Part shown: positions 1 to 64,000 of the stretch, one piece after another | Layout of the letters: every line of letters begins with the position of its first letter | How positions within the stretch are numbered: position 1 is the first letter of the stretch | Source of the DNA: Octopus vulgaris | Lineage: Eukaryota | Length of the DNA stretch: 64,000 bases | Assembly (NCBI GenBank): GCA_951406725.2 | Contig: OX597818.1 | Span: 77,810,001 to 77,874,000, forward strand | Direction: 5' to 3' | Notes under the pieces: generated by a model | What the model was told of the DNA's origin: nothing | Database searches by the model: none | What the model saw: only the letters and a program-made list of their open reading frames with translations | Program-made: the position numbers and the translations under genes

Positions 1-27360: not shown

Positions 27361-29789
27361 ACAACTCCTCATTAAAAAAAACACATCCACACACCCAAAA
27401 CTGAGTCTGCCACATGTTTCTATAAACTATCATTAAATTTTAACATCACATGTACTTGATCAAATCTTTGTATATGCCTCATGATTGTTTCACAAGCTGA
27501 GACCTAGTTTAAGCTTATCTCCCTTACCCTGCATGAAATAAAAGTATACCTTTGTTTATGCCATATGTTTCTATAAGATTCTCTAGACTCTTCCAACCAC
27601 CAACAATTGTCTGTTGTTCTACATTAAAGACATTTATCTCCCCTGCTCTCAGTGGCTTCAACCTTCTTGACCTCTCTTGGTTTTATCATTCCTTCCACAC
27701 TAACTGTCACAGCTGATGTAGTGATTGAATGTTTTGCTATTCTGAACTGTCAGCACCGGTTAGTGCCTCTGCCCTACCGCCACCTATCAGTATTCAATTC
27801 CATGATCGATGTACCAACACATTAAATCATCCCATATCCATTTTCTCACCTTCAAATTCAGCTCTTATTCTGTTGATACTGTCATGGCTCTGACCCCACC
27901 CAATGAAGGCAATCCACTTCATATCTTCCTACTGTACAACACACACACCACTGCAAACCTTTGGTATTTCTAGTTAACTACTTGATCAGAGATCAACTCT
28001 CTATTCGGATCACCATTGGTAGCAAATGTGCTTGCCTCTAACTGAGATCATTTTCTTTAGCTATGTTCTTCTATAAGCCAAACTCACTGTCCGCAAATCC
28101 CCAAATGGTTCACTTGTGGTTGTGTTGCATCTTTACAAGTGAAGAATTCTGTTAAGCAAATTTGGTAGAAATCATCCAACATCCACTACTGCAATGCTTA
28201 TCAAGAAAACAAAGGATGCTTTTTGACATTCTACAATCTGTAAAGACGTTCACATCTCAAACTGTTGCTTATTCTTCTGGTCGTTTGTCAAGATGGACTT
28301 TCCTGCCCATCACTCCTCTATGAGCACTGGTTCTATACTTCCAATGATAAAATATCCACATTTACAGACTATTTTTGCTTCCAACTGCAGTGGGAATGAA
28401 TTCTCTTTCTCCAATTCTCTTTCTCCTTACCATCTCTTTCACCACCATTTCAACTCTTACCAAATGGTAAAAATTTCTTTACTTTCTCCAACTCAAGAAA
28501 ATGGCTAATCCTTGACAGTGATCATCCCATCATTCTCAAAGTATACACTCTACAGATAAATTTTTAGCTTTTATTCCAACTAAATCCTTATTATTTTTAT
28601 CACTTTAAGTTTCTCACTCCCTCTTAAGTTATCCACACCAATAGTGAGTGTCCCTTCAATCTCTTTCTTTCTCTCTCTAGTGGCCAGGACTATGCTATTG
28701 ATTCTTGAATCTCTCTCTCTCCCCCATAAAGTGACCACTGCCACCACCCCTCTGGTGTCTCTCTCAACCTGATGTGTCCACTTCTGTGGGGCTATCCTCT
28801 GAGTTTCTGTCTTTCTCCCAACAGTAACCACCATTAGCATATCTCTCTCTCACTCTTTAAGTGATCACCTCTTTCTCACTTACTCCTAAATGACTACCGT
28901 CAACCATACTGGTGTCTGTCAAGTCTCTCTCTCCACTCCTAAATGACCATCACCAACTATGGTGATATCTGTCATATTTTTCTCCCTTTCCCTACTAGTG
29001 TTTTTCAAGTCTCTTTCTCTCCACTCCTGAATGACCATCACCAACAATAATGGTGTCTCTCATCTCTCTCTCTCTCTTTCCCTACTAATGTCTTTCAAGT
29101 CTCCTTTTCTCCCCACCTACAAAGTGACTGCCACCACTCTAGGGTGACTCCACTATAGTGCTCTTGTGAGTTCCACTCCTCTTTCTAAGTGTTCACCATT
29201 TTGGTGTCCTTTGTGTGCTACTCCCCATCCTAAGTGATCACCACTCAGTGATTATACAGCCAGATCTAGGGGAGTTGGGGCTTGTTCTATATCACACACC
29301 AATGGTTTTTCTTTGATGGTTTGGTGATGTCTTCTGTTATTCCTTCTGTACATTAAAGCAGTTACTTCCATTTACACACACCTACTCAAAAGATATCCCC
29401 CTTTTATTCCGTTACCCTTTACTCAACCCACATGCATGTATACAAACATAATTCACACACAACATGGACACCTCATGTCAGACTTGCTCTGTCCTTTTGA
29501 ATACTTTGTCTCCTTCAACAACAACAAGGCACAATCATTCTCTCTATATATATATCAAGGAAACTGTCTTGTATTTATCAGTCTTTACATGTCAACAACA
29601 CGCGATTAAAGCCCTCAACTCCCTTCATATGCTAGGTCTCTCAACCTATTATAGGAACCTTGCACACACACACACACGCGCCAATGCTAAAACTACATTG
29701 CTAAGTTTTTCTCCTCAGAGTAAAAAAAATTAGTTCTTATCAATCAATGACCCGCTCTATAATACCCCAAATACGACTATATTGAAATA

Positions 29790-30010
29790 CTAAATCTGGA
29801 GCAGTGTTTCCTGCTGTACACACGCAAACATCTTTGAGCACAGCCAAAATACACGCACCTTGAAGTACTACTCATTAATCTGGGGCAGTGTTCTTACTGT
29901 ACACACACAAACATCTTTGAGCACAATCAAAATATGTTCACCTGGAAGTACTGCTCAGAGATCTGGGGTAGGGTTCCTGCTGTATACATACAAGCATCTT
30001 TGAGCACAGC
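29790..30010. repeat. Tandem repeat, about 85 bp x 2.6
   Basis: atctgg.gcagtgtt.ctgctgtacacac.caaacatctttgagcaca occurs three times. Confidence 0.8.
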
Positions 30011-30934
30011 CTGAGAAGGGAGGTAATTTCACTGATTGGCAAAGATACATCAACATGCTACAATCCTGAATTCACAGACAAACAGTTTCTTCTCTCTGTA
30101 CCTTCTTGCATTTCATTACTAAGCTCTTCTCAACTATCTTGTTGTGCGTCTTTCTCCATCTAATATCACTTGATGCACCCCTCTGTTTTTCTCCATCTCC
30201 TGTCAAGCCCCACTATGACCTCCTACCTCTAGATCCTATACTAAAGCAGTTTACCTAATCTCCACCCATCTCCTCCCCTGAAGTTCAACCCATTCTCCTT
30301 GTCCCCTTAATTGTTTGTCCTGCAGAAATCAACCTACAGAAGTCTAAACTGAATATCAACCATATTATTTCACCAGTCTGGGAGATCCTACAATTGCCTG
30401 AGGTGCTGCCCCTCCTCACCTAAATAACAGTTATAACATATAAAACAAACCTGACTTGGTTTTATTAACAAACTACAGCAACATTTCACCTTTGTTTATG
30501 CCACATCTTTCTATGGATGATTAAAATTTGTTTTGTTTTTTTTTCTATCATGTTTCTATAAAACTGTCTCCCTTGTGTTATCTCTTCCAATTCCACTTCC
30601 TTTTGTGTAATTACTGGACAAATATAACAGGTTTGATATTGTCAAAACAGGAATGAAACAGACTGTTATGTTTGTGTATGTGTGTGCATGTGTGAACAAT
30701 TTGACTACGTTTTGTGTTTCTAGAAGATTCTGTGTCTAACATGTCAGATGCTCTGTAAAGAACAAGGGCATTCTGCTCATATCCATGAAACCCAACGAGT
30801 AAAAAAAGTATATATGTGTGTGTGTACATGTGTTTATATATATATATATATATCTCAAAAAGTGTGATGATGTATATATATATATTTCAAAAGGTATATG
30901 TATATACATATATATATATCTCAAAAAGTGTATG

Positions 30935-30973
<39 letters not shown>

Positions 30974-32828
30974 GTACATATATTTCAAAGTGGGGGTGTC
31001 TATATATGTATGTATATATGTCTCAAAAAGTATTTCTTTGGCAATAATATTTTAGAGAAAATATAAATGCTTTTACTGTTTTTTATTTTCTATTTTAATA
31101 TGTTAATTAATTGACACAAACTTACATTATTGGTCTACCTTTTATTTTACCTATTTGTTTCTTCCCATCCCTAAACTAATCTATAGAGTTTTTACTCCAC
31201 ATTCAACTAATTCAATTTAACTTGGTTATTTCATCTTTCCAAACAATAATGCCAAATATTATTTAAAACTTTCAGCAGTATATATTCTAAATAATGACGG
31301 CGCTACAGCATGGTCACAATCTCTTGCTGAAACAAGTCAAAGCAAAAGTATAGTAAGCTCTTGGAAGGGGCAGGTGTAAGGAAGAGCATCTAGCTGTAGA
31401 AACCAAGCTAAAACTGAGACACTGGAGCAATATGAATGTTCTAATTCATGAAATTAATTTTTCTAATTCTTCCTTTTCTGGATACACTTTCAATAGCACT
31501 AAAGGAAACAAAATCTTCAAAGCAATTTGGTTCTTGCTACTTCTAGGGTTCCTTTAAAATAAGAGATTTATGGCTTCCACTTTGGTCACCCTACATTAAG
31601 ATTTCTTTTTTTTCAAAATTTAAGTAAGTTAATCAGTGAATCAAGGTATGAATACATTTGATCTCTGATGATCGTTTTAGAGAGGTAAGCGAACTATACT
31701 CATAGAGCATCCAGTGATAGAAACTATGCCAAAACTGAGACATTGGAGCAAGAAGTGGTTCTCTGATCCATTGGAGTCAATCTGACTATTCTACCTATGT
31801 TAGTAAGGAAAGCAGATGTAAAATGATGATAATGATAGAGTTGTGTGAGTAAAGAGGATATCATGTGACTGGATGAAAGTTTGATGTTTTCTGTTTTATC
31901 TGCACTGTGATCATGGCTAAGATATTACACTCTCTGACTTGAACCAATATTTGAGTCAATGCAGTCACTCAAATTGCTAGAAATAACAATGAAATCTTTC
32001 TGGAATGAAAACCCTACTGTCTTAAAAAAGGAAGAATACATTGTGTAATGTAGTTCTAGACACATTATGTCTCAACAAAAGATCGTGAGGAGAGGAAAAA
32101 ATCATTTGCTTCTTGGTGAATTGTTGTCAAAGAAAACAGATAGACACTACCAGATTTTGTATTAAAATTAAGTCTGCTTCTGTAATAATTTTTCAATATC
32201 TCTTGTAGGTATGGTTTTCATATCCACCATTTAAAGTATTTTTATTCTTGCTCTGTAAAGAGATATTTGATGAAAAACTTGAAAAAGTAAAAAAATTTTT
32301 TAAATTCTTTTTGGTAAAATTGTCTCTAATGGTGACATAAGGAGTGGCTTTTACAAAACCATGGTGTAAAACTACTTTCTGCAGTTAACAGTAATAAAAG
32401 TTTGAGTGGATGTATCTGCTTTCCACATTCAAAGGGTTAAAAATAGATTGTAGTGAGGAGTGAGTCTAAGATTGATAGTAGGAGACAACTTAAGACATGT
32501 TTCAATATTACCAGGCATCATTACAGTGGCGAGCTGGCTGTATTGTGAGCATGTCACATGAAATGCTTAGTGGTATTTCATCTGTCTTCACATTCTGAGT
32601 TAAAATTCCACCAAGATTGACTTTGCCTTTCATTTTTTGGGTTGATAAAAAACATCAGTTGAGTACTGGGATTGATGTAATTAACTTATCTCCTACCCAA
32701 GATTGCTGGCCTTGTGCCAAAATTTGAAATCAGTATTATCAGGCATCATTGGCAAACTACATTTTTTACCAACACTGGGGGACCTAAGATTACTAGAGAA
32801 ATATATAGGATTATAGTGAATATAATGT

Positions 32829-33230
32829 AGGCACAGGAGTGGCTGTGTGGTAAGTAGCTTGCTTACCAACCACATGGTTCTGGGTTCAGTCCCATTGTGT
32901 GGCACCTTGGGCAAGTGTCTTCAACTATAGTCTCAGGCCGACCAAAGCCTTGTGAGTGGATGTGGTAGACGGAAACTGAAAGAAGCCCATTGTATATATA
33001 TGTGTATGTTTGTGTGTCTGTGTTTGTCCCCACGCCCCAACATCGATTAACAACTGATGCTGGTGTGTTTATGTCCCCGTATCTTAGCGGTTCGGCAAAA
33101 GAGACCAATAGAATAGGTACTAGGCTTACAAAGAATAAGTCCTGGGGTCGATTTCCTCAACTAAAGGCGGTGCTCCAGCATGGCTGCAGTCAAGTGACTG
33201 AAACAAGTAAGAGTAAAGAGTAAAAGAGTA
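32829..33230 (+). mobile_element. tRNA-derived SINE, family A (near full-length reference copy)
   Basis: tggctgtgtgg A box, gggttcagtccc B box, accttgggcaagtgtctt central domain, internal (TG/TA) tract and gactgaaacaagtaa(gagtaaa)n tail. Confidence 0.9.
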
Positions 33231-34019
33231 ACTATTAAGTGGGCAGCAACTTATAGAATCTCTTGTTGACAAGTTTAGAAATTACTACTATAGGCATACT
33301 ATATGTTAAGTAGGGTATAAAGTGATTTGGTACTGTAGGTTCTATTCCGACTTAATTGACATCTGATGTTTTAACATTTCTCTTGTTCTCTCTTCCACCC
33401 TCTGTGTCACTTTGTGTGTAAGAGAAAAGTGAAAATCAATCAAGTTCAATTAATAAATTGTAATGTCTGTCTGTCTGACTGTCTCTCTCTCTCTCTCTTT
33501 CTCTCTCCATCTCTGTGTATATTTCTGTACATACGTGTATGTATACATGTTTGTCTTCAGTACCAAAAAAAGTACTGTCACCAAAACAGTTGGATATCCA
33601 GTCAGTCATGCCAAATTGTCAGTGTCCAAATGGCTGAACTCAACCATCATCATGTTAAGTATGCTTATTTACACTATAAACACACCACGTAGTATGTATA
33701 TAGGTTCTCACTATAGACATACCTTATGTTGTTGTTTAGCCCAAAGTCAAACCTGATTTTGAAGACCCACATCAAAAGCCATTTCAATCATGACCATCCT
33801 GTATTTTTGCAGGCATATTGTACCCTTAACTATATTATTTGATGTGTTAATAATAGAATACTATTTAAGGGAGATTTAGCTGTTTTTTCTAGTATGCCAA
33901 ATGACTATGTTGAGGCTCCTTTTTTTGTCAGCATTGGTATAATGCAAGATTTAAAACCTCCTTTACACTAACATTCAGATGTTTTATGTTAATAGTCTAG
34001 AAATAATCTTTTAATCAAA

Positions 34020-34270
34020 AAGGTACTCCAAATGTTTAACTAGTGCTCTAAGCCATTAAGTGGTACTCTAAAATGTTCAACTCGTACTTTAAATGTTTAA
34101 CTGGTACTCCAAATGTTTAACTGGTAATTTAAATGTTTATCTGGTAATCTAAATGTTTAACTGGTACTCTAAATACTTAACTGGTGCTCCAGATGTTTAA
34201 CTGGTACTTTTATGCCTAACTGCTACTCCAGATGTTGACTTGTACTTCACTTGTTTAACTGATACTCTGT
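34020..34270. repeat. Minisatellite, unit of about 20-21 bp, about 12 copies
   Basis: Recurring gtactccaaatgtttaactg. Confidence 0.85.
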
Positions 34271-35156
34271 AATCTTCAATCTCTGCCATTTACAAAGTTA
34301 GTACTTCTCTTATCAACAATTAATTAATCAACTGATTTCTGATGTCCTTATAATTAAACAGCTATTGTGATATAGAGTCTAGAATTTATAGTCACCATTG
34401 GGCTATTTCTTCATTTTCTCATCCTTTTTACTTTATTTTAAATAATTTCCCCAAAACAGGAACCATTTACAGTTTAAAACCAACAGAAAGAAACCTTTTA
34501 CCATTCAACCTTAAATTTACTTATAACTATTGTTATATAGTTTCCTCTGCAGTGTATCCTTGTCAGTGACCAGGTTGCAAATCACTCAACAAAAATTATG
34601 ACACAATATAAAAAAAAATATTTTTTAAATGAAGTTAACAGTCTTTGTGTGTTTTTAAATGGCTAACATGTGTCTTCTACACTACAATCATTTTAATTTC
34701 AACATGCAGTCTCAGATCAAATCACTTGCTTGGCAGGTACAGCCCAAATCTTCATAACAGCATCTGTGTAGAGAGAGAGGGAAGAAGGAGAGGAGAAAAG
34801 GTTGTTGTTGAGAGAGAAATACAGAGTGACAGAGAAAGAGAGAGAAAAAGAGAAAGAGAGAGTGTGTGTGTTTGTGAAAGGTAAACAAGTAGTGTTGTCA
34901 CCTGACAAGTAACTAACAAGTTTCGATGAAAAAACAGACTTCAGAAAAAGACTATATGTGTGTATATATAGTACATAGTTACATTTTTGTGGTTTGTGTG
35001 TTTGTTTCTATGTCTTTCAAAATATAGACTCTACAACACAGACTTTTAAAAAAGACTTTCACTTTGAACAATCTATGAAGGTATATGCATGATTAACAAG
35101 TAATTTTACCAGCATCATAGCAATGGGTAACAACCAAGAATAATATCTATCTATCT

Positions 35157-35545
35157 CATCATCATCGTTCAACGTCCGCTTTCCATGCTAGCATGGGTTG
35201 GATGATTTGACAGGTCTGGCGAACCAGATGGCTGCACCAGGCTCCAATCTGATCTGGCAGAGTTTCTACAGCTGGATGCCCTTTCTAAAGCCAACCACGC
35301 CGAGAGTGTAGTGGGTACTTTAATGTGCCACTGGCACGAGGGCCAGTCAGGCAGTACTGGCAATGGCCACGCTCAAATGGTGCTTTTTATGTGCCAACTG
35401 CACAGGAACATGTCCAGTGGCGCTGGCAACGACTTTGCTCGAATGTTTTTTCATGTGCCACTAGCACAAGTGCCAGTAAGGCGACGCAGGTAATGATCAC
35501 GCTTGAATGGTGCTTTTTACATGCCACCGGCACGGAAGCCAGAAG
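35157..35545 (-). mobile_element. 5'-truncated RTE LINE 3' UTR copy
   Basis: (CAT)n tail and 3' UTR repeats matching 42838-43300. Confidence 0.85.
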
Positions 35546-35559
35546 GCAAGCATGTTTGC

Positions 35560-36740
35560 ATAATTTCTTTTCCCCCTTTACTCATCCTCCACATTCAATA
35601 CTCGTGCAACATTGTACTTCTTATGCATGTATTGTACCCTCCACTCAGAGAAAACCTCTTTGTTGCCAGCAAAGATAAAAGCTGCTTGAACTTTCCTTCA
35701 CACCTCCTCCACTGCTAATAAGGTTACAGGATTACCTATGTAAAAGAGACAATCAACTATTTCAACTGAAAAATATTTTTTTTATGGGTGCTGTCATTAC
35801 TATCTATTCCTACATATGATAACCTGTATGTGATCCTATTGCATCTCATACAGCCATATATTGCATTGGGTACATTGTACGGCATTCCTGCTTACACCTT
35901 TTCTGTATATTGAGTATGGCCATTTCCTAAATTAGAGAAGAATCCTGTATTTTATTCTTGCAAACTTTTGATTTTGTTGTCATTGAAGCTTAAGATCTGG
36001 AAACAAGATTTCTTCAAAATAAATCATAGAAGAGATTTTGTTTCCACTTTTAGATTTCTTTCTCAAATTTCTCAACTGATTCAGCAGTGAAAACTGAAGA
36101 GCTGGTCGTAAACATTTCTGTTATGGCTTATAATAATAAACAACATAGGGCTGAGAATAGATCTGTGATGGATGCCTACCTCTTTGTTCAATTCTTCAAT
36201 GAACTTGTTGCTAATTTTCACCCTTTTTATTGGCACCTCAGTACATAGACTGCATAGCTCTCACAATCAATTTAGTTTTCTTACTAACCACTAAACTTTG
36301 GAGTGTGATCCTCTTAGTAAAGAGCAAACTATTATACCTAGTAAAGGGCTTTTGCTAGGTATAATAGTTTGTTCTTTACTAAAAACTTCTTTAAGCTGCC
36401 ACTCATTTCCTTTTTGCTAGAGTGTTTTGTCTCACTGACCCCTTTTGGCTCTTACTGTGACTTCATTAATTTATGTTGTGTAGTACAATCTTCACTGACA
36501 AAGTCAGTATTTACAACCACCTATTTATGCTGTTTTCTAGAGAATATGAAATCTGACTGGCTTGTACATTCTCCTGATTGGTATGTAATCAGGTGGTGGG
36601 TTTATTTCTGGAATATACTGTTCCAAATGGTTAGATTATTTTGTTTGAATCACAGAGCTCTTCCTTCTGTGTACTGTAAATATTGTCTCCATGTGCATTG
36701 GCATAGCTGTCATAGTGTTGTCCAACATGGGCATTAACCC
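35560..36740 (-). mobile_element. Old fragmented RTE LINE (APE endonuclease and Cys-finger pieces)
   Basis: Minus translation NAHVGQH...HHLITYQSGECTSQSDFIF...EDCTTQHKL (APE) and GVSRNAVQCTQCNIW (same finger as in the 44 kb RTE). Confidence 0.7.
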
Positions 36741-38335
36741 TAACAACACTGATTAAATTCTTGTGTACTGACATGCAGATACTGAATTAATTTGTTATAA
36801 TAAGCTGAAATTGATAACCCTTAGTTATATACATTAATAACTACATCATTTGAAATGTGGAGAATTTGTGAAAGTACCCCACTATAATAAACAAATTAAG
36901 TTGGTTCCCATTTCTCAAGTGCATGTGCGCACACTGAATATATTCAGTTCCCATGCTGGACAAAATACTTATCAGTATTTTGTCTCTTTATATTCTGAGT
37001 TCAAATACTTTTGTGGTTGACTTTACTTTTTATCCTTTTGGGGTTGATAAAATAAATACCAATCAAATACTGGGGTTGATGTAATTGATTACCCTCTCCT
37101 CCAAAATTTCAGGCATTGTGCCTTTAGTAGAAAAGATTATTATCATCATTATTAAACTGGCTACTTGGTGATATTGTTAGTGCATTGGACAAAATGGTTA
37201 GTGATATTTCTTCTGGATCTTTATGTTTTGAGTTCAAATCCTGCTGAGGTCAACTTCGCTTTTCATAGTTTCGAGGTCAATGAAAATAAGTACGTGTCAA
37301 GTACAGGAATCAGTGTAATTGACATGCTCTCTCGTCTTAAAGTGCTGGTCTTGTACCAAAATTAGAAAGGATTATTATTGTTATAACAAGTCATCTTGAA
37401 ACTAGAGATTTGGCCTGAATACTTACAGCAGAGTGGACACAGCTAAAGCCCTCAAGGACAATGTAGTGATGTTGTACTGGATGACAGATTAAGTATGTCC
37501 CCATCCCCTTCCAAAGAAAAATGGCCCTGCCAGTAGAATTCCACGCAGTGTCCATCTACTAAATTTTACTTGCAAAACATTGGTCAGTCTCGATTATCAG
37601 TGCAAGACACACAGTGTGCCGCACATGGGACTTGAACTCAGGACTCCAAAGTTACAAAGTAATCTTAACCACACAACCATGCCTGCATGCTCAGAACAGG
37701 CATATTTCTTACAGCTTCTCATTTCTATCCTTTCAAATTTTGTTATCTTTTATCGTTTACTTGTTTCAGTCATTGGACTGTGGCCAAGCTGGAGCTCCAT
37801 CTTGAAAGGTCTAGTTGAGCAAATCAACCCCAGTACATATTTCTTTTACAATTTGGTACTTAATCTATTAGGACATAAACAAACCAGTACTGGTTGTCAA
37901 GTGGTAGTAGGGGACAAACACACACACACACACACTCGACAGGCATCTGCATAAATTCTATCTATCAAATCCACTCACAAATCTTTGGTCAGCCCAAGTC
38001 TATAGTAGAAGACACTTTGAACCTGAAACCATGTGATTGGGAAGCAAGCATCTTATCACACAGCTACACTTGCACCTACTTTTAATTTTTTTTTTAACCA
38101 AGAGTGAACTACATGAGTGAAATGAGAAAATCAGAGCCTTATTGATTTCTTAAAAGAAATCAATGTCTGTTATCTGACCGGGTGATTTGCTCTAGCTGTG
38201 ACCATCCTGATTTTGTGCCAGTACTGTTACATCACATACTTCTGATTTTTCATGATTCACTGATTTAGCTCTTTCTTGATTGATATCAATGGGGTTGCAA
38301 AGACAACCTTCAAAAAAAAAATTTTTTTTAAATCG

Positions 38336-38395
<60 letters not shown>

Positions 38396-40756
38396 TTTCA
38401 ATTATGAATTAAAAGCAGTGCTACTGTTGTAAACATTATTGACCACACATATTCAATGTATGTGTTTTGCTTGTTTGGAGACGACTACCCAGTGCTATGA
38501 GGAAGCCATCCCAAAAGCACAATACCACAGCAAACCAGTGAACAAGCAAAGCACATACATTGGGTATGTGAGTTCGATAATACATACATACATGCATATA
38601 TATATATATATTACAAATACACACCATCATAATCATCATCATTTAATGTTTGTTCTTCATGCATGTATGAGTTAGACAGTTTGACAAGATTTAACCAACG
38701 GCAGAGCTGTGTCAGACCCCAATGTCAGTTTTGGCACGGTTTCTACAGCTAGATGCTCTTCCTAACATCAGCCTCTTTACAGTATAGCCTTGGTGCTATT
38801 TTTGTGTTACCAGCATTAGTGAGGTCACCAAGGATCTGCAAGTCAAAGAGAAGAAAGGAAAAGGAAACTGCTCTGTTGACAGAGTGGGAATGTGAGAGAT
38901 GGGGAGATGGCTTTATGCCAGGTGATGAAGTCTAAAGTATGGAAGAAGGACAAGCATAGGTGTCTTGTAATAGAAGAGATACACGTCTATCTTGCATTAT
39001 ATGAGAATGAGTGGGAGTAGCTGGAAGGAAGATAAAGATGGGGTGCCAGAGTCTACTGTCCAGGTATAAGAAGGTGAGTATAAGGGACGATATAGAGGAA
39101 GATCAGGAAGGAAGGAAAGGTAGATTATTTCATAAGAGTATAGCAGATGATTAGAGATGGAGGTAGTGAATGGTGAACAAGAGTGTAGGTGCTGAGAGTG
39201 GCACTATCATAAATCTTTAGATCAATGAGTAGGATGATATTCCAGGTGTGAGAGGGGAGGAGATGAACGGTGGCAGAGATGGAGGTCAGAGGTATATGAG
39301 GATGGCTATAGAAACTGGAATGACAAAGATACGTGGCATCAATGGCAGATATGAGCAAGTGTTGAGAATCATAGCAGATGGCAGAGGTGTTAAAGATGAG
39401 GTATAGCAGAGCTAATATGTAACTCAGAGGAAGAGATAACTGAAGGCACTAAAAAAAAAATGATTGGTGGAAAGCAGCATGGGAGGAGATGATAATGAAA
39501 CTGAGGGATAGAGTTTAAATGGAAACGGTTCTACTGCGAAGAAGGAGGTAACTGGTAGTGCCAAGAGTGGATGAAATATGCTGATTCTTTTCTTGAATTA
39601 TTACGGTAGCTAGGTAGTGCCATAGTTTGAAGAGTGATGGATGTTAGGAAGATGAGATGTGGGAAAAAGTTTGATGTAGGCAGATTGGGTGCAGGGCCCA
39701 GTATATACAAGTATATGCATAATGATTTTAGGGCCTCACTTTTGCCATGACAGATGAGTTTTCTTGAGCACAGTGAAGTGTCCATCATCTCAGTCCTTTG
39801 TTGTCTCTTCTATGAGGTTCAACATCTTGAGATCAGCCTTCACTACATCATTCCATATCTTTCTGGGTTTCCTCCTTCTACAAGTTACATCCTCTTTAAG
39901 TGATTGGCACATCATTATACAACTGTCCTCAGCCATATACATCACATGACCAAACCATTGCAGTCATGAAAACTCTGTAGAAGCTGAGCCTCTGTGTGTG
40001 TGTGCATGTGTGTGTGTGTGTAATGCTTGTAGTAGACACACAACAAGTATTTAGATCATCCAACAGAACAAGAATACTAAACAAATGCACCAATCAAAAG
40101 AAGTTAAATTATCTTTCTGTTTGTCATTAACAAGGCAGTAGTCCTTGAGTTTCATATATTTCTCTGTGTGTATGTAGACATACACATGAAGATACACACA
40201 TCTTCGACCACACTTGTAGTTATATATATGTTGTATGGAGTTACATTTTAATGTATGATGTTAATAAAGATATATGTGGCTGCATCTAATAGAAATACAT
40301 ATTTATATCTCTCTCTTCCCCACTTTCTCTCTCTCTCTCTTTCTCTCTCAATATATATATATAAAATAGAATTATGTTTTTATTTAGACACAATGTCAGC
40401 GAGTCAATTGCTTTCCTTGCTTTATTATCATTGCCTCCATACATACCCCCACATCCTACAAGATAGAAACTGCTAATCTCTGATAAACCTTCTCTTTTTC
40501 TTTTTATTTCTTCCTTAACAACAACAACAACAGTATTAACATAAACATTGTATTTATGTAAGAGTAACATAAATAAATCAATGACAAAAGCAAGGATGGT
40601 GAAAGAGGTTTAATTTTTATTCAAAGAAATCTGAAGTTCAAACATCGTAAATAAAACAAAATGATATTTTTACTCTTTATTAAAAATTATCTTTCATGGT
40701 GTTTCATTCAATTTTCTATTATTATTTTTATTATTATTATCATTATTATTATTACA

Positions 40757-41682
40757 AAGGCAGTGAGCTGGCAGAATCATTAGCATGCTGGCTGAAATGC
40801 TTAGCAGCATTTTATTCATCTTTATATTCTGAGTTCAAATTCCGTCAAGGTCGACTTTGCCTTTCATCCTTCTGGGGTTGATGAAATAAGTACCAGTTGA
40901 GTACTGGGGTTGATGTAATCGACTGTCCTCCTCCCCCAAAATTTCAGGCCTTGTGCCTATAGTGGAAAGGATCATTATTATTATTATTGAAGGAAATGTT
41001 AGCACATCGGGCAAAATGCTCATTTTGTCCATCTTTACCTTCTGAGTTCAAATTAACTTAGCCTTTCATCTTTTTTGAGTTGAAAAAATAAGTACCAGTT
41101 GGTACTGGAGTCAATGTAATTGACTTACTCCATCCCATGAAATTGCTGGCCTTGTGCCAAAATTTGAAACCATTATTATTATTATTATTATTATTATTGA
41201 CGTGATGATTTGGCGGAATTGTTAGCACATTGAAGAAATTGTGTAGTGATATTTCATTGGTTTTTACATTTTTTAATTCAAATTCTGCTGAGGTTGGCTT
41301 AGCCTTTCATCCTTTGAGGATTGATAAAATATGTATCAGTTGAGCACTGAGGTTGAAGTAATCAACTTACCTCCTCCCCCAAAATTGCTGGCCTTGCACC
41401 AAAATTTAAAATTATTATTATTATTATTAAGGTGGTGGGTTGGCAGCATCAGCATACCAGACAAAATGCCTAGCAGCATTTCATCTGTCTTTACATTCTG
41501 AGTTTGAATTCTGCTGAGATCGATTTTGCCTTTCATTTCTTTTGGGGAGGGTTGATAAAAGAAGCAACAATCAAATATTGGGTTCAATGTAATTGACTTA
41601 CCTCTTCCCTCAAAATCTGCTGGTCCTGTGTCAAAATATGAAACAATTATTAATATTAAGGCAACAAGCTGGCAGAAATGTT
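40757..41682 (+). mobile_element. Head-to-tail array of 4-5 SINE family B copies separated by (ATT)n
   Basis: Units start near 40757, 40990, 41200, 41430 and 41660, each with the ttctgagttcaaat / gcctttcat / ggccttgtgcc motifs or decayed variants; the last unit is only a head. Confidence 0.85.
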
Positions 41683-42400
41683 AATTTGTTTATTTTGGGT
41701 AACTTAGCAGTTTGGTAAAAGAATCTAAGAGAATATCAATTTGTTCAAGTAATCCTTTCAAGGCAATGCATTGAAACAAGTAAAAAATAAAGGATAAAAG
41801 ATAAGTTTACATAAATAGGCTTTGATATGTAAAAGTTATATTTATCTCACTCAGCAAACACAATAGAACAGAAACAGGGAGTTGGTCAGCTAAACTTGTG
41901 ACACTATTCTGATTCCCAATTGGTGCAATTTCATTTCACAACTGCTATTAATACTTTTGGGGAAAGACATATATACAGTAATATCCTAGTTGATTGCCTC
42001 AGAAATTATTCAAGAGCCTTGTGATTATTACTAAATGAAACTAATATTTATGATTTGGTTTCTAAAGTCTATTATACATTTTATGAAAATAGGAAATTTA
42101 GAAAATTGATATGCATTTGTATCAAGTATATTTATTGTTGTTGGTTAAATATATTTTTACAACGAATGTCTATAATGTTAAGTGCTGAGGCCGACAGTAT
42201 TAATTCCTGGAATGCGATATCTATGAAAAATACCTCCTTCCTCCACATAGGCATGTGCATGTGTATATATATACTTTAATTTTAGCCAAAAGGCCGAGAA
42301 GTATATACATATATATATATATATGTTTATACATACACACATGTATATAGATATATATACATACACACATATATTTATATATATATATATACATACATAT

Positions 42401-42454
<54 letters not shown>

Positions 42455-42837
42455 ATATATATATGTGTGTGTGTGTATATGTATATGTATCTATATATAT
42501 ATATATATACATATAGATACATACACACACACTCACACACATATATATACATACAAACATACACATACATACATATATATACATACATACATACATATAT
42601 ATATATATATACACATACATATATGCATGCATATATATATATATATATATATATATACTGTTGTGTCTGGGGAGAGTCATTCTCTTTTAGTGCCTTATTA
42701 TTTAACACACTCACCGGTAAAATTTCCACTTATTTCTTATGAATGACTCTCCCCAGACATAACAGAATATGCTCAACACACGAACACATATAAAGAATCT
42801 TGCAAACCAAATCCCAAAACGAAACATATATATATAT

Positions 42838-45800
42838 CATCATCATCATCATCATCATCGTTTAACGTCCGTTTTCCATGCTAGCACGGGTTGGATGGTT
42901 CGACCGGGGTCTGGGAAGCCAGGGGCTGCACCAGGCTCCAGTCTGATCTGGCAGTGTTTCTACAGCTGGATGCCCTTCCTAACGCCAACCACCCCGCGAG
43001 TGTAGTGGGTGCTTTTTACGTGCCACCTGCACAGGTGCCAGTGGGGTCTGGCATCGGCCACGATCGGTTGGTGCTTTTAACGTGCCACTGGCATTGAAGC
43101 CAGCCAAGGCGGAGCTGGCATCAGCCATGTTCGGATGGTGCTTTTTATGTGCCACCGGCACAGAAGCCAGTCGAGGCGGAGCTGGCATCGGCCACATTCG
43201 GATGGTGCTTTTTATGTGCCACCGGCACAGAAGCCAGTCGAGGCGGTGCTGGCAACGGCCACGTTTGGATGGTGCTTTTTATGTGCCACCGGCACAGGTA
43301 TCACAACTACTATTTCCATTGATATTTGTTTCGATGTTCATGTACATGCACTTGACTCAACAGGTCTCCTCAAGCACAGCGAGATGTTCTGGGATCCAAG
43401 GTACTTTGAATGGGCAGGAGCTATGCGGAACTGGTGCCGGAAGCATCCTGGGTCTTTGCAGTCACAGCACATCTCCAGAGATTTCGGTCCTTCGCCATTG
43501 CCTCAGTGAGGCCCAACGCTCTGAGGTCATTCTTGACTACCTCATCCCATGTCTTCCTGGGTCTACCTCTCCCCCTGATTCCTTCAACTGTTTGGGAGTG
43601 GCACTTCTTCACACATCTCTCCTCATCCATCCACAGTACATGACCATACCATCGCAAGTGTTGCTCTTGCACACCGCATCTGATGCTTCTTATGTCTAGC
43701 ATTTCTCTCAGGGTGCTTACACTCTGTCGTGCATTCACACTGACATTACACATCCAGCGAATCATGCTAGCTTCATTTCTTTCAAGTCTACGCATGTCCT
43801 CTGCAGTCACGGCTCATGTTTCACTACCATGAAGCATGGCAGTTCGCACACATGCATCATACAATCTACCTTTCACTCTGAGAGACCCTTTGTCGCCAGT
43901 AGGGGTAGGAGCTTTCTAAACTTTGCCCAGGCTATTCGTATTCTAGTGGTGACACTCTCTGAGCATCCACCTCCACTACTAACTTGGTCACCCAGGTAGC
44001 GGAAACTATCAACTACTTCTAGTTTCTCCCCCTGGAGTGTGATGGAATCTGTTTTTTGAATATTTGTGATGTCTATTGTCCCTGTGCATCTGCCGCACAT
44101 GAAAGCTATCTTATCAGTTAATTTCTCTTTGATGTTGCTGCACCTCTTATGCGTCCATAGCTTACACTGGGTGCATCTTATGGAGTTTCTACCTACACCT
44201 TTCCTACAGATCGAGCAGGGCGACCTGCCCGATGGGGTGTGTGCTGAGTTCGCCTTTCTGCTTACTATAGCTTTGGTCTTTGCTACATTTATTCTAAGGC
44301 CCTTTGATTCTAACCCTTGTTTCCACACCCGAAATTTTTTTTCTAGTTCCGGTAGTGATTCTGCTATGAGAGCCAGGTCATCAGCATAGAGGAGCTCCCA
44401 GGGGCAACCTGTTTTGAACTCCTCTGTTATTGCCTGGAGGACTATGATGAATAAAAGGGGACTGAGGGCTGAGCCTTGGTGTACACCTACTTCTACCCGG
44501 AATTCTTCACTATATTCGTTGCCAATCCTAACCTTGCTGACAGCCTCTCTGTATAGGGCCTGTACAGCCCTTATTGGCCATTCGTCAATCTCCAGTTTCT
44601 GCATCGACCACCAGATAAAGGATCGGGGGACCCTGTCAAAGGCTTTCTCCAAGTCCACAAAAGCAATGTAGAGGGGTTTATCTTTAGCTAGGTACTTCTC
44701 CTGCAGTTGTCGGACCAGGAATATAGCATCAGTGGTGCTTCTACCCGGCACAAAACCGAACTGCATCTCATCTAAGCAAATTCTCTCCCTAATGAGATGG
44801 GTTATGACCCTCTCTGTGACCTTCATCACCTGATCCAACAGTTTAATACCCCTGTAGTTATTTCTATCTAGAGCATCACCCTTACCCTTGTAGCAGTTGA
44901 CTATGGTGCTGCTACGCCAGTCATTGGGTATGACTCCATTATGAACTACCTGGTTTACAATACGGGTGACTAGGCCATAGCCCACATAACCAGCTGTTTT
45001 AAGCATCTCAGCAGTGATACCCGATGGGCCGGGGGCTTTACCTGGTTTCATACCCTTAATTGCCTTAACTACAAGGGAGCTGTCTATTTGGATAGCTGGT
45101 CCCTCTACTGGGTCAACATTTGGCAGGCTCTCCTCCTCCCATTCATTCTCCACATTCAGCAGTCTTTCATAATGGCTTCTCCAAGTCTCTTTCTTTTCAC
45201 CAACATTAAAAAGCAAGTGCCCCATCATCCATGCGGACACATTTCTCTCCTGTAACATCACTATTTTCTCTCACACACTGTCTAGCAATCCGAAATACCT
45301 CAGTTCTTTGGTCCTCACGTCGCTGGACATTGGCAAACTTCTTCTTTTCTGCTACATCTTTGGCTATGTATACCTGCCGCCCGGCCTCCTTTTGGCTACT
45401 TGGTATGGTTCCCTGCTACCCCCATCCCTCCAGGCTCTCCAGGCCTGTTTCTTTGCACTAATGGCTTTGTTTACTGCACTATTCCACCACCACATAACTC
45501 TAGGTCTGGAAGGGACTTTGCACCATCCACAGACTTGGTCTGTGGCACTCAGCAAGCTGTCCCGTAGGAATTTCCAGCTACCTTCTATGTCCGACGTCTG
45601 TAGCTCCTCCCTCTCATCAAATTTCTTGATGAGGATGTCCCTAAATCTCTGATCATGTGAAGGGTTCTTTAGCTTCCAAATCCTTCTTTTCTGGATTGGT
45701 CTGTTTCTTGGAGTTCTGGCCTCAAGCCTAAAGTCACTAATGATTAGCCTATGCTGAGGGATACACTCTTCACCCGGGAGGGTCTTTGTATTTAAGAGCG

Positions 45801-45908
45801 ACCCTGCATCCCGCTGTCTGGTGAGGATGAAGTCTATTTGGCTAGCGGAGTCTCCTGACTGATAAGTTATAAGGTGGCAGTCAGGCTTCCTGAAGTTCGT
45901 GTTGCAGA
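42838..45908 (-). mobile_element. RTE-clade LINE, 5'-truncated (APE end, RT, C-terminal domain, repeat-containing 3' UTR, (ATG)n tail)
   Basis: RT motifs KAPGPSGITAEMLK, NYRGIKLL, QFGF.PGRSTTDAIF, FVDLEKAFDRV, GVHQGSALSPLLF and ELLYADD; C-terminal LRWYGHV...RGRGRPRKTW; APE end ITYQSG..QIDFIL. Confidence 0.97.
43421..45908 (-). pseudogene. Disrupted RTE ORF (endonuclease-reverse transcriptase)
   Basis: Longest intact piece is 43873-45261. There is a frameshift near 43875 (ATKGLS/LRVKGRLY), an in-frame TGA near 43815 (ETW to ET*) and further frameshifts near 45200-45390. Confidence 0.9.
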
Positions 45909-45986
45909 TTAAAAGGTTACATGCATTATATATTTACATACATACACATATATGCATATATATATACATACATACATATATATATG

Positions 45987-46024
<38 letters not shown>

Positions 46025-46028
<4 letters not shown>

Positions 46029-46800
46029 TAATCCAAACGGGAAAACAGAAAAAACAACAACACGTGGAACAATTAAAGTATTATTATTAGGCGCTCAGGA
46101 AAGAGGGAAGAAGGAGGGTATGACGTTTCGAGCGGAGCTCTTTGTCAGAAACATAAGAGAAAGAAGAAAGAAAGATCCCGAGGTGGGCGAACGGAGGGGA
46201 AAAAAAACGCGACTGGTTTTTACGAAGTAAACATGCTGAAAGGCCGGAAGTTTTGGATAACGGGGGGGCTAGTTTTTAAAGACAAAAGAGCGGAGAAGGG
46301 AAGGTTGGTAACAACTGGATGAATAGGAAAGATAATGTGTATGTATGTGTGAGTGTGTGCGTGTGTGTATGTGTGTGTGAGGCGAGATAAGAAAAAAATA
46401 TATGTATATGTTAGTGCGTGCGTCTGTATGTAAGTGTGTGTACGTAGGGCGAAAGGTAGTTGACATAGCAGTAGCAAGTGAGTGGTCAGTGGTAAAAGGA
46501 GGAAGGAGGGAATGGGTGGGGGCGTATGTAACGTGCCAGTGTGTGTGTTGAGTGGTAGTGTGTGTGTGTCCAGTGTGTGTAGTTGTATGTATGGCAAGTA
46601 AATTTGAAGTGTGTGTAAGTGTAATGTATATATATATGCAAATGTGTGTGTGGGAGTGGGTGTATGTATGTGTGTGCGTGTGTGTACAAAAGGGGGGGTA
46701 TTAAGGAAACAAACTGCAACTGAGGGAAAGATGGAAAAGTGCTCCCAAGAACACGCCGGCCCCAGATACGAACAGGAGATCCGGTCGGTACCCACGGGCG
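46025..46800 (-). mobile_element. PLE 3' end / pLTR with mutated hammerhead
   Basis: Minus strand at 46118-46152 reads gttt-CTGACAA-a-gagc(tcc)gctc-GAAA-CG-TC (G8 mutated), preceded by a low-complexity CA tract. Confidence 0.6.
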
Positions 46801-46855
46801 TGGTGCATGCGTGTGCGTATGCGTGCGCGAATGCATATATATATATATATACATA

Positions 46856-47200
46856 TCTATTATATAAAATCCGTTCTGTCTGTGTGTGTGCCTTCTAGGA
46901 TCTCGGGCATCCTCCATCTGATTGCGCTCAAATTTGATATGTAGATACCGATGGTATCAGGGTGTGTATAAATTTTGATTCCAGATGAGAATGCGATCGA
47001 TAAAGCCGTGGGAACGTGCATTTGTACATGCAAGTACATCAGCTGTTGCAATCGATAGTACGTGTACGTGAGAAAAATGTACGTGCAGCTTGTGCCAAAA
47101 AAGCTGGGTGGCTTGAAATAATACGGACAAGTTGTTTTGAGAAAATTTGGTTTAAATGTTTGACAACTCAGCACCGTCCATTGGACATGGGGTGGTTTGT
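46856..47200 (+). mobile_element. Non-autonomous Helitron-like element, 5' end
   Basis: A|TCTATTATATAAAA start followed by ctgtctgtgtgtgt and gcgctcaaatttgatatgtag, a typical Helitron/HINE 5' architecture; CpG-rich, so probably young. Confidence 0.5.
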
Positions 47201-48459
47201 TCGTATATATATATATATATACACAGACATATCTATACATACACACACAGATATATGTATAGCTGAAGGATTAAAATTAATCAAAGATTATACTAAGTAT
47301 GTCTAACTGCTGGAAATAACAGTCAAAACTCTTATTTAAATCACCAAGATGCACTGATAATAACTACAGAAATCAACTGTCTGAAGGCAAACAGGCTAAG
47401 GCAATCTCTCAGCATACATTCAAGTATTTGGACTCACATGGACTTGTTTCTGGACTGGCATTGCAGCCTCACCTCCCTCAGCACGTTTTACCATGATGGA
47501 GAGCTCCAACATGTCACATTGAAGTTGGTGAGAACCGACTCACCAATCACTTGGTGAACGGAGGCAACTAGAGATGGCCACCAGCAGATAGCCACTTGAG
47601 ACTAATGGCCAGAGGGAGAAAGAAAACAATTAGCCATTGATACTTACAACTTGCCTCTCCACCCTCTCACTTTCACAGGCTCACTTTGTCTTCTCTGCAA
47701 CATCATCACTCTGCCACTATCTTCCTACTATGAGAACATGTACACAAATATACAAGAAGAAATTAACTCTCTTAACCTTGCATGCTTTTCCACCTCTATG
47801 GTACACATTTTGCCCATCGAGGCATGGCATTATATTAAGTTACGGTGAATAAATAAATTTGGAGTCAACATTAACTTTGATCACTGTTCTTTCATCTTGC
47901 ACACCTGTAACATGAACATCATTGATATAGCAACTCAAAATGAATCCCTGCCTCTACTGTTACAAAGGTAACAACTGACAATAACATTTACCTTTATAGC
48001 AATTAGTAACTGCCGACTCCAACACATATCCTGAAACATATTATTACAAATGGTAATCTCTGACTCTTAGCACATACTGTTACATATATATATATATATA
48101 TGTATGCACACACACACACACATATATTATACTATGGAAGACAGTAGGGATTATGATATTTGTATGACTTAATGGATTGGTCGCTGTTTAGTTACATATT
48201 TAGGAGTTGGTTGGAATTTACTTATTGAATTTATTTACTGATATGGTTGTAAATAGAGTAAATGTGTTTGAAAGTTGTGGTTTCTTTTGTTTGTTTCCCA
48301 AACAACACTTATTTTAGTTGACACCACTGAATTGAATGGTACTGCCCAGGTGTTGAAACCAATAATGATATCTGTGGGGCAGCTGAGGATGAATGTTTGT
48401 AGGATTGTTGGTATGGATGTTTTTGTATATGTGGAATAGTATTATAACACATCCTTTTG

Positions 48460-48504
<45 letters not shown>

Positions 48505-48508
<4 letters not shown>

Positions 48509-48915
48509 ACGGGCTTCTTTCAGTTTCCATTGAACAAATCCTCTCACAAAGCTTTGGTTGGTCCAAGGCTATAGTAGAAGACATTTGCCGAAGGTGCTAT
48601 GCAGTGGGACTGAACCGGGAACTGTGTGGTTGGGAAGCAACCTATTTCTTTACTACCCACAAGGGGCTAAACACAGAGGGGACAAACAAGGACAGACAAA
48701 CGGATTAAGTCGATTACATCGACCCCAGTGCGTAACTGGTACTTAATTTATCAACCCCGAAAGAGTGAAAGGCAAAGTCGACCTCAGTGGAATTTGAACT
48801 CAGAACGTAGCGGCAGACGAAATACCGCAAAGCATTTCACCTGGCGTGCTAATGATTCTGCCAACTCACTACCTTATAAGGTTGGGAAGCAATCTTCTTA
48901 CCACACAGCCATGGT
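48505..48915 (-). mobile_element. SINE family A with a nested SINE family B variant (48641-48879)
   Basis: 13-bp TSD ggttgggaagcaa at 48628-48640 and 48880-48892. Confidence 0.9.
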
Positions 48916-50194
48916 ATACATATACAAGACTTGAAAGTGAAGTAGTTTTTGAATCAGTTTTTTGAGGAATGAAACCCAAGCTGATTGAAGAATAAGCAAT
49001 GTATTCCAAATGCTGATATTATATTTGTATTGTAAAATTGTGAGCAAGCACAATCATTAGCATGCTGGGTAAAATGCTTAGTGGTAAAGCACACCTATCC
49101 TAGTGACACGTAAAAGACACTTAGTACACCCATTGGAGTGGTTGGCATTAAGAAGGGCATCCAGCCATAGAAATCAAGCTAAAACAGACTGGAACTTGGT
49201 GCAGCTCTCCAGCTTACCAGCTCCAGTGAAATGTTAACCCATGCCAGCATTGGAAATGGATGTTAAATGATGATGAGGACGAAGAAGAATTTAATAAAAT
49301 AACTTTGCATTATTAAGCTTATATTTGGAATTGAAATTTACAGGAAATTTTGAGGGAGGGTCTTTAATTTAAATCACTGGAAGTTTGTATGAGAAAAACA
49401 GAGTTAGTTTTAAGTGGGTTAATATCAAATGGCTTACTAAAATATATTTATATATATTTCATCATCATCATCATCAGTATCATTTAACGTCCATTTTCCA
49501 TACAATTTGGACAATTTAACAGGAGCTGGCCAGCTGGGGAGCTGTCCAGACTCCAATTGTCTGTTGTGGCAAGGTTTCTATGGCTGGATGCCCTTCCTGA
49601 TGCCAGCCATTTTATAGTGTGGACTGGGTGCTTCTTATGTACCACCAACATGGGTGCATTTACAGAGTACTGGCACAGGTGCATTTTATTTGGCTTCAGC
49701 ACCTGTAAAGGACAAACCTGTATGTATGGGTGGCAGTGATTTTACTTAGCTTGACACATCTTCTCAAGTACAACAAATCACCACAATTCCTGGTCCCTTG
49801 TCATTTCCTTGAAAGTAAATAACTGATTTGAGATGAAGTATTTTTGGAATTAAGTGAAGAAACCTAAAGTTTGGGTTAGGTAATTTTCTATATTTGTGAG
49901 ATCATCATGAGAAACATAGATTGCAGGGAATTTGATAGAATTTGTTGTTTATCTCCAGGTTGGCTCTGTTCCAGAAGAGTGTTGATTAAATACACCATAA
50001 CCACAACCATCCTGTATCTAGGACCACTTTATCTAATTTGTCCATACAATTTTCAAGATGTAAAGATATTATTTAAGGGTGATTTGGCTGTTGTTTCTAG
50101 CAGGTGAGGGTAGAGAAGGACTTACTGTCCTCAAGCGAATTTATTGAAAGGTGGGTGAAAGTTGCAAAATTGTTAAGAGTTTTTTTTGGTACTC

Positions 50195-50518
50195 TTTGGT
50201 TATCTCACCCCATTAAAAAATTGCCATTAAAAAATTGGGTCATCTCCCCACTAAAATATTGAGTTTATGTGTTGACAAGATTTGATTAAAAGGGTTAGAT
50301 CATTTTGATTCAATACATCACATTGTTGACTTTTGGCTTCCTCAATAAGCATGGTATAATTTGTTATAAAAGTGTTATTAGATTCAATAAGATCTGTAAT
50401 TTTTTTCAGTTTTCATGTTTATCAATTTTTTCATTTTTTTTTGATTTATTGAAAGTTAGACAATTTTTTTAGTTGGGGGAGATAACCCAATTTTTTAATG
50501 GGGATGAGATAACCAAAA
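50195..50518. mobile_element. MITE with TIRs of about 55 bp
   Basis: tttggttatctcaccccattaaaaaattg..ggtcatctccccactaaaa versus ttttagttgggggagataacccaattttttaatggggatgagataaccaaa. Confidence 0.75.
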
Positions 50519-51175
50519 CGTAGTTTTTTTTAATACTGAACTGCATCAGGGCAGACAGAGCCATGGTGGCTAGAAACTGCGATAGAGGGGATGTGTTGAA
50601 GTGACACATGAAGAACTCTCACATCTACCCAGACATCTAGGAGGAGGAGGCACAGCAGTGTGATGAATAGAACCACAATTGCTGAATCTTATAATTCCAG
50701 TTACTGAGGAGAAACAAGAAAGAATACAAAAGAGCCCACGAGAGGCGTCATTTCTCCGTTACATTAACTAATTTCACCTATAGCTGATATTACTGTTGCA
50801 GATCAAGTGCAGGTTTTGTTAGTTATTTAACCAACAAATTGATCGATTGCTTAATCATATTTGAAGAAGACCTAGAGGTGATAGGGCATGTCATTGATGA
50901 GGTTGCGAATACCAATGAGAGGACTTTGACAGATTGATTGATTGCTTAACCGACTGATTAAGCAAGTGATTAGTTGGTTGGTTAAATAACTAAACAATTG
51001 TCTTAATAATCTACTATAATAATACTCTTGTGGGTTTTCTCTGTCACAACATATGAACGAAAAAGGAAGGGGTGATAGATGAATAAGGAAGGAATGGGCG
51101 ATGGCAAAACTGATAGTGGTGGCGTTTCATCTCACTGTGAGTATGTGTGTGTGTATGTAAAAGGGAGGTATGTGA

Positions 51176-51209
<34 letters not shown>

Positions 51210-52213
51210 AATGGAAGTGGGATGGTGAACGTTCAGCGCTGAAAAAAAATCAAACAGCGTTTCAGTTCTGTGTGAATATATGTGTGTATGTGTGTGCGTG
51301 TACAAGGGAAGTATGTGAACCAACGTTCTTTCAGTAACAAACGATGATCGATGACACATCTCAAAAGACAACCAATAGATAACATTGACAAGTGTATTAA
51401 TTTGATCTACCATCCATATTTATATATAGAATACTACGATTAGCCGTCATTCTTGAGCGCGCGTTCATTGGTGAAAAACCTCCCCCAGTATACAGCGAAA
51501 TTCGTTTCGATATACGAGTTTACATAAAAGAAATCTTACAAACCACATACAAAAAGAACAAAAACAGTCAACAAGTCATCTCCCTTAAACAAGTTAATAA
51601 ATACAGGGGAGAAAACTAGTATTATAAGGGACATAACTTATAACCAACTATTATTAATTACAAAGTTTAAGAAGGAGGCGAAGGTGGCGAATGTGGGAGT
51701 GTAAAGTCCCTATTTTCCCTATGATAAATAGTATTAATGTTTTAACATTTGTTGCGAAAAAACACTGAGTAATGAAACAACATCGACGTCAGTGATTTTA
51801 CTTGCACGACATTAGTCACAATTTTCATTATATAACGAACAAGATTTGATGTCGCATAAAGAGCAAATGTACAAGAGTACATTAACAGGTTACACCAACT
51901 AATATTATCGATCGAAGTTCTAGTAACTTCTGAAAACTTAGTGATTTTACTTAAATATGTTGACATTAGTGATATCTAGTCGGGTATCCGCAGAGTGCCT
52001 GACTAAATATCTACGGTATTTAGTTACAGCTTTTACGTTTTGGGTTTAAATGTTACCGGGACCAAATTTGCTTTTACCTCTTTGCGGGGGTTCGACAAAA
52101 CAAAGAAGTAGTAAAGTATTGGGGTTCAACGTAGTATTTCATATAGCATCGTAAATGAGAATGACATTACAATGAAAAACTGTTTTATTTTGGATACAGT
52201 ATACCATTTACAT

Positions 52214-52544
52214 TGAATCCCTTTGATAGCGTAATTAAATTTCATTATCATTTCAGTAAAGATGTTACCCCACCCCATACACACAAAGAGTTGATATTTT
52301 CTGCTTTTGCAATACTTTTTTAGTATCTGCTGTAAGTACGGTTTTCATCTCTACCACTAATTTTATTTGATTCTTGTTCTGTAAAGAGATATTTGATAAA
52401 ATATGTGAAAGAAATTGACAAAATCTGAAAAATTGTCTTCTGTAAATTGTCTTCTGCAGTATAACAATGGGGTAAAACTGCTTTCTGCAGTTAACGGAAT
52501 AAAATTTTGAGTGGCTTTATTCGCTTTCCACGTTGAAAGGGTTA
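52214..52544. mobile_element. piggyBac-like MITE; second copy at about 32150-32441
   Basis: Ends in ccctttga... / ...gaaagggttaa; the interior aligns with 32150-32441. Confidence 0.65.
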
Positions 52545-53423
52545 AATTATATTGCAGTGGTCTTATACATTATACATACTATTTATATAATCTATGAGGA
52601 AATATTACACATTTCTCTATGCAGTATGAGATGCCTTGTGGTATCTATTGTGATGCCAAGCTGTATTGGGCTATATCGGAGGCCTTTCTCTTGGATAAAC
52701 ATCGGAAGTGTGGATAGGGGAGACTTGTGAGCATGGGAACTTCTAGTGGACCTCAAAATGTCTTGCTTAGGCCTGTAGATATACATGTGGATAGATGCAA
52801 TAATACTCAGTCTATATACAGCATGAGAGGAAATTATTAATTATGTTTCACTTCTTCTTGGATTGATGTATTAACGGTTGTGTCTATTGTCTGTAGTAGA
52901 TATTGTAGTGCGTATGATGACTTAGAATAAGGGCTTCCATCTGTCAGTGTTGACCACACATTTGTACATGTACGTGTTGGCCTGGGCAAGATCTTTTGAC
53001 GAAAATTTGCAGTTATCTATTCATACAAGTCTTCATTCTTTACCTCACCGATATTTATCCAAGAGAAAAGTCGCAGGCGTTGCTATCAATTCACAGAGCT
53101 GGAACAAAGACCATATGGTATCTTGTCTGACTCTCGAGCACTGGAGTCAGCAAAGTGGTCAGTACTTACCTTTGCTGTGTATGTGTATGTTTCGAGTGGT
53201 GGTGGAGTGGGGGTAGGTGGTGTGACTATCAAAGCAATCGATAAACACCCGAAACGACTTGAGTACAAAGGGTGCTAAATTATTAGTGAACTGAATCTGG
53301 AAGAGTGTTGTAATTTAAGGCCCAGACTCGCTAATTTCCAGTCAAATATCGATGAATAAACTAATATTTACCAAACACATATTTTACTTTAAATATCCCG
53401 ACTATAACAATGTGATAGAATTG

Positions 53424-53640
53424 AAGGCGGCTAGCTGGCAGAAACGTTAACACGCTGGGCGAAATGATTATCGGTGTTTCAGCTGTCTTTATGTTCTGAG
53501 TTCAAATTCCGCCGAAGTCGACTTTGCCTTTCATCTATTTGGGGTCGATAAATTAAGTACCAGTTGCGTACTGGGGTCGATCTAATCGATTAGTCCCCCT
53601 CCTCCAAAACTTCAGGCCTCGCGTCTAGAGTAGAAAAGAC
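53424..53640 (+). mobile_element. tRNA-derived SINE, family B
   Basis: Matches 17752-17962 with CpGs retained. Confidence 0.85.
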
Positions 53641-54576
53641 TATGATGGGATTGAATTTTTATTGCTCTTTATCAAGTTCATTAAGTAATACGGTAATGAC
53701 ACACAAGAACAGAGGAACAATTATTTTCAAATCAAGAAAGTTTTCATCAATCTAGTCTTTAATCTTATTTTAGAAATTTACGTAATCATATTCAGTAAGT
53801 TATCGTCGATTCCAAGAGTCAACGATATAAGAAATTTGATGATTCATGCTTTGACAGTTCCATCTATACGAGTTGGTATTTTTTTTATTGAAAAGATAAA
53901 AGGTAATGTCGACTTCAGCTGGATTTGAACACAGAGCGCAGGGAATCAGAACAAATACCACAAGACACTGAATTCCACATTTTAACGACTCTCTTAATTC
54001 ACCGCTCTAGGATTAAACGACATTTGCAGTAACATTTTAAAGCATTCTTTATATAAAGGCTGGGTTTGGAGGATTGCGGGTAGAGGTGGCGGTGAGATGT
54101 TTCGTTAATATCAAACATGTAATATTTGGTGAGGAATTCAACACAGATAATGACATAGATCTTACAATTTGTCAATGTGTTGCTGAGAAACGACAACAGC
54201 AATAACACCAGACCGCCACCTCTATAGTATAAAGAAGCTAGTTCTGAATTGTGTCAACAAAACCCATACGATATTTAAATAATAGATAGGTGAATTACAA
54301 GGTTTCGGACAGGACCTCTCAATGCACAGCAAATGTTTGCTTGGTTGTATATCAAAGAAAAGTATGGGAAAGTACAAGGTTAATGTGACCCAGGTAACTT
54401 TGTTATTCGCAACTGTGCAGCTTTCGTGTTGGTACAGAAAGCATATATTATTTTGTCATTTAAATTTTATTATTTTTAGATACGCTATATTTATTTAGAC
54501 TAATTGTTTCTTCACACTATCGTTTTAGTCGTATATAATAATGATATAGTGTCTTTCAGATAATATATGTATATGT

Positions 54577-54636
<60 letters not shown>

Positions 54637-55049
54637 ATAGGCTTCACACTGCGTTTTACATTAATCCCTCTAACGAGCACCGTTTTAGGGTCTTCCCTAA
54701 CACGTGTGCCAAACCGCATTGTAAAAATCAGTTGATTTGTAATACTGCATTGTATACATACATACATACATACATACATACATACATACATACATGCATG
54801 CATACATACATACATACATACATACATACATACATACATACATGCACACACACACACACACACGCGTCTGTCTATCTATCTATCTCTCTATCTATCTACA
54901 TACACACACACACATATATATATTTAAAAGAAGAAGAAAATGGAGATTGGGAAGTTAATAATTGTTTATTATTATCAATAAATTGGTCATCTTCACTTAC
55001 AGCCGTTTCTATTAACACTCAATAATCATTAAATTTACATTTATGCAAC

Positions 55050-55852
55050 ACGAGCATAATATCACCGGAGGAAAAAATGATGTACCTTTGGATGGAATCC
55101 GGTTTGGAAGTTGTTTTCCGTAAGCGATTCGAGGACCTTCTGCGATTCGCTCTTTATCTCGACAAAGATGTTAAAACCGCTACCTTTGTGCTGCATTTAC
55201 ATCTTGAGGAAGAGATGGAAGTCTGCAGGTGTTAAATCTGGCGAATAGGGTGGGTGCCAAAGCGATACCATTTTGTTTTTGGCGAGAAACTCACGAGTGA
55301 GGAGAGCTCGGTGATAAGGTGCATTGTCGTCGTGAAAAATCCCATTCTTCACGCTTCACAGATCCAGTCGCTTTCGCCGAATGTCCCCTATCAAACACTT
55401 CAAAACGTTGTTGATTGTCCTTCGACGACCCTCATGTATAAGTTGATGAATTTTCTTTACATTTTCGGGAGTGACGTTCGTGGCAGGTCTTCGAGATCGC
55501 GCATCGTCTTCCAGGGAATGTTCTTCTGCATTTCAAGCGCCCGTGCCACTCGAAACATTGCACACGGCCCGTTGCCTCCCCGCTGTAAGCTTCCCGAAGC
55601 ATGTTCACTGTCTCTGTAGCAGACTTCCCAAATTTCACGCAAAATTTCATGTAGGCTCTTTGTTCCAACTTACCGTCCGTGTCAAAAATAACAGATTAGA
55701 GCATACAAGTGATCACAAAAACACAAGTTTCACAACTTGCAAAATGTCACTCGGCACATTGCTTCATGAAGGTCACTGTGAACGCACGCGTGTACTGCCT
55801 TCTGTTGGTGCGTTACAAAACTGACCCGTGAACTTTTTGATGCAACCTTGTA
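55050..55852 (-). mobile_element. mariner transposon, internally deleted
   Basis: EQRAYMKFCVKFGKSATETVNMLREAY...QCFEWH (N-terminal HTH), IFHDDNAP and HPPYSPDLTPADFHLF motifs; terminus TAcaaggttgcatcaaaaagtt. Confidence 0.92.
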
Positions 55853-55858
55853 TGTAAT

Positions 55859-56000
55859 ACTAGCAGTATAACCCGGCCTTGCCTGGGATTAAGTTACGAT
55901 TATCAAGCTAATCAAATTCTTTATTTCAAAGCAAACCAAGTAATATATACGTCAAATCTGGGCGAAATCCGTTGAAATTAGTTATTTCATATATATATAT
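55859..56000 (-). mobile_element. Helitron-like 3' terminus
   Basis: Minus strand reads cccaggcaaggccggg (imperfect hairpin), about 8 nt, then CTAG|T. Confidence 0.6.
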
Positions 56001-56345
56001 ATTATATGTATAAAATATAATATAAATATATATGGGCAACAGACACGAACACACATACACACACGTACGTGCGTACACCTATTGCATGTTTTGTGCACGC
56101 ATACATGTTCATAAACAGAAATAAATGGAAAAAATGTTGTTAAATTTGTAGATTAACACTCGCACGATTTTCACTAAAGTATATATACAATGTTTCAATA
56201 TATTTCATCTACCAAATCCACTCACAAGGCTTTGGTCTGCCCGAGGCTATAGCAGAAGACACTTGCCCAGGGTGCCATGCAGTGGGAATGAACCCGGAAC
56301 TATGTGGTTGGTAAGTAAGACACTTACCACACTGCTACTCCTGCG

Positions 56346-56478
<133 letters not shown>

Positions 56479-56805
56479 TGTAAGTTCAAGACCTTTCATC
56501 GGATCTCCAGGAATCGAACTTATCTGTAATTCTTGTAAATTTCAATAACAATCTGTTCCTCTACACGATATGACAGTCACTTTGCTTCTTACTCGGATTC
56601 TCAGAAATTTCGCATGACTGTATCCAAAATTTCTTCACATAACTTGATTAACACTTCACTATGAGCTATATATGGACATGCACAAATTCTGTAAGTTCAA
56701 GACCTTTCATCGGATCTCCAGGAATCGAACTTTCTTCAATGCAGTTAAACTCACACCCTCATTTGTATCTACCCCTTTTGATGTTTGGGAATCTCTGATG
56801 TTTTT

Positions 56806-56889
56806 TCGGCTGACGAGTACGAGCCATCTATATTTACTGCATTTTTTGTAGCTTATTAAAGATGTCCTCGTACGAAACAATTGTACCGA
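56806..56889 (+). ncRNA. Type I hammerhead ribozyme, intact core
   Basis: Stem I tcgg/ccga; CTGACGA at 56810-56816; stem II gtacgag/ctcgtac; GAAA at 56874-56877; palindromic stem III ACAATTGT; GUA cleavage predicted after 56885. Confidence 0.85.
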
Positions 56890-56917
56890 TATTTTAATCC
56901 ATTCTTGTTGCTTTTTT

Positions 56918-56972
<55 letters not shown>

Positions 56973-58329
56973 TTAATATAAATCAGGATAAAATTATATT
57001 AATGATAATATCAAGTGACCAGCATGAGATAAAACCTAGGTAAATTATATGCTTAAATTAATAATTATATATATATAAATATATAATTATATTAAAGAGA
57101 TCAGGAAATAAACTTCTCCAACATGCTAAAAGAAGACGCCAAAGGTGCTAAAAAGCCATTGTTATATCTCCTACAAAAACATGACTTGTAAGCAAGCAAA
57201 TGAAAAATATAAAATAAAAATTCACAGTAAATTGTGCACTGGGTCCAATTTGGGGATTAAAGCAGTAAAATAGCTTATTTCCCATCTTCAGCACTATATT
57301 CAAAGAAAAGTAATCACAGATATCTATACATACTTATACGAAGCAAAGACGTACGTCCATATACAAATATTCGTGCTTATGCATCAGATAAAGTCAAATT
57401 TTTACTTTTATTTCAGCCGCGTGTTTTTAACCGAAATATATTGAAGCTGAAAAACTTCATAAACTGTACCCAGAATTTCACGCAAGCGATCATTTGACAG
57501 CCATGTGTTTTAAGCAGGGTTAATAAGTCAGCACTTAGAGTCTTCTAAGTGCCAACTTTAGATAAATAAGTTAGTATTTAGAGCTTTAATGTAATGTAAG
57601 GTTGGTGGGCTGCTAGATAATTTATCCTGGGCGGAGATTAAGTCGTTTACTTCTTTGTTATTTATTTTATATATATTTATATTATATTTTCAGATTCTGC
57701 TGGAGAGAAGCATTATGTATGCAAGGTTAACAATCCCTTAAAGATTCTTTGTTTATTAAAGGAAACATGTATTTCAGAGTTACTGAAATAGCTCAGGTCT
57801 TATGTAATGTGTTTCGAAACTTTAGAATAAATTTCTAAAAATTTATCTTTATCATCATGTTAAGAAGACCTACTTTAAATGTTTCTACCATTTTGTTCGA
57901 CTTTGGCTGTTTCGCGTTCTGAATCTATATTTGTTGTTCCCAGAGTCTTCATAGTTTTCATTTTGGAGGAAGTAATGACTACTAGCGTATGTGTATTGTG
58001 AGACGTTTCTTTTTTATGTATAGCGTTTCTGGTGGAATCGAGATATTCTACGCAGTCGTTTGTTTCCAGATAGTACTATTTAGTTAATGAGCATTATACA
58101 GGTAACTGAAAAAGGAGAACTCAATACATAAAACAGTGTTTTCGTGTGGGTGCACATACATACGTACGTACACATACCCACTCACACACGTACACACACA
58201 CACATTCAATTAGGAATTAAAAGCAGCGCTATCGTTGTAAACATTATCGACTGCATATACTCAATGTATGTGTTTTGCATGTTTAATGGAAGGTTCTAAA
58301 ATATACTAAAATGAACAGTTAATGCTCAC

Positions 58330-58690
58330 ATTACTGGCACAACCAACATCCAACCCTGGAAATATAGCAGGTCAGCTGGGACGGCCTTAAAGCAACGCCT
58401 GTACAACCACGGGTCCTCTTTCAGGATTCTGGAAAGGTGTTTCGTCACATCCCTAGCCAACCACGAGTGGCGCCTCAGAGATGTAGGGAACCCATACGAT
58501 ATCAAGCGGAAGATTGTAGAGCGGTGGGGGACCCTACATTAACGGAAGCCTACGCTGAAAGCTTTGTATAGCCGAGTGAGCAAGGATACTCAAAGACTTC
58601 TTGAAACCTGGTTCACTGAATACTCGCCAGAAAATTTACTGTCTTCGCATCCATTTCAAAACACTACCTGCTTCAAGTATGGGAACTCCC
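58330..58690 (+). mobile_element. Penelope-like GIY-YIG endonuclease relic
   Basis: Translates KYSRSAGTALKQRLYNHGSSFR...TSLANHEWRLRDVGNPYDIKRKIVER, matching the PLE pattern FKxRxxNHxxSF...TxLSxxIWxLK..YxIxWxI. Confidence 0.75.
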
Positions 58691-58922
58691 GTTCGCTAAT
58701 TAGATTCGGAAAGGTCCCTCAAAAAACTGGTCTCAAGGAGATAATCCATCCTCACTGACTCCGGACTATTTATGCTTTGGTGACTAATTGTCCAAATGAC
58801 CGTAGCGGATACCTGCCTCTCAGACGCGAAGAATTACATTTGTCTTCGACTAAGGCCTATGTGGACGCAAAACCATTGGTCACTCTATGACCGGACATAC
58901 ACTCAACTACATATAAATAAAT

Positions 58923-59002
<80 letters not shown>

Positions 59003-59050
59003 ATGAATTTGTTTTGCGAGATTCCCGATGTGAAATCCTGTGTTGAAACA

Positions 59051-59327
59051 GATATTGTTATATTTCGGGATGGTCACTTTTTTCCTTGCCAAATAAACAC
59101 GTACTATATATTAGTTCTTCACTCGTTTATTATCGTTTCATATTTTATCTTATATTCATTGTCTTGAAATCTTTCGTCGCATATCTATGACCTCTTCCGC
59201 GACCATGATGTGTGACGAAAAATTATCCAGACAATGGACATACGATAAAATAAGAACAATTATAAACGAATGAAGAGCGAATATATAAGTACATGTGTTT
59301 ATTTAGCAAGAAAAAAAAAAGTAATAT

Positions 59328-59335
<8 letters not shown>
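59051..59335. repeat. Imperfect inverted repeat (PLE pLTR pair), arms of about 125 bp
   Basis: atattgttatatt...aaataaacac.tac...cattgtct...tttcgtcgcata pairs with its reverse complement at about 59209-59335. A decayed hammerhead-like CGGAAGA-ggtca..gac-GAAA lies on the minus strand. Confidence 0.75.
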
Positions 59336-59370
<35 letters not shown>

Positions 59371-59374
<4 letters not shown>

Positions 59375-59674
59375 ATAGGAAAGAATGGAGCTGAACGAAG
59401 ATTTAACAAAATTCCTTTATTTTATTTTCGACATACGTTTCGAAGTCCCTAATTCCGAATGAATAAGGAGTCCATTATGCAGCTTTCTCTTCAGGAAAAC
59501 TTGTTGTGCATTTTGTTGGAGAATTAAGTTCCTGGATTTTCCTGAAGAGAAAGCTGCATAATGGACTCCTTATTCATTCGGAATTAGGGACTTTACAGAC
59601 TTCGAAACATATGTCGAAAATAAAATAAAGGAATTTTGTTAAATCTTCGTTCAGCTCCATTCTTTCCTATACTT
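59371..59674. repeat. Near-perfect inverted repeat with opposing hammerhead ribozymes
   Basis: Arms 59371-59499 and 59537-59674 with a 37-nt spacer; they differ by one substitution and a 9-nt indel. Confidence 0.95.
59536..59621 (+). ncRNA. Type I hammerhead ribozyme; mirror copy on the minus strand at about 59414-59499
   Basis: Stem I attttc/gaaaat; CTGAAGA at 59542-59548; stem II gaa..ctg../..cag.cttc; GAAA at 59604-59607; palindromic stem III ACATATGT; GUC cleavage after 59615. Confidence 0.8.
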
Positions 59675-59823
59675 AATATATTAAACTTCAAATTTCCGCA
59701 CTAAGGCACGGATTTTATGCCCTATGGTCGTAACTTCAACCGTGCTTTTTCTGTTGTGAGTTTGCTACCCAGGTATCGGTTATCTTTCGAATTATCCGTA
59801 ATAAGATAATTCATTTGTCTACT

Positions 59824-59854
<31 letters not shown>

Positions 59855-60070
59855 ACATAAACTTAATTTCATACAAGTACGCATACACACATCGGCATAA
59901 ATAATAAGTGCATGCCTACTAACGTGCGCATATGCATTGTTATATGTACAAATACACACACGCTCACACACACACACGCACACACACACACACACACTCA
60001 CTCACACACACGCATCAGAATGCACTTACTTGCACATAAACGTCCGCACACACATACATACTCATAAACA

Positions 60071-60110
<40 letters not shown>

Positions 60111-60204
60111 TCCTACAGTCATTTATAAACGTACGCTACACGAACATATATACACATACAGATATACACGCAGTCATACACATGCTTACACAGAGATACA
60201 CACA

Positions 60205-60237
<33 letters not shown>

Positions 60238-60470
60238 GAATGCACACATACATATGAACATGTACATCCAAACATGCCTATGATATGCTCATATACACTC
60301 CTATACGCAAGCGTGCAAGAGTCTTTATTGACATAAATGAGCCGTACAATTAACAAAGCACACAAGTTTAGGTGCGGTTTGATTGTTAACAAGGTGTAGG
60401 TGTGTAACTGAGAATTTAGTTAAGAAATGTGATGTAGATATGAACTATCTATCTATCTATCTATCTATCT

Positions 60471-60522
<52 letters not shown>

Positions 60523-60808
60523 AATAATAGCGGAAGATACATACATCCATACACGCTTATACACATACAACACATATTTATATACGTGCGATGACACACA
60601 TGAACATATATGCGTGTGTGTATAATATGAAGCACATAGACACCCAGGCATACGTGTATATTCGTTTGTACATGTTTACATGTGAACATACATTTATGCA
60701 TATGTGCATACATGTGCATGGATATACATTTAGATATGCAAATTATGCATACACAAATTTGTACGCTTATATACATATGCACGTATAAATAAAATCATGC
60801 ATACACCA

Positions 60809-60844
<36 letters not shown>

Positions 60845-60958
60845 ATGTATCACTTCCTGTATCGACCAGACTATCGGATCTTGTTATGCATCGCTGGTTA
60901 CAATGCACTTCGTTGCATTGTTTTAGCTTTCGAATGACACCAGCCTGCTGGTTAAACA

Positions 60959-61013
<55 letters not shown>

Positions 61014-61422
61014 CAAAATGAACAAGAACATAAAACATCCGGACAGTTAGGTGATACAAAAATGGGACAACAAAACATCCAGATAGATAATACAAAGAAA
61101 ACAAAGACGGACCATTCGAAGTTTTCTTTCGTCAGTCGAGTACAAGATTATCTTCGCAATTTCGGCTGATTATACTTGAGATTGCTCCAATCTGGCCAGC
61201 CCCAAGGAAAAACAAAGCTAAGAGCATTAGATTCCCTGGAAGAAAGCAGCGAATGTATACAAAAACAAGGACGGAAAAAACGGACAAATACAATAAAAAT
61301 AATAACAGGACATAACAACAGTGTCTTTCGACTAAGGGCGAATTAAATTAAGCTGGCGTGTGTGGAAATGAAACCTTACTGGAGGAAGACAAGATTTCAC
61401 AAACACTGGGAGGAATATCTAA

Positions 61423-61506
<84 letters not shown>

Positions 61507-61699
61507 ACATACATACATACATACATACATACATACATACTCACACACATACGCATATATATATATGCATATATACATATATAAGGAAAACACACACTTT
61601 ATACGCGTGTGTGAGCAAAAATAAATCAAAACAGGGCAAATTTTGTAGACACTTTCACTGATATTTATTGAAAAATCCCCATATAATCTATTGTCTAAA

Positions 61700-62045
61700 G
61701 CAGTTTACTTTATGCACTTTGTTACGTCCTTGTAAGATGGTTATATTTTAGCAGTATTTAACAAAGTAGCGGCATTTTGTAAAGAGCTCTGGAGTTGTTT
61801 CTAAGTGATTTGCAGGATTGTTAATCATTTCCATAAAGCGCTTCTTTTCTCCTATCTAAGTGATTTGCAGGATTGCAATCACTCTGAGTGGTTTGAATCG
61901 CTCTAGTATCTTCCGCTTGAGATCGAAATTCGGGTCTGGTTTTTCAAATTCTATGTAGCTGTAGTCTTCTATTTCTGTGTGTTTGACGAAGATATGTGGC
62001 TCATGTAAATTTAAACGCTGTTTAAATTTAGTATCAGTTATGTTC
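61700..62045 (-). mobile_element. Penelope-like GIY-YIG C-terminal relic
   Basis: Minus translation TDTKFKQRLNLH...FDLKRKILERFKP...EK and LETTPELFTKCRYFVKY (compare LNKRSELxxKCRHxNKY); internal 20-bp duplication at 61801 and 61856. Confidence 0.65.
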
Positions 62046-62199
62046 TGCTGAATCGATCATATATAAGCGATCATATATAAAGCAGGAGCCACCAACACCA
62101 AACTGATCCTTAATATAGTGCATAAGCACTTTATAGTAGGAAGTAAAGTAAATTTAAACAAAAGAAAAACCTCAGTTTTTATCAACATGAAAACTTAAT

Positions 62200-62964
62200 T
62201 AATGCAGGACCGGTTTCTAACTCTTCAAATACGTTTGACAACGTAAGTTTGATTAGTCTTCATCAGCTGCATTTACCTAGACAAAATTTCAAATGTTGCC
62301 ACATCAATGCCAGTACACTCGTCTGAACGCCAAAACATTAACAGAACAAGAACAGTGAAGAAGTTTCAATGAAAATAATAATGCAATACAAATGTATTAC
62401 TTTCCAGTAAATGATAGCCCCATAAGGGTAAAATTATACATATAAAAGTAGATAAATGGTACAATAAGGCACCAATATTTACTGGAAAATAGCAATCGAT
62501 ATAAATACGACGCTATTGTATAGCTTCACTACGTATATACAAGCAAAAACGTGTGTGCAACAAACATGAAAAGAATTTGTCTTAGCTCTAGGAAGAACAT
62601 TCGATAAATGGATATCTTTGCTTGTATATACGTAGTGAAGCTATACAATAGCGTCGTATTTATATCGATTGCTATTTTCCAGTAAATATTGGTGCCTTGT
62701 TGTACCATTTATCTACTTTTATATGTATAATTTTACCCTTATGGGGCTATCCTTTACTAGAAAGTAATACATTTGTATTGCATTATTATTTTCATTGAAA
62801 CTTCTTCACTGTTCTTGTTCTGTTAATGTTTTGACGTTCAGACGAGTGTACTGGCATTGATGTGGCAACATTTGAAATTTTGTCTAGGTAAATGCAGCTG
62901 ATGAAGACTAATCAAATTTACGTTGTCAAACGTATTTGAAGAATTAGAAACCGGTCCTGCATTA
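62200..62964. repeat. Long inverted repeat, 348-bp arms at about 98% identity, each ending in a hammerhead
   Basis: Arms 62200-62547 and 62617-62964; about 6 mismatches counted by eye; 69-nt spacer. Confidence 0.97.
62891..62963 (+). ncRNA. Type I hammerhead ribozyme; mirror copy on the minus strand at 62201-62273
   Basis: Stem I aatgcag/ctgcatt; CTGATGA at 62898-62904; an extra AGAC, then stem II taat-caaatttacgtt/aacgtatttg-atta; GAAA at 62947-62950; palindromic stem III ACCGGT; GUC cleavage after 62956. Confidence 0.82.
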
Positions 62965-63102
62965 TCCGATTCTAGGTTGTCCATTTATCGAATGTTCTTC
63001 CTAGAGGTAAAACAAATTTTTTTCATGTTTGTTGCATGACTGTAGCAAAATGACTAAAACAAGTGAAAGATAAAAGGTGTTATTTATAAAATCAAATTAG
63101 TT

Positions 63103-63316
63103 TGGCGAGCTGGCAGAATCATTAGCATACGGGGTAAAATGCTTAGCGGTATTTCGTCCGTCTTAACGTTCTGAATTCAAATGTCACTGAGGTCGACTTT
63201 GCCTTTCATCCTTTCGGGATCGATAAAATAAATACCAGTTGAGCACTGATGGATCGATTTTATCGACTTAATCTCGGCTCCGATCTTGCTGGCCTTGTGC
63301 CAAAAATTGAAACCAA
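63103..63316 (+). mobile_element. tRNA-derived SINE, family B
   Basis: Matches 17752-17962 and 53424-53640. Confidence 0.85.
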
Positions 63317-64000
63317 TATTTATAAAATCAAACACGACAAAGGAAAGCAACAATAATAAACTGCAATTAGTTTGTTTTCTGTTATTCTTACTCATTTTTC
63401 ACGACTTCCACCTAGTATAGGGTTTGGCCATGTTGGAGCATAGCTACCGAAAGAATAAAAATAAGAAAAAGGATAAGAATAAGAACAAATCTCACTACAG
63501 TCAATATCTTCAAAACATTTAATGACATTTAAATCCATCGTTATCTTGAGAATAACAACAACAGTAAATACTTCGACATCAACTACAGTAATAATGACAT
63601 CATCAACATCATCATCATCATCATCATCATCGTCATCATCATCATCTGAATAAAATGTCTTTCATAAAATTCGTAAACGTTGAAATTATTTTTTCAATGG
63701 TATTTAGAAACGATTGCAAAATGCGTGTACATCCGTGGTAATGTGTCTGTTTATAGTGTTTTATAAAAACTGGGCACATTCTGTAATTAATTTAGTTATA
63801 TTTCGTTCTGTTGTGCTTTCCTTTCCAAAATGTATGTTTGGTTTTCATTTTCCGCGTTTTTCATAAAATAATTACCAGGTGAATAACATTTGGGTTGATC
63901 TAATCAGTCACACATATCAGCAACTTCTGAAGCATTCTACCTCCGTTTGAAATCAACAGTTTTTAAAACTTTTATTTTATCTTTTGGTTCACGATATGCT

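Follow-up and report, generated by a model that had tools for sequence, protein, structure and literature searches.

Retrozymes of corals and the axolotl form long arrays. Non-LTR retrozymes have been described in metazoans, for example as a 350-390-bp repeat in Mytilus (Cervera and de la Pena 2020, PMC7229834), and were proposed to be non-autonomous derivatives of PLEs, based on their co-occurrence with PLEs and on pLTR homology in vertebrates (Li, Clavereau, Pollet 2026, bioRxiv 10.64898/2026.07.22.740005). In PLE hammerheads, A9 is followed by an additional purine and then by a G-C pair (Cervera and de la Pena 2014, PMC4209133); for motifs with a 2-bp helix III and a palindromic loop, efficient cutting requires that two of them act as a dimer in the same RNA (PMC4209133, PMC7229834). 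Inverted 5'-truncated copies, tails and a (TA)n bias are features of PLEs (Craig et al. 2021, PMC8557442). A PLE protein in purified form cut both target strands in vitro and extended each of them, and its RT started at two internal RNA sites, the spacing of which equals the genomic "tail" (Frangieh et al. 2024, PMC11167929). All comparisons with these five texts refer to the parts of them that were available.

The window analyzed here, a stretch of 64,000 nt from Octopus vulgaris, contains a palindrome at positions 62200-63036. It is probably a copy, inverted head to head and damaged at its ends, of a 428-nt hammerhead repeat that has no ORF and is dispersed in the genome. This repeat is likely a non-LTR retrozyme, which a Neptune-type PLE would mobilise in trans. 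A first-pass annotation made from the letters of the window had proposed a retrozyme-like, ORF-less family copied from circular or concatemeric RNA and probably moved by PLE proteins, which is supported by matched repeats and PLE-type ends. It had also ranked the locus as the best candidate for an undescribed system, a claim that falls with the non-LTR retrozymes described in PMC7229834 and bioRxiv 10.64898/2026.07.22.740005; the family likely belongs to this known kind, as a new member of it.

Like the metazoan retrozymes of PMC7229834, the family is a short ORF-less repeat of low GC with a type I hammerhead, a short palindromic helix III, tandems, a self-paired monomer and coexisting PLEs. 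In contrast, its unit of 428 nt is slightly above their ~170-400 nt, and it is dispersed as partial tandems that do not exceed ~2 units, where those retrozymes form long arrays. Its fixed (TA)n-joined ends and frequent inversions are absent from the description of metazoan retrozymes in the available part of PMC7229834, where such repeats were shown to make circles; for the present family the circle is a prediction. A proposed dependence on PLEs and dispersed solo and dimer copies are shared with the PLE-derived retrozymes of vertebrates (bioRxiv 10.64898/2026.07.22.740005), but pLTR homology was undetected here and it is the signature of the insertion ends that points to PLE enzymes. With EN+ PLEs (PMC8557442, PMC11167929) the family has in common 5' truncation, partial tandems, an inverted 5'-truncated copy, two internal RT starts and AT-rich or (TA)n targets, while it differs from them in having no ORF, a whole unit of 428 nt and a tail of ~65 instead of 30-40 nt. 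Its hammerhead resembles those of PLEs (PMC4209133) in being type I, in its palindromic loop 3, in the additional purine between A9 and a G-C pair and in the dimer action expected of it. It departs from them in that its helix II is extended further and its helix I has 7 bp, which brings it nearer to the canonical type I than to the minimal motifs.

A search of part of the literature returned no paper on such a hammerhead or retrozyme family in octopus. Arguments on which enzyme mobilises animal retrozymes have so far relied on co-occurrence and on pLTR homology. Here, the insertion ends bear the PLE signature directly, and an intact candidate protein of the Neptune type in the same genome makes the pairing of enzyme and substrate testable in vitro.

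The palindrome and its hammerhead motifs

The two inverted-repeat arms at 62200-62547 and 62617-62964 are 348 nt long each and differ by 6 mismatches (98% identity), and the spacer at 62556-62612 matches the reverse complement of 62980-63036 at 54 of 57 positions, both as annotated in the first pass. The permuted order proposed with them was read on both strands: the plus strand runs from body to ribozyme to tail, and the minus strand from tail (62612-62556) over an 8-nt junction to body and ribozyme. In terms of the family unit, the minus arm (62200-62612, minus strand) comprises positions ~364-420, the junction and then 1-348, and the plus arm (62615-63036, plus strand) comprises positions ~1-420. 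Two filler bases at the inversion centre (62613-62614) separate the 5' ends of both arms. The junction between tail and body (62548-62555, minus strand) has 8 nt here and 10 nt in most family copies; it is ordinary internal sequence of the tandem without a seam.

The minus arm stops 8 nt beyond the cleavage site in AT-rich DNA, without a normal family end, and the plus arm lacks the normal 3' end, that is, a second pass to position ~113 plus (TA)n. At 63033-63080 (plus strand), the 3' end of another short repeat, which aligns to window positions 255-300 and 12470-12510, overlaps the last four bases of the element with a GCA/GCATG microhomology. Since the remainder of that repeat is missing, a deletion after insertion is suggested to have removed the normal right end of this copy. 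The arms are 2.1% apart and the nearest other family copy is 3.2% away; being closer to each other than to any other copy, they indicate that the palindrome was one insertion event. The earlier view that it is no assembly chimera stood for the right junction (63036/63037), which is bridged by contigs of three other runs, X16, X17 and X18 (organism labels A, C and D, respectively). It did not extend to the left junction, covered by a single contig (X17) whose 30 letters within the element are one fewer than the bridging rule asks, nor to the inversion centre, for which no bridging piece was present among the contig pieces listed.

The cores of the two hammerheads were located on both strands, one type I motif per arm with a 7-bp stem I, the palindrome ACCGGT and a GUC site, in agreement with the first reading. 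In the plus arm, the motif occupies 62891-62963 (plus strand), with the CTGATGA core at 62898-62904, GAAAC-CG-GTC at 62947-62956, the 7-bp stem I at 62891-62897/62957-62963 and a predicted cut after 62956. Its long helix II has a damaged base (AGACU/AAUUA), helix III has 2 bp with the palindrome ACCGGU, and the clean core junction was not formed in the lowest-energy fold. The minus-arm motif occupies 62201-62273 (minus strand), with the core at 62266-62260, a helix II base of AGACU/AGUUA and the cleavage C at 62208, after which the cut is predicted. The Rfam scan of the window yielded no match at the gathering score. Hammerhead_HH9 (Rfam) matched seven of seven family ribozymes in the three loci scanned, all below the cut-off, with E-values of 8e-4 to 1e-3 in L011 and L019 and of 0.013 and 0.35 for the two motifs of the window.

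The AGAC following the core had been taken for an unusual insert. Pairing in helix II was counted over the 103 loci with both sides mapped, where AGAC(A/T) faces, before GAAAC, the variants AGTCA (28 loci, with AGACT), AGTCT (21 loci, with AGACA) and AGTTA (18 loci). Judged by this pairing, AGAC is no insert but the 5' strand at the base of helix II, and AATTA, found in the plus arm and in two of the 103 loci, is a damaged version; the minus arm has AGTTA. In 61 of ~100 loci, helix II is closed by an A.A pair, so that many family copies may cut poorly. Variation was lower at core positions (14 of 845 letters) than elsewhere (595 of 19082), a weak difference, and subfamily changes in the predicted monomer fold occurred without clear two-sided compensation. 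As each strand of the palindrome has a single dimer-dependent motif, neither should be able to release a monomer. Read-through RNA of the locus is predicted to fold 91% paired, including over the hammerhead motif. With one ribozyme per strand, buried in a 348-bp hairpin of this RNA, the copy is predicted to be dead and unable to cut out an RNA circle.

The 428-nt family and its insertion ends

The 420-nt plus arm as query gave 112 matches among the 40 scored of 2243 candidates. At least 278 exact matches were found for a 22-nt core pattern and none for its reversed control; the three exact patterns, this one included, yielded at least 72, 278 and 234 matches and 0 in the controls. The repeat family is dispersed at hundreds of places in the 2.8-Gb genome, and the tandem, ORF-less genomic copies anticipated for the monomer were among them. 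Altogether, 152 loci were read: 30 best DNA matches, 30 obtained via the ribozyme pattern, 77 via a pattern close to the 3' end, with 2 duplicates added later, and 13 hand-picked or partly so. Dropping 14 loci that repeated a place left 138 distinct loci with 191 arms; 13 further long copies were read later, which makes 151 distinct loci in all, of several hundred or more.

Natural distances from cleavage site to cleavage site at two places elsewhere were 428 and 429 nt, matching the non-coding monomer of about 428 nt that had been deduced from the palindrome. The unit has 35% GC and, in a natural tandem, no frame above 99 codons. Two ribozymes on one strand are present in the tandem copies L011, L019, L029, L203 and L211, and the palindrome locus is without such a tandem. 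Copies are simple partial tandems, and their lack of an internal region speaks against an LTR architecture, the longest reaching 835 and 867 nt, i.e., ~2 units at most. Long arrays above ~2 units did not occur among the 40 scored candidates, and one pair spaced by 428 nt appeared among the first 100 of the 278 core matches listed. Circular folds of natural monomers were better than those of shuffles, with z-scores of -4.8 and -7.9 (60 shuffles each). Parts of the unit are covered by contigs from two runs that may be RNA; being assembled, these contigs are silent on ends, strand, level and circles. L138/L139 and three arms of L137 are family copies in local segmental duplications.

Near unit position 113, 125 of the 191 arms come to an end, followed by 40 near position 178 and 26 elsewhere. 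The arms are 5'-truncated partial tandems with two fixed internal end sites ~65 nt apart. (TA)n follows 111 of the 125 arms ending near 113 and 34 of the 40 ending near 178, and is often found on the 5' side also. Head-to-head arrangements occur at 35 distinct loci, and at 17 of the 70 loci in the least selected sample. One 113 end is paired with one 178 end in 24 of the 35, like ends are never paired, and the other 11, the palindrome among them, have an atypical end. Arms with a 178 end stopped near the 113 site above expectation (10 against 3.3, p 0.002, post hoc), possibly by stalling where two cDNAs meet. This pattern of two ends, (TA)n and head-to-head loci is the two-start and tail signature of PLEs, and the inversion would be a by-product of PLE-type priming on two strands. 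Given inversion at 17 of 70 loci and a single ribozyme per strand, the ambisense double-hammerhead system of the first-pass annotation had to be abandoned.

Candidate enzyme, template and rival readings

A GIY-YIG search of the genome led to a PLE family with many intact 781-aa frames that comprise an RT, a CX4CXXC linker and a GIY-YIG at the C-terminus, and which fits Neptune or Nematis as described in the available part of PMC8557442. Similarity among the copies of this Neptune-type family is 98-99%. They terminate in (TA)n at one of two sites ~36 nt apart and also occur as head-to-head pairs in which both kinds of end are represented (L186). Aligned with the Neptune pLTR, the unit scored 44-46 against shuffle means of 41-43; neither this alignment nor a common 3' end of the two is significant among the PLE families sampled, which are part of those in this genome. 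A short hairpin motif near the first end is present in both (post hoc). With no significant sequence in common with the unit, the Neptune-type family is a candidate partner by signature only, and older PLE subfamilies (57-83% alike) may be a better match for the age of the retrozyme family.

The loci L183-L189 and L194 (e.g., L183 3293-6680) hold this very young Neptune-type PLE with intact 781-aa RT and GIY-YIG frames and an upstream overlapping frame. A hammerhead-like motif in degenerate form (TTGATAA...GAAACATGTTA) lies near its 3' end. In L173, an older PLE subfamily carries, downstream of the GIY-YIG match, a minimal motif that is likewise hammerhead-like and has a helix III, GAAACCGGTC, identical to that of the retrozyme family. 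An arm at L183 2683-2935, head-to-head with a family copy, starts with the 9 bases after the cut site and continues with other repeated sequence to (TA)n; it may be a chimeric insertion that includes another small element. L183 as a chimeric insertion of PLE and retrozyme was rejected, as the two elements are ~600 bp apart with other repeats between them.

Under the proposed mechanism, a genomic copy with two tandem ribozymes would be transcribed, and its dimeric hammerhead would cut the RNA into a 428-nt monomer, which a host ligase may close into a circle as in other retrozymes. A PLE endonuclease would nick (TA)n and its RT would start inside the RNA at unit position ~113 or ~178, the ends and targets being those read in the copies and the enzyme a putative one. 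The RT would then pass the ribozyme site and continue round the RNA for as many as ~2 turns, leaving the partial tandems with matching repeats that are seen in the genome. Both target strands would prime, one per site, with the two cDNAs joined head to head in the observed pattern, and the palindrome copy would later have lost both outer ends. Beyond this, we tentatively suggest that the family could be a minimal natural PLE substrate on a ribozyme-made RNA circle, where priming occurs on both nicked strands, in every case at two different sites inside one circle, and the RT rolls past the ligated cut. If true, and with an intact Neptune-type protein present in this genome, this would be the first matched pair of retrozyme and enzyme and a direct test of the origin of PLE pseudo-LTRs and inversions.

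On average, repeats of one locus differ by 5.5% and those of different loci by 9.9%, and divergence was lower within the locus in 41 of 41 tandem and 17 of 18 inverted comparisons. The 5.5%, together with a right junction of the palindrome in runs under three organism labels, argues against the young age first ascribed to the family. Subfamily variants match in the internal and terminal repeat, with 13 T/T and 12 C/C at position 97, 18 and 7 at position 54, and no discordant case. Copies never longer than their parent could not sustain such matched repeats, which argues that one unit was re-read, either on a circle or by an end-to-end jump on cut monomers. Identical genomic products would be left by a non-autonomous PLE derivative without any circular stage, the RT of which copies linear read-through or ribozyme-cut RNA and makes the tandem by jumping from the RNA 5' end to a 3' end, with the hammerhead marginal to mobility. 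We regard this route as rather unlikely. It is consistent with ribozyme mutants having had no effect on PLE insertion in vitro (PMC11167929), with cleavage in only one of nine Xenopus retrozyme dimers (bioRxiv 10.64898/2026.07.22.740005) and with the lack of any family copy much above 2 units among those read. The 5' ends are also somewhat enriched at the cut site, which requires linear cut templates: among 131 arms free of selection, eight ends are found at 340-347, just past the cut, against 2.9 expected (p 0.009), and seven (p 0.028) without the doubtful arm L056. As other position windows score as high in a scan, this gives a hint and no more that some templates were cut linear RNA. Against the circle-free route, the cut site is crossed seamlessly in 119 of the 191 arms (109 once and 10 twice), the monomer is strongly self-paired as a circle in its predicted fold, related animal repeats make circles (PMC7229834) and, more weakly, the core positions vary less than the rest.

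An ordinary pLTR of an unsampled autonomous PLE would likewise produce a PLE-like insertion signature, and the searches scored 40 candidates each, with 151 distinct loci read of several hundred or more. However, in the loci read every long arm runs into another unit on both sides, and flanks common to loci are unrelated common repeats only, never an ORF, which marks the unit as the whole element and makes the pLTR very improbable. The unit sequence was absent from 46 GIY-YIG loci except for one neighbouring independent insertion (L183), and no RT and GIY-YIG frame was contiguous with the unit in the loci read. That the palindrome functions in its own right, as an ambisense double-ribozyme or dsRNA-producing element, is scarcely credible: its 91% paired fold and the presence of its right junction in runs under three organism labels would suit such a role, but no other locus has its breakpoints, the centres of other inverted copies differ, both ribozymes have helix II damage and the arms have drifted by 2%. 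A role of the fold-back as an ADAR or Dicer substrate, suggested in the first pass, would require the locus to be transcribed.

Neighbouring frames and other features of the window

Broken frames at 61751-62153 (minus strand) are adjacent to the palindrome and lie outside the family. From their motifs, we take them to resemble the C-terminus of a PLE GIY-YIG protein. This relic is single-copy in the genome as DNA and as protein, and returned no Pfam match, no homologue among 8 candidates, no Atlas match at 0.9 and no match to the 46 GIY-YIG loci. It had been named as the partner of the element and was rejected in that role, being single-copy and of unconfirmed GIY-YIG identity; the intact Neptune-type family elsewhere in the genome is the better candidate. 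No clear host exon was present in the next 20 kb.

Within the window, a minus-strand fragment of a Neptune-type PLE endonuclease region was identified at 6886-7195 (tblastn E 8e-19). A nested near-perfect palindrome at 59364-59681, with outer arms of 89 nt (96%) and further inner arms, adjoins (TA)n and looks like another fold-back insertion. The minus strand at 43421-45933 contains a broken LINE with RT and endonuclease frames, presumably RTE-like from its motifs. At 25328-25723, a cysteine-rich exon-like frame is probably the last exon of a host gene.
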